A program made the position numbers and the translations under genes. From assembly GCF_963506605.1 (NCBI RefSeq), contig NC_083294.1:37944001-38008000 (forward strand): 64,000 nucleotides of DNA, read 5' to 3'. The stretch's first letter is position 1; every line of letters starts with the position of its first letter. Source of the stretch: Zootoca vivipara. Its lineage: Eukaryota. This document shows positions 1 through 64,000 of the stretch, one piece after another. The notes below the pieces were generated by a model that worked only from the letters and a program-made list of their open reading frames with translations, was not told the DNA's origin and searched no databases.

Positions 1-289
1 GTGATTCCCAGGCCTCTGTGGGGCATGTGAAGAGGCACCTCTCTTTGGGGCGGGGGAGGCAGCTCAGAGACCAGGGTGGCAGTTGCAGCTGCCCAAGACT
101 TCCAAGGAGAGGAGGCTGAGGGAACCCTTCACAAGGGAGGGTGTTTCAAAAGGGGTGAGGAGCTGCCAACTCTGCAGGCAAGGGGTGACATAACTGGGTT
201 TCTGAGCCCTACAGGGGTGCTGCAGAAAGAATGTAGTGATTAACCAAACCAGGCTTATTTGTTACTTGATGCCTGTCATCTTTCTCCAG

Positions 290-3200
290 TTCAGATCCTT
301 GGTTCTGCATACAGAGGGTTATTGTTGGAAGCTCGTGCATTTGGTTCCACAGCTGCACTAGGTTTTTGGCAAACTCCTCCCAATAATACTAAATTATTAC
401 AGGTAAGAGACAAATGGTCATTCTTTGTAGCAAAATCATTCTTGCTGTAGCAAAATCATTGCCAGAAACAATCCCCATTTCCACCCCAAACCAGAGAAGG
501 GTCACAGATTGAACTATACAACTCATAGTTGATCCAGCTAGTTACAGTATTCATTTTTTCTGCACCTACAGTTTGATGAGACACTATGAGTGGTTAAGGA
601 GTGTGTGGCCCTCCAGATGTTGCTGGACTCCAATCAGCTCCAGCCACCATGGCCAGTAGTCAGAGATGATGATAAGATTCGTAGCCCCAAATCTGGACAA
701 TTTAAATATCCCTATCTCTGGGCTGTGGGGATGAAGTTAGTTTAGACTTCCTCACTCTTGTGTCTTCCAGATGTCTTGGGCTACACTTCCCATCAGCTGC
801 ATTAGAGAATTTGACCACATCCTAAATCAGGGGTGGCTAATCTGTGGTCTTCTGAATGCTGTTGAAGCTCTAACTCCCATTATCCTTGATCATTAGACAT
901 GCTGACTTGCGGTAGTGGGAGCTGAGGGTCTGACAATGTCTGGATGGCCACATATTAATCATCCCTGCTCTAAACAGCCTGTCTGTGAAGAAAGGCAACA
1001 TGTTCAGGAGGGCAATGCATCATAAGTCAGAAAGGAAGACCCACATGTCTTTTATTAAAATAAGTGGGAAGTTCAACACTTCTGATATCTGGACAGCAAA
1101 AGTGATCAAAAGTCCTAACATGGCTGGTTCCAAATGTCCAAAACAGGTTTGGGGGAACTTTAGCTCTCCAGATAATGGGATAACGGGAGTTGTCGTTCAG
1201 CCACAGCTAGAGGGGGGATGGCCCCCCACTCTTGGTCTATAAAATGCGTCAAGAATCATAACCTTCAAGATAATGCCATCAGTTTAACTCAGATTGTAAA
1301 ATTCAACATTTGAATTGGAATGTGCCTGGTTAGCTTTTAAAGGCAAACGAACCTCTATATAGGATGAATACTAGGTGGCTGCCTAAAAAAAATGTTGCAG
1401 TATTAAAAATCAGAGCAGGGACCTGGGCAATGTGGGGAAATGAATTTCGTTTACTAATAGACAGTGAAGTTATCTCCCAATATTTCTGGACCGGTTCTAT
1501 AAAAAGTGTTATGGGGTCTTGGTTATGCTTTAAAATAGATAAATTTGAGGAAGCTTATTTAAAGTGACGTTGTGTCTCCTTTTGCAGTGTTCTGGAAATC
1601 CACAAGGCGCAGTGACTCATTCTAACACAAATTTAAAACCAAGACAAGCCAGTTACACGTGGCTTCCACCAAACTCTGGCTGCCCTTCAGTAGTTATATT
1701 TGTGTAAGTTTCACATTTTTTCTAAAATATAGTTGCCTTCCCTAAATCATAATACAGTTGTGAGGATTCTTTGTCCCTCCAGATATTGCTGAAATACAAC
1801 CCTCATCCCTGGCCATTCCTGGCTTGCTTGCTAGAGTTGATGGAAATTGTAGTTCAAGGCAAAGGTTCCCCAATCCTGATCTAGATTTAAGCTCCTTTCC
1901 ATGGCTTCAGAAGTCTCTTTTGATGGCTGCAAACATTACCAGGCAATTAACAGGAGATAATTTTCTCCGTCTGCATGCTATTATTTCATTCTGCCAGGCA
2001 GAAGGCAAGTTTATTTTAAATTATGAGGGTCGTTCATTAAAGATTTCCCCTGACCCACTTCCGGTTATCATGGGTAATGTGTTAATTTGTAGCTCTGAAC
2101 TCCTAACAGTTTCTCTGATACGGGTGCTAATGTGGAGTAACGGCTGATAATGGAACCAGTTGAACGCAGGGCAGTCATAAGGTTCCTGTACTTGAAAGGG
2201 CACACACTGCAGGAAACGTTCGATGAGATGAAAGGGATTTATGGGGAGGATGCCCCATTGTAGGACGTAGTCAAGCACTGCTACTACCGGTATCATCAGT
2301 TCGAGTGTGGTCAGACTTTGGTGGAACGGCTCCCATTCCTGGGCGACCACAGTCTGTTATTGATGAAGGCACCATCCGGCAACTGGAGGCCACCATTCTG
2401 GAGGATCACTGCATAACCATTTGCCAGCTAGCTGCAGATGTCAAGATCAGTGTGGGCTTTGTAGAAAAAAATCATCCATGACCATTTGCACATGGGAAAG
2501 GTGTCCACACAGTGGGTTCCCCAGCTGCTGCCTTTCCAGCAGGAGGAATGAGTTGCATGCTTATGGGCTCGTTTGGCCATGTGTCACAAAAACCATGGCG
2601 ACTTCTTTGCCAGACTAATTACTAATTACTCCGGACAAAACATGGGTCCATCATTATGACCCAGAGACTAAATCCCAGTCCAAACAATGGAAGCACTCTG
2701 CCTCACCACCTCCAACCGTCAGCGGGCAAGATCATGCTCACGGTCTTTTGGGACCAGTGCGGAATAGCGATGATGGATTTCCTGGCAAAGGGTACCACAA
2801 TTACCGGGACATATTGTGCTTCACTGCTGCAGAAATTGTGGAAGGCCATCAAAACCGAGAGGCGTGGTATGGAGACCAAAGGTGTCTGCCTCCTGCAGGA
2901 TAAGGCCCCATTCACAACTCACATGTTGCTCAGACAGAACCATGGTCCTGTGGCCATGAAATCCTTCCTCACCCTCCTTATTATCCCAACCTTGCACCAT
3001 CAGACTTCCACCTCTTTCCAACCATGAAGTTATTTTTGAAGGGCAAGCTTTTTCCAGACGATGAAATGCTGATTTCTGAGGTCAAGTCATGGCTTCTGAC
3101 GCAACCTGCCGACTTCTACCAACGAGGTTCCCACAACTGCATAAAGCAATGGGAGAAGTGTGTGACTCTTGCTGGTAGCTATGTGGAGAAGGACTAACAA

Positions 3201-3351
3201 CTGTGCCCAGTTTCATTTGTCTCAGTCCATGGGAAGTATGTCAGGGGAAATCTTTAACCCTTGTATAATGAACTTTAGGGGCTGCATCAAAGTAATTACA
3301 AACTGAAGAGGGTTTTTAAAAAAATAATATTATTAAATATTATTAAATAAT

Positions 3352-3390
<39 letters not shown>

Positions 3391-4451
3391 GTAGGAGTAG
3401 GCAGAGCCCAATCTCTCAATATGCATTGTAATTGTGATGTCCCTTTTCCTATTCTATCAGGGCTACAGTCGCCCAGTCTCATGACATCTACTGGACCAAT
3501 GTCAAATCCAAAGTGATCTGGAGAAGTGAGTAGCTCACCACTTTGTTGTGTGAAATAAGCTCCCAGTCTCAAGGTAACATCTCCTTTGAGATTGAATAGG
3601 CCACAAGTACAGATGGCATTGGGATAAATATATCCCAGTAACACAGCCTTCACCAACCTGGTGCCCTCGATGTTAGTAACTAGAAGTCCCATCAACCCCA
3701 GCCAGCATTGCCTGTGGGATGGCTTTAAACTTGTAGTCAAACATTTGAAGGGAACAAGATTGGTGAAGGGCAATAACATCAGCTGGTATAGCTCTTTGCT
3801 TGGGGTTACTGGGTTACATGCGACTGCCTTGTTTGATAGTCTCTGGCCCTAGCAAAATCCTTAACTATGATGGAAGTTGATGAGTATACCTTTCATTTAA
3901 AACAGACACATTATTGTTGGGGGAGAAACTGAATGCATAAAACTCAAAAGATGTCAGGATGTGGTGTTGCAAATTTTATGCTTTGTGCCCCATTGGAGCC
4001 AAAAGCAACTAACATTGACTGGAAAAGATGCACAATGTATTAACGTAATTTCTGGAGCATCACTGAAAAAATGCCCAATGGTCTGAATGATGTGCCTTGC
4101 CTGCTTCTTAATGCACTAACACAGTGAGGAGCATGTGTGCTCAATGGCCATGGGATGCTGACAGATTGTTGATGGATGGGGAGGAAACAGAAAACCAGGT
4201 GAAAATGGGGAGAAATGAAATATACTGGAAAGGGCATGATTAGGGGTCTGAGAACCCAAACAGGCCCATTTCACACCACAACATTTTGTTGCAAGCTCCA
4301 CTTGTATCTCAACTTTAACCTGTATCTTCGACTCTGGCTTTCCACCATTGCAGATTCCAAAGCTACCTGTGCAGCGGAATCATTTACAAGGTCACTATCT
4401 GCTGATGCAGCAATCTTCTCTCTGCTCCTGATTTTACTGGGATACATTTAG
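290..4451 (+). CDS. Reeler-domain secreted/GPI-anchored protein (FRRS1-N/PLET1/insect defense-protein-like); last four coding exons, 5' exons lie upstream of the window
   Basis: Four AG/GT-bounded, phase-compatible exons: 290-402 (VQILGSAYRGLLLEARAFGSTAALGFWQTPPNNTKLLQ), 1588-1703 (CSGNPQGAVTHSNTNLKPRQASYTWLPPNSGCPSVVIF), 3461-3525 (VATVAQSHDIYWTNVKSKVIWR), 4354-4451 (NSKATCAAESFTRSLSADAAIFSLLLILLGYI*). Reeler hallmarks RGxLLxAR, C...AVTH, W.PP and F.ATV.Q...W are present. Hydrophobic C-terminus; AATAAA at 4527-4532. Confidence 0.85.
2022..3265 (+). mobile_element. Decayed full-length mariner (Tc1/mariner) DNA transposon in an intron of the Reeler gene
   Basis: TA-flanked imperfect TIRs (TGAGGGTCGTTCATTAAAGATTTCCCCTGAC ... 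GTCAGGGGAAATCTTTAA..CCCTTG). Transposase remnants MEPVERRAVIRFLYLKG, WVP, YDPETK, PSAGKIMLTVFWD and YPNLAPSDFHLFP, broken by stops and frameshifts. Confidence 0.9.
3352..3389. repeat. (ATG)n microsatellite
   Basis: Run of tandem ATG/TGA units seen directly. Confidence 0.95.
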
Positions 4452-5029
4452 AAACCAGCATACAGCAATTTACTTGCATTCTTTAGTAATCTGAACACAT
4501 TGTTTTGTGTAGGAGATGCATTAAATAATAAAAAGCTCTGCTCACTGCAGTGAAGACTTTCCTGAACTTGTGCTTGCTGTTTCAACTGGCATTTTGTGTA
4601 CAGCTTTTGTGCTGCTTCTAATATAATCTTTAAAACACTGGGGATTGGATAGATTATAAAAAAATACCGTAAGTGTTTACACTCCCAAGTGCATGTTTAA
4701 TGAAAACTGGGCAACATCCAGTGATGTTCATCCACTTGTACAAAGGAAACTCCCTTGTGCAACAGGACTTCTGGTTCCTCTTTTCCCCCTACAGCTCCTC
4801 ATATCCCCACAGTATCTGTTCCAAAGCATCCCTCAACTCTCCAGAGCAGATTTTGGGGCTACAGATGGAGTTGCAGAGAGAATGAAGCAGTCCTGTTGTG
4901 CAAGCAGACTTTACTCCCATGACACTGGATGTCTCAAAAAGAGCCTTAACTCACCTAAAGGGTGAAACAGGCTTGGTCGATCTTCCAGGGAAAGAATCCC
5001 ATGACACTACCATAAAAAGGCTCTGCACT

Positions 5030-5305
5030 TTGTTGTTGTTGTTTAGTCATGTCCGACTCTTCGTGACCCCATGGACCAGAGCACGCCAGGCACTTCTGTC
5101 TTCCACTGCCTCCCGCAGTTTGGTCACTCATGTTCGTAGCTTCGAGAACACTGTCCAACCATCTCATCCTCTGTCATCCCCTTCTCCTAGTGCCCTCCAT
5201 CTTTCCCAACATCAGGGTCTTTTCCAAGGATTCTTCTCTTCTCATGAGGTGGCCAAAGTATTGGAGCCTCAGCTTCAGGATCTGTCCTTCCAGTGAGCAC
5301 TCGGG
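5030..5305 (-). mobile_element. BovB (RTE) LINE 3' end fragment
   Basis: Near-identical to the 3' end of the BovB copy at 31467-33139; (CAA)n tail. Confidence 0.9.
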
Positions 5306-6696
5306 ACCTAGTATCTGCTAACAGAGGCATGTTTGAGAGCAGAGCCCCTGAAACCAACTGGAGGCTCAGACAAATTCATGTGGCAAGTTCTGGTAACTTT
5401 GTCCCAGGCTATTAACAGCCTTAAGGGTCAATGTCTAATTCTTTAAACTAGGCTTAAAAGCAAACAGGCAACCTAGCCAATTGATATAAAATTGGCATAA
5501 TATGCTCCAAGTTTGAAAACCCACAAACGTTCTGTTCCGACCACTCAATTCCAGTGTCATAGATTGATTTTCTCTAGATCAGGGGTGGAGGGACCACATT
5601 CCTTTATGAGCAACCTTTGGAGTGGGGGCACACACTAGTGGTGGGCGGACCATGGGTATGACTTTCACCTTTGCACAGTAGACTACATTCCAGCCATGCA
5701 GAAGTCAAAGTTTTCTATACTCTCATACCACACATTTTTCTATCCAGGCAAGCGAGAGGCATTATTATTACAGTTCACATTCCGGCCAGGCAAAACTACT
5801 CAGGCAGGGTGAGGAACTGGCCTAGGGAAAGTCACTATGGCTGGATAGAAACCTGAAGGGCCAACATTGGCACAAAGGCCTGTTCTAGAAACATCCACAG
5901 CTTGTGAAATGGTAAATACTACCTGAGGATCCAAAGATAAAGCTGTGTCCAGGAGCACCATGCCTGCATATTTGTTCCTTCAGGAAGAGTAAAGTCATAA
6001 GCCCTAAACATAGCACTTTCATCTTATCAGGATTACGTTTCAGCTAGTTCCATCCATGTTCATGCCAAAACGGAACTTCAAAACACTGATTCAGGATAAC
6101 CACCACCTCCTTAGGTTTAGAAACCAGGGGTAAGAAACCTTTGGCCTTCCTACAGTGGCTAAATTATGACTCCCATCGGTCCTAGCAAGCTGGCCAATGA
6201 TGCAGTTCAGCATCATCTGGAGAGCCAAAGGTTCCCCACACCTGGCATAGATGGTGAAAATGAGAACAAACTGTGGCCATTATTATACCCAACTCTGCAG
6301 CTGATGTGTCCCATTGGTTTCATGTAGTAATCAAAGAGCAAAGAACAACAATCTGGCACCCATTAAAATAGGGGTAAGTCAACATGGTGCCCCCACATGT
6401 TTTGGACTAATAGTGCCATCACTCAAGCCAACAACAGCAACCATGTGTTAAGAGCAATGTATCAAATGTACCTTTCATGAAGGTCAGCATGAAAAACAAA
6501 CCCAATACAGTATTTTGTCTGTCTTGTCAACATTCTCACATTTGCATTATTTCAATCTGTATTTTATTTCTTTATTGCAATTTTATTGGTACAGTATTAG
6601 AAGCTTATTGTCCTCTCTCCTCATGGGATTATGATCAACATGCTCCACACTTTGTCAAATACATGTTTATTAAGTTGCTTTCATTGCACCATGGTT

Positions 6697-9600
6697 TTAC
6701 TTAATGTTCTCCAAACCCTGGAAAATAAAAAGTGAAGCAAATGAGTTAAATGTGTCCGCTGTGCACAACGCTGCTGCTATCAAATTACACTATATAATCA
6801 GGTTTAACAAACCTCTTTTCAAGGTGGTGTCTTCCTTAATCCTACCAACAGAAAAATACTAATTGCGCAAACACAAAGTAAGTTGCTCAACTTTTAATAC
6901 TAACAAGCGCAGGCAGGTTTGCTGTTTCCTTTGTTACATCAGGCTGCCACTGACAGAATTGCTCTGCCATCACAGAGTCTGGAAAGAAGACTCCTTAGGG
7001 CAGGAGTGGGGAACTTTTGGCCCTTGAGATGTTGCTGAACTGCAACTCCCATCAGTCCTAGAAAATACAACAAATGGTCAGGCATGATGGGAGTTGTAGT
7101 TTGGAAAGTTCATAAGTCTTTAAAGATGCCATGGGGAATCTACACAAGTAATGACAGCTGTTCTCCAACTTATGGAAGATGATCAGGAATGCACAAGAAG
7201 GGGCAGGGCATGCACGGCCATCCCTGTTTCTTTCTTCACATCATTAACATCATGTGGAGAAACACATGTCTGAAAAAGGCTCTGCTATGAGCAGAACATG
7301 CCATGCGCATTATAATATTGAACACAGAAGGATAAAAATAACATTGTGCAGAGGAACATTTAGGGGCCAAAACAAATGTAAACTGTTGTGGCATTTAGCT
7401 CCCCATCCCCACAAAAAAATAGTGTTGTGACTTTGCAACTAGACAGCAGCATGCAAGGAAGTTTGTTCAAACCAACCTTGGAGTCATAGTACTGATTTAC
7501 TCCAGACACACGCTTGTCTCTCTGCATCAGGTACCACTGATAGGTGTTCCGAGCAATTCTCTTCTCCTGGGCACATAAGAAATAAGGTGGACAATGTGTA
7601 GACAAGAGGCAGTGGGAGACAGATAAAGTGAGAAGAATTAAAGCAAAGTTGACAAAAAATGTGAAATATTGAAAAATTCAACAGATGCGTGCAGACCTAT
7701 TCCTTTTTTGAGATGAAAAGCAGACTGCTCAGTCCTGCTTCACAGCCTAGTAACGAGGCTCAGATATACACATGACAGACTATCCTTGTCATTCTTAGCT
7801 GAAGGTATGATTATTTGGATGTCATGGGCAATTCAGGGGACAACACTGTGGGGTTCAATAGATGTGGTTTAAGAAAGCCTAATCTGAACACCACTTCTGC
7901 AAACTGCAGGTGTGAGTGAGGCTCATTTCACTTAATATGCCCACCCCAAAAAGAATATATTCATAAACAAAGAAAATCAACTAGAGTTTCAGCTTTAACA
8001 TATTTGTTAATGGTTTATTTGTTAATTTAATTTTTATTAATTTTACTAAAATTTCATTTTCTTACAATTTTTTCTTACTATTATTACTATTATTATTTTA
8101 ATTTGGTGTTTGTCTGCAGACAGTTTTTCAGGTCATGTGGCCAGCATGACTTAAGCCGCTTCTGGTGCAACAGAACACCGAAACCAGAGCAGCGCATAGA
8201 AACGCCATTTACCTTCCCGCCAGAGTGGTACCTATTTATCTATTTGCACTTTTTGGCGTTCTTTCGAACTAGGTTGCCAGGAACTGGGACTGAGCAACAG
8301 GAGCTCACCCCACTGCGTGGATTCGAACCACCAACCTTCTGATTGGCAAGCCCAAGAGGCTCAGTGGTTTAGACTACAGCGCCACCCACATCCCATTTGT
8401 TATTGTTAACTACTTTTAAAATATTTATTTTCCTCTCCTGTAATACTCTACTAGCCGCCCTAGAATAAACCTACAATGAAAGTGTAGGGCAGTGGTTTCA
8501 ACCAATGTGCCGCAGCACCACAGGGTGAGTTGAATGGTGGTCAAGACTGCTGTGGGCAACAATGGCTTCTGTCCCTCTTTCCTTCCCTTCCTCCTCTGAT
8601 GCCCTCTCACGTATCTGCCTCCCAAAGGCTTGTGCGGCTGTTTGTTGCAGCAGCCCTTGCTACAAGCACCACAGGTGAATGGTGCCTCTGGGGCTGGCCA
8701 GGGGAGAGGAGAGGAGGCTGAGGGAACACTCTACAAGAGAGGTTGTTTGAGAAAGGGTGAGACGCTGTCAGCTCTGCAGGCAAGAACCGTAGAAAGAATG
8801 TACTTGGTCAAGGGAGCCATGGACTCAAAAAGGTTGAAAACCTCTGGTGTAGGATATAAATTACACAAATAAATAAAACATGTCCAGGCCTCATGTACTG
8901 TGCCTTTGTCACATTCAGACTGGGCAACCAGATGCCTATGGGAACCTAAGTAAAACACCACTATCCCAACATGTGAACCGCAGCAACTGATATTCAGAGA
9001 CATACTGCCTCTGATACAGGAGGTAGTACATACCAGTGGCTAATAGTCCTTGAAAGCATTAGCCTCAGTGAATTTGACCAACCACTTCTTAAAGCTATCC
9101 AAGCTGGTGGCCATCACTGCATCTCCCGGGAGTGAATTCCATAGTTGAAGAGTGTTTTCTTTTGTTTGCTTTGAATCTTCCAGCATTCTGCTTCATTGGA
9201 TGGCCCTGGGTTTTAATATTATGAAATGGGGGCGGGGGACGATGACACAACTCTCCCTATCCTTATGGGCTTTAAAGCCTTAAAAAGGTTTTTGTCACAG
9301 TTATTCGAAGGGCTGTCAGTTCCCACACCCAGCTGCCCATTCTCTGAGATGAGCCACCAGGTGAAGGTGAATTGCCAGGCAAAAGGCAGTCTAAGAAATG
9401 AGTCAAACATGCTGGAGCAGGCCAATGAGCCATCAAATCCAGTGTCCTTTTGCTCACAGTGGCTGCCCAGATGCATATGGGAAACCTATAAACACAAACA
9501 CAACAGCACTCTCCCTGTCATTTCCAGAAACTTATATTTGGAAGCATTGCTGCCTCTGACTGTGGAGGCACCAGAGCATAGCTATCATGGCAAGTACCGT

Positions 9601-10329
9601 AGCTTTGTCCTCCATAAATTTGTCCAATCCTCTCTTAAAGCCATCTCCATGGTAGCCCCACATCTTTGGAGTTCATTACCAACAGAATCAACATTGCAGC
9701 CCTTTCAGAAAGGTCTGAAAACAATTCTTCTTGCTAGGTTTCTCCTGAAATGTATTGCTTTCATTATTATGATTTTGCTGTTGCCTTTGATTACATTTTA
9801 GAAATTCTGGGTCACTTGCTTGTTTTCTTAGGTCTCTGAGGCCTCCTGGCGTTAATACGCAAGTACTGCACGTTGGATTTTGGGTTGCATATTAGACGAT
9901 TTCTTCAGAGAGTTTCAAAGGCGGCGTGCAATTCACTTAAAATTATTATTTACACCCAAAAGGTTCTCAGGGCAGCTTAAAGACCAGCCCCCCCAATCCC
10001 ACCAGTTTTAAGAGACCCTCTGAAAAGTCATGGCAGGCAAGGGAAAAGAACGGAGGGGGGGAGCAAACTCAAGCTCTAAAAGCCGCTGTTCCTAAATCGA
10101 TTACACACTGTACATTTAACACAAACAAGTTCTTAAAGATACAACAATTCCTAAATCAGCAATATGGGATTTCAGAAAAGGAGAGGGGAGATGGGGATTC
10201 GTGAGGAGGCGCTGACATGCCACGCACCTTGTGCCCGTTGGTGTATTTGTGGATGTAGGCGGTGGCCACGCCAGGGATGACCAAGCACACGTACATGACG
10301 CCCAAGCTAGGCAAGATCTCGTACCACAT
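6697..10329 (-). CDS. NDUFA1: NADH:ubiquinone oxidoreductase subunit A1 (MWFE), 70 aa
   Basis: Exons 10329-10228 ([34 protein letters not shown]), 7566-7477 ([30 protein letters not shown]), 6717-6697 (GLENIK*). GT-AG introns; AATAAA on the minus strand at 6666-6671; closely matches recalled mammalian MWFE. Confidence 0.97.
8103..8392 (-). mobile_element. Sauria SINE
   Basis: Same family as 16410-16766, 17452-17766, 35880-36235 and 42395-42735; tRNA-like head GGTGGCGCTGTAGTCTAAACC...GGTTCGAATCC. Confidence 0.85.
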
Positions 10330-11572
10330 CCCGACGGCTGCGCGGCTCTTTCCCTCCGCGACCCTGGCGACCTCTCAATCAGCAGAGCTGCCACACGGCT
10401 TCCCTCAAAGCAGAGCTGGTGCTCCTGCGCATGCTCCGCCAACAGCCCTTCTATCGCGAGATTCAGGCAGCGTGGCCCAGAATGCTACCTTCCCTTCCTC
10501 CCCCAACTCCGCCCCAAACGCGCCAGCTGCGCATGCGCTATCCGCCCCGCTAGCATGGTCACGACAGGGTTACGGGGTGATGTTGCTATGGCGACAAGCC
10601 CCGCGGAACGCTCTGAGGCGATTTGTTTGGTTTCTGTTTAAAGGCTCAGTGGATATCGCTCTCCGCTCTTACAGTAAATATCTTACACTATATCTTACAG
10701 TATAGATACACCTGTACCTATATATAAAAACCACGATATATACTCGAACTGTTAGGTGCCTGGCAGGCCGCAGTGCATGCCGGGAATTGAACTTCTTAAA
10801 GATGCGTGGAACTTTTTAGTGGGTGGGCGCAGCATGCTGGGAGATGTAGTCTCGAAGCATCCAGCGAATTAAAACGCCCCACTAAAATTAGGCAACCTCT
10901 CCGCTGGGCAGTGCATGCTGGGAGACGTATTCTCGAAGCATTCAGCGAATTGAAATGCCCCACTAAAATTAAGCCACCTCTCCGCGGGGGCTGAGCATGC
11001 TGGGAGATGTAGTCCCGAAGCATCCCGCGAATTGAAGGGCCTCACTGAGATGAGGCAACGTCTCCTCAGGGCGGTGCATGCCGGGAGACGTATTCTCGAA
11101 GCATCCAGCCAATTGAAGCGCCCTACTAAAATTAGGCAACCTCTCAGGGGGCGATGCATGCTGGGAGACGTAGTCCCAAAGTCTCCGACGAATTGAAACG
11201 CCCCACTAAGAGGATGAAACCTGTCCGCGGTGCATGCTGGGAGATGTAGTCGCGAAGCCTCCAGCGAATTGAAGCGCCCCACTGAGATAGGCAACCTCGG
11301 AGCATGCTGGGAGGTGTAGTTGCGGGAAAGCGCCTCTCCACTGGGTCTGAGCGCCAGGACCTCCTCTCGCCGGCCGCGGGGGCGCTGTGGCGCAGCTGTT
11401 TACTATGCTGCTACTGCCGGCGGCGGCGTCCCGCTCTCCCCCTCCCGTTCCTGCGAGAGCAGCGGCGGCCAATGGGCGCGCGGATCTGGCGAGGCGCGGG
11501 CGGAGGGAGACATCGGCAGCGCGGGCGGGGGCGTTGGCGGGCGAAGGCCTGATGCGGCTCTCCGCGTTCGCG
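10330..11572. promoter_or_regulatory. Bidirectional CpG-island promoter shared by NDUFA1 and UPF3B
   Basis: Divergent ATGs at 10329 (-) and 11573 (+). CpG-rich; NRF1-like TGCGCATGC at 10426 and TGCGCATGCGC at 10528-10538; RFX X-box-like GTTGCTATGGCGAC at 10582-10595; CCAAT and GC boxes near 11470-11530. Confidence 0.9.
10775..11325. repeat. Tandem ~70-82 bp repeat, each unit starting with a ZNF143/Staf-type site (GCATGCTGGGAGATGTAGT)
   Basis: GCATGC(T/C)GGGA begins at 10775, 10832, 10913, 10995, 11076, 11156, 11232 and 11302; the six middle units also share ...CGAAGC..CC..CGAATTGAA.CGCCCCACT.. Confidence 0.9.
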
Positions 11573-14500
11573 ATGAAGGAAGACAAGGAGAACGCGCGGC
11601 CGAAGGAGAAGCGAGGGGTTCCCGTCACCCCGACCGGTGGGGTGGGAGCGGCGGCGGCGGACGCCAAGGCGGGAGGAGAACCGGACAGGCTGGATCGGCC
11701 GAAGGACAAGAAAGAGATCCTGAGCAAGGTGCGCAGAGAAGCTCCCCGCTCGGGGCCCGTCGGGGTCGGGGTCCCGCGGCAGGTGGGGCGCATTTCCTTT
11801 GCGCTGGGCTGGACTCGGCGGGGCCGAAAGCGCCTTGCTGCGCATCGTCGCCCCGTGGCGTCAGCCTCCCTCTTGCTCGTGGACTTCAAACGCAAAAAAT
11901 ATTCCCGTGCGGTTTCCCCCAGCCGTGCATGGAGAACTAGGCTCTTCGCTTCTCCTGACGCGGTGGCTTTTTTCTCCTTAATCCGCAGGTTGGGGGGGGG
12001 GGGAGAGAAGGTGCGGGAACACTTTTAAGTCGCAAGGTTTCAAAAAAAAAAGAGGGTGCGCGTGCGTGCGTTATTCCCCTACCATCGCACAAACTTTGCT
12101 GACTGCCACCACCATCACCTGCAGCCTGAAATGGCTGTGTGAGTATCTGTCTGTACCCCGAGAGACGATGGAGCGCCTGGGGTGATGTCAAAGTGCTGCA
12201 TTTAGCAGCACCCAAGTAACCTCCCTGGGTCACAGCAAGCCTGGGCATTGTGCACCTAGGCTTCACCGCTGACTCGCTGGTCCAAAGGAAAGCAGAGCAA
12301 GACGTTTGCTACCAGCTTGGCTGCAGAAGTTGTGGGAAGGAGGCATACAACCCCACTCCAGATTTGTGTAGGGCTTTAGCCTTTTCTTCTTCTGAAGTTC
12401 TCCCACAAGGCAGAGAGCAGGTTTAGGATCGGAGTTTTTCTGCTCCTATGGTAGATGGGCTCCCTTCCCAGGTTGATGAGCCCCATCTGCCCCTCGCTTC
12501 CTTCTACAGCATGTTCAGAAACTGCCTTCTTGAATATTGGATCCACTATTGGTCTCGTCCACCAAATCTGCTGGAGCCTGTCTTCGTCCCAAACTCACCA
12601 AGGGTTTGCCCTCACCTGGTTTAGCTGGCCTATACCAGACGTGGTCCAGAACAGGGGTTTTCTTTTCAGTTCTGCTCATTGTATTAACTGGCCTTAAATT
12701 GCATCATTTTTTAATCTCTGTTTTGATCAACCTCTCTTATTAGGGAACACTCACATTCTGGTCACCAAAGAGCATTAATACTTGCCATGCATTACTATTC
12801 AGTAAATAATTGGTGTGCAAAAATGTTTTTCAGTTGTAATGAACATGATGCAACAGACTGGTTGAAAGATTACGTAGGAAGCTGCCTTGTACTGATTAAC
12901 GTTATTGGCCTATCGAGTTCAGTCTTCTCTGTGCTGACTGGCAAGTGGCTCCACCAGTATGTCAGATAAGATTATTTTCCATATCTACCTGGGGATGCCA
13001 GGGATTAAACATGGAATCTTTTGTGTACAAAGCATGTAGTCTAGTGAATGTGTGTGTGCGCGCGTGTGTTGGTGTATATACGAGTGTGGATCAAAAAAAC
13101 TATAGCCATGGAAAAACATCAGACTCTTGTAGGACAGTTCAGCATTTTTTCTTTACTTTACTTGAAGGAATTTATTACACAGAGATTTACATGCCAGAAG
13201 AGCATGGGCTGCAGAGAAGCTGGTTTATTATGAAATCTCTGGTAGAAATGTGACCATATCTAAGGTGTTTTCCTTTGTTTTGAAATACCTTGGTTGTCAA
13301 ACTTAATCCGGTCCAGGAATCCGTTCAACTCCTGGAACACTTCGAAAACCAAGGTGTTGCTTCCAATTGGCTGCAGGAACTTCCTGCACTCAATCAGAAG
13401 CTGCGCCGGACATTTGGCTTCCAAAGAACATTCGCAAACCGGAACACTCACTTCCAGGTTTGCAGTATTCAAGAGCTGATTTGTTCGACAACTAAGTCGA
13501 TTGTATAATACACCTAGTTTTTGTAAACAGATGCAAATTTTTCTTTAAGGTAGTGATTCGACGCCTGCCTCCCAGCTTGACCAAGGAACAGCTTGAAGAA
13601 CATCTCCAACCTTTGCCTGAACATGACTATTTTGAATTCTTTGCTAATGACTCCAGGTAAAAGGAACTATAAGCATTTGGCTGTGCTTCATGTAACAATG
13701 TCATGTCATAAATGTCTTTCTGTTTTACACCCGTCTGTGTTGTGTATATTTACAATCATCACTCAGCGACGTTTCCTTATACATTGCCATTTTCTGTCCT
13801 TCTGCAGTTTGTACCCTCACATGTTTTCCAGAGCATACATCAACTTTAAAAACCAAGAAGACATTGTTCTGTTCAGGGATCGCTTTGATGGTTATGTTTT
13901 TGTTGATCACAAAGGCAAGTAAGCCTAAAACTTGGTTCTGTATATCATATCTGCTTTAAAACATGTTGGCATACATTTATACAGTGATTAAACTGTAATT
14001 CTGGTAAACCCATGCATTTATTACTTGACTCAAGATTTCAAAGGACAGCTTATAGACCAATTCAGTGCATTATAATGTGGTAGTGGGTACCTTTGATTTT
14101 AGTGCAGTTCATCTCAAAATAAGCTTTCTTGAACAGCCCATTCCTAAGCACACTTTCTTAAAAGTAAATTTCACAAGCAGCAGTTGAACATGCTTCTGAA
14201 TAAGTACACTTAGGATTGTAGTGTGCATCAATAATAGGGACCCTGTGGTGTTCCAGATGTTGTTAAACAACAACTCCCAGACCCATGATAATTGGCCATC
14301 TCTGCTTCAGTTTGTGGGAGTCCAACAACATCTGGGGAGGTTCATAGTACCCTATCCCTTGTCTAAATCCTATCTTCCGCTGTACTGAGGCTCTACCTTA
14401 ATCTGCTAATTAGGGATAGCTGCTGCTTTGCACTGCATAAGCAGATGGTTTTGGGTGTGGCGAAGAAGCACAGCTAGTGCCACATTTGTGTAGTGGATCT

Positions 14501-17500
14501 AGAGAGACCCAAATCCTTTTTATGGATTTGTAATGCACACATAATTTCTTGTAATAATAACTTTAATTGTACTGACATGCAAAACAGAGTTCATTAGCTC
14601 TGCGTGGTATGGGATGCTGCTTTAGCATTCTCTACTTGAGCAACAGTAGCTGAAATGGCACTCTAGAATAATAGAATTATATTAGTTTGATGGCTTACCC
14701 TTCTTCATACTGCCAATTCTTCCCCTCTACTGTTTCTGATAGAATAGTCTCGTGTTTGCTTTTGAATGACCAAACAAGTAGCTTTCATATAATGATTAAA
14801 AAAATTTAAAAAATATGATCCAATTTGCCAGTGCGTAAAATGTATCAAAACTATTTTGTAGTTTTAGGGCCAGTTTACTTGTTTTCCCAGGTGAGCAGGA
14901 TATAAACCATAGTAATGGCTTTGGGTAGCAATGGAGGTATTTTCTCCAATTGGCTGCTGTTGGGCAGCTCATGTCGGGCAAGAAATGAGTTTTGTGACAC
15001 TGGTGTCTGAAAACATTATCTTGATTGTGGGGTTTCTTGGTTTTGAGGCATAGTTCCCCCCCCAAAAAAATGTTAAATTCTTAACATTTTTGTCATTGTC
15101 TTTAATATTTTTACATATGAACAGGTCTGGAATATCCTGCTGTAGTGGAATTTGCACCGTTTCAAAAAGCTGCCAAAAAGAAGAATAAGAAAAAGGATGC
15201 CAAAGCTGGGACCATTGAAGATGGTGAGTAGTAGCAGTTGCTGCTGTCATTCGATGAAAATACTTCCAGTGTAGGGTTTCATTCACTTCCATGAGCCATC
15301 CCAGAGTGATTTACAATACAATAAAAACATACAAAGAGCAATCAGAGTTTTAAACAACACTACGTACATAAAATCAATTCATAATGTGTTTGAGGCAAAG
15401 CTTCTTAGATACAGGCCACCAGCATACCATGGTATTGCTCTGCTTCTCCCCACATGCCCTAATTTTTCTTCTTTCTCATGCCTAGAGCATTTTACTAACC
15501 TTGACGGGGGTAATTCTTTTCACTTGCTAGGTTTAATTCCGTACAGTCTACTCTGTTGATGGTCTCATGGCGGAAATTCCTGCAGCAGGATGTCAATGTC
15601 TGTATAGGTCCAATGAAGTAGGAAATTGGACTTGATGTATTTTTAGTGCAGTTCTTGCAGCGGCTTGTCCACTTCTTGTACCTTATCTGGGCAGATCTTT
15701 GAAAGGTGTGGGCCATTTTTCTATTAGCAGATACTAGGCATTATATTGCCGGGGGGGGGGCGAGGAGCACAATTTATTGCAGCTGCCGTTAAAACCAATT
15801 GAAAATTGACAACAGAATATACAGTCTCCCTGAGACAATAGCAAATTATCTATTTTGAAGTATGCATGCTTTTCTGGTTAACTCTGTAAGCTGTGTGTAG
15901 CTGATCATTTACTTACAATGAACTTTGATTTGAAAATGGTTTCAGAATAAGAATTAAGTGACTACGGTTGCCATGCAGTGCATGCTTACCTTGGAGTAAG
16001 AACACTGTTGGTCTTACTGTATTGTCAGTTGAACAGGCATAGTAGGATTGGCATGCTAGAATAGGGTTTCAAGCAGTATTGATTGTGCTTATGGCGCAAG
16101 CCAAAGTATGTTGCTGTGTTCAGTAGTGTCAATAGCATTACAGCCAAAAGTACTGGCAACTCGTTAAAGAATTGGGAGTTCATTTGAGGACTTTGTATAT
16201 GGTCATGTCAGTCCAGGATATGCAAGCTGATACAAAAGATATATTCAGCATCTCAACAAAAAAAACCTTAGTTTTAGTGATGTAATAAAAGTGATCTAAT
16301 AAGTTTGAGAACACTCCTAAGAAGCTGTTGCCTTGATACAGATTTTAAATCTTGTGATCAAAGTGACCTATTGTATGTCAGAAGTTCATATGCTGCAGTT
16401 AATGGCAATAAAGGTAAAGGTAAAGGGATCCCTGGCTGTTAGGTCCAGCCGCGGACACCTCTGTGGTTGTGGCGCTCATCTCGCTTTATTGGCCAAGGGA
16501 GCCGGCGTACAGCTTCCAGGTCATGTGGCTAGCATGACAAAGCTGCTTCTGGCAAACCAGAGCAGCGCATGGAAACGCCGTTTACCTTCCCGCCGGAGTG
16601 GTACCTATTTATCTACTTGCACTTTGACGTGCTTTTGAACTGCTAGGTTGGCAGGAGGAAGGACTGAGCAACGGGAGCTCACCCTGTCACGGAGATTTGA
16701 ACCACCAACCTTCTGGTCAGCAAGCCCTAGGCTCTGTGGTTTAACCCACAGTGCCACCCGCGTCCCTTGTCATTTATTTATGTGATCTAATAATGTTACA
16801 CAGTATTGCCGTTAACCATTATTGAGGGTATTACCACACTTTCTATTCACAGTCTGGTTATTCTATTATTCTGTCTGGTTATTAGGGGGAATTTAATGTT
16901 TGGTTGGTGCACATTTATTTGCTGATGTGTAAAGAGCCGTTTGACAGCACAAACCTCTGCATGTCTACCTGGAAGTAAAGTCCATTGAATTTAATGGGGT
17001 AGGCTCCCAGTTAAGAATGTATAGAAGTGCACCCTAGGTTGCATTTTACGGGTAGATAGAAACAATGGAAACAACCTTAGGGCATATATCTAACATGACA
17101 GCTGGAGGTCTTGTTTCTGTTAGCTTTACATGTTATGTACCATTTTTAAGTGCATATATTTATGGTTCTTACTCTTTGGTTCCTCATCAGATCCAGAATA
17201 TAAGAAGTTTTTGGAAAACTACAGTGCTGATGATGAAAAATTAACATCCACTCCTGAGACATTGCTGGAGGAAATAGAGGCAAGAAACAAAGAATTAATA
17301 GGTATAAAAAGTATTGTTACACAGCATATAGTTACAGAGCATAGTGTGGCAGTGCCTAATCTTTGGAACTCCCTGCCTATTGAGACCAAGCAGGCACTTT
17401 CACTGCACCCTTTTCAGCACCTGCTAAAAATACTGTTGTTTAGACAAGTCTAGGGCTTGGTGACCAGAAGGTCGGTGGTTCAAATCCCCGCAACGGGGTA

Positions 17501-20500
17501 AGCTCCCTTTGTTCGGTCCCAGCTCCTGCCAACCTAGCAGTTTGAAAGCACGCCAGTGCAAGTAGGTAAATAGGTGCCGCTCTGGCGGAAAGGTAAACGG
17601 CGTTTCCGTGCGCTGCTCTGGTTCGGCAGAAGTGGCTTAGTCATGATGGCCACATGACCCGGAAGCTATACGCCGGCTCCCTCGGCCAGTAAAGCGAGAT
17701 GAGTGCTGCAACCCCAGAGTTGTCCGCAACTGGACCTAACTGCCAGTGCTACCTTTACCTTTACCTAGAGGATTAGAAAGTTGAAGTAGTTTTAATCTGT
17801 TTTAGTATTTTAACTTTTTAATGCTTTAAAGTATGGTTGTGATTTTTTCATTCTTTACTGTTTTACCTTAAAAAAATCAATTACTATTTTTTGGAATAGT
17901 AATAAGTAATAATAATATGATCTAATTTATTTGAGGATGTATATGATCCAGCCGGCTCTTTTGAACCATGCTGTTCTTAAGAGCATATGAAGCATGTGTC
18001 ATACCATTTACCATGCCGTTATGATAAAAAACTTTTTCTGAAAATTATATTTAAAAACTGCAGATTATTATTATTATTTAAATTTATTAGACATATTCTC
18101 TTGCTTCAGGCAACTGAAGGTGTCTTTACAATAACAAATACTATTCATTAAAACCAAGGGGGCATTAAACACATACACACACTTCCCACTTTAAAAGCCT
18201 TAGATTGTTAACAGCCAGTTGGTTGAAGTTTAATGTTTTGCCTAGCACCTAAAGATACCGTATGTAACGAAGCTGCCAGGCCAGCCTCACTCGGGAGAGT
18301 ATTCCAAAAAATAGGGAGCCACCACAGAAAAGGCCCACTTTTGTCTTCCCACCTTCCGAATCTCTCATGGAGGGGCACACACAGAAGGGCTTCAGATGAC
18401 GATTTCTGGGTCCATCTCTGTTCATATTGGGAGAGGGGGTTCTAGAGGTATCGGGGTCCTGAGCTGCATAAGACTTTATATGTGAAAACCAGCTCTCTAT
18501 TTTTTTAAAAAAAAAATATTTTAACAGCATGTTCCTTTGCTGTTATAGGTGTTTGTAAAAGGTTTGATGATGAGAAAACCAGCTCTTTGAACTGGGCCTG
18601 GAAGCTAAGTGGTAGCCAGTACAATCAGGCCAGAATTGGTGCTGACAGGGTAGACATGGCGAGGAACCTTGCCGCCAGATTCTGCACCAGCTGAAGTTTC
18701 TGAATCATTTTCAAAGGCATCCCCACATATAATGCATTGCAGTAATCTAAGCTAGAAACCAGTTACCAGAATGCAGACAACAGGCTATCCATGTCCAGAT
18801 AGGCTCCACCAGCTGGAGCTGATGAAAGGCACTCAGTATCACTGAGGTCACCTGAGCCTGAAGCAACAGCACTGAATCCAGAAGTATCCCTAAGCTACAT
18901 ACCTGCTCTTTCAGAGGGGGTGTAACCCCATCAAAAGCAAGCCACCCCTCATCCACCCAGTCTAGTCAGCTGCCCACTACCAGTGTCTCAGACGTATCTG
19001 GAACGAGCTTCAGTTTATTGGTTTTCATTTATTCCACTACTGAGGCAAGACATGAATCCAGCCTATTCACTGCCACACCTGCAGATGTAAAGGAGAAAAA
19101 GAACTGAGGGTATTTAGCACTAGCAGTTTAGCAGTTTAGCATTACGCCAAAACCCTGAACTCTGGTTAATTTTAACTGTGATTGTTAAATCACAGGCCAG
19201 CCTCATGAACAAGAGTTTGAAGTTTGCTTGTTTCAATTAATCTTGGTTGAGGCTAATCACTTGATGAATTGCAACTTGTCACCATATTCAACACGTAAGC
19301 GAAAGCTTCCAAACTCCTCTTCTGTGAAGGTTGAGAAAGGAAGGCTGAGACATGCTACAGCTCACCCTCATAAATTGCCATTATCTGAAAACTGATACAA
19401 TAAAAAGCTGGAATAGCCTGTAACAAGATATCATAATGGGGTGCAACTGAACAAAGTTCAACATATTAATAGTAAGGTTTATTCAATTAAGGAATGCAGG
19501 TTTTTAGAGCACAAAAATTGACTCCCTGGCAGAGGAGCCTTTTCAAACCCATATCAAATTCTTGTGCATGTTTTACTTGGATTATATGGATTTACTACCT
19601 AAGCAATTGCATCAAATTGCAGTTGGACAGAGCTATGCCTTTGACAGTAGTGAGGGAAGATCTTAATTTAGTTAGATACATGAAGATAGGCAGCATTTTT
19701 ATTTCCCCATACGGAAACACCAGAAAAGAATTGTTGTCTCAGCATAACTATATGTATTTGTACTACATTTTGATGAGTTTTGGTTATACATAATTTCAGT
19801 TTTGTTTTATAACTTACAATTTTCATATGAATATTCTTCTTGCATTATTTCCACAAATAAAGTGTTAAAATAAATACAAAAGCATTTTCTTTTACATTCT
19901 TTAGCAAAAAAAACAACTCCTCTGTTGAACTTCTTGAAGAATAAACAGGTAACAATTATTTCAGAGCAGCCTGCTTAATTATGTTGGCATTTTTGAATAT
20001 GTGAATGCTGTCCAATAATCTCATGGCAGTAATGAGTGAGATTGAAAGGTCTGTTATTGGATCGTGTTATGTGTACATTGGCATTTCCAGCTTTCTTTGG
20101 AAGAGGCTACCAGGGTGAAATGAATGTTTTAAAAATCATTATTCCCACAGGTGTCCTAATGCAGCAGCTCTGAATTTTGCATAATTTCAGAATATATGTT
20201 TTGGGGTAAAGGTGTCATAAGGCGTCTAATAAAAATATTCAGATATTGAATATTCAAATATTCAAAAACTTTACCAATTGTTATTTAACAATTGGTTACT
20301 CTGGAACAATTGTAACTGTGAAGCAAAGTCATCTTTAGAGACACAGGGGGGCAAGTGGGGTGGGGGGTGGGGCGACCGTGTAATAGGATATACTCGGTGT
20401 TTCCTAGCCCCTTGATAAAAACTGCAATAGGAAAAGATATGCAAGAGAGACTCCACCTCAGCATTGTTACAGGGGCAGCATTTTTTGTTCTTCAGCATTT

Positions 20501-23500
20501 TACTATAGAATTGTAGAGTTGGAAGGGACACCAAGGGTTAACTAGGCCAACCCGTTGCAATGCAAGAATCTCAACACATGGTTCCCCATTTAATTTGAAA
20601 CCATACTAGACCCTGCTTAGCTTTGCAAATGTGCTAGCAGTTTTATTGCCATCTAATAAATTCGAGGGAAGAACATTAAACCTTGCCAGAGAGAATACTT
20701 CCTAGGTTTAAGGATTGTTTACCAACCCAAGTATGGCATTCCATCTTTATAAAGGTTCATGGGGAACAGAGTACCTTTGCAGCTCCTTGAAGTTCTTGGA
20801 GATTTATATCTGAAATCGTCTGTTAAAATTTTTATTTGACATCCTTAGATCCATGGTTAATAGGTTGGAGAGTGATAGGTTATGTTGTCGGGTAAAGGTA
20901 ATGATTGTTATTACAGTGCTCAAATAAAATCTTAATTATATTTGTGATCTTATAACTTCTTAATCCATATGCAGAAATGTTCCTAGTGCTATATGCCAGT
21001 AGCCAATTGGATAGCTCAGTTGGTTAGAGCATGGTGGTGATAATGCCAAGGTTGCAGGTTCAATCCTTGTACGGGACAGCTGCATTTCCCTGCATTGCAG
21101 GGGGTTGGACTAGATGATCCTCAGGGTATCTTCCAGCTCGATGATTCTATGATTTACCACCCATTCACTCAGTTTGGAGCTTTTGGAGCAGTTTATGATG
21201 CAACAGCTCTCCTGTCCCAACATAAAGACTTGGCTTTGGTCTCACTACATCTTTCCCCCCCTCTTACAGCGGCTTAGAGAAGAAAAACGAGAGGAGAGGA
21301 GGCGGAGAGAACTAGAGAGGAAAAGACAACGAGAAGAAGAAAGAAGAAAATGGAAAGAGGAAGAAAGAAGGAAAAGGAAAGAAGCCGAAAAAACAAAGAA
21401 AGTGGAGCGATGCCCAGAAAAAGAAAGGGACAAATTAAAGGATGAACCAAAGATTAAGGTATCCCTTCATTCCTGTAGGATGCATTGGCCCTATGGTGTT
21501 TTTGTATGCACACTCGTGAAATACAAGAGCAATTTTGCATTTGGCTTTGTATAAAGTGTGCTCTCTTTTTGCATGCACACAGTTATTTGAGGTTGCAATC
21601 CTATGCATGCTTGGGACTAAGTTATACTGACTTAAAGTATTATAGAATAGTACTCAGTTCTGCACAGCATGTGTTTTGAAGGCACTGTATAAACAAACAG
21701 TGGTGACAAGTTCTTATTTATTGCACTAGAAGCTAGCCGTAGCAATCTCTTGAGAATAAAAAGCAGAACGTAGAATAAGGCCTTTATCCTATACTATTAA
21801 GCCTGAGAGTAAACACCACTGGACTCAGTGGGATGTGTGCTCAGAAGTATTGGATTGCATTGGGGGGGGGGTGGAATTAAAAAGCAAAGTTCTGGTAAGT
21901 GATAAGAAACAGTGAATCACGGAAATAGCTAGTTACATAATGCTAATATATTTACTCTTGTATTATGCACCAGGCAGCCCCCTTGCCTTTCAGTGCAGAC
22001 TAGCATCCTAGCACAGTTAGCGGCAGAATTAACTTAGTAAGGAAAACTAAATTTGTTCTCTTCCTAGCTACTTAAGAAGCCAGAAAAAGATGAAAGAGAG
22101 TTTGAAAAAAAAGAAAAGGCCAAGAAACCGGAGAAAGAGAGTCTGAGGGAGGAAAAGGCAGCAAGTGCGACCAGCAGTATGCCAGCCAGGCGCTCCGATG
22201 GGGAGGCTAAGGAGGAGAAGTACAAAAAGTTAGTGCTTTCATTTCAGTACATATCCTTATTTCTCAGAATATGATTATTAATTAGGCTGCCTCGTACCAG
22301 ATCTGCTTTTAAATTATATTGTTTACTAGTGTTCCAGATTAGAACTGTGGCGGGACCACTTTTTGGTCTTTCCAGTCTTTCTCGCAGTTCCAAATGGCTG
22401 AAGAGCAGATGGTCAGTTATGCAGCTCAGTTAGGGGCCCTTCACATATTAGAATTTAATTATTTTTAAGTATGCTTCTCAAAGTGTAAACTGTGAAAGGC
22501 GAAGTGTTACAAATGCCAGAGAACTAGGATTGACTGCTGTTGAATTTAAGTTCAGCTGCAAAGCTGGGTTTGTTGCCGCATGAAGCGTGAGAAACAGCCT
22601 TGAGAATTCCTGGTTTCTGAGACCTTTTAGTAAATAGCCTTGTGTTGCCTTTGGCTGTGGCTTTCAATAAATGTACATTAGTTGATACTTGGTTAGAACA
22701 CTTTCTAAATCTTGTAGAAAGTTGCATGGCAGTATAGTGGTGATAGGCCTTCATTTTACTGTGTTCTCGCTGGATTGAATCTCCCAAGTCCCTTTTCATG
22801 CAGATTGGAAGATGACTGTGGAAAAGACTATAGAGAAAGAGAGAGAGAATATGACCGAGACAGAGAATATGAGAGAATGCAAAGAGAAAGAGACAAACTC
22901 CGACGTCAAGAAGAAGAGAGAAGGAGGCAGAAAGAGCGCTTTGAGAAAGAGAAGGTTTTTAGAAGAAAGGAGGAAGATGTGAAAAGGGAAAGAGACTCAT
23001 TGCGAGAGAAAGGGAAGAGAGCTGAATTGGCAGAGTACGTGGGCAATGCGGAGAAATCCGAGAAAGTAACCAAAGAGGACAAAAAAGAAGATATGGCTAA
23101 GAGGGATCGCATTAGAAATAAGGTACTGATTGATTCTGTAATGAAATCATTGTTCCTTGTTAGGCTGTGGGTGTATGAAGCTTTTTATTATAGACACAGA
23201 ATGTTTAAAAAATATGACTCCATCTAAGGACATTACAAAATAAAGTTTATTTGTAGTACAACTTATTTCCAACTGGGAATTGCATAGGATTGCAATTACA
23301 GGCTTGTAGGAATGATTGACTTGCTTATCTAGTAAGTGACATTTATCTTCTGCTCTTTTTTTTTTTGCAAGATGTTCAGGAGTAGCACTTGTGGAGCAAT
23401 CCCATATATTGCCCTTAACCAAAAGCCCTGGTCACCTGGTGAACTTCAAGGCGGGGGGTGGGTGGGTGGTGGGGTTGGACCTATATCTCTGTTCTGGGTC

Positions 23501-23696
23501 TGGTACTCTTTCACTATTATGCATCACAGCTTTATGTATTCTTAATTTTAAGGATCGCCCGGCCATGCAGCTCTACCAACCAGGAGCTCGGAATCGAAGT
23601 CGTTTGTCAGGCTATGACGAAAGCTCTGCAAAGTCGCCCGATCAAGGAGTGGATAAGAAGCAGGAGTGCGAGACCAGTAACACAAAAGAAGAGTGA
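11573..23696 (+). CDS. UPF3B: Regulator of nonsense transcripts 3B, 478 aa
   Basis: Exons 11573-11728, 13550-13656, 13808-13914 (GC donor), 15125-15223, 17191-17301, 19905-19948, 21270-21458, 22068-22228, 22804-23122, 23553-23696 join into a 1437-nt ORF. RRM-like VVIRRLPP...RAYINF...YPAVVEFAPFQK, charged coiled-coil region and EJC-binding RIRNKDRPAMQLYQPG. AATAAA at 24548-24553. Confidence 0.97.
13280..13505. mobile_element. Degraded Tc1/mariner (Tigger-like) MITE just upstream of UPF3B exon 2
   Basis: Ends resemble the TIRs of the 48595-49011 element (TACCTTGGTTGTCAAAC ... GTTCGACAACTAAG...TGTA). Confidence 0.55.
16410..16766 (-). mobile_element. Sauria SINE, near full length
   Basis: (AAAGGT)n tail at the left end and GGGACGCGGGTGGCACTGTG head at the right end (minus strand). 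Confidence 0.9.
17452..17766 (+). mobile_element. Sauria SINE
   Basis: B-box-like GGTTCAAATCC and (ACCTTT)n tail. Confidence 0.88.
18190..19100 (-). mobile_element. Old LINE (L2-like) fragments
   Basis: Degraded RT C-terminal-like peptide (FDGVTPPLKEQVCSLGILLDS...); related stretches recur at 49940-50230, 51260-51470 and 59330-59690. Confidence 0.6.
21000..21152 (+). mobile_element. tRNA-derived SINE with CR1-type 3' tail
   Basis: A-box TAGCTCAGTTGG and B-box GGTTCAATCC, followed by GGGGTTGGACTAGATG...GATTCTATGA CR1 tail. Confidence 0.8.
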
Positions 23697-24596
23697 CAAG
23701 TGTTGTGCTTCCTCACTGACCTAGCAGCCAAAGAGCTTTAACTGTGTAGTCCAAAAGTGCCTTGTAGAAAAGAGGAGGAAATAAAAGGGGGAACAGTACT
23801 TTTGGATGTATCTGGTTTCAGGTCCTCGTTGCAGATTTGGGGACTCGGGCTTGGGCATTCTCAGTACATTTTCAGTTGTGGGAGGTGGTGGCAGCAAGAC
23901 CACAAGGGGGATAAAACTTCCATCTCTGAGGAGCAGAAAGGCCTTGTCACCCTAAAATAGGCCAAGTGGCTGCCCAGAATGAGTACTGTCTTTCAGATAA
24001 AAGCCACAAACCAGTATTTGCACTTAACATACAGCCATGTTGGAGCCTCATGTTTGTTCAAGTGTTAAATGTCTTTTATCACTGTGCTGTGTGGAGTGTG
24101 GTCTTCTGACCTGTTCCATTCACTGGAGGTAGGGTGGGAAAGTCCAACATAATCTTGGTACTGAAAACATCTTTTTGTCTGGTGTGCTGCTTGTAGCCGA
24201 CTGCAAAATGAATTTTCAGAAGAAGGCGTGAATGCTAATATTTTTCTTTGTTCTTTCACTTAAAATTTGTATTGCTTGAAGGGAAATTAACTTCGACATA
24301 GGAAATGTGTTTTTTTTTTACACATGTCTTTAAAGTCCAGATATAGATGTACTGTATATTGAAGGTAGCTGCATAGTCCTCAACAGTCCCTGCATTCAAC
24401 CTTCCCTTGTTTCCTGGTATCTCATAGGAAAAATGACCCATCTTAATTGTGTATTGTTTTTGCCGAAGCTGTAGAGCATCTGGCAACCCAGGAAAGTTTT
24501 GCTAAGAGTTTTACCTCCTCTTTGTGGCAGTACTCTATTTGATACTTAATAAAACTCTATGAAGTAGCATTTAAAATCGCTTGTTACGTTTTTTTA

Positions 24597-24772
24597 TGGA
24601 GGGCACAAGGAGAAGGGGACAACAGAGGACAAGATAGTTGGACAGTGTTATCGAAGCCACCAACATGAGTCTGACTATACTGCGGGAGGCAGTGGAAGAC
24701 AGGAGTGCCTGGCGTGCTCTGGTCCATGGGGTCACGAAGAGTCGGACATGACTAAACGACTAAACAACAAGA
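24597..24772 (+). mobile_element. BovB 3' end fragment just downstream of the UPF3B polyA signal
   Basis: Matches the BovB 3' end; (CAA)n tail; TTTTTTATG on both flanks. Confidence 0.88.
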
Positions 24773-27577
24773 AGAATTTTTTTATGTAATTATTTGGCAT
24801 CTTTGTGTCCTTGAGGTTTATCACGTCCAAGATCATATGAGGGTGGACTTCAATAATCTTTCAATAGAAAATATCAAAAATATAAAAATGAAAAGAGATC
24901 TTCCACCTGGCTGCTGCAGCCGGGTATAGAGGGCTATATTCCCCCTTGATCCTACCATTTATGATCCTATTAATCATCTGCCTATCCATCCATCCAGCTG
25001 ATAGCAACTTTAATTTTTAAAAGGCTGCATGTCAGTTGTTTTTCATTTATGAAGAATGGCTTCCTATGAGGCATCTCAAAGTGGTTTACAATACATAGGA
25101 AGATACTATCTGCAACTTGGACTTGATTGCTTACTTGCCAATTTTAATTCAATCTCGAACCTTTATTGGCATATAGACGAAATTCTGAAAGGTTCAGTAC
25201 AATCATATCACTCAGTAAAATCTGCACCTAACAATAAAAATACTGTTGTATAACATTCATGAATCCTCATTGCATGTTGCAGGAACCTGCCTATCTCCAT
25301 CTTAGCCCCACCCTGAGTAAACATTAGGAAGGCTACCTTACACTCATCTGACTGCCACTCCCTGCTAACAGCCAACTTGATTAATGAACTTGGATCGAAT
25401 TGTCTAAACACAAGGGGCAATGCAAAAGAACATGCCCGACTGATTCGGGCACAGTGTTTCTGTGAGTGGTATTTGTTGATTCAGGTTGGTTGGGTGGTGG
25501 AGATAAGTTGCCATTGGCTGTTCACATTGCACACCTCCAGACTTGCACAGATGCTATTCCTGATTTGTCTACCAAATTCTTGAAATTCCTTGTCTTAACA
25601 ATCTGCATTTAATTATCTCAAATGCAAGATTTTCCGATAAGCAGTACATTAGGAGTCTAATGGGATTCCTATCTGTTTAATTTTGTTCTCAATTCTCCTT
25701 AACCGTCCTGATGATTGTTATTCAGCTAACATGGCCACAAGAAGACTATTAGGTTCAGATCTGTAATGCAGCTACAAACAAAACTTAAATGCTAGCAGCC
25801 ATGCTTTAATTTCTAAAAGTCTTTGGTTTATTTCTGCTGGAACATACTGGTTCCCTTTGGAATAATGGAAATGAGTGATCACTGACACACTACTTTTTGC
25901 AGCATTAATAGCAAATTCTCTGCAGGTTACCTATCCAGCCTTATACAGTAATTGATATAAATGCCCAGGTATTTAAACCACTTAACTTGCTCAATTGTAT
26001 TTCCTCTGATCAGCTGCTTATACGCTTCCCATGACTTTGTGAAGACCCATGATTTTTTACTTCTCGAAAGTTAGTGTGAGTTTATTACACTTGCAATACT
26101 GCAAAAAAATAGAGCAATTAGCCTTTTAGACATATTTGTAAGTGTAAAAGTACCAATGCATCAAATATGGACCACCCTGTTAGAGGCAGCTCCACAGTCT
26201 ATCGTGGTTTTTGTTAGTATTTTAGCATTTTAAAAGCTTTGTTTTCAAATGTTTGAGTTTGCTGGGCTGCAGTAAGCAGCAGCTGTATTTTATCCAGTGG
26301 CTCCCCAACTCTCCTTTTGAGGATTCAGTTAACAGGCTGGCTTTTATCTGCTTTAGCTGCTGCAAGCCCAAATCTATAGTAGGAGCCATCCTCTGCTTTT
26401 GAACAATTATATATTTCAGCTGCCTGTGCCTTGTGAGAGGTGCCTCTTCACACTGTCCCACAGGGGGCTAGGAAGAAAATGCCCCCAGCATTAGTAGCCC
26501 AATGGAGACTGGCCAAAGATAAGCTTGAGGTCAGCACCTTATATTGGGTGGCAGCAGCAGGTCCTAAAGTAATAAACAAAATCTGCCCTTACTCCCTTAT
26601 GGGGTACACAAGAGTCCTTGTAGAGTCTTTTGTAGGTTCTCCATCGGTAGGAGAAAACAACAAGGGCAAACCAGAGAATATTGAGAAGCAAAGCAGCTAA
26701 TAAGACTGATCTTTATTGAACTGTTGCAACAGGGTGCTCCCTCTCACACAGGAGAAAATAGGAGGACCTAGAACAAAGGCATGCCTTATATAGACATTTA
26801 AAATTGCCCACCCTGGAGTCCAAGACCAACCCCAGAAGCATCATACATACATCACAGAAATCTGAGTACTGTACATTGTTTATCTCCTGTCTGGCAGTTT
26901 ACCTGTTAATGTTCACTTGATTGGATTACCTGGGGAGCCTGGCCAGTCTTTTTGTAATGATAAATACTTAGTTCCTGAGCCAGGTCACAAGCTCACCCTA
27001 TTCATACACAGACATACCCTTAAGACAGGATTTATTATATATCTAGGACCTTAAAATTATTATAACACTGCCAGGCCCGCATAGCGGAAAGGCTCCCCCC
27101 TTCAGCACCAGGCACTCAGCTCCCAGGCAGGCCTTGCACACAGCAAGCACAAGAAAGGCCAGTGCAGTGCCTGCCTGCCTGGCCTCCCACTTGTCTGTCC
27201 ATTCCTAACAGCAAGGGCTGGAGGACTAGCTGGCTGGGCTCTCTTACCCACTTCCTTGCTTACCCTGAGGCTGCCTCAGCTCATGGCAACCAGCACCCCC
27301 TGGCCAGCCCCAGAGGCATCATTCGCCTGGGGAGCTTGTAGCCAGGGCTGCTGCAACAAACAGCTGTGCAAGCCTTGGTGAGGCAGAGATGCAAGAGGGC
27401 ATCAGAGGAGGGAGGGAAGGAAGGAAAGAGGGACAGAGGCCAGGGTTGCTTGCGTCACCCATGACCATCCTTCAAAGCACTCCACCCAGGGTGCCACGGC
27501 ACACTGGATGAAAACTACTGCTTTAAGGGTTGCAAAGCTCAAAACCACTTTTTAAAACTCAAAAATAATTTTTAATT

Positions 27578-28469
27578 AACAACTGACTGGTTCAAAATTG
27601 GGAAAGGAGTACGACAAGGTTGTATATTGTCTCCCTGCTTATTTAACTTATATGCAGAATTCATCATGCGAAAGGCTGGACTGGATGACTCCCAAGCCGG
27701 AACTAAGATTGCCGGAAGAAATATCAACAACCTCAGATATGCAGATGACACAACCTTGATGGCAGAAAGTGAGGAGGAATTAAAGAAACTTTTAATGAGG
27801 GTGGAAGAGGAGAGCGCAAAATATGGTCTGAAGCTCAACATCAAAAAACTAAGATCATGGCCACTGGTCCCATCACCTCCTAACAAATACCGGTAGAAGG
27901 GGAAGAAATGGAGGCAGTGAGAGATTTTACTTTCTTGGGTTCCATGATCACTGCAGATGGTGACAGCAGTCCCGAAATTAAAAGACGCCTGCTTCTTGGG
28001 AGAAAAGCAATGACAAACCTAGACAACATCTTAAAAAGCAGAGACATCACCTTGCCAACAAAGGTCCGTAATAGTTAAAGCTATGGTTTTCCCAGTAGTG
28101 ATGTATGGAAGTGAGAGCTGGACTATAAAGAAGGTTGATTGCCGAAGAATTGATGCTTTTGAATTTTGGTGCTGGAGGAGACTCTTGAGAGTCCTATGGA
28201 CCGCAAGAAGATCAAACCTATCCATTCTTAAGGAAATCAGCCCCGAGTGCTCACTGGAAGGACAGATCGTGAAGCTGAGGCTACAATACTTTGGCCACCT
28301 CATGAGAAGAGAAGACTCCAGGGAAAAGACCCTGATGTTGGGAAAGATGGAGGGCACAAGGAGAAGGGGACGACAGAGGACGAGATGGCTGGACAGTGTT
28401 CTTGAAACTACAAACATGAGTTTGACCAAACTGCGGGAGGCAGTGGAAGACAGGAGTGCCTGGCGTGCT
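27578..28469 (+). mobile_element. BovB LINE fragment (RT C-terminal half, frameshifted)
   Basis: ORFs 27627-27896 (LRYADDTTL) and 28083-28568; highly similar to 31467-33139. Confidence 0.93.
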
Positions 28470-28495
28470 ATGAAGCCTGCAACGGCCTCCTGGAG

Positions 28496-28619
28496 CCGCC
28501 AGAGGGCGCTGCCCTCTTTTCAGGGCACTTCCGGGTATGTACCCGGGAGGCATCTAGCAGTTTCCTGACGCCGCCTCTTTCCCCCATCAGCCTCTGCGCC
28601 GCTTCCTCTTCCTCTTTTC
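28496..28619 (+). promoter_or_regulatory. RPL39 core promoter with 5'TOP pyrimidine tract
   Basis: CTCF-like CCGCCAGAGGGCGCT at 28496-28510, ETS/GABP CACTTCCGGG at 28526-28535, polypyrimidine CTTCCTCTTCCTCTTTTC at 28602-28619 ahead of the ATG exon. Confidence 0.75.
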
Positions 28620-28659
28620 GTTTGTTGCCATTGTGGTGAGCGGTTGGTGGAGCTCGAGC

Positions 28660-31600
28660 ATGGTAAGTTAATCCGTTGCCATCCTCCGCTGGGGCTGCTT
28701 TGCTAGCCATCCCCATGGCACCCCGCGTAGAATTAGTGTTTGATGCCCATCCTCGTCTAAACCCCGGACGTCTAGTAGCTATTTTGGGGTGGTGGTGGGG
28801 AGAGAGTTCCCTGATTCCCTGGTTCGTTCATTGCAAGGAGGTGGGGGGAGCTCAGTACAAAATAGGTGGGAGGGAAAGGACGTCAAGCCCAATATCCCAT
28901 AATATTTTTTTCTTCACAACAACCCTGAACGGTAGGTTGCACTCCGAGAGATTGAAGGATATATTAATAATAATAATAATAATATATTCGTTATTTATAC
29001 CCCGCCCATCTGGCTGGGTTTCCCCAGCTTCTCTGGGCGGCTTACAACAGAATATTAAAATACAATCCTTGGGGCTGTAGTTGCCTGAGCCTTGCTTGAG
29101 ACCTGTGTCCCCCCCCTCCCGGAGAGCTTTAATTCTCAATGTGGTTTAAACAACTCTCAGCAACCTTAACAAACACCAGCTCCTGGGATTCTTTTCTGGG
29201 ACCCCTTCATTCGGCATAGCAGAGCTGTAAATATGTACTGCAGAAAGGGAGTACCTCCCTGGTCCAACAGTGGAGCCTAATAGGGAACCTATGACCCTTC
29301 AGATGTTGATGATCGGCATCTTCTACCACCTCTGAGCATTGCCGTTGAGCCCCCAATAGCAAAAGGTGAGATATAATAATTGAAACTCCTTATCTTTTCT
29401 TTCCAACCTGCCAGTCTTCCCACAAGACGTTCAAGATCAAGCGGTTTCTTGCTAAGAAGCAGAAGCAGAACCGGCCCATCCCGCAATGGATCCGCATGAA
29501 AACTGGCAATAAAATCAGGTATGGGGATTGCCTTCTAGAGTACAGCAGAACCTCTGCTTATGTTACCCTCAGTTAATGTAAACTTCAGGTTGCGAAAGCG
29601 GCAAACTTTCACCGCATGCACAGAAGCGCTCTACGCGCCATGCACATGCACAAAAGCACTTTTGTGCACAGTGTTTTGTTCAAATAGCTGTGGTTTTTGT
29701 TGGTGCTGTGTGGCAAACATACTTCAGAGGTGGCCAGACCTCTGGAATAGCATGCTGTAGTTTCAAATACTCTCCCCAGTTTCAGCCCCCTTTGCCCGTG
29801 ATAGCTCCAGTGGCATGGAAATGGGTCCTCTGCTGGAGTATTTAGCTCCCTTGGACGACTAGTGGATGGGAAATACTCCTGGTGGTTTATCATTAATCTG
29901 CTTGGGAATACTGCATCATGCTTGCACTTGCTGATGTAAGTGTACTCAATGTGAATCCTGTCCCCTACAAACTTATGCTAACTGATTCTTTGCCATGGGC
30001 ATGATCTTTCTGAAGGTGCTGAGCCATAAGTTTCTTTCTTTACTGATTGAACAGTAAATGCCACAGTGAACTCTCTTTAGTGCTTTCCTGTAACTGGCGA
30101 CAGGACTTTCTGTTGGTTGGTTGAACTTCCAGCTTATGTCTGTTGTTCATTTTCTAACCTTCACATGAACCTTTTACTGCAGTGGTCCTGCCACAAATAC
30201 ATGGAGAACCTGACGTCCCGGGGGGGGGGGGCAGAAGGGGCCATCCAAGATATTGTGCAACCTTCCCAGAGCCTGGTAAGCAAGGCAGAGGGAAAGGCCT
30301 GCTGCAGACAGACGTGGGGGTTGGGGTTCTGGGGGTTTCCTGACTGCATGATTTTGCCTTTGTACATGGACTCCCAGAACCAACCCCTTGTGTAACTTGC
30401 AGGCCTGCTATATTGAAGGTCTCTACTGACATACCCTAGAACAGGCATCCCCAAACTGCGGCCCTCCAGATGTTTTGGCCTACAACTCCCATGATCCCTA
30501 GCTAACAGGACCAGTGGTCAGGGATGATGGGAATTGTAGTCCAAAACATCTGGAGGGCCGAAGTTTGGGGATGCCTGCCCTAGAACCTCAGCGTTAAAGG
30601 GTCCATTCTTACTCAGTTTTTCCCAGATCTTGTATGTGTGTTTTCCTGCTACAACACTTTCTCTTCCTACTGTTTCTTTTTACACCTCCTTTGAGCATGA
30701 TGGGTTTTCCATACCTACCTACTAGTTATAATTTGGATGTGGTGTTGGAATCATTGAGCTTTGTCTCCAATATCAGCTGTTCAGAGGTGAGTTTTCCAGA
30801 TAAAGTGTGTTCCCAAAGCAGGCTGCAATTACAGTGCTTCATTCTGTGGGAGCACTGCCATGTCCCTGCTGAGAGCAATTCTGTTACTTAGGAATCGATC
30901 TCACCTGTTCTGGTGAAATCAGACTCCCTTTTTAGCAGTGACAGGTGTGCAAGGAAACCTCCAGACACTTCCAGTGAAAATGACCGATGGGAGCTTTTCT
31001 AGGGGAAATGCCTCTATAGTTGTGAATAAAGGGCTGTGTTTTTATTAGGCCAGATTCTGTAAGTGAAAGATAATCCAGAGGTCCCATCTTTCCAGCCCTC
31101 TCAGAAGGAATGAAAATCAGAATTTATGTTGTGCAATGATAAGGAATGCTTTCCCCACAAAAACAAGCCATGAAGACTTTCAGTGGCTAGAACTACTGAT
31201 TGATAACTCCATCAGTACCACTCTGTCCACCGTGCACAGGTTGGTGCCACTGCTGCATGGACAAATGGAGTCAGTGATGCATAATGTGTGCATATTTTTT
31301 GCCATACCTTTTCCCAAAGCCTGCTACACTTGTGTGTGTCATCCTCCAAACACACCCATAGTTTCTTTGTGGTCTGCCAGACCCCAAAATCTGATGTTTT
31401 AGACTCATTTTTATTTATTGCTGGGGGGAAAGAGCTGCCCCCACAATGTATCCCAAGATTAAGTTTGTTGTTGTTTAGTCGTTTAGTCGTGTCCGACTCT
31501 TCGTGACCCCATGGACCAGAGCACGCCAGGCACTCCTGTCTTGCACTGCCTCCCGCAGTTTGGTCAAACTCATGTTCGTAGCTTCGAGAACACTGTCCAA

Positions 31601-33767
31601 TCATCTTGTCCTCTGACGTCCCCTTCTCCTAGTGCCCTCAATCTTTCCCAACATCAGGGTCTTTTCCAAGGATTCTTCTCTTCTCATGAGGTGGCCAAAG
31701 TATTGGAGCCTCAGCTTCACGATCTGTCCTTCCAGGGAGCACTCGGGGCTGATTTCCTTAAGAATGGATAGGTTTGATCTTCTTGCAGTCCATGGGACTC
31801 TCAAGAGTCTCCTCCAGCACCATAATTCAAAAGCATCAATTCTTCGGCGATCAGCCTTCTTTATGGTCCAACTCTCACTTCCATACATCACTACTGGGAA
31901 AACCATAGCTTTAACTATACGGACCTTTGTCGGCAAGGTGATGTCTCTGCTTTTTAAGATGCTGTCTAGGTTTGTCATTGCTTTTCTCCCAAGAAGCAGG
32001 CGTCTTTTAATTTCGTGACTGCTGTCACCATCTGCAGTGATCAAGGAGCCCAAGAAAGTAAAATCTCTCACTGCCTCCATTTCTTCCCCTTCTATTTGCC
32101 AGGAGGTGATGGGGCCAGTGGCCATGATCTTGGTTTTTTTGATGTTGAGCTTCAGACCATATTTTGCGCTCTCCTCTTTCACCCTCATTAAAAGGTTCTT
32201 TAATTCCTCCTCGCTTTCTGCCATCAAGGTTGTGTCATCTGCATATCTGAGGTTGTTGAAATTTCTTCCAGCAATCTTAATTCCGGCTTGGGATTCATCT
32301 AGTCCAGCCTTTCGCATGATGAATTCTGCATATAAGTTAAATAAGCAGGGAGACAATATACAACCTTGTCGTACTCCTTTCCCAATTTTGAACCAATCAG
32401 TTGTTCCATATCCAGTTCTAACTGTAGCTTCTTGTCCCACATAGAGATTTCTCAGGAGACAGATGAGGTGATCAGGCACTCCCATTTCTTTAAGAACTTG
32501 CCATAGTTTGCTGTGGTCGACACAGTCAAAGGCTTTTGCATAGTCAATGAAGCAGAAGTAGACGTTTTTCTGGAACTCTCTAGCTTTCTCCATAATCCAG
32601 CGCATGTTTGCTATTTGGTCTCTGGTTCCTCTGCCCTTTCGAAATCCAGCTTGCACTTCTGGGAGTTCTCGGTCCACATACTGCCTAAGCCTGCCTTGTA
32701 GAATTTTAAGCATAACCTTGCTAGCGTGTGAAATGAGCGCAATTGTGCGGTAGTTGCAGCATTCTTTGGCACTGCCCTTCTTTGGAATTGGGATGTAGAC
32801 TGATCTTCTCCAATCCTCTGGCCATTGCTGAGTTTTCCAAACTTGCTGGCATATTGGGTGTAGCACCTTAACAGCATCATCTTTTAAAATTTTAAACAGT
32901 TCAGCTGGAATATCATCACTTCCACTGGCCTTGTTATTAGCAATGCTTTCTAAGGCCCATTTGACTTCACTCTCCAAGATGTCTGGCTCAAGGTCAGCAA
33001 CCACACTACCTGAGGTGTACGAGACCTCCATATCTTTCTGGTATAATTCCTCTGTGTATTCTTGCCACCTCTTCTTGATGTCTTCTGCTTCTGTTAGGTC
33101 CTTACCACTTTTGTCCTTGATTATGGTAATCTTTGTACGAGATTAAGTTTACACCAGTTCAGATTTCTAATAGATATGTAAAAAGCTTTAGTTAAAATTC
33201 ACCCACACTTATTCAGTTAAGTAGACTGGTACTTAAGAGCCTCTTCTACAGGAAGGGGAATTGTTGGCTTAATTAGGATAAAAAATACACACAAGTAGTA
33301 TTTTTAACATATTTAAATTCTAAGTTTAGAATTTAAACATTTTTCCCCAGAATGTAAAACTATTTTGGTTAAAAATTATAATTTTGTTAGAATAGCAAAT
33401 GCAGCAATACTTAGTGCTTAGGGTTTGGGTATGTGCATGTGTGTTTAAATACCTTCTGAATTCTTGAAATTATCTCACATATATAGTACAATATTAATAT
33501 GTGCTCATGTGAGAGGGAGCAGGGGAGCAAAAATGGCTCTGAGAAAGTCACACTTTCATCTGCTAACAGCTGTAGGTCCCTTTGAAATGTGCCATATGCA
33601 AATTGTAAGAGGGTGGCCAGTTCACTTGCTTACTATTTGCTTAACACAGCCTGGGATTTTGGTCTGCTGGAGAGACAGAGATGTGCCTTGCTTACTAATC
33701 ATGTCCCTTTTGTTCTAGGTACAACTCCAAAAGGAGACACTGGAGGAGGACCAAGCTCGGCCTGTAA
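28660..33767 (+). CDS. RPL39: 60S ribosomal protein L39 (eL39), 51 aa
   Basis: Exons 28660-28662 (ATG|gtaag), 29415-29518 ([35 protein letters not shown]), 33719-33767 ([15 protein letters not shown]); AATAAA at 34017-34022. Confidence 0.98.
30442..30577. mobile_element. Intact palindromic hAT MITE (136 bp)
   Basis: TIRs CAGGCATCCCCAAACT...AGTTTGGGGATGCCTG; 8-bp TSD CCCTAGAA at 30434-30441 and 30578-30585. Confidence 0.92.
30815..30946 (+). ncRNA. SNORA69: H/ACA snoRNA SNORA69 (U69) in RPL39 intron 2
   Basis: Begins AAAGCAGGCTGCAATTACAGTGCTTCATT as in recalled U69; H box AGAGCA at 30872-30877; ACA at 30941-30943, 3 nt from the end; RPL39 is the known host gene. Confidence 0.9.
31467..33139 (-). 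mobile_element. Young 5'-truncated BovB LINE in RPL39 intron 2
   Basis: 476-aa uninterrupted RT ORF (31601-33031; [23 protein letters not shown]); (CAA)n tail; 11-bp TSD AGATTAAGTTT at 31456-31466 and 33140-33150. Confidence 0.96.
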
Positions 33768-35879
33768 AGAGAAGCAGCTCCAATCTTACCGGCACAACCC
33801 TGTATCTTGCATCTCTTGAGTGCCAGAATGGTCTCTTCCAATCAACTTTCCACATTATCAGGGCTGGAATTTCATCTTGTGCTGTGCAGTCTCCCCCCTT
33901 TGTAGAAATATTTGTTATTACAAATTTTAATGAGAAAAAAACCTGAATGATGTCTTTTGGTTCTCAGTGTCATGCGTACTGGCTGAATTCTTGTTGCCGG
34001 TGGAGAGAAGCTCATTAATAAATATGAGATTCCACATATTTTAACAAATTAGCGACTTCTGGTTGGATTTACTGTTTATACTTGCTACACACAAGGGGAC
34101 CTGGCAGCAGTACAAAAGGCTAATAGCTGTGAAATTTGCATGTATTGCATTGAAGGCTGAGAATTTCCAACTGTGTCTTAGTGGGTGAATAGTTTGAAAC
34201 AAGCAGGCAAAAAAAAAAAACCCACAGTGACAATCTCCGTCCTCCACGGCTGGAAGTCTGATTGGGATGCCATTGGCTTTGGCTAAGGAAGTACCAAGCA
34301 AAAGCTAGAAATGGGGGCAGAAATGTGGAGAGGTGGGGTAGAGCACCTCAGATGTAACCTATGAAGGGCCCCCAAAAGGACGAGTTAGAGTTTTGAGAAG
34401 CCATGGAGTAGATGTGAGCTTGAACCAGATAACTTTTAGCATGCAACTCCTGTGCTCTACCAATGAATTTCAAACCCTCGCCAAAAACTCTTGGGAGAAT
34501 CTGAGAAGAATGCTGCAAGGACAAGCTGAGGGAGGGGATTATGTGCAATGATATAAAATACTTTGATATAGAAGAAAGTACTCTCAAAATTCTGGTGGTC
34601 TAATTCAGGCATGGGAAACAGCTTTCTGGGTGCTGCTGAACTACAATTCACATCAGCCCTGTGGCCAATGGTCACAGATGATTGGAGTTGTCATTCAGCA
34701 AGATCTGGAGAGTCAAAATTTCTCAACTTATGCTCTGATGAGGGCCTTTTTTAAGGCTTCCAATTCACTTGGTGGCGAACACATGCATACACACAATATA
34801 ATGCATTCACAGGCATGCACTTAGAAATTTAATATGGGGCCACAGAGATGACATTTCTTAATCTTCATGGTTGTTCCACTTGGATTCTTGGTGTTTAGGT
34901 AATTTACAAATCCAAACTCTTTAAATCCTCCAGTGGGACTTCACAGTATTGCCTATGGGGTTATTCAGGGGTCCGCAAACTTTTTAAACTGGGCCGGTTC
35001 ACTGTCCCTCAAACACTGTCAGGGGCCAGACTATAGGTTTTTTAAAAATATATATATGCATATTTATGTGGAAGTCCCCCCTATTTTTTACTTGAGTAAA
35101 CCCGTTGACATCAGTGGCTATGCACCTGGGTCCATTCATTTCAGCAGGCCTGCCCTCTGCATAAAAGACAACGAAGCAACAAAACACAAGGTCTTTGAGA
35201 TACAGCATGGAACACCACCTGCCAAACGTGATGGACCTAAATAAATCACATATGCCATATTGTGGGTGGAAATGTATAAATTAAATTCTGACAGAATGAA
35301 ATAGGTAGTGAAAGAAAGAACGTGCTCCCTCTTCAGCCTACATCTCCTAACCCACTTTGGAGTAAAGTCTGATGTTAACCAGTTCCAGTTTGTAAAGATG
35401 TGTGCTGGCTTATCGGATCAGAAGAACAAGAAAAAGGGCAAATTTAAGAGTGCATTAATGTATGACCCAAAGAATCTTCCAGATGAAGTGTGCTTACATT
35501 GAAAATAAGTACTGGAGGCAAGTCTCTTGTCTCCCTCTGCCCCTCAAAGGTTTGTTTGGCACATCCTTTTGGGAAGAATGCAGCTCCCAAAACAACTAAA
35601 CCACACATACAAGCTGGTGTGTACACTGCTATTAGTTCATTTGGATAAGTACATAAGAGTCATGTTAGATCATCTAGTCCAATGTTCCCCAAACTTAGGT
35701 TTCCAGCAGTTTTTGGACTGCAACTCCTATCATCCCTAGCTAGCAGGGGTGATGGGGATTGTAGTCCAAAAACAGCTGGGGACCCAAGTTATGGAAAAAC
35801 TGACCTAGTTCACCTAGGTCCAGCATCGTGTTCTCACAGTGGTCAACCACCCAAGTTGGTGGTCACCACTGCCTCCTGC

Positions 35880-36235
35880 AGATGGTGCTGTGGTCTAAAC
35901 TGAGCCTCTTGGGCTTGCCAATCAGAAGGTTGGTTGGTTGAATCCCTGGTGATGGGGTGAGCTCCCATTGCTCTGCCCCAGCTCCTGCCAACCTAGCAGT
36001 TCAAAATCACACCAGTGCAAGTAGATAAATAGGTGGGAAGCTAAACGGCGTTTCTGTGCGCTCTGGCATTTGTCACGGTGTTCTGTTGCACCAGAAGCGA
36101 TTTAGTCATGCTGGCCACATGACCCAGAAAGCTGTCTGTGGACAAACACAGTCTCCCTCAGCCTGAATGAGCGCCGTAACCCCATAGTTGCCTTTGACTG
36201 GACTTAACCATCCTTGGATCCTTTTCCTTTGCCTT
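35880..36235 (+). mobile_element. Sauria SINE
   Basis: GGTGCTGTGGTCTAAACTGAGCCTCTTGGGCTTGCC head; body shared with the other copies. Confidence 0.85.
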
Positions 36236-37059
36236 ACTGCCTCCTGGGGAGCGAATTCCCATAACTGAGCTATATGCTGTGTGAAGGACTATTTCCTTTT
36301 AAAGTGAGTGGGTGTGCCAGCAGCAGCAGTCTAGTGCCCTTGCCATTACTTTTCTTGATTCTGTTACATTTGCGTGAGGTGAGGTGTTAAGTTCCTTTCA
36401 TTGTTAAATTGGTTTTTTTTTCCTTTCTTGTTGAGCTGCCTGGATGTGCCCAGCTCCAGAGTGGGTGCATTCTGCCAGGATTTAAGGTAAGGAGGGGTTG
36501 ATGTTGCTAGACTCCCTTCAGCTCCAGCTATCGTGACCACAGCAAATTGTAATTTCCTGGGTACTAGCAAACTCATCTATGAATTCATATCCTTATTTAG
36601 CCAAAATGGCACTCAAAGAGGAGATATCCACTCAACTGAAGTTGCTTATAGAATCAGAGAGTTGGAAGGGACCGCTCGAACTCACAACCCTGAGATTAAG
36701 AGTCTCATGCTCTTAATAATGAAGATTATTAAGGAAGACTCCCAAACAATTTTCAAGTGGTCCATGCTGGGGAGGGAAGGAGTTTTGAGAATTGTTGCTA
36801 CAGACAATTGTGCTTCACCTTGTGAGGAATACTCACCTGGAACAAAGTGAAGACCATGTACCGGTAGTACTTGAAGATGATGCAGACGATGTTCCAGACA
36901 TCACAGGGCTGGGTCCAACTGAGCTCCAGAATGAAGCCCAGTTTCCTAATGGTGACAGAGCTCTGTGGCCACAATGTAGAGAAAGTGTTGGGAAGTGGGG
37001 ACTGTAAGGGAGTATACTGAAAGTGGGTGTGACTGGCTGCAGATGCACATAGGAGCACA

Positions 37060-37526
37060 CAGGAGCGGTGCTAGGGCTTTTTGCACCCTAGACAAAAACA
37101 CCTGGCGCCCCCCCGGACGCATGCGTCATGATGCACGCACGCACACCGCTGATGCCCCTGCGTCCCCTCCATTGGCGGGAGGAGCGCGGGCCAAGGTTGG
37201 AGCTCGGCACCCTCCCGCCTGTGGAGGGGACTGAGTTCCTCAGTGACGGCAGCTGCAGCGAGCGGCAGCGGCAGCGCCCATAGCTGAAGGCTTCAGCTGC
37301 GGGCGCTGTCGCCGCTTGCTCACTGCAGCCGCTGGGGAGCTCACAGCGTCCCCTCCGTGGGCGGGAGGGCGCTGAGCTCTCCTTTTGGCTTGCGCTCCTC
37401 CTGCCTGTGGAGGGGACGCTGTGAGCTCCTCGGGGAGTGAGCGAGCGGGCGGGCGGCGGCAGCGCCCCCTCAATTTTCGCACCCTAGGCAATGGCCTAGT
37501 CTGCCTAAATGGACGCACCGGCCCTG
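37060..37526. mobile_element. GC-rich non-autonomous hAT element
   Basis: TIRs CAGGAGCGGTGC...GCACCGGCCCTG; 8-bp TSD GGAGCACA at 37052-37059 and 37527-37534; internal direct and inverted repeats. Confidence 0.85.
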
Positions 37527-37877
37527 GGAGCACACCACATTGGATTTTGTTGCAGGTCTCCCTGGTTGGGTTCTCTCTCCATCACCCCCTTCATAAGCTG
37601 TGTAGTGCTAGAAGTCTGAATGCTCCCTTTCTTTTACATACACATTAAAACATCTCAAAGTTGGTTCTTGTCAAGTTCTGAGAGGAAGTCTATGTGCCCC
37701 CTTGTATCTGATGGAGACAAACAGCCTTCCCTGACTCCAACACCCCAGTCCCTTATTTGAAACAGAAAATCATTCTCTGGAGTCACACTGAAAGTTATTC
37801 CCACTTACTGTTGGTTAAGCTAGAACTACATCAGAGGTGGGGAATCAGAACTGTAGAGCTCCAGGGATCCTCTAGTC

Positions 37878-38330
37878 CAGGGGTGGCCAACTCCCAAGAG
37901 ACTGCGATCTACTCGCAGAGTTAAAAACTAGCAGTGATCTACCCCCTTTTGGGGGGTTCAGGTCAAAGTTGTTGAGCTTTTTCTAGGAAGGAAAGCCCTG
38001 ATTTTAGGGGTTCAGGTCAATATTGTTGAGCTTTTTTTTAGGAACGAGTAAAGCCCATTTTTAGGGGAGCCAAAGTTGTTGGGCAATCTACCTGTTGAAC
38101 ATGCCTAGTCCATCGGTAGGCAAACCCGGGGGGCCGAATCCAGCCCAATCGCCTTCTAAATCCAGCCCACAGACATGTTTTTACATGAGTAGAATGTGTC
38201 CTTTTATTCAAAATGCATCTCTGACTTATTTGTGCATTCATTCACCCCAAAAATATATATAGTCCAGCCCCCCCACAAGGTCTGAGGGACAGTAGACCAG
38301 CCCCCTACTGAAAAAGTTTGCTGACCCCTG
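37878..38330. mobile_element. Composite non-autonomous hAT element(s)
   Basis: CAGGGGTGGCCAAC...GTTTGCTGACCCCTG ends; 8-bp TSD CTCTAGTC on both sides. Confidence 0.8.
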
Positions 38331-38871
38331 CTCTAGTCCAACCCCCCCCCTGCCTGCAATGTGGGAATAAGGTAAGGTCCTGAGGGTGCTGAGAGTTGTT
38401 AACAAACCCCTCTTCAATTTCTGGGAACTCTGGGAATGCGAAAGAAAGAAGAGAATAAGATGCAGTTTTTTTCCACAGGCTGCAGAATTTATTTATTTTA
38501 GTGCAGAATTACAGTTGCCTTCAACACACTGCATTTACACCCCTATCTGCAGGTTCCTTTCTGGGGAACAAGGAGTCAAATAGGGACTTTCCCGAACTTA
38601 GTATTACCCACTTTATTACACCAATCCTCTTTGTCACCCCCTCCCCTCCCCTTTATTCCAAATTTCAGGCCTTGGTTCTCTCATACCTGAGGCCAAAATG
38701 CAAACGCAGGCAGGTTTGCTGAAGCTATCCCCCTCTGGCAACATATCTCAATCTCAAAACAGACACCTCCAGTGCTTCCTCCTCCTACAGTTCCACCCTC
38801 TCATTTAATGGCTGTGATTACAGTCCAGTCACAGCCAACAGGTCCAACTGCCTCAACCACAGGGCAGGCAT

Positions 38872-39897
38872 CTAAAGCTCTTGGAAGAACACAATGGCTT
38901 GTCTGAACATGTTCCTGAAATAAGACAGTCTGGGCGTGGCCCTCTGGCTGTGTCCTCTGCCCTTGGCTTCCTTGCTGTCCCCCTTGAACATGCCAATTCC
39001 ACCTCGCATTGATGGAGCACAGTTGTTGTTGGCGTTTCCAGCTCCTAGCTGGGCCAGATCTTCCTCGCAAGCCCCCGAGAGCTCCTTTAACTCTCTGGAA
39101 GCATCTGCTCGGAGGTACTGCCATGCCTTGCGGCCATTGTGGTCCCGAAGACTTGTATCAGCTCCATAGGCTCCCACCAGCACTTTGATGACCATCTCAT
39201 GGCCTTGGAGGGCGGCCAGGTGCAAAGGGGTTAGTCTTCCACTGGCTGAGGGCATGTTGACATCAAATGGGTAGCAATTCCTTTCCGCAAAAGAAATCAC
39301 CTCAATCAAGTCTTCATGGCGGCCATGTTTGGCCAACCAGTGGAGGACAGAGAAGCCCGTCACAAAGTCTTTCCTGAAGAGCAGGCTGGGGTCCTTGGCC
39401 AGCAAGTTGAGGATGCTCTCTGCATCTCCTTGGGCGACAGTCAACATCCACTCGTGCTCCAGTGGATCCAGAGCTAAGGACAAGTCATCAGTGTTCCCAT
39501 ACATGAGAGGTTCCTGATCTGGTTGGGTGTCTAGCACAATGCTCTCCCGATGGGAAGCTGTCACCCACATGGGTTTGCCCTGGCTGCTTTGGAAGAGCAT
39601 ATCCTTCAGTCCCTTCCTTCTCGTGCTACCATAACCCATTGATAGTCTGGCTGTGTCCACCCCCGTTGCCCAGTTCCCCGAACGCCTGCTTGACCTGTTT
39701 ATACTTCGGCTGAGGTTGGACAACAACTGTCCTCGGCGGAGAATTAAGCTTTCAGCCCGGCTGCTGGGCTTGGGCGACTGGCTGCCAACAGCAGCCTGCG
39801 GCCGAGCATGGGTGGCATCTTCCTGTATGCATGGCTTAAAACCTGGAAGAACCTGTTGTCCCTCTTCCAAGCCATCTTCCCTTTGTTTTTCTGCCAT
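38872..39897 (-). CDS. SOWAHD: Ankyrin repeat protein SOWAHD, ~341 aa, single coding exon
   Basis: First in-frame ATG at 39897. SOWAH signature ALDPLEHEWML, ankyrin repeats (DFVTGFSVLHWLAKHG; LTPLHLAALQGH; LRDHNGRKAWQYL). Position and orientation between RPL39 and SEPTIN6 match mammals. Confidence 0.92.
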   Translation of the reverse strand: MAEKQREDGLEEGQQVLPGFKPCIQEDATHARPQAAVGSQSPKPSSRAESLILRRGQLLSNLSRSINRSSRRSGNWATGVDTARLSMGYGSTRRKGLKDMLFQSSQGKPMWVTASHRESIVLDTQPDQEPLMYGNTDDLSLALDPLEHEWMLTVAQGDAESILNLLAKDPSLLFRKDFVTGFSVLHWLAKHGRHEDLIEVISFAERNCYPFDVNMPSASGRLTPLHLAALQGHEMVIKVLVGAYGADTSLRDHNGRKAWQYLRADASRELKELSGACEEDLAQLGAGNANNNCAPSMRGGIGMFKGDSKEAKGRGHSQRATPRLSYFRNMFRQAIVFFQEL

Positions 39898-42394
39898 GTC
39901 GGCTCCTCCAGGGTGCCCCAATCCCCCAAAGTCCCTGGGTTTTTCCTGTGTCTCCCGTTAAGTCACTGTCAGTTTCTGGAATAGCCACATGTTCAATGTG
40001 TTGCTTTCCTGTGTAGATAAGAAGGAAGCTCCTCCTGAGGTCTCAATGCTGCAGGGCTTCCTGATTCTGCATGCAAAGAGGAACAGAAACTTTAGTTTTG
40101 TTACAAAGGAGGAAGAAAACACTTATTGCGAAACTGACAACTGCAAGCAGCAACCATCTGGCCAGAGAAGGTTAGGGGTTCCACTGCAAGTACACAACAC
40201 TGTTGTTAAGCAATGGTCTTCAAGGTTTTATGCATACCTGAAGCACAGAGTTTGTTGTGGGTACTGAAGGTTGATAGGAGGAGACCCCTATTTCTACAAT
40301 TTGTATAGTTAGCTGGGAAGAGGGATTAAACCACTCTGAGAACTGTAGTTCTGTGAAGGAGTTACCTAACAACTTTCAGCACACTTAACAAACTACATTT
40401 CCCAGAATCCTTATGGGGGGAAGCATGACTATTTAAAGTGTCACTGCTTTAAAAGTATAGTGCAGATTTCTATTGCTCCACTGTCGCCTCTACACAATAA
40501 GGTTTTTGAAACTCACAACAATGGTTGGCGGCAAGATTGGGTCATTTGAAGAAAAACAACCCAGCAGCACAGGAAGTCCTTCATTCATTAGAACCAACTA
40601 AAGTGTGACAGATTAGTGAGCAAAATTGCATGTAGTCCAGACTCCAAAACTCCTCTTTAGGCTGGTCTGTAAGACAAACAGGGGGTGGAGGGCAGTTGTG
40701 CCTGGAAAAGCTGCAAACCCGCAGTTTGTATTAAGATAGAGTGCAGGAGGCACTGGGTGTACTTAATTAAGATTAAGACTTAATTAGATTAGACTGTGCT
40801 AAGTGCAAGACAAAGTGCAAAATTTATCGCAGCCAGATCTAATTAACAGTGAAATCCAGTGCATGTCTTTTCAGAAGTAAGTCTCACTGAATGACCTTAT
40901 TCAGAAGACCCTCTGAATAAGTACGCATAGGAATGCAGCCTTTGTCAAAGTAAAGCTTTCTCTACTTCACATTTTTGAACTTTTTTGCTTTTTACTTTAT
41001 AATATGTTCATGGGTGGGTGTGCATTTGCAGAGCGTTCAATACTTTGTAGTGAAAATCTCTCATATACTGTGCATTGTAGAGATGAGTGCTTGCTGTTAG
41101 ATATACACTGTGTCTTTTCAATGGAGCATAAAATAGACTCTGGTGGTTCTGGAGACCACTTTCAAGAAAAAGTCCAAGCATGCTAACAATGAGAACCATT
41201 TCTCCAATAAATGATCAGGGTGTTTAGAGACATAATTTTGAACTGAGTTAGGATGGCTCAGATTTTACTACACCATTCCCTGGTGGGATGTATGATTATT
41301 AATTATATATAAAGTTATTTGAAATTTGACTGTTTCTGTAAGTCAAACACCGTGAAAGATTGTCATACTGGTGGGATGCTGTCATTGGCTCAATCTGCAC
41401 TGTACATTGAAAGCATTATCGTACCATTTTTAACACCCATGGATTTCCCCCCAATAATGCTGGAACGTGTACGTTCATTAAGGGCTATGAGAGTGTGTAA
41501 GAGAGCCTCTATTCCCCCTCACAGACCTACAATTCCAGAGTGGTTCAATAATCAATTCCTCCTCTCAGGGAACTAAAACCTGTTTGTCAGAGACATATGC
41601 AGGCTAAATATTCCAGAGCCGAAAAGAACAACACCCACCTCTTTTCCTCCAGAGATGAATTGAAGTTTCCTTTTGCTCAGTGTTGTTGAGACACTTTTTG
41701 AGAGGTACACAGGCTTTTGATGTGAAACAGAAACATCTTTTTCAAGGGGTTGCCCAATATTTTTGGCCCTGGGAACATCTGCACCCCCTGCCTATTCTAT
41801 TGGATATTCTATTCTATTGATTTCAGACCTAATTTCAGGAGATGGAAATGACCTGGTAGCACCAGGGAAGGTCCACCTGGCTAACACTTTGGCAAATTCT
41901 GGTCTGATTTTAAAAAGGCTTCTGACACTTCTCTTCTGATTGTCAAAAGTGTTAAATAAGCTTCGAAATGCAAACACAGTTTGTCTCTCCTTTGTTCCCT
42001 TTCCCCCATAGTTTGGATAAACAGGGATTATTGATCTGTGACTTCTTTCCTCAGCCAACATAGCAACTTTCAGGGTTATTTTTCTATTGGGGGCATCAGA
42101 GAGATTCTGGAACTTCATGCAAATGCCCTCTGTTTGGGCAGCCCTTTTTATTTTAGCTATCCTTCCTTGCAACAGCTCGGTAAGTTGGCTTTAAAAAAAA
42201 AAAGCAGCTCCTTATCAGGAATAACTCACACAAACATAACTTTATGGTAGCTAAGAAAAGCAGCCATTGTAGCCTCCCACTCGTCTTACTCCTCCAACAT
42301 AACACCCAAGAGACAGAACCAGATTGCCTGCTTTAATTGTTTCCATATTACAGCTAACTAAGCTTAGGTATACAGTATTGGTTTGCCTATGGCT

Positions 42395-42735
42395 AGGTAA
42401 AGGGACCCCTGACCATTAGGTCTAGTTGTGACCGACTCTGGGGTTGCGTGCTCATCTCGCATTATTGGCCGAGGGAGCCGGCGTATAACTTCCAGGTCAT
42501 GTGGCCAGCACGACAAAGCCGCTTCTGGCAAAGCAGAGCAGAGCATGGAAATGTTGTTTACCTTCCCACTGTAGTGGTTCCTATTTATCTACTTGCATTT
42601 TGACGTGCTTTCGAACTGCTAGGTTGGCAGGAGCTGGGACCAAGCAACGGGAGCTCACCCCGTCACAGGGATTCGAACCGCCAACCTTCTGATCAGCAAG
42701 CCCTAGGCTCAGTGGTTTAACCACAGCGCCACCTG
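42395..42735 (-). mobile_element. Sauria SINE
   Basis: Highly similar to 16410-16766. Confidence 0.9.
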
Positions 42736-43225
42736 CCTATGGCTACTTATGTGTAAATGGCCTAAATGCAACCTCTCAGCTCTCTCTTGCTGCACTGTGC
42801 TAATGCATAGTGGCACACCAACAGTCCAAACACAAGCCATTAAGATTCAGTGGTGAAAGAAATGCTCTCTGCACCTACTCAAAGCCACCATCCTTTGTTC
42901 TTATTTCATATGCTCTGGGCATGACCCCAAAACACACATTGAGCTTGAATGTCTTAGGTGTGGATTCAACAACATGCAGGCAGAGCAGTTTACAATGCTC
43001 CTGCATGTAATGAACATACAACAACATAATGCTTTTGATCCTCTCAAGCTGTTCATTTCTACCTATGAATCTTGTGGCTGCAGGATAAAAAGTGAGAGAA
43101 AGCTATGCTTTAAACTGAATCTACTGTAGCATTTATATTAATAGTAGTTATCCTTGTGTTCAAAATGCTTGGCAACCCTTATCAGAGGCGAACTTGGGTA
43201 ATATGGCACCATGAGCGAGGACAAA

Positions 43226-43227
<2 letters not shown>

Positions 43228-43261
<34 letters not shown>
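43228..43261. repeat. (CA)n microsatellite
   Basis: Seen directly. Confidence 0.95.
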
Positions 43262-43263
<2 letters not shown>

Positions 43264-43269
43264 CACACT

Positions 43270-44350
43270 CAGGGTGCATGAGCCAGCTCGTCTCCACCGC
43301 TGACCTTCGATTCGAAGCGACCGCAGGATTGTGACCTGACCGCAGCTTCCCCCTCCCCCAAGTGCCACCTGCGCCTCGTCCGGGAAAGCGAATCTCCTGT
43401 CTGCAACCAGGACCGAGAGAGGGGAGGGGAGGGGAGAAGGAGGAAGCAAAGACTGCACCAGCTCCTCCGACCATGAGGATGCCTCCTCAGCAAATAGATC
43501 TCGGGGCACGCACGCACCTCCTCGGCTCGTGCCCTGTGCGGGGTACCCGCTTGCATACCCCGAATCGACGCTGCCCTTATTATGACCCTTGTCAATAGTA
43601 GTCGCCCGCATTTCCCAAAGACGGGAAACGATGGCTTTTCCCGAGTTTCTCTGGGGTAACTTTCTGAATCGTAGTTACGCGACCGTCTGTAAAACGAACT
43701 CTAAGACGCTGCAACGAAAGCCCTGACTTCAGCGTAGCGCGAGAACGATCCGGCGTCTTTCATGAAAAACCACCGTCTCATGATCCACTTAGCCTTCGAA
43801 CTACCTTCCCTGGGTGCTGATTAGACACCTGCACACTTTCTTTTTGGGGCTTCTGAAAAAGAAATCCCCTAGGAAGTCCTATAAATTCCAGTAAAGGATG
43901 AGGAAGCAACTTGTGAAGGGCGGGGAAGTACCCAACCCTTTTCATTTTACCTTTTCCAAGCGTACCTGCAGGGTGGCGGGGGCATCGGCTCGGACGACCA
44001 GGTGCTCCCCAGGCCTTTCCCAGCTTGGAAGCCGCTGGGGCACCTTGCGGAGGCGCAGCCGTCCTCGGGGCTCCTCCTCCCCTTCTGAGCCTGTTCCTTC
44101 CGCGTCTCAGCGCAGTCTCCAGCCAGCGCCTCTCCGGAGTTCCTTTGTGCAAAGTTTGCCATCGGTGAGTTTCGAAGCGCAGCAGAAAAGCAACAGCGTG
44201 ACCTTTGCTCTCGACCTACTGGCTGGGATACATTAAGCCGCCGCATGCGATGCTGCCTGCGTTGTTCCGCATGGCGAGGAACTTAAAACAGCCAGCGATC
44301 TTACCCGGCTTCTATTCCGGGCGTGGTGGTCGCCGGCCGCAGCTATACAT
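43270..44350. promoter_or_regulatory. CpG island with no recognisable CDS; possible SOWAHD promoter/first exon
   Basis: High CpG density; minus-strand donor CAG|GTACG at 43966; minus-strand acceptor at 40066 upstream of the SOWAHD ATG. Confidence 0.5.
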
Positions 44351-44622
44351 TTCTGCTGCTCCAGAGAAGCGGACACGGAGCAATGGATTCAAACTACAAA
44401 AAAGAAGATTCCACCTAAACATTAGGAAGAACTTCCTGACAGTAAGAGCTGTTCGACAGTGGAACATGCTGCCAAGGAGTGTGGTGGAGTCTCCTTCTTT
44501 GGAGGTCTTTAAGCGGAGGCTTGACAGCCATCTGTCAGCAATGCTTTGATGGTGTTTCCTGCTTGGCAGGGGGTTGGACTGGATGGCCCTTGTGGTCTCT
44601 TCCAACTCTATTATTCTATTAT
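44349..44622 (+). mobile_element. CR1 LINE 3' end
   Basis: RTRSNGFKLQKRRFHLNIRKNFLTVRAVRQWNMLP...SPSLEVFK; (ATTCTATT)n-type tail. Confidence 0.92.
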
Positions 44623-45180
44623 TCCCCTTTCTGCGGAGATGCAAACATCGGATTTAGGGCGCTGCAAAATTGAATAGACCCATAACTAAGAAGATCCATT
44701 TGGGGGCGCCAATTTTTGACTTCTCGCCAGAAACCAATGACCAAAGCCCGCCCCTATCCAGGGAGTGACAGCGGCCCCTAAATGGACTGGCACCTTATAA
44801 ACAGTTTAGGGGTTGGTTACCTATCTAGTCTACAGTCCCCGATTCGTTCAATGGTATTTTTAAAGCAGCGTGGTACCACTTTAAGCACCCACGGCTTCCA
44901 AAGAATAATCAGGATGCTGCATTTTGCTCAGGGTGCTGAGAGTTGCTGGGAGGCAATTCCCCTCCCAGAGCAGCAAATCCCAGAGTTCCCTGAGAAAGAG
45001 AGATTGTGAAACCACACTGTGAATGAGAGGAAACGGGGTCTCCTAGCAACTCTCAGTGGTACACCACGTCCTAAACTTCAGCTCCCATAATTCTTTGGGG
45101 GAAGCCTACTTTTATTGCACTACTTTAAACTATATAGCACAGATGGGGGCCAGTGGTTCTCAGTGGGGGACTTCCTAGCG

Positions 45181-45898
45181 CAGTGATGGCGAACCTATGA
45201 CACGCGTGTCAGACGTGACACGCAGAGCCCTCACTGCTGGCACGCGCCCCATCGGCCCATTCACGCTGTTGCTGTTGGTCGTCCCCCCAATTTGTTCTCC
45301 CGCTCCACCTCACGCTACAGCTTGTCTGCTTGTCTCCACTGTTAAAACCCGGATCCTTTTGTTGTTGTTGTTGTTGTTGCTGGTAGCCCTTTTGTGCTGT
45401 TTTTTTCTGGAGCTTTGGCAGACTATGATTGGGTATAACAGCATTCGTTTTTTAACTTGTTCTGTGCTGGGGTTTTTTGGCGCTTTGGCAGACTATGTCG
45501 GTGCTGTGTGTTAGTTCCAGCGAAGGTATTATTCATCATTTATTTCTGTTCTCTTTCCCCCAAAAAAAGCGCAGCAGCTTTGGGGCACCCCCCCAAAAGC
45601 AAAGCAACTTTTGCACCCCCCAAAAAAACCTCCAAAACTTTGGTCAGCAGCTCCCCCCAAAAAGCTCAACAACTCTGGGCACTTTGTGATAAATAAGGGT
45701 TTTTTAGTTTGGTTTGGTTAAATAATTAGTTTTTTGTTTATTAAATACAGTTATATATAACAATTATACATTTTTTGTTATTTAAACTATAAATATCGTG
45801 AATTTATGGTTTTTTTCTCGAAGTGACACACCACCCGAGTTATGCTTGGTTTTTTGGCGAATTTTGACACACCAAGCTCAAAAGGTTGCCCATCACTG
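45181..45898. mobile_element. Non-autonomous hAT element
   Basis: TIRs CAGTGATGGCGAACCT...AGGTTGCCCATCACTG; 8-bp TSD TCCTAGCG at 45173-45180 and 45899-45906. Confidence 0.92.
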
Positions 45899-46389
45899 TC
45901 CTAGCGCAACAGATCCCTTCCTGGTCAGCTGTTTGACAGTGGCCAAAGAACAATCAGGAGTGTCATTTGGCAAACATGTCTTTATCTGCTCCACACCTGA
46001 CACCACACGTGACACATAGGAAACTGCTATATATACCGAGTCAGAGCACTGGTCCACCAAGCTCAGTATTATTGACACTGACCAGCAGCAACTGTCAGGG
46101 GCTTCAGTCAGGGAACAGTCCCAGGCCTACCTGGAGATGCTGGAGGACTGAACCTCGGGCCTGCTGCATGTGAGACAGGTACTCTACCACTGAGCCATGG
46201 TGATTACCTGATTTTACGTGTGGGGCTGGTGGGTATATTTGGGAGGGAAACTGCCTTGTAGGCCAAGTTAGGCCCCATGCTGGGCTTAGGTAGGTCTGGT
46301 GGGGCAGAGTTTTTGCACCACTGCAAATCAATTCTGCCTGCTGTTAATGCAGGGAACCAGTTCTGCTTGGGGCAAAATGGCCCCCAGTA

Positions 46390-48285
46390 ACAGTAACTGA
46401 AATGAAAACCTACATCAACCAACTGAAATTGGCTAAAGCCCCAGGCCTAGATGGCATTACGCCAGAAATGCTAAAAGCACAAGTGGATTGGTGCGCACCG
46501 TATCTAGCCGCCCTCTTCACGTTAATAGACGACTCTGGGCGCATCCCCAGAGATTGGGGAATAGCCATAATAGTGCCATTCTTCAAAAAGGGCAATAGAA
46601 GGGACCCAGCAAACTACAGGCCGATCAGCTTACTAAGCATGACCAGTAAACTCTACGCAAAGCACCTACTCACCAAGTTCTCAGACTGGTTTGAGAAGGA
46701 AGACATTCTGGCAATCGAACAAGCGGGATTTTGACCCGGCCGGTCCACGTTGGATCACTGTCTAATGTTACAACATCTCATAGACAAATATAAATCAAGA
46801 GACCAGGCCTCTTTGTATGCCGCCTTCGTAGATTTAAAAGCAGCCTTTGACACCGTGTCCAGAACCAGACTCAGGGACAGACTGCAGGACACATCAATTG
46901 ACAAATGGCTCCTATTACTTATTCAGGCACTCCACGCAAACACGGCCCTCAGAGTTAGGTGCAGCCATCTAGGACACCTAACAGATCCCATCAAAACCCA
47001 CAAGGGCGTCAGACAAGGGTGCCTTCTGGCTCCACTACTTTTTAACTTTTACTTAAATAACCTAGTAGCTGCACTAACTGATTTAGATTTCCATCCACCA
47101 AAGCTCGCAAACCGGCACATCCCTGTCTTATTATATGCCGACGATGCGGTCATTCTATCCAGAACACCTATCGGACTTAAAAGGGCACTAAGGAGGCTTG
47201 CCACCTACTGTGACACAGAATGCCTCAAAATCAATTACCAAAAAACTAAGGTAATAGCGTTTGGGAAAAAAATCAAAGCCCAGAAACTGGGAACTGCAAG
47301 GACACAGATTAGAGCAAGTTTCCAACTACAAATACCTCGGAATGGCAGTACAGGCCACAAACTGCACATAAATTCTATCGGAAGCTCAGCGGAAAAAACC
47401 GCAAACTGTATTCTCAAATTTTACAGAACACAAGGGGGCTTCTTCATTCCTGCGGCCCTTAAGCTATTTAAGGCCAAAATGTTGGCCCAGCTCCTTTATG
47501 GAGCCTTTCTAGGCCCACCCTCTTCTTCTTTCTCTCCCTTGGAGCGTGTACAATCCAAATTCCTCAGAGCCCTCCTACAAGTCCCCAGATGCGTATCTAA
47601 CGCATGGGTTAGACTTGAAACGGGAACGATGAGAGTAGAGGCCTTAATCTGCCTATCATCAATCTATAAATGGCTGGCTCTAAATCTGAAACCCCAAGGA
47701 ATTGCGCCTTTGATCCTACGCGACCAGTTCCAGTCCAGTTGGCAGCTAGCGGTTCTGAACTCTCTCCAGAATATGGGCCTTGCCCCCAAGCCCTCCTAAG
47801 ACTGGATCTAAGACAAGCCAAAGCAATGGTCAGACGACGACTCAATGATATTGAAAGACAACAGGACTGCTCAAGTTGTCCTGAATATAGATCTGGAGAA
47901 ATTGAGATATACATAGCCGCCCCGGCACCCTATTCCTCCTTTCTCCTGTCAAAAAATGCAAGAAGGGCTTTTACACTTGCCAGAAGTGCGACATTGCCCA
48001 TGCCTGTGCTGGAGGGGCTTTACAAAAAAAATCCCATACGCCCAAAGACTCTGCGTATGCCCTCTAGGGGAAATAGGAAGCCCAGAGCACTTCCTCTTCA
48101 GATGCCCCCTCTATGAAGAAGCTCGAAGGGAGATCCTGGATCCCATACTGGTGAGGTTAGCAAGCCTCCCGGAAAAGCAATTATACAACGTGCTCCTGCT
48201 AGGCAAAGACCAGGAGATAACCAGGGCGGTCGCCAGATTCTGTGCCCAACTATGCAGACACAGACTTTCTCCCGAGTCCGTCTGA
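46390..48285 (+). mobile_element. 5'-truncated non-LTR retrotransposon (RT plus C-terminal CxC...HxxxxC finger; RTE-X-like, clade uncertain), disrupted
   Basis: KAPGLDG, NYRPISLL, EQAGF*, FVDLKAAFD, GVRQGCLLAP, LYADD and CVCPLGEIGSPEHFLFRCPLY, spread over several frames. Confidence 0.9.
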
Positions 48286-48457
48286 ATTTCCCAACATATT
48301 GGGTTGGGTGTCATTGGAGCATTGGGGTGCTACAATGCATTTAAAAGAGGGGTTAGAAGCTTGTGGCCCTCCAGGTGTTTGGAGAAGAGACATAGCTCAT
48401 AAGGTCCCAGGTTCAATCCTCAGCATCCCTAGGTAGGGTTGAGAGGAATTCTGCCTG

Positions 48458-49140
48458 TCAAGAAGCCAAGAATAAAATATAAATTACCGATAGGTATTAA
48501 AGATAGAGGAGGCTTCTCCCTGCCAGACTTGAAACTATATTTTGAAGCCTATTGTATTTGCCGGGAATGGATAAAATTAAGAAATACAGATCTACAGTGG
48601 TACCTCGGTTTATGAACACAATTGGTTCCGGAAGTCTGTTCATAAACTGAAGCGTTCATAAACTGAAGCGAACTTTCCCATTGAAAGTAATGGAAAGTGG
48701 ATTAATCCGTTCCAGACGGTCCGCGGAGTAACCGTTCATAAACTGAAGTGAACTTTCCCATTGAAAGTAATGGAAAGTGGATTAATCCGTTCCAGACGGG
48801 TCCGTGAAGTACTTAAACTGAAGCGTTCATAAACTGAAACATGGGTGTAATTGGTTCCGGAAGTCTGTTCATAAACTGAAGCGTTCATAAACTGAAGCGA
48901 ACTTTCCCATTAAAAGTAATGGAAAGTGAATTAATCCATTCCAGATGGGTCCGCGGCGTTCATAAACCGAAAATTCATAAACCGAGGTGTTCATAAACCG
49001 AGGTTCCACTGTATTAGATTTGGAAGGATATGATAACAGATTTGACTGCCATGCGTACTTGTGGTATGAAAAGGCAAGAGTACATCAACGTGTTCGAAAT
49101 CACATTATAAGGAAAGCGATTTTGGGAGAAGTATAAAAAT
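48458..49140 (+). mobile_element. L1 ORF2 fragment interrupted by a MITE
   Basis: KKPRIKY...RGGFSLPDLKLYFEA...WIKLRNTD continues after the MITE as LDLEGYDNRFDCHAYLWYEK. Confidence 0.75.
48595..49011. mobile_element. Tc1/mariner (Tigger-like) MITE with internal tandem duplications
   Basis: TA-flanked TIRs CAGTGGTACCTCGGTTTATGAAC...GTTCATAAACCGAGGTTCCACTG; repeated GTTCATAAACTGAAG and ACTTTCCCATT(G/A)AAAGTAATGGAAAGTG blocks. Confidence 0.92.
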
Positions 49141-50970
49141 TACTTTCTTTATAATGTGATAAAGTGGGCTACAAATCAAATAAATAATAGGCAAGTTCAA
49201 GTTCCATTGAGCTTAATGGAACTTACTCCTAAGTAAGTTTATAAGACTGCAGCTTTCCGATATCACGAGAATCTTAGGTTCTGCAGCAACCAACCAACAC
49301 AGCTTTCTCACCGGAAGTTGCAACACTGTGGTCTAGAATATTATTACCGTATTGGTTATTGCAAATGAGAGACACTAAGTATGTTAAAATCAATGATTTT
49401 TAGGCCAGCTTAGGCTGACCAAACAGAATACTGTACAAGCATTCTGTTTTCCTTTACGCTGCCCATCTACGCTGCAAATGTGAACTTTAAAAATTTGCTT
49501 CTCATTAATTATAGGGAAGATAAAAGCAGTATCTTTTCCAATCTGCATCTTCTCCTAAGCATTTCTTGAGATACCCACTAGGGGTAGCGTGTGATCTGTT
49601 TATTCCTAAATGAAACTGATGGTGCAATCCTAAACACATCATTTACAAAGGCAAGTACAGTAGTAAGTCTAATTTGACTTAAAGGACATTACTTCCAAGG
49701 AAGCATGCATTGCTAAGGAGTTGCTTATTGTGCTGAACCCATTAGTACTCAGCTAATTCCTATTTATTTTATAAGATTTCTTACCTGTCCCTCACCATAA
49801 GGTCCCTGGGTAGGTTACAGCAATAGAATATGCACTTATTTAAAAACAAAAAAACAAAATAAAACTACTACCAAGGTAAAACACATGAAACTGCTCCAAA
49901 TGGGTTGGGGCTATATAAGTTCAGCTTATAGAGGTGAGTCCCAGGAAACAAAGTACCTTAATGTTCCAAGACTAGGATAAAGAGGTGCATCTTGGGTATA
50001 CAAGGGAAGCTGTTTGGTGAAGGTGCTAGTCACACCTCTGCAGGGAAGGCATTCCACAATTTGGTGGCTGCCACAGATAAAACCCTCTGCTAGGACACAA
50101 TTCCCCAACACCGGAGAAGGTCAGTAGGGATGGAAATGGCCTTTCAGATATTTGGGGCTTTGGTCATTTTGGGCTTTAAGCAATAATGTGAGCACCTTGA
50201 ATTGGTCCCAGAAACAAATGGGCATCCCTCTCTTGCTTCCAACTGGCAACCAAATTAATCTCCCCACAACTCTCTTCAAGCTCCACTCAACTGTTCATTC
50301 TCCAAGTGATCTCCTTCAGCTCCCCTCCAAATACAAACCACAAATATGGTTTATTAAAGGTTCAATTAATATTTTCATCCAACTTTTGCATGGCAATGAT
50401 AAAGCAACCTGCAAGAGAAACATGGAAATACATTATTAAAGAAGGAAACACTTAAATCACATGCTCAGTTTGACAGGCTCAATAACAGGACACTAATACA
50501 GCCGCAAGATAAAACACTAATACAAATCTCCTGAAAACAACAGATCACTTCTTAAAAGCCAGCTTCTTCTTTTTTTAAGGCTTTAATTTTTTTGTGAAAG
50601 GTGGAAAGGGAGTGAGCCTCCTGTACATGGAGAGTTCCATGAGAATAAGTTTGATGATGATGATGATAGATTAATTTATCTTTTGTGCCCAAGCCACTCT
50701 GGGCAGCTTCAACAGAATGTAAAAAGAACACAGCAGAACATCACACATTAAAAGCATCCTGATACTTTCTTAGTGTTTTTAAGTGTCAGGTGTAACTTCA
50801 GCTTGAACACAGCAGAGTTTGCGCAGGTTTTTCCGGAAGCTTCTGGCGGTAACTTAGATGACTAGACGTCTGGACGCAGAATAAACTATATACAGGATTT
50901 ATTAAAATAAAAGAAAAACCAGAGTTTCTATGTACAGCTTTAGAACTCAAAAACAAAGTAAAATAAATCC

Positions 50971-50974
<4 letters not shown>

Positions 50975-51043
<69 letters not shown>
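50975..51043. repeat. Compound (CT)n(CA)n microsatellite
   Basis: Seen directly. Confidence 0.95.
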
Positions 51044-51047
<4 letters not shown>

Positions 51048-52866
51048 GATACAGCACCTCTCCTCCTACACTGACCACACTGACCACACCACACACTGTG
51101 CTAGCTTTCACTGATAACAGGTCTCTGTGCTGATTATCAACCAATGAGAGCGCAGTTACTATGGAAGAAGTAGACCTTGGCTTTCTGCCCAGTGTTAATT
51201 GCTTGTCCTAGAGTTGATTGTGTGAAGAAGCAATCTGATGGTTTCTTATGCTACCAATTTTGCAAAACCCCAACAGGGCTGCCTTCAGATGTCTACAGGA
51301 TGTCATATAATTGTTTATCTCTTTGAAATCTGCCTGGTTCCCTGTAACTTCACTTCTTGCACTGCCAGAAGGACCTCAGTGTCCAAGCTGAACAATGGGA
51401 GTGGAGATACCATACTCTTTTAGGTATAAAGCACGAAGCCACTTAGGGCTTTAAAGGTCAACACCATTGTGCTGTTGTTTGTGGATTCTAGTATGTGTGC
51501 CATGGCATATGGTGCCTGTGGTGTGCACAGTGCAGTCCTGTGTCTACAGTCAATAGGTGGAGAATGTTACTCGCAGAGCACCCAGTTCAGGTCTCTTCCT
51601 GTGCTCCACTGTAAGACTGTGACTAACTGAAGTTTTGTGGCTATCTCAAGCCAACTTTCCTGTGTCTTCCCTTACCTCTGCTCTCACTTTGCTGAACATC
51701 CTGCCTTATGAAAGGTTCTGGAGAACTGAAGGTTGTGCACTGTTTTGAGATATTTCAGGCCAGTGTCCAATCTGGTCCTGTTCTCAGAGTAGCCTGTGGG
51801 AAGCTTGCATGCAGGATATGTGTGCAAAAATACAACACAATTTCACAACAGCTACAAACTGGCAAGTCCCTGGTTTGAATGTCACCTCCTCCCAAACTCA
51901 CCAGGCAGACTTCGGCAAACTACTCTCTTGGCGCCCTTTGCAACACAGAGGATAGTATACTGATTTACTTTGTAAGGGCTGGAATGTGGAATGCTTTGAA
52001 TGCTTAAAAGAGCCCATAAAAATGTTCAGTATCATAACGTGCATGAGTAAAGAGAAAAACAAATTGTAAACAGGGGAAACACATGGCCACAAAATGCAAC
52101 AAATACAGTATGTAGGTTTTTTATGTAAAGCTTAAGATAAGCTGTTAATGAATGGTCACCTGGCTTATCTGTAAGCTTTACTAAGAAATTGTCACAGATT
52201 GTACTTCTTGTATTTCATGGCTATGGGGCCCTGCTGTTCACAACATTTTCTATCTCAACAGAGCAAACGCATCTGAACCTGCCAACTGAGACTTACATTT
52301 CATGCATCTGTTGAAATGGACTAAACATTCTGTAATAAAACCTGTTAGGCTTTTAGATGCCACAAGATTCTTAGATGTTGATGCTGCTTCCAGTTTCCTT
52401 TGGCTGTGTACAGGGACGTAGCTGGGGGGGGCAGATGCCCACCCCAAATAAAAATACATATTTAACAAAAAGTAGAAATTGGAACTTGTGGGGTTGTTGG
52501 GCTCACATAGGCCACAAGATTCCTGCATTGCAGGGTGTTGTATTTGATGACCCTTGTGGTCCCTTCCAACTCTCTTGATTCTGTGATTTATCCTGTCTGC
52601 CCTGGGCAGAGGACAAAGAGAGGTGTGTGAGTAAATTATCATTTCTTGTTCCACCCACTTTTGCTTCTGGCCCTGCCCACATTAGCATGTGGCCCCTGAG
52701 AGAGGTTCCCTAGAAAGGAATGTGGCCCTCTGAGAGAAAAGGGTTGCCCAGACCTGATCCAGCAGGAGAGAAGGAAGTTGGCTTGGCTCAAGGGGATTGC
52801 AGGGCCAGCTTAGTAAGCAACGGTGCAGTTAGAGCCTTAGAGGTGATGCTAGACTTAAGTTAGGTA

Positions 52867-53073
52867 CAGGTAGGTAGCCGTGTTGGTCTGAGTCGAAGCA
52901 AAATAAAAAAATTCCTTCAGTAGCACCTTAAAGACCAACTAAGTTTTTATTTTGGTATGAGCTTTTGTGTGCATGCACAACTGTATCTGAAGAAGTGTGC
53001 ATGCACATGAAAGCTCATACCAAAATAAAAACTTAGTTGGTCTTTAAGGTGTTACTGAAGGAATTTTTTTTAA
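52867..53073. mobile_element. Penelope-like element terminal repeat in inverted (hairpin) arrangement
   Basis: ~80-bp inverted arms; TSD AAGTTAGGTA at 52857-52866 and 53074-53083; arm sequence matches the end of the GIY-YIG element at 56365-57010. Confidence 0.85.
52983..53020 (+). ncRNA. Minimal type I hammerhead ribozyme motif (Penelope-associated)
   Basis: GTAT-CTGAAGA-A-GTGTGC AT GCACAT-GAAA-GC-TC-ATAC: catalytic core boxes, stem II and stem I (GTAT/ATAC) are present. Confidence 0.7.
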
Positions 53074-53199
53074 AAGTTAGGTAGTTTTAGCTCTTTAGAT
53101 GCTAAGGTGCCATGCTTCACTTATTTCCAACTGAGGTCAGCCAGCACTGCTGCACTTGGAGGTCTCTCCTGCTACCGTAATTCTGTTGCGTGGGGACCC

Positions 53200-54350
53200 T
53201 GAAGTCCTGCCCTGAGGGCACCACTAGTAGTAAAGCTGGAGTGCCCTCCTCCTCCTCCTCCGCTCTAGTTCGCGGTCGCCGTCCCTCCCTCCCCTTTATT
53301 TGGCTTCCTTCCTCCCCGGTCTCATTCAGAGCAACCCAGGCAAGCGCACAGTCACATCATAGCCGCGCGGACCCTAGACTTGCGCGCGTCTCAGACTGCA
53401 CCATTTCGCCCGGGGGAGGCGGCGGGGGGAGGAATGCTGTGGAGCCGCCTGTGGAGACTCCTCGAAGCGCGCGGGAGGAGCTGACTGCTTAAGAAGGGAA
53501 GGATCCCGCCAGCGCCCTTCTTCTCTGCGCCCTAGCCGACTTTCTAGCTCCAAACGAGTGGCAGAGGATTCGGTCGTGTCCACGCCCCATTTCTCTCTCC
53601 CCCCCCCCATGCCGCAGTAGCCGGGTCCTTCCTCCACTCGCTCAGTCAGTGTAACAGCGTCTCCTGGACTGAGGTAGAGTTTGCAGCGGGCTCGGCTTCT
53701 GTGGAGGCGACGGCGAAGGGGCCATGGCGGCCACCGAGATAGCGCGCCAGGTGGTGAGTGCGCGGCGACTGGCGTGGAGGGCGCACCACGCTCCGGACTG
53801 GGGTGGGCCTCCCTGAGCATGGCTGGCCGGCCGGCTAACTGGCTACATGCCTTCCCTGCGAAGCTGCCGCTGGAACTCCAGCTCTTTGGCGAGGGAAGCC
53901 GCGGCTAGGTGGTGATGCAGACGAGTGAGAAGGAAACGGGCCAGAGAGGAAAGAGGCAGCTTGGCTAATGAATGAATGCTGGGTGGATACCCGGATGGCC
54001 ACTTCAGGAAAGCGGGCGCGGGCTGCATATACACTCCCCAGCCCGCGATATGCCCATGGTTCCGAATTAAGAACTGGGCGTTAACACAGTGGGAGAGGTG
54101 CTGGTCTTTTCTAAATTATCAGAGATGTGAATTCTTAAATCTCGGCCTTCTTATTACAAATCGCTGTAACTGTGGGCGCAGAGGGATGCGGAGCGGGCTG
54201 GTGATATAAGCGAAGCCGCTGGGGTGATGCGCTTGGCGGTGACTTTCCCGTTATAGGTTCGGGTGATGGCGAATGCGGGGAGGCTGTGGACTGCTGCTGC
54301 TGCTTTTTGTCTTTTTTTGGAGGCTGGATTTTTTATGCGTGTGTGCGGGG
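53200..54350. promoter_or_regulatory. SEPTIN6 CpG-island promoter / 5' region
   Basis: CpG-rich region surrounding the SEPTIN6 ATG exon. Confidence 0.8.
53724..53753 (+). CDS. SEPTIN6: Septin-6 coding exon 1; the rest of the gene lies beyond the window
   Basis: GCCATGG Kozak context; MAATEIARQV|gtgagt versus recalled human MAATDIARQV; synteny after SOWAHD. Confidence 0.88.
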
Positions 54351-56364
54351 GCGGGTGGGAAGACAGGAGGACAAGAGGATTTTACTGGCTAAAGGTGATG
54401 AGGTTTTTTTGGGGGGGGGGGTTGAGGGAGAGCCTTTGTATTAAACAAAAGAGGGTTTGCTTGATTGTGTGTGATCTGACTGGCCGTGATGGGCCGGATT
54501 TATTGGGTAGCGTGTTGCATAGGATGAAGGAGGAAGCAGTGCTTTGCAGATGACTGTCTTAAAGGCTTGGCCTGATGAAACTGGGGAGATTTGGGTTGGA
54601 TGATGTGGTGGGTGTGACCTCTTCTTCTATTAGCGTGGGATAGTTGGGGGCAGATTTTAACTAGGTTTGGGTTGCTCAGTTGTGGAGCCTTCTTCATTTC
54701 TGGAATACACTAAACTGGAGCTGTGGTGTGTGCATTTTGCAGATGAGGGGTTATTTATATTTATGATATATTTTTTTTGCAGGCTGTGGGGTTGCAACTG
54801 CCAGGGGCCACAGCAGGCACCTCCATAAATAAAGTGCTTTGGGTTTGATTGTAAATTGTTTCATCTTCAAGCAGCTTAATTTTCATTGTGCTCATTTTCC
54901 ATAAAGTGTTCGTTTCTCTCTTTGGCTCCATTTAGATTCCTATATATTGGCTTTTTTCTTTTGGGTACATTGGTCACATCACAATGCCTGGCATCTCCCA
55001 AAATGACAAAGAATTTTTATTTTATTTTTTAATTGGAAGGGTGGGAGATTTTTCTCTCGGCACCAGCTCTATAATATCCAGAGCTTACCTGCCCTTTTGT
55101 CTCTGCTGCGATGAAAGGGACCACAGAGGCACTCCTGAGGCAGGAGATGGAGCCCTTTGCAAACCAAATCAATTGAACATCTTTTGGCTTGTAGATGGGT
55201 TTAATTTGTTTGCAATTCCCTGTTCATTTTAACTAGGGAAAGGACCACAGGAGCTCCTGGGATTTCTAACATGCCAGGATGTTACAAGAAGGAGCATGCG
55301 GTGTAGTACAGCAATTGGGGATGGGGATCCTCTGTCCCTCCAGATACTGGACTACATCTCCCATCATCCCTCACCATTGGCCACCTTGGCTGGGGATTAT
55401 TGGAGTTGTAGTCCAACAATAGCTAGACGGCTAGATGTTCCACACCCCATTTTAAATGGATCATCTTTGTGTGTTAAAAGAATGTGTTGTACTGTATGAT
55501 GTTCTAGGGCTGGAATGAATCCAGTTTCTCCAGTTTCAAATATTTAATGAGAAGGGACCATAACTCAGTTAGCTAACATTTGTCTTGTATGCGGAAGGTC
55601 CCAGATTCAATCTCTGGCATCTCTAGTTAAAACAAATAATGGGGAGTAAGTGAATGGAAAGATCCCTAGTTGAGTTTCTAGAGGACTGCTGCCAGTCAGA
55701 GCAAGCAGTTTGGGGCTAGATGGACAACTAGCTTGTATTAGACAACTACATACTGTATAGCCATACAGTTCATGAATCTGACCTTCAGAGTGCAATATTT
55801 CAGTTTGTTCAGTTGGGTGGTATCCACAATTCGTTCCAAGTGCATATCACAGAGCATCATATATTTGGCTTGGCATGGTGAGAGTTGGGTCCAGATCCAT
55901 GCTCGGATCCATGAAGCTCACTGTGAGGCCTTTGCAGGTCGCTTGTAATCTATTCCCCCTCAAAAGAGCTCCAAAGACAAAATGTGATGACCTCATTTAT
56001 GCTGCCCTAATAAACATCTTGACTGAGGTTTGGAATGCCAGTGTGATAAAAAGTTAAAAATAAATATGCTACACTATGCTTTGCCAATTGCCAACCTGGT
56101 GGCTCCCAGTTGTTTTGGGCTACAGCTGGCAGTCAGTGCCAGCCAACCTGGTGAACATCACAGGAAGCTGCTGGATCAGGTCAATGGCCCATCTGTCTAG
56201 TCCAGTATCCTGTCTTCATAGTGGGCAACCAGATTCTTTATCAACAACAACAGCAGCAACAACAACAACAACATTTCTGCCCTATCATTCTTCTCAAAGA
56301 GCTCAAAGTAGTGACATGGGTGGTTCTCCTGCCCCTCTGTTTTACCTTCTCAATAACCCTGTGA

Positions 56365-57010
56365 GGTAGTCAAAGCAAAATTTAAAAAAATCCTTCCAAC
56401 AGCACCTTAGAGACTAACTATGTTTGTCATTGGTATGAGCTTTCATGTGCATGCACACTTCTTCAGGTACACTGAAACAGTAGTCACCAGATGCTTATAT
56501 ATAGTGAGAGAGTGGGGAGGGGTATTACTCCCTCCTTGTGGTGGGAGTGGGTGATTGACTCACTGATAGCTGTTGATGACTGTTAAAGCAAGGGGTGAGA
56601 TGCCTAAATATAGCTTTTATCATGTATAATGAGATAAGAATCCAATGTCTTTATTCAGACCTGGTCTCTCCATGGTTTTAACCTTGGTAATAAGTTGCAG
56701 TTCAGCAACTTCTCTTTCCAGTCTATTTCTGAAATTCTTTTGGAATAAGATAGCTACTTTGAGATCTTGTACAGAATGTCCTGGGAGATTGAAGTGTTCT
56801 CCTACTGGTTTCTCTGTCTTGTGGTTCCTGGTGTCAGATTTATGTCCATTTATCCTTTGGCGTAGGGTTTGGCTTGTTTGTCCAATATAGAAAGCTGAAG
56901 GGCACTGTTGGCATTTGATGGCATACACAATGTTAAAAGATGAGCAATTAGATAGTCCTGAGATGGTATGTTGGATGTTGTTGGGGCCAGTAATGTTGTT
57001 GTTTGGGTGG
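56365..57010 (-). mobile_element. Penelope-like retroelement 3' fragment (GIY-YIG endonuclease plus terminal repeat)
   Basis: ORF 56620-56928 (IVYAIKCQQCPSAFYIGQT...RINGHKSD...GLNKD); terminal repeat with a hammerhead motif at 56433-56470. Confidence 0.92.
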
Positions 57011-57883
57011 TTTCCAGCAACTAAAAGGCAGCACTAGACAACTAGTGAGCTGCATGTTGAGTCTTCCATGGTAGACTAATAGGAATCATAGAGTGGTAGA
57101 GCTGGAAGGGACTGTGAGGATTATCTAGTCCTACCCCCTGCAATGCAAGAATCTCAACTAAAGCATCTGTGACAGATACCTCTGTTTAAAAACCTAGGAA
57201 AGAGAGCCCGCCACCTTCCAAGGTGTGCCCTGGTTGTTCCACTTGTACCTTATTTTATTTATTTGTTAAAATTTTGTCCTGTCTTTCCACCAAATTCTCC
57301 CCAAGGCAATAATAAAAATGCAAAATAAAATAATAAGTGGCAATAAGATTCCAGGTGAAAACAGTGTAAGAATAAGGCAGGTGAGACAGCAATAAAGTTA
57401 ATAAAAACAACCATACAATATGTCAGTTTAGGTAATTAGCAGTAGGCTAGCCAGACACCCCTTGGCAATGAGTTCTTGCACTTGGGAGCAGCTATGAAAA
57501 TGCCCTCTTACAAGGAAGTTGCCTTACATCAGGTCAGAACATTGTTCCAGAGAGCTCCAGATTGTCTACTCTGACTGGTAGATGGTTTTCCAGGATTTCA
57601 GACCAGGGACATTCCCAGCCCTACCTGGAGATGTCAGGGATTGAACCTGAGACCTTCTTCAAGCTAAACAGATGCTCTGCCACTGAGCTGTGGACCTTCC
57701 CTTCAAATGTGCATCTGGTGTTGGCAGGACAGGAAGAAAGGCCTTTCCCAAGGATCTGGAAATGCTTGTATGAGAAAATGCACTGTTTCAGACAACCTGT
57801 TCCAGGCTGTGCAATGCTTTGTAGGTCAGAACCAGCAAAGAGACTGAAAACAGACTGATAGCCAGAGAAAATTGTTGTGACGT

Positions 57884-57884
<1 letters not shown>

Positions 57885-57911
<27 letters not shown>
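57885..57911. repeat. (GT)n microsatellite
   Basis: Seen directly. Confidence 0.95.
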
Positions 57912-57914
<3 letters not shown>

Positions 57915-59724
57915 TGCTCCCTGTAAAGGCACTTAAGTGGAAGACCACAGTGAGAGCTCTTCTTGGGACTGCAGAACATGCTACTGCCAATCCACATGGC
58001 TAATGCTTGGCATATGGGTGGCCTCAGTCAGAAGAGGTTGCTGGATTAAATGGGCCATTTGCCTGACCCAGCAGGAGTCTTCTTATCTTCTTATGTTTAA
58101 GGCAGCTTCTTACCCAGGTTGCCTGATTTCCAAAGCACCACCAACTAATATTTGATTTTAAGTTCATCTTTTAAAAAAATAAAATAAAAACAACAGCAAT
58201 TTATCTGCTCAGCCAGTTTGAATTTTAAAAGAAAACTGCAGCTTCTTTAAAATTAATCTAGCTGCTAGCCTAGGGAAAAGCAGCAATCCCCACGAACTGA
58301 AGCCGTTCTGTCCACAGCCATAACAAACGCAAGATGCAGTCACCCTTCTGCTACTTGACGTTGCAAAGGGCTGGCTCAAGACATTTAGACACCTGAGGCA
58401 AACCACAAGATGGTGCCTCCTCTTGGCCAGGGAAGAAGGGGTGAGTGAAGTTCTACATCAGGAACAAGGGGAGGAAGCAAATCAACCTTACCCAACAGCT
58501 GAAGTGGGGATCAGAGGCTGCCATGGAGGGGAAAGGGACCCACTCTGAATCAGGCCGGGTGGGTGCAGAGCCCAAGAGACCCCCAGAGGGCAGCTCCCAC
58601 AATTACTTCCCTGGGGGTGGGAGGAAACCAGCAATGCCTTCTCTTTGCCAAGAGACCACTACTGTATACAGACAGTATTCAGGAGTGGGGGTGGGGAATG
58701 CCAAGGTGGTGGCAGATCCAGCCTCCAAAGAGCACACCACAGCTATTGCTATTACCATGGCGGTGGCAGCAGGCGATGCATCTTTGGGTGCTGGATCTGC
58801 TGCCCAAGGCAGTTGAAATCTGGAGGGCCACATGTTCCCTGCCCCTGTTCTAAATCCAACACAGATGCTCCAAAACATAACTGAAGGAAGATTATTGAGG
58901 TAGGGATAACCTGTTTTCTTACAGCAAGACGTGAATTATTTGTGGATGTTGCTCACTTGTACTCTAGGGTGCTTGTGTGTCACTCATAGCTGCCAAGTTT
59001 TCTCTTTTCTCGCGAGGAAGCCTATTCAGCATAAGGGAATTTCCCTTAAAAAAAGGGATAACTTGGAAGCTATGGTGTCACTCTGCCTAAGGATAGAAGA
59101 GACTGGAGCCTAGTGTGGACACAGGACCATAGGAAACTACCTTATCCCAAGTCAGATCATTGGTCTATCTACCTCAGTATTCTTGGCACTGACAGGTCTA
59201 CCCCTCCCCTTCCATGTGTCCCAGTGGTGGGTGTGGTGCTCCTTGCCTCTAGAGTGGGTGTAGGAAGGGGTTTATTGGTTTGTTTTTGTTGTTAATTATG
59301 ATGATGATGATACTTCTTTTATGATTTATACCCTCCATGATATAATTTTTATAAACATCAAGCGTTAAAAACCTCCCAATACAGGGCTGCCTTCAGATGT
59401 CTTCTAAAAGTTGTGTAGTTCTTTATCTCCTTGAGGTCTGAAGGGAGGGGTTTCACAGGGAGGGCACCACTACCAAGGAGGCCCTCCGCCTGTTTCCCTG
59501 AAACTTCACTTCTCGCAGTGAGGGAATCACAGAAGACCCTCAGAGGAGGACCTCAAATGTCTGGGCTGAGTGATGGGGGTGGATACGCTCCTTGAGCTAT
59601 ACTGGGCTGAGGCCATTTAGGGCTTTAAAGGTCAGCACCAACACTTTGAACTGTATTCAGAAATGTACTGGGGCCAGTGAAGATCCTTTAGGCTGCCACA
59701 CCAGTCTAGCTGTTTTTATTATGC

Positions 59725-60523
59725 ACTAGCTGGCCCGGCCATGCGTTGCTGTGCCTCAGTCTGTTAAATGAACCCTCAAAGTCTCCCTTCAGACTCCCCT
59801 CACCTTCAGAGGCCCCCTTCATTTTGTTTGAGATATTTTGTCCCTTCCCCCCCCACCCCCCGGTTCATCCCTATGAGTGCGCCCATCCTGTCCCAATCCA
59901 TGAGGCAGCGCATCCCCTCCTCTCCCCATTCCCCGGCACATCCCTGTGAGCAGCCCCACCCCCTCCTTGCACTCCCCCCCTCCGCCCACCCCTCGGCTCA
60001 TCCCTGTGAGTTCCCTGGTGTTGGTGTCAGCATATCCTGGCCTATATATCAGGTATTCGGCATTGGGGGGGGAAGGGAATGGTGGGGCGTGGTCCGCTTT
60101 TCGGCGCGGTGTTTGCGGTGTCAATGTGGCGTGGTCTGTCTGTGACAGTTGGACATGGGGGGCTAGGGGCAGGATCCCGGCGCCGGCCTTTGTGAAGTAA
60201 TGGCCTTTGTGGTGGTTATAGCATTTCGGTTGGTGATATCACGATCTTGGCTTGGCCATGGAGATGGAGCTTCTGGCTTCTATTTCCCAGCATGCACTTT
60301 TGTCTGAGTTGTGAGTTCTGGAAAACGGGTTGTTGTTTTTTGGTTTTTTTTTAGTTTTACGTGGCCCAGGTGTGACATCTGTGTACGCGAACTGTATATG
60401 GTCACTCGCATATTCGCTTGGGACGTTGTGTCAAAATTTGAACGCAATCGGTCAAGCGGTTTTGGAGAGAAGTGGAGACACACCCACATGGCCAGTTTAC
60501 ATTTTTATATACAGTATATAGAT
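59725..60523 (+). mobile_element. Non-autonomous Helentron/DINE-like (HINE) rolling-circle element
   Basis: Starts ACTAGCTGGCCCGGCCATGCGTTGCT; has the subterminal AAATTTGAACGCAATCGGTCAAGCGGTTTTGGAG block; ends TTTTTATATACAGTATATAGAT; internal short repeats; no TSD seen. Confidence 0.6.
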
Positions 60524-61170
60524 TTTGTGTTTATCGTCTTGTAGTTGTGAACCACCCTGAGATCTACGGATGAATAGTGGTATACAAAATTTAATAATAA
60601 TAACAACAACAACAATAATATTTAGGCATTCACTTCCACTGCCTTTCTGTGATGCATTCAGACAGAATTCATCTTTTGTAGATCCCTCTGTACAGGGGCT
60701 ACGTCTCCCGCTGAGATCGGCCTGCACTTGAGCACTGAGGAAGAAGTACTTAAGAAGCTGAATGTTTCAAGATGTGGGAAATGAATGCGGGGACCTTGGT
60801 GCAGTGCAACTGAACATGAAGAAGGTTTGGGAGTGGGTAGCATCTGATGCAATCCACCATATAGCGTGTATGTACAGTACACAGTTGTCTTGTGGAGAAA
60901 TAGCACCGGTTGTGCCTGAGCAAGGGTTTGGTAAGGGGGAATTTAAGATGAAATGTAATTGTTTGTTTATTTGGAAAATTAATAAAAAATATTTTTTTAA
61001 AAAGAACCTAAGAAGAACCTGCTGGATCAGGCCAATGATCCATCCAGTCTTGCTTCCTGTCCTCACATTGGCTGGGCAGATGACTTAGGGGAAGCCTTAA
61101 AGCAGAACCTGAATCCAACACCACTCTCCCCACCTGAAATTCCAAGCAGCTGGCATTCAGAGACACATTA

Positions 61171-61719
61171 CCGTGTTTCCCCCTTTTTAAGACACCGTCT
61201 TATAACTTTTTTTCCTCAAAAAAACACAGGGTGGCTTACTTTCGGTGGGATGTCTTATTTTTTTTAATTACTGGTACGGTTTTTACGGCTCAGGGCGCTG
61301 GCTCAGGGCGCTGCTGTGCTCTCTTGAGTGCTCAGCACTGCAGCAGCCACCGGTTCCGGGCGGCGGGGCAGCAGGCGTCCTTGGCCAGGCCAGGCGGAGG
61401 CCACTGGCTCAGGCGCTCCCCCCGCCGCTGCAGGGTGCTCCAAGCTCCTTGGCTGGGCCAGGCAAGGAAGAAGCAGTGAGCCCAGCGATGGTGGCAAGCG
61501 GAGCACGGGGATGCAGCCAGCAAGGCGGGAGCGCGATCAGCTGTTAAGCAGAGCTCTTGGCCGCATGGAGTGACTCTGTGAGTGGAGGTGCCTGTGGGGG
61601 TTGGTTTCCATGGCGCGGAAGTATGGCTTATTTGGGGGGTATGTCTTATATTTCTCAAATGCTTAAAAACCCTGCCATGGCTTACTTTATGACTATGTAT
61701 TAAAAAGGGGGAAACAGGG
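61171..61719. mobile_element. Tc1/mariner (pogo-like) MITE
   Basis: TA-flanked TIRs CCGTGTTTCCCCCTTTTTAA...TTAAAAAGGGGGAAACAGGG with a GC-rich core. Confidence 0.85.
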
Positions 61720-62484
61720 TACCTCTGACAGTGGAGATAGAACATAGCCATCAGGGACAGTCACCCCTGACAGTCTTATCCTCCCTGAATTCATCTACCC
61801 GTAATCCTTTTTCAAAGGCATCCAACTTGGTGGCAATCACTACTTCTGGGAGTGAATTCAAGAGTTTAACTCTGCACTGTGTGACTAAGTACCTTCTTTT
61901 GTCTGGCTTGAATATTCTAGCATTCAGTTTAGTGGCCCCTAGTTCCAGTATTATGAGAGAGGGAGATAAACTGTTCTCTTAATCCACTTTCATTCCACCA
62001 TGGATAATTTTACACACCTGTGTCTTGTCTCCTCTTACTTGCATTTTCCCTAAACTAAACTGGATCTTAATTTATTGTCATTGTTACACCCCTGAGGTCT
62101 CCTCTTTCCCTAACACAATGAAGAGTGTCTGGTAGAAAATACTGATGGGAGAGGTGAGGAAGGCTGTTCTGGTTTCCAGTCGGCAAAATGAGCAGGGTTG
62201 TGACCCTCGTGTTTCTTGGCAGTCTTCTGAGCAGATATATAAGGAAGGCCTTTCTAAAGAAACCTGAATGTTTAAAATCATAACTGCGTTTTCTGTGTTG
62301 AGCGTGCATAGGTCTATTTAACATGCATTGTCAACCTGCCATGGATGGTAACAAGGCTTGGCTGATGCTTCCAGGCAAATGAGAGTTAGTGGGTTGTCTT
62401 AATGTGTGTGGCTTTTTGACAAGCAAGAAATGAATTTACCACAAACGGCGAATGTCTTCATTTTAGTGCATGACTCACACTGGC

Positions 62485-63010
62485 TGTCATTTTTTTAAAA
62501 TATATTTTTATTAAAGATTTTATTGGTTCACAAAAATGTGCATTGTCTTTTTTCAAGTTGTAGAGTCCTTTTTTACTTTGGATGTGAGACGTTATACAGA
62601 ATAAGGTGGGGGAAGAAGAAAGAGGAGAGGGGATTGGGGTGGTAATATTTAGTGTGTTTGTGGGGCTGTCCAGATTTGGATCGCTAGGGGTTCCAGGGCC
62701 AGGATGAATAGGAAGGGAGATAGTGGGCACCCTTGTTTAGTACCTCTTTGTATTGCTATGGTATTAGAGTCCATACCATTGATCCTACATTTTGCTAAAG
62801 ATTGGGAATAAATTTGTTTAAGAATTTGTAGGAAGTTGGTAATTACTGCTAGGAGGTATTTCCATTCTAAACAATCAAAGGCTTTAAGGATGTCTAGGGA
62901 TATAACATCAGTGGGAATTTGGTTGTTTTGCTATGTTCGGTCAGGTTCAGTAATTTCCTGATGGACGCTGGCTGTCTTGGGCTTGGGTTAGTGGTGCTTC
63001 CACCACATGA
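62485..63010 (-). mobile_element. Probable L1 3' end fragment
   Basis: T-rich tail with TTTATT on the plus strand, followed by degraded L1-like ORF2 C-terminal sequence. Confidence 0.5.
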
Positions 63011-63074
63011 AACATAAACTAGTCAAGGTAAGAATTGAGGCACACATTATTATTGCCACTGAAATGCCATACAT

Positions 63075-63209
63075 CAGGCATGGCCAAACTTGGCCCTCCA
63101 GCTGTTTTGGGACTACAACTCCCATCATCCTTAACTAACAGGACCAGTGGTCAGGGATGATGGGAATTGTAGTCCCAAAACAGCTGGAGGGCCAAGTTTA
63201 CCATGCCTG
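63075..63209. mobile_element. Palindromic hAT MITE (same family as 30442-30577)
   Basis: CAGGCATGGCCAAACT...AGTTTACCATGCCTG ends with a near-identical core. Confidence 0.88.
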
Positions 63210-64000
63210 GCCTAGGCTAATGGAGGGGAACTTAGCTGCTCTCTGCATGATATTGTTGGACTATGAATCACATCATTCCTGACCATCTGCCATTGTGGCT
63301 GCGGGTGATTGGAGTTGGAGTCCAACAACATCTGGAAGGCCTCAGGTACCCCCCATTCCTTCCTCTTCTTTTCAGTTTTGGGGGAGATGACTTCTGCTTG
63401 ACCTTAACGCATTATTTACTGAGCTGTGCAGAAATACTAGTTTAACTGCAGTGCATTAATTTCTTAACACATTTCCTATTTGTGACATTATAAGGTAATT
63501 TTCTTGCAGTACAAAGTAGGGGGGAAAGGTTGATATTGCTACCTTTTGCAGAATTATGGCCCTTATCCTGCAACAAACCTGATGGATCTTTCCCAAAAAA
63601 ACCACACACACACCTGGGATGTGTGAGTGCATAAAGGAAATAGTTCCCTCTACAATCAAAAGTTTAATTTCAGATTATGGGAAATTGGGGACCTGGCCCT
63701 TTAATACACAATTTAAAAAGCATTAGGCTTTTTTATGTGGTCTGGACCCTACAGAGTTTGCACGGTGGGGGAAACAATTTAGGAAGCTGTCTTAAGCCAA
63801 ATCAAACCATTGGAGAAGAACCATCACTCAGTAGAAGCCATTTGCATTGTGTGCATTTGGTCCCATGTTCAGACCCTGGCATCTTCAGGTGGGGCTGGAA
63901 GAGAACATTGTCTGAAACCCCAGAGAGCTATGTGGACCAGTGATCAACCTCAGCATAAGGCTGCTTCCTTTGTTCCTATTGGTCTATCTAGCTCAGTAAA

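What the first reader, a model, noticed from the sequence alone, without database searches (positions are those of the whole stretch)
290..4532. Unnamed Reeler-domain protein with a GPI-anchor-type tail, tail-to-tail with NDUFA1
Seen: four exons that the ORF track does not connect splice in phase into about 130 aa: a Reeler-like domain directly followed by a short spacer and a terminal hydrophobic stretch (AAIFSLLLILLGYI*), then a polyA signal. Known: Reeler domains occur in reelin, F-spondin, FRRS1, REELD1 and insect defense proteins; PLET1 is a small GPI-anchored protein. In human the neighbour on this side of NDUFA1 is AKAP14, and I recall no Reeler gene there. Inference: a stand-alone cell-surface Reeler protein (no DOMON or cytochrome b561 domain after it) kept in reptiles and lost or moved in mammals, possibly with an epithelial, immune or extra-embryonic role.
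Basis: partly seen in the sequence, partly recalled or inferred. Interest (0 to 1): 0.8.

Follow-up and report, generated by a model that had tools for sequence, protein, structure and literature searches.

The report
Lizard Reeler-domain surface protein gene
The four exons are the real, expressed 3' end of a small lizard gene for a one-domain (Reeler) protein with a lipid-anchor-type tail, but the gene is already in RefSeq as "putative defense protein 1/3" and belongs to an unstudied family found from sharks to crocodilians, with no bird or mammal among the listed hits.

Summary
Exons 290-402, 1588-1703, 3461-3525 and 4354-4451 splice in phase into 129 aa. They encode the last two thirds of a Reeler domain, a short linker and a terminal hydrophobic stretch, followed by ATTAAA/AATAAA. 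One contig of a same-species run carries all three junctions (GT..AG) and continues 193 nt into 5' exon(s) outside the window. NDUFA1 (70 aa, three exons) lies on the opposite strand, with the two 3' ends about 2.1 kb apart.

The gene is not new. The joined peptide is 129/129 identical to RefSeq XP_034969090.1, "putative defense protein 1 [Zootoca vivipara]". About 150 relatives were found in sharks, chimaera, ray-finned fish (zebrafish si:dkey-251i10.2), lungfish, amphibians, squamates, tuatara, turtles and alligator. No bird or mammal is among the 120 best hits. The gene tree follows the species tree. The predicted fold matches the F-spondin reeler domain.

A C-terminal hydrophobic tail at the very end is present in 120 of 151 members, so a GPI anchor is plausible but not tested. 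I found no functional study in vertebrates. My inference is a surface glycan-binding or adhesion protein.

Two open points remain: a 2-nt loss in the tail in the RNA-like contig, and a RefSeq isoform that lacks exon 4.

The parts
290..402 (+). Internal coding exon (113 nt; the first 2 nt complete a codon begun in an exon outside the window). Encodes QILGSAYRGLLLEARAF..KLLQ, the middle of the Reeler domain.
   Evidence: AG acceptor and GTAAGA donor. Pfam Reeler profile 46-79. In the X1 spliced contig. Identical to XP_034969090.1.
1588..1703 (+). Coding exon (116 nt). Encodes CSGNPQGAVTHSNTNLK..VVIF, including the invariant Cys and the Thr-His-Ser motif.
   Evidence: Pfam Reeler profile 83-118, E 4.9e-4. 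phmmer of this exon alone finds the family. Junctions 402/1588 and 1703/3461 are in the X1 contig.
3461..3525 (+). Coding exon (65 nt). Encodes ATVAQSHDIYWTNVKSKVIWR, the last strands of the Reeler domain. Its donor GTGAGTAG carries an in-frame TAG if it is not spliced.
   Evidence: Read-through gives ..VIWRSE*, which is the C-terminus of RefSeq model XP_034969090.2.
4354..4545 (+). Last exon. Coding sequence runs to TAG at 4449-4451 (linker NSKATCAAESFTRSLSAD plus hydrophobic AAIFSLLLILLGYI), then about 90 nt of 3' UTR with ATTAAA at 4520 and AATAAA at 4527. The end near 4545 is inferred.
   Evidence: Junction 3525/4354 is in the X1 contig.
4407..4448 (+). Codons of the 14-residue terminal hydrophobic stretch, the putative GPI-attachment signal.
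   Evidence: The tail type is present in 120 of 151 family members. AlphaFold2 predicts a helix at residues 170-186 after a low-confidence linker.
4413..4423 (+). Short CT run (TCTTCTCTCTG) in which the only X1 contig across exon 4 lacks 2 nt (at 4417). This would replace the hydrophobic tail by ..AAIFSAPDFTGIHLETSIQQFTCIL*.
   Evidence: table 4 (depth 14, one contig). Unresolved: it may be an allele or a contig error.
2150..3200 (+). Decayed Mos1/mariner transposase relic inside intron 2. It is not part of the gene product.
   Evidence: Pfam HTH_48 (E 3e-5) and Transposase_1 (E 9e-14) on ORF pieces broken by stops.
6645..6717 (-). NDUFA1 last exon (GLENIK* at 6717-6697, AATAAA at 6671-6666). 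This is the convergent neighbour.
7477..7566 (-). NDUFA1 exon 2 ([30 protein letters not shown]).
10228..10329 (-). NDUFA1 exon 1 coding part ([34 protein letters not shown]).

Best explanation
These are the last four exons of the Zootoca vivipara gene that RefSeq calls 'putative defense protein 1/3'. It is the lizard orthologue of zebrafish si:dkey-251i10.2. The full protein is about 187-199 aa. It has an N-terminal signal peptide and the first third of the Reeler domain (both encoded 5' of the window), the rest of a single Reeler beta-sandwich (exons at 290, 1588 and 3461), a linker of about 18 residues, and a 14-residue hydrophobic C-terminus with nothing after it (exon at 4354).

Shown here: the exons, their splicing, transcription, identity to the RefSeq protein, the Reeler domain and fold, the family's taxonomic range, and the convergent NDUFA1 neighbour.

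Inferred (about 0.7): in the ER the hydrophobic C-terminus is cut off and replaced by a GPI anchor at a small residue in the C-A-A..S-A-D stretch. This would leave one Reeler domain tethered to the outer face of the plasma membrane.

Inferred more weakly (about 0.35-0.4): the conserved face of the domain binds a polyanionic glycan, either microbial or matrix. That face is the disulfide-pinned N-terminal C..M.P.H segment next to the invariant T-H-S. [quoted passage not shown] On this reading the protein is a surface recognition or adhesion molecule of skin-type tissues.
For: Exons in phase with canonical splice sites. Collinear Pfam Reeler hits on two consecutive exons. Full Reeler domain 1-131/131, E 3.1e-26, on XP_034969090.1, which is 129/129 identical to the joined window peptide. 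The spliced 518-nt contig has all three junctions, and its 5' continuation translates to PSFLNGQPVN-V, exactly as in the RefSeq protein. One search listed 70 family members and one search listed 120 of 156, all with PF02014 as the only domain. The gene tree follows the species tree, with the reptile clade at 96% SH-aLRT. The AlphaFold2 model has pLDDT 87.8; its best PDB matches are the F-spondin reeler domain structures 2ZOT and 3COO (E about 1e-8, TM up to 0.72). A hydrophobic C-terminal stretch within 8 residues of the end occurs in 120 of 151 members, and 110 of those have a small-residue triplet within 16 residues upstream. The tail keeps its frame and stop in Lacerta and Podarcis. Insect ligand data come from PMC10321396. 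Fish skin and fin expression comes from PMC7177938, PMC9854719 and PMC5012078. The zebrafish protein was detected by proteomics (PMC7271515).
Against: No GPI predictor or experiment was available. The lacertid hydrophobic stretch is short at 14 residues, and its omega site is ambiguous. The Cys of the conserved ATCG(A/V)E motif may instead be disulfide-bonded. The newer RefSeq model (XP_034969090.2), like models in two skinks, ends ..VIWRSE and has no tail. The only X1 contig across exon 4 lacks 2 nt inside the tail codons. No ligand data exist for any vertebrate member. Three raw-read RNA runs of this species (about 6% of each read) show no reads on the exons, so expression is restricted and the tissue is unknown. 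X1 is labelled RNA only by a guess.
Confidence: 0.8

Rival explanations
1. The protein is mainly a soluble, secreted Reeler protein like insect Hdd11/Noduler. On this view the hydrophobic tail is dispensable or is removed by alternative processing, either read-through of the exon-3 donor or a frameshift allele.
For: The current RefSeq model XP_034969090.2, and models in Tiliqua and Lerista, end ..VIWRSE*. This is exactly what read-through of donor 3525 gives. The X1 contig over exon 4 lacks 2 nt at 4417, which would give a non-hydrophobic C-terminus. The lacertid tail has only 14 hydrophobic residues.
Against: The 3525/4354 junction stands at depth 96 in X1, against about 4-5.5 for intron-3 contigs. 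The tail is kept, in frame and to the same stop, in Lacerta and Podarcis. The same type of tail occurs in 120 of 151 members from sharks to alligator.
Confidence: 0.2
2. The domain is a metal- or redox-related module rather than a glycan binder. The invariant His29 and His106 and the near-invariant Met25, held together by the Cys22-Cys96 pair, would form a metal site. This would fit the use of a Reeler domain at the tip of the ferric reductase FRRS1/SDR2.
For: H29, H106 and C96 are invariant, and C22 and M25 are near-invariant, across 61 sequences. F-spondin has E in place of the H of T-H-S. RefSeq named some family members 'ferric-chelate reductase 1-like'.
Against: No coordinates of the model were available, so the spatial clustering of these residues was not checked. 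[quoted passage not shown] This protein has no DOMON or cytochrome b561 partner domain.
Confidence: 0.12
3. It is an unexpressed relic or a chance ORF pattern.
For: No reads fell on the exons in three RNA-seq runs of the species.
Against: There is a spliced contig at depth 96. The reading frame is intact and 129/129 identical to a RefSeq model. Conservation is strong across jawed vertebrates.
Confidence: 0.01

Closest known systems
RefSeq XP_034969090.1 / .2, 'putative defense protein 1 / 3' of Zootoca vivipara, with lacertid orthologues XP_028571655.1 (Podarcis muralis) and XP_032993816.1 (Lacerta agilis)
   Same: Version .1 is identical over all 129 window-encoded residues. Podarcis matches at 122/129 and Lacerta at 124/129.
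   Different: Nothing differs: it is the same gene. Version .2 drops exon 4 and ends ..VIWRSE.
Zebrafish si:dkey-251i10.2 (LOC562682, NP_001313480) and fish 'putative defense protein 3 / Hdd11'
   Same: About 190-200 aa with a signal peptide, one Reeler domain and a C-terminal hydrophobic tail. Identity is about 45-55%, and they belong to the same orthologous group in the tree.
   Different: The fish tails look more like classical GPI signals (G/A/S triplet, charged spacer, about 15 hydrophobic residues). No functional study exists for them either.
Insect Noduler / Hdd11 / BmReeler1
   Same: Small proteins with a single Reeler domain. RefSeq takes the vertebrate names from them. The Atlas places a mollusc 'putative defense protein' cluster right after the chordate one.
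   Different: The insect proteins are immune-induced haemolymph proteins that bind LPS, LTA and beta-1,3-glucan (PMC10321396). I fetched no insect sequence, so orthology, the motifs and the absence of a tail were not compared here.
F-spondin (Spondin-1) reeler domain, PDB 2ZOT, 2ZOU, 3COO
   Same: Same fold (Foldseek E about 1e-8, TM 0.72 on the target).
   Different: Only about 18-20% identical, and the sequence profile E-value is 0.07. It lacks the T-H-S histidine. It is the N-terminal domain of a large secreted matrix protein.
FRRS1 / SDR2 (CYBDOM ferric reductase)
   Same: An extracellular N-terminal Reeler domain. Some family members were auto-named after it.
   Different: FRRS1 continues into DOMON and cytochrome b561 domains. 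This gene stops about 40 residues after the Reeler domain.
REELD1
   Same: A vertebrate gene named for a Reeler domain.
   Different: REELD1 is reported in human, goose, mallard and zebrafish, so it is present where this family did not appear. I could fetch no REELD1 sequence, so the relationship was not tested.

Membership tests
Reeler domain (Pfam PF02014) | Match to the Pfam profile above the gathering score | tested here: met
   Exon 2 alone scores 21.1 bits (cut-off 21) on profile 83-118, and exon 1 scores 13.5 bits on profile 46-79, collinear. The identical full-length RefSeq protein P0030 scores 92.9 bits, E 3.1e-26, on profile 1-131/131.
Reeler domain (Pfam PF02014) | Reeler beta-sandwich fold | tested here: met
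   AlphaFold2 pLDDT 87.8, all-beta over residues 41-155. The top eight PDB matches are F-spondin reeler domains, with probability 1.0.
Vertebrate 'putative defense protein 3' / si:dkey-251i10.2 orthologous group | About 190 aa, a single Reeler domain, and placement inside the group in a gene tree | tested here: met
   129/129 identity to the Zootoca member. It lies within the lacertid (98%), squamate (99%) and reptile (96%) clades. All listed hits carry PF02014 alone.
Vertebrate 'putative defense protein 3' / si:dkey-251i10.2 orthologous group | Conserved synteny (next to NDUFA1) in other species | not testable with these tools
GPI-anchored proteins | N-terminal signal peptide | tested here: inconclusive
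   It is encoded outside the window. By eye, XP_034969090.2 starts MAYWNSFLLFSLMAPWTTLCPSHA|FPSGAP, and the family consensus is Leu-rich before P.GAP. No signal-peptide predictor was run.
GPI-anchored proteins | C-terminal hydrophobic stretch that ends the protein, with no cytoplasmic tail | tested here: met
   The window protein ends AAIFSLLLILLGYI*. The same holds for 120 of 151 family members.
GPI-anchored proteins | Omega site of small residues plus a polar spacer of about 5-10 residues | tested here: inconclusive
   C-A-A lies 10 residues before the hydrophobic stretch, and S-A-D lies directly before it. 110 of the 120 tailed members have a small-residue triplet within 16 residues. This is a home-made rule, not a validated predictor.
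GPI-anchored proteins | Release from the cell surface by PI-PLC, or detection of the lipid anchor | not testable with these tools
   This needs an experiment.
FRRS1 / CYBDOM | DOMON and cytochrome b561 domains after the Reeler domain | tested here: not met
   There is a stop at 4449-4451, polyA signals at 4520-4532, and then NDUFA1 on the other strand. Pfam finds only the Reeler domain on the full protein.
Insect Noduler / Hdd11 defence proteins | Immune induction and binding of microbial cell-wall polymers | not testable with these tools
   Known only for the insect proteins (PMC10321396). In salmon fin the gene fell about 25-fold under sea-louse infection (PMC7177938).
REELD1 | Orthology by tree | not tested
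   No REELD1 sequence could be obtained by reference. The literature shows REELD1 in birds and mammals, unlike this family.

The most novel reading that the evidence does not exclude
Jawed vertebrates ancestrally carry a GPI-anchored, single-Reeler-domain surface receptor related to the insect nodulation factor Noduler. It would be used in skin-type tissues to bind microbial or matrix glycans (or a metal, through the invariant His/His/Met face), and it was lost independently in birds and in mammals. In Zootoca, a CT-repeat frameshift or read-through of the exon-3 donor may switch it between an anchored form and a secreted form.
Probability: 0.25. Interest if true: 0.5.

Novelty: already known. 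Interest (0 to 1): 0.25.

Why it matters
As a gene it adds nothing new: RefSeq and UniProt already hold it and its orthologues. The family as a whole is worth a small note. It is a conserved protein of about 190 aa with a single Reeler domain and a lipid-anchor-type tail. It is present from sharks to crocodilians, did not appear in birds or mammals in the searches run here, and I found no functional study of it in any vertebrate. Its database names ("defense protein", "ferric-chelate reductase-like") are borrowed and untested. Zebrafish si:dkey-251i10.2 offers a ready model for finding out what a free-standing Reeler domain binds, which could also help explain the unexplained Reeler domain of FRRS1.

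Tried and rejected
- phmmer of exons 1 and 2 against PDB sequences found nothing. The family profile reached spondin-1 only at E 0.07.
- The 38-aa exon query also hit two frog fn3-repeat proteins (P0010, P0016) and P0022. Pfam shows no Reeler domain in them, so they are chance matches to repetitive proteins.
- A tree with FRRS1, REELD1 and PLET1 was not made, because none of these sequences could be obtained by reference.
- The joined peptide was never sent to a search tool. Searches went exon by exon by reference or used database proteins. The joined translation and its alignment were made only inside scripts.
- Paper searches on 'reeler domain' with GPI, on dkey-251i10.2 and on LOC562682 gave no functional study.
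- The RNA depth peak at 502-668 and the 'joints' 627->3687 and 628->3644 are not exons. These reads are only partly laid, have loose ends on both sides and extra letters between the sides, and lack GT..AG. They are copies of a dispersed repeat transcribed elsewhere.
Full report
**Observation.** The sequence shows four segments with canonical splice sites: 290-402, 1588-1703, 3461-3525 and 4354 onward. Joined inside a script, they read in one frame for 129 residues, from QILGSAYRGLLLEARAF to SADAAIFSLLLILLGYI, and stop at TAG 4449-4451. ATTAAA (4520) and AATAAA (4527) follow. In Pfam, exon 1 matches Reeler profile positions 46-79 (E 0.11) and exon 2 matches positions 83-118 (E 4.9e-4, 21.1 bits against a cut-off of 21). 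Two consecutive exons hitting consecutive parts of one profile is not a chance pattern.

**Transcription.** Of four runs laid on window 1-5000, X1 carries the same species label and is marked RNA only by a guess. It holds a 518-nt contig at depth 96. That contig joins 399|1585 (equal to 402/1588, with 3 ambiguous letters), 1703|3461 and 3525|4354. Every skipped stretch is GT..AG. The contig runs 193 nt further 5' than position 289, on letters found nowhere in 1-289. Its last 30 letters plus the G at 289 translate to PSFLNGQPVN-V. So the signal-peptide exon and the first Reeler exon lie outside the window. Intron contigs in X1 stand at depth 2.6-5.5. Three raw-read RNA-seq runs of the species (about 6% of each read) put no reads on the exons, so expression is restricted. 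The tissue of X1 is coded and unknown to me.

The depth peak at 502-668 and the 'joints' 627->3687 and 628->3644 come from partly laid reads with loose ends on both sides. They are a dispersed repeat transcribed elsewhere, not an exon.

**Identity.** phmmer with exon 2 alone against 1.84 billion representatives found a family of proteins of about 170-200 aa. A cluster look-up names the best hit 'putative defense protein 3 [Podarcis muralis]' (XP_028571655.1). The same cluster contains XP_034969090.1, 'putative defense protein 1 [Zootoca vivipara]' (187 aa), and its later version .2, 'putative defense protein 3' (169 aa). The joined window peptide is 129/129 identical to XP_034969090.1, 124/129 to Lacerta agilis and 122/129 to Podarcis muralis. 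The window is therefore from Zootoca vivipara or something indistinguishable from it, and the gene is already annotated. The full protein carries one complete Reeler domain (profile 1-131/131, E 3.1e-26) and nothing else.

**Family range.** A word-indexed search with the Podarcis protein gave 70 hits. A profile of 61 members gave 156 hits at E <= 1e-10, of which the best 120 are listed.
- The listed hits come from chimaera and sharks, bichirs, gar, paddlefish and many teleosts, lungfish, frogs and salamanders, squamates, tuatara, turtles and alligator.
- The zebrafish member is LOC562682 = si:dkey-251i10.2.
- No bird or mammal is listed, although frog and fish orthologues at 40-55% identity are found easily.

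This supports loss in mammals and, separately, in birds after their split from crocodilians. It remains absence from protein databases within a length band of 109-348 aa, not from genomes. A quick maximum-likelihood tree of 50 members recovers ray-finned fish, amphibians, turtles and squamates each as one group, and a reptile clade at 96% SH-aLRT, with Zootoca beside Lacerta and Podarcis. This is a vertically inherited, essentially single-copy gene. The ESM Atlas gives the chordate cluster 'putative defense protein Hdd11' (225 members) as nearest, followed by a mollusc 'putative defense protein' cluster.

**Structure.** AlphaFold2 on the alignment gives mean pLDDT 87.8 and pTM 0.77. The model has an all-beta core at residues 41-155, a low-confidence linker and a C-terminal helix at 170-186. 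The best Foldseek matches in the PDB are the human F-spondin reeler domain structures 2ZOT, 2ZOU and 3COO (E about 1e-8, TM 0.72 on the target). Weaker generic beta-sandwich matches follow.

Invariant positions in the alignment include His29, Cys96, Thr105-His106, Lys112, Trp120 and Trp145. Cys22 and Met25 are nearly invariant. These form the motifs C..M.P.H and T-H-S; F-spondin has T-E-S at the second motif. I could not reach the model's coordinates, so I did not test whether these residues form one site.

**The tail.** Of 151 family members in hand, 120 end in a hydrophobic stretch lying within 8 residues of the C-terminus. Of those, 110 have a triplet of small residues within 16 residues upstream. 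The other 31 are mostly truncated or alternative models.
- Fish tails look classical, for example ..GASAGMAEEKPLLLLVICFLMLQVLG.
- Lungfish and tetrapods share ATCG(A/V)E ahead of the tail.
- The lacertid tail is short at 14 residues, but it keeps its frame and stop in three genera.

A signal peptide together with a terminal hydrophobic segment and no cytoplasmic residues is the signature of a GPI-attachment signal, so I rate GPI anchoring at about 0.7. No validated predictor or experiment was available.

**Two caveats on the tail.**
- RefSeq's newer model, and the models for two skinks, end ..VIWRSE*. That is exactly what read-through of the donor at 3525 (GT GAG TAG) gives.
- The only X1 contig across exon 4 (4354 to beyond 5000, depth 14, no substitutions) lacks 2 nt in the CT run at 4417. 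This would yield ..AAIFSAPDFTGIHLETSIQQFTCIL* without a hydrophobic tail. I had no further read call to tell whether this is an allele or a contig error.

**Neighbours.** NDUFA1 lies on the minus strand. Exon 1 is at 10228-10329 (MWYEILP...), exon 2 at 7477-7566, and the last coding exon at 6697-6717 (GLENIK*), with AATAAA at 6666-6671. The exons encode 34 + 30 + 6 = 70 aa. The two genes converge, with about 2.1 kb between their 3' ends.

**Function.** I found no functional study of any vertebrate member. The scattered data are:
- The zebrafish protein is detected in larval proteomes (PMC7271515).
- Salmon 'hdd11' mRNA falls about 25-fold in louse-infected fins and is called 'of unknown function' (PMC7177938).
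- The goldfish gene reads 0 FPKM in white skin, 23 in yellow and 9.5 in brown (PMC9854719).
- The cichlid gene is lower in egg-spots than in the rest of the anal fin (PMC5012078).

[quoted passage not shown] My best guess, as inference only, is a GPI-tethered glycan-binding recognition or adhesion protein of skin-type tissues. The rivals are a mainly secreted form and a metal-binding role for the His/His/Met face.

**Verdict.** Part of the interpretation also holds: a stand-alone Reeler protein with a GPI-type tail and no mammalian relative among the hits. But the gene is already in RefSeq under an automatic name, and the family is old and widespread rather than reptile-specific. It is an ordinary annotated gene of unknown function, so interest is low to modest.

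Noticed in passing
window 4413-4423 (site 4417): The only contig of run X1 that spans exon 4 lacks 2 nt in a short CT run inside the codons of the hydrophobic tail. If real, that animal's mRNA encodes a tail-less, presumably secreted protein.
   Followed up: partly
window 3522-3533: The exon-3 donor reads A|GTGAGTAG, so an unspliced transcript stops after two extra codons (..VIWRSE*). RefSeq's current Zootoca model and two skink models end exactly this way, which suggests a conserved tail-less isoform or a recurrent annotation artefact.
   Followed up: partly
window 2150-3200: Intron 2 holds a decayed Mos1/mariner transposase copy (Pfam HTH_48 and Transposase_1, broken by stops), followed by an (ATG)n microsatellite at about 3352-3390.
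   Followed up: yes
window 600-635 and 3640-3710: RNA reads pile up here only partly laid, with loose ends on both sides and pseudo-joints 627->3687 and 628->3644 that lack GT..AG. These are two copies of a dispersed, SINE-like repeat transcribed from other loci, not exons of this gene.
   Followed up: partly
window 6645-10329, minus strand: NDUFA1 is complete in the window as three coding exons (34 + 30 + 6 = 70 aa). Intron 1 is about 2.7 kb and intron 2 about 0.76 kb.
   Followed up: yes
That is about the share the exons make up, so they may contain the spliced mRNA of this gene or of close relatives' orthologues.
   Followed up: no
alignment A1 (family), residues 22-29 and 105-107 of XP_034969090.1: The C..M.P.H and T-H-S motifs are (nearly) invariant from sharks to lizards, but the His of T-H-S is Glu in F-spondin. 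This is a candidate ligand or metal site that, as far as I could find, nobody has examined.
   Followed up: partly

What the first reader, a model, noticed from the sequence alone, without database searches (positions are those of the whole stretch)
10775..11325. Eight-fold tandem array of ZNF143/Staf (SBS) motifs inside the NDUFA1-UPF3B bidirectional promoter
Seen: eight same-orientation copies of GCATGC(T/C)GGGA at spacings of 57, 81, 82, 81, 80, 76 and 70 bp. Four read ACTAC(A/G)TCTCCCAGCATGC on the reverse strand. This motif is the best-conserved part of each diverged unit. Known: ACTACAnnTCCCAGCATGC is the extended SBS associated with ZNF143 and THAP11/HCF-1, and it is enriched at bidirectional promoters. 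Inference: a promoter module amplified by tandem duplication into a homotypic cluster, with two units close to one nucleosome length. Copy number could co-tune a complex I subunit and an NMD factor.
Basis: partly seen in the sequence, partly recalled or inferred. Interest (0 to 1): 0.8.

Follow-up and report, generated by a model that had tools for sequence, protein, structure and literature searches.

The report
Tandem ZNF143-site array in lizard promoter
Between the head-to-head NDUFA1 and UPF3B genes of the common lizard, an 81-bp promoter segment carrying a ZNF143/THAP11-type binding motif has been duplicated into six full and two partial copies; the motif is the best-preserved part, so it is a real and probably functional cluster of one regulator's sites, though of a known kind.

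Summary
GCATGCYGGGA occurs eight times on the + strand (10775-11312) at the stated spacings; the window has 9 hits against 0.06 expected.

- **Structure:** six full 70-82-bp units (10822-11298), a seventh copy cut off just after the motif, and a lone site 57 bp upstream.
- **Motif:** on the minus strand each full unit reads as a 25-bp SBS2-type ZNF143/THAP11 site. Five copies fit ACTAYRNNNCCCR, two carry AATAC, one lacks that part.
- **Conservation:** the motif is the best-kept block, 16/19 invariant columns against 24/63 (p=5e-4; 0.004 without CpG and gap columns).
- **Setting:** one continuous CpG island (array o/e 0.83) between NDUFA1 (RNA 5' end about 10400-10420, minus) and UPF3B (ATG 11573, plus). 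The species is the common lizard and the locus is probably Z-linked.
- **Not a dispersed repeat:** no copy elsewhere in the window and no extra contigs in three DNA data sets. Likeness to the genome's abundant ACTACAACTCCCA MITE stops at the motif.
- **No copy-number variation:** three other data sets carry the same array.

Untested: protein binding, the UPF3B start site and any co-tuning. Earlier scan notes on other DNA of this genome describe the MITE, not this array.

Verdict: a probably selected homotypic site cluster, a new member of a known kind.

The parts
10227..10420 (-). NDUFA1 exon 1. The CDS is 10228-10329 with the ATG at 10329; the RNA 5' end lies at about 10399-10421.
   Evidence: Pfam MWFE E=9.7e-13. 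34/34 aa identical to Zootoca vivipara NDUFA1. RNA reads cover 10227 to about 10420, with a splice junction at 10227 and molecule ends at 10399.
10529..10538 (.). GCGCATGCGC palindrome (NRF1-type by my own knowledge) in the GC-rich NDUFA1 proximal promoter.
   Evidence: Read directly. It lies about 110-130 bp upstream of the NDUFA1 RNA 5' end.
10620..10764 (.). AT-rich spacer (GC 0.37) between the NDUFA1 promoter and the array. It holds a small 12-14-bp tandem repeat at 10667-10707.
10769..10793 (-). u1: a solitary SBS1-like site (TTCCCGGCATGCACTGCG on the minus strand) without ACTACA, 57 bp before the array.
   Evidence: It matches only the motif part of the unit profile (E=0.19).
10822..11298 (+). 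Six full tandem units, u2-u7, of 81, 82, 81, 80, 76 and 70 bp. Pairwise identity is 65-85%.
   Evidence: TRF, the repeat finder D1, alignment, nhmmer E=1e-22 to 1e-25 for each unit.
10826..10850 (-). u2 SBS2-type 25-mer, ACTACATCTCCCAGCATGC...
10907..10931 (-). u3 SBS2-like 25-mer with AATACG in place of ACTACA.
10989..11013 (-). u4 SBS2-type 25-mer.
11070..11094 (-). u5 SBS2-like 25-mer with AATACG and CCCG.
11150..11174 (-). u6 SBS2-type 25-mer (ACTACG).
11226..11250 (-). u7 SBS2-type 25-mer, ending in ...GCACCGCG.
11296..11320 (-). u8: terminal truncated copy, SBS2-type motif only (ACTACACCTCCCAGCATGC), at the edge of the GC-rich UPF3B promoter.
   Evidence: A 47-nt stretch, 11291-11337, also matches one other low-copy locus with 6 differences.
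11573..11728 (+). UPF3B exon 1 coding part (52 codons, MKEDKENARPKEKRG...), with a GT donor at 11729.
   Evidence: ORF, sequence. The next exon, about 13547-13657, hits Pfam Smg4_UPF3 at 2.3e-10. SNORA69 lies downstream, as in human Xq24 synteny (my own knowledge).
10200..12100 (.). One continuous CpG island spanning both first exons and the array.
   Evidence: CpG o/e is 0.77-1.22 throughout, against 0.28-0.35 in flanking bulk. For u2-u7, o/e is 0.83 and GC 0.56.

Best explanation
A promoter-embedded minisatellite. An approximately 81-bp segment of the UPF3B-proximal CpG-island promoter contained one composite SBS2 site, meaning a ZNF143/Staf site overlapped by the THAP11-HCFC1 'ACTACANNTCCCA' site. 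This segment was copied head to tail by slippage or unequal exchange. At least one step probably copied a two-unit block (u2u3 to u4u5). The result is six full units, a truncated seventh and a neighbouring solitary site, all in one orientation. The units have since diverged by 15-35%, but the binding motif has been kept. The most likely reading is that several copies are still bound and act together as a homotypic upstream activating cluster. That cluster would hold the shared CpG island open and feed initiation mainly at UPF3B (last motif 250 bp or less from its ATG), and perhaps at NDUFA1 (5' end 350-900 bp away). Shown here: the anatomy, the motif match, motif-biased conservation, CpG-island continuity, local uniqueness and fixed copy number in the samples seen. 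Inferred: protein binding, activation, and any effect on either gene.
For: The minus-strand units align to the published SBS2 probe ACTACAATTCCCATTATGCACCGCG, to the TBS ACTACANNTCCCA (PMC3627581) and to M4 ACTAYRNNNCCCR (PMC5006282 abstract), all with identical spacing. TCCC(A/G)GCATGC is present in 8/8 copies, G16 in 8/8 and C17 in 7/8. Positions 13-15 vary, as expected for an SBS. The motif is the most conserved block (p=5e-4; p=0.004 without CpG and gap columns). CpG o/e is 0.83 across units that have diverged by 15-35%, which points to long-term germline hypomethylation typical of bound promoters. The full unit is found only here: nhmmer finds none elsewhere in 64 kb, and depth is flat at single-contig level over 10548-11276 in three DNA data sets at 85% likeness or more. 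[quoted passage not shown] ZNF143-dependent genes have their TSS within 500 bases of a site, mostly with the site upstream (bioRxiv 2024.05.13.594008).
Against: There are no binding, accessibility or reporter data. The RNA run gave no reads on UPF3B exon 1 or the array, so the UPF3B start site and the array's position relative to it are unknown. The conservation test rests on six units, and the motif was noticed because it is conserved, so the test is partly circular. Two units carry AATAC, which should weaken THAP11-type recognition. Position 8 of the SBS is C, where the cited probes have T and the classical consensus has A (my own knowledge). THAP11 at SBS2 is mainly repressive, so the sign of the effect is open. 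NDUFA1 has its own proximal promoter, separated from the array by an AT-rich spacer. No copy-number variation was seen.
Confidence: 0.55

Rival explanations
1. A neutral promoter minisatellite. A segment that happened to hold the promoter's single functional SBS2 was duplicated by slippage. The extra copies are redundant or unbound, and the array persists only because it does no harm inside an unmethylated island.
For: Tandem duplication needs no selection. Units u6 and u7 are shortened and more diverged, and u3 and u5 carry a damaged ACTACA box. No copy-number variation or expression link was seen. The conservation statistic comes from only six units.
Against: The motif is kept in every copy while the rest of the unit has lost 15-35% identity. 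14/15 non-CpG motif columns are invariant against 17/34 elsewhere. The pattern of kept and free positions inside the motif follows the SBS (G16 and C17 kept, 13-15 free).
Confidence: 0.28
2. TE-derived. The founding unit was an arm or internal repeat of a transposable element that carries the ACTACAnnTCCCA motif, such as the abundant palindromic MITE of this genome. On this reading the array is a piece of repeat DNA and not a promoter module.
For: The window holds at least 18 ACTACAACTCCCA-like sites in MITE or TE copies, for example the paired arms at about 7039/7100, 30479/30540, 55351/55412 and 63112/63173. Local alignments of unit against MITE reach z of about 5. Earlier scan notes describe this MITE family. 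SBS2 sites carried by TEs are known from MLT1J.
Against: The likeness covers only about 25 nt around the motif. The 18 nt flanking it are not significantly alike (empirical p 0.03-0.2 per unit). TE arms read ...TCCCATCATCC and lack the GCATGC...GC ZNF143 half. No full unit occurs elsewhere in 64 kb. No extra contigs lie over the array in three DNA data sets.
Confidence: 0.1
3. A repressive or separating module. A row of SBS2 sites held mainly by THAP11-HCFC1, or bound ZNF143 acting as a roadblock, keeps the two divergent promoters functionally apart or dampens UPF3B.
For: THAP11 binds only SBS2 and is mainly repressive, and its binding is mutually exclusive with ZNF143. ZNF143 can repress by occlusion or roadblock when badly placed. 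The array doubles the distance between the two promoters.
Against: There is no direct evidence. The array sits upstream of both genes, which is the activating configuration. A looping or insulating role for ZNF143 has been disputed (PMC11687419).
Confidence: 0.07

Closest known systems
SBS2 composite sites (ZNF143/ZNF76 with THAP11-HCFC1; the M4 motif) in vertebrate CpG-island promoters
   Same: The motif architecture and spacing are the same: ACTACA, then 1-2 nt, then TCCCAG.ATGC...GC. The setting is also the same: a promoter in a CpG island next to a divergent gene pair (PMC3627581, PMC3082894, PMC5006282).
   Different: Described promoters carry one or a few sites. Here seven or eight same-orientation copies arise from one 81-bp tandem duplication. 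Binding has not been tested in a lizard.
Human BUB1B promoter (two SBS, each with an ACTACA box) and the multi-site ZNF143 gene promoter
   Same: Both are homotypic SBS clusters in which the sites add up. At BUB1B, mutating both SBS lowers bidirectional reporter activity about 14-fold. In the ZNF143 promoter, low-affinity sites are used for autoregulation (PMC3936768 abstract).
   Different: Those have two or three sites and are not units of a minisatellite. No regular 81-bp phasing is reported for them.
TE-borne SBS2 sites (MLT1J in mammals; the ACTACAACTCCCA MITE of this lizard genome)
   Same: The same motif class is multiplied by DNA copying instead of arising point by point.
   Different: Those copies are dispersed by transposition, lie mostly outside promoters, and (for the lizard MITE) lack the ZNF143 half of the site. 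The array here is local, tandem and unique.
Promoter minisatellites / VNTRs that carry transcription-factor sites
   Same: Units of tens of bp repeat head to tail next to a start site, each with a factor site. Human VNTRs of this sort are associated with expression differences (PMC8096271 abstract).
   Different: VNTRs are defined by copy-number polymorphism, and none was seen here in three further data sets. The units are old and diverged, not homogenised.

Membership tests
SBS2 / THAP11-ZNF143 composite site | An 18-bp SBS core with CCCR at positions 3-6, ATGC at 9-12 and GC(G) at 16-18 | tested here: met
   TCCC(A/G)GCATGC is present in 8/8 copies, G16 in 8/8, C17 in 7/8 and G18 in 3/8. The comparison is with the probes TTCCCATTATGCACCGCG and with the CCCR positions given.
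SBS2 / THAP11-ZNF143 composite site | ACTACAN immediately 5' of the SBS (TBS ACTACANNTCCCA; M4 ACTAYRNNNCCCR) | tested here: met
   The exact TBS is present in u2, u4, u7 and u8. M4 is also met by u6 (ACTACG). u3 and u5 have AATACG, one mismatch, and u1 lacks the box. So 5 of 8 copies meet it and 2 more nearly do.
SBS2 / THAP11-ZNF143 composite site | Occupancy by ZNF143/ZNF76, THAP11 or HCFC1 | not testable with these tools
   No ChIP, CUT&RUN or EMSA data for this species could be reached.
Bidirectional promoter | Two genes head to head on opposite strands | tested here: met
   NDUFA1 exon 1 is on the minus strand with its ATG at 10329. The UPF3-family gene is on the plus strand with its ATG at 11573.
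Bidirectional promoter | Start sites less than 1 kb apart (definition in the PMC3082894 abstract) | tested here: inconclusive
   The NDUFA1 5' end is at about 10399-10421 by RNA reads. No reads fell on UPF3B exon 1. The upper bound to the ATG is about 1150-1175 bp.
Minisatellite / VNTR | Head-to-tail units of about 10-100 bp | tested here: met
   Period 81, 5.9 copies.
Minisatellite / VNTR | Copy number varies among individuals | tested here: not met
   Contigs of X5 (10306-12300, 2 differences, 0 gaps), X6 (10297-11370, 0 differences) and X9, labelled organism B (10569-11686, 0 differences), all span the array unchanged. Contigs can hide rare alleles.
Dispersed repeat / satellite / TE | Many copies of the unit elsewhere in the genome | tested here: not met
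   No full unit lies outside the array in 64 kb. Contig depth is flat at single-contig level over 10548-11276 in three DNA runs at 85% likeness or more. No whole-genome search at lower identity was possible.

The most novel reading that the evidence does not exclude
The locus appears to lie on the lacertid Z chromosome, which shares gene content with the mammalian X. The amplification of an activator site in front of two dosage-sensitive housekeeping genes, an NMD factor and a complex I subunit, could then be a gene-by-gene answer to hemizygosity in ZW females. That would be a local, cis-encoded form of dosage compensation built by tandem duplication of a ZNF143 site after the W copy was lost.
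Probability: 0.05. Interest if true: 0.8.

Novelty: new member of a known kind. Interest (0 to 1): 0.4.

Why it matters
Homotypic clusters of sites for one factor are usually thought to build up slowly. Here one duplication process produced seven or eight SBS2 sites, and the later divergence shows which bases were protected, much like a natural mutagenesis of the motif. That makes it a handy system for two questions: whether ZNF143/THAP11 sites act additively, and whether they can serve two divergent genes. If the array turns out to be confined to lizards in which the locus is Z-linked, it would bear on how single genes adjust dosage on sex chromosomes. As it stands, it is a well-documented but functionally untested promoter minisatellite.

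Tried and rejected
1. MITE origin of the unit. Local alignments reach z of about 5 but cover only the motif and a few bases. Flank-only similarity to 18 TE arms is not significant. This is kept as a minor rival.
2. CpG decay as the cause of the apparent motif conservation. The result holds without CpG and gapped columns, and the array has CpG o/e 0.83.
3. A 163-bp higher-order repeat. Support is weak: TRF gives 81% against 77% matches, and there are three diagnostic sites for ABAB against one for AABB. Mean identity at distance 2 is barely above that at distance 1. This suggests one dimer duplication and nothing more.
4. A hidden snRNA-type or other RNA gene served by the SBS sites. Rfam finds nothing between the two genes.
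6. The UPF3B start site from RNA reads. The one RNA run gave no coverage on UPF3B exon 1.
7. Evidence that mammalian NDUFA1 or UPF3B are ZNF143 targets. The supplements held for PMC11687419 do not list them, and none are held for PMC3627581. No paper links UPF3B with ZNF143/THAP11 in a meaningful way.
8. A literature search for tandem SBS arrays found none described. The library is partial, so this is weak evidence of absence.
9. A 10-nt inverted match of the unit inside u1 is at chance level and was dropped.

Exons were searched one by one by reference.

Full report
**Observation.** The 11-mer GCATGCYGGGA starts at 10775, 10832, 10913, 10995, 11076, 11156, 11232 and 11302, always on the + strand, giving spacings of 57, 81, 82, 81, 80, 76 and 70. 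The whole 64-kb window has nine matches where shuffles give 0.06. The ninth is an isolated site at 60285 on the minus strand. Tandem Repeats Finder reports 10825-11298 with period 81, 5.9 copies and 77% matches, and the same stretch with period 163 and 81% matches. The repeat finder gives six 86-nt copies at 69-100% identity to the reference copy. Two read AATACGTCTCCC(A/G)GCATGC and one reads ACTACACCTCCCAGCATGC.

**Anatomy.** A profile HMM of the six full units finds exactly those six at E=1e-22 to 1e-25. The last copy (11298-11324) and the first (10768-10793) match only profile positions 4-33, which is the motif part. The object is therefore six full units (10822-11298; 81, 82, 81, 80, 76 and 70 bp), a seventh copy cut off right after the motif where the GC-rich UPF3B promoter begins, and a solitary site 57 bp upstream whose surroundings are not recognisably unit-like. 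Pairwise unit identity is 65-85%. Units u3 and u5 share three derived states, including the AATAC variant, against u2 and u4. Only one site supports the alternative grouping. This suggests that a two-unit block was copied once, but the 163-bp periodicity is otherwise weak.

**The motif.**
- On the minus strand the consensus unit begins ACTACGTCTCCCAGCATGCACCGCC.
- It has the same layout and spacing as the 25-bp SBS2 probe ACTACAATTCCCATTATGCACCGCG and the THAP11 site ACTACANNTCCCA of Ngondo-Mbongo et al. (PMC3627581). It also fits the promoter motif M4, ACTAYRNNNCCCR (PMC5006282 abstract).
- All eight copies keep TCCC(A/G)GCATGC. G16 of the SBS is kept in 8/8 and C17 in 7/8, while positions 13-15 vary. 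By my own knowledge of the SBS logo, those are the less constrained positions.
- Four copies have the exact THAP11 site, a fifth fits M4, two miss by one base, and one (u1) is SBS1-like without the ACTACA box.
- A chance match is excluded by my own rough estimate: the pattern carries about 29 bits, so about 3e-7 matches are expected per 81-bp unit on both strands.

**Conservation.** Among the six full units the 19 columns GCATGCYGGGAGAYGTAKT have 16 invariant columns against 24 of 63 elsewhere (Fisher p=5e-4). The block ranks second of 82 sliding windows. Two of its three variable columns are C/T changes at CpG-forming positions. After removing all CpG-forming and gapped columns the contrast remains, 14/15 against 17/34 (p=0.004). 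The test is partly circular, because the motif was noticed for being repeated. The non-circular point is that the best-kept block coincides with an externally defined factor site, down to which internal positions are free. A second, less conserved block (CGAAGCATCCAGCGAATTGAA) follows the motif. The AT-rich last third of the unit is the most decayed.

**Setting.**
- The minus-strand ORF 10156-10329 hits Pfam MWFE (9.7e-13). Its first 34 residues are identical to NDUFA1 of Zootoca vivipara, and a downstream exon matches 30/31. The window is therefore the common lizard or a very close relative, and an earlier scan note says the same.
- On the + strand an ATG at 11573 opens MKEDKENARPKEKRG..., with a GT donor at 11729. 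The next exon hits Pfam Smg4_UPF3 (2.3e-10).
- SNORA69 lies further downstream. By my own knowledge its human host RPL39 neighbours UPF3B on Xq24, which supports calling the gene UPF3B.
- Exons were searched one at a time by reference.
- The distance from ATG to ATG is 1244 bp.

**Reads.**
- Raw RNA reads of one run cover NDUFA1 exon 1 from the splice junction at 10227 to about 10420. Molecule ends cluster at 10399 and almost nothing lies beyond 10466. The NDUFA1 start is therefore about 350 bp from the nearest motif and about 900 bp from the farthest.
- No RNA read fell on the array or on UPF3B exon 1. Only about 6% of the run was read, so the UPF3B start site is unknown.
- The inter-TSS distance is at most about 1150 bp. 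'Bidirectional promoter' in the strict sense of less than 1 kb is not established.
- NDUFA1 has its own GC-rich proximal region with a GCGCATGCGC palindrome at 10529-10538. A 145-bp AT-rich spacer separates it from the array.
- Even so, CpG observed/expected stays at 0.77-1.22 from about 10200 to 12100, including 0.83 over u2-u7, against 0.28-0.35 in the flanks. The array lies inside a single CpG island and has kept its CpGs while diverging by 15-35%. This argues for long-standing germline hypomethylation.

- Within the window, unit segments outside the motif occur only in the array, even allowing three mismatches, and the profile finds no further full unit.
- In contigs of three DNA data sets, laid at 85% likeness or more, depth over 10548-11276 is flat and equal to the single spanning contig. 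The one exception is 11291-11337, the u8 motif and its flank, which another low-copy locus matches over 47 nt with six differences.
- The genome does hold an abundant palindromic MITE with paired ACTACAAYTCCCA motifs. This lead came from earlier scan notes and I confirmed it in this window.
- The MITE arms read ...TCCCATCATCC, so they lack the GCATGC...GC half of the site. Alignment with the unit covers only about 25 nt, and the 18 nt flanking the motif are not significantly alike (empirical p 0.03-0.2 per unit).
- A whole-genome search at low identity was not possible, so a remote TE origin of the founding unit stays a minor rival.

**Variation.** Contigs from three further data sets, two from other studies of the same species label and one labelled as a second organism, span the array with 0-2 substitutions and no gaps. 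No copy-number variation is seen, and the idea that copy number tunes expression has no support so far. The unit divergence suggests an old array. Using my own knowledge of squamate substitution rates, of the order of 1e-9 per site per year, I put its age very roughly at tens of millions of years. It should therefore exist in other lacertids.

**Mechanism.** The best-supported reading is a homotypic cluster of ZNF143/THAP11-HCFC1 sites made by tandem duplication and kept by selection on the motif. It would act as an upstream activating region of the shared island.
- Published work shows that one SBS suffices for bidirectional promoter activity and that mutating both SBS of BUB1B lowers it about 14-fold (PMC3082894).
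- ZNF143 and THAP11 bind SBS2 in a mutually exclusive way, with opposite effects (PMC3627581).
- On distance, UPF3B is the likelier main target. NDUFA1 lies within range of only the first one or two sites.
- The sign of the effect, activation or THAP11-type repression, is inferred and not shown.

**Rivals.** These are a neutral minisatellite whose extra copies are idle, a TE-derived repeat, and a repressive or separating module.

**Side observation on sex linkage.** In run X5 the unique contigs of this locus have depth 28.6-28.8, while contigs from elsewhere, including an NDUFA1 retrocopy, have 50-59. The lacertid Z chromosome is reported to combine chicken 4p and 17 content, which corresponds to human X and 9 (PMC6534595). 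The locus is therefore probably Z-linked. This prompts the speculative reading given under the novel case.

**Novelty.** Multi-SBS promoters, TE-spread SBS2 sites and promoter minisatellites carrying factor sites are all known. My limited literature searches found no described seven- or eight-copy tandem SBS2 array. I file it as a new member of a known kind, real and statistically solid in sequence, with its function untested.

Noticed in passing
window 10227-10415 (matching contigs from elsewhere in the genome): A processed NDUFA1 retrocopy exists elsewhere in the genome. Contigs in X5 and X6 match exon 1 with 14-22 differences and 2 gaps, and continue straight into the next exon at the 10227 splice junction. 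About 2% of the RNA reads carry its variants, so it seems to be transcribed.
   Followed up: partly
window 9900-12300: In DNA run X5 the unique contigs of this locus have depth 28.6-28.8, against 50-59 for contigs from other loci. SLC2A8/FBXW2, which lie on human chromosome 9, sit 28 Mb away on the same piece. The published lacertid Z content corresponds to human X and 9. Together these suggest the locus is Z-linked and hemizygous in that sample.
   Followed up: partly
window 30815-30946 (+): SNORA69 H/ACA snoRNA (68.4 bits, E=5.5e-10), presumably in an RPL39 intron. Synteny with human Xq24 is kept, except that no RNF113A-like gene lies between UPF3B and NDUFA1.
   Followed up: no
window 21012-21070 (+): A weak tRNA-model hit (31.3 bits, gathering score 29). 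It is probably a tRNA-derived SINE fragment and not a gene.
   Followed up: no
window ~7000-7130, 30440-30585, 55305-55450, 63070-63215: Copies of an abundant palindromic MITE whose two arms each carry ACTACAAYTCCCATCATCC, 49 bp apart. At least 18 such motif-like sites lie in the 64 kb outside the array. They have the THAP11-type half of the site but not the ZNF143 GCATGC...GC half.
   Followed up: partly
window 60285-60295 (-): An isolated SBS1-like site (TTTCCCAGCATGCAC, no ACTACA box) next to a GC-rich stretch at about 59900-60200. It may belong to another promoter.
   Followed up: no
window 12168-12300: Contig depth jumps to 240 in X5 and 28 in X6, with several short contigs and 43-52-bp skips. 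This points to a dispersed repeat in UPF3B intron 1.
   Followed up: no
window 11291-11337: The last motif copy and its 3' flank match one other low-copy locus over 47 nt with 6 differences (X5 contig of 782 nt, depth 52; two X6 contigs). This may be another SBS2 promoter or a small repeat family.
   Followed up: no
window 10875-10890, 10956-10971, 11119-11134: Three of the six units contain CTAAAATTA(G/A), which fits the MEF2-type pattern YTAWWWWTAR (my own knowledge). It is decayed in the other three units, so it is probably not under constraint.
   Followed up: no
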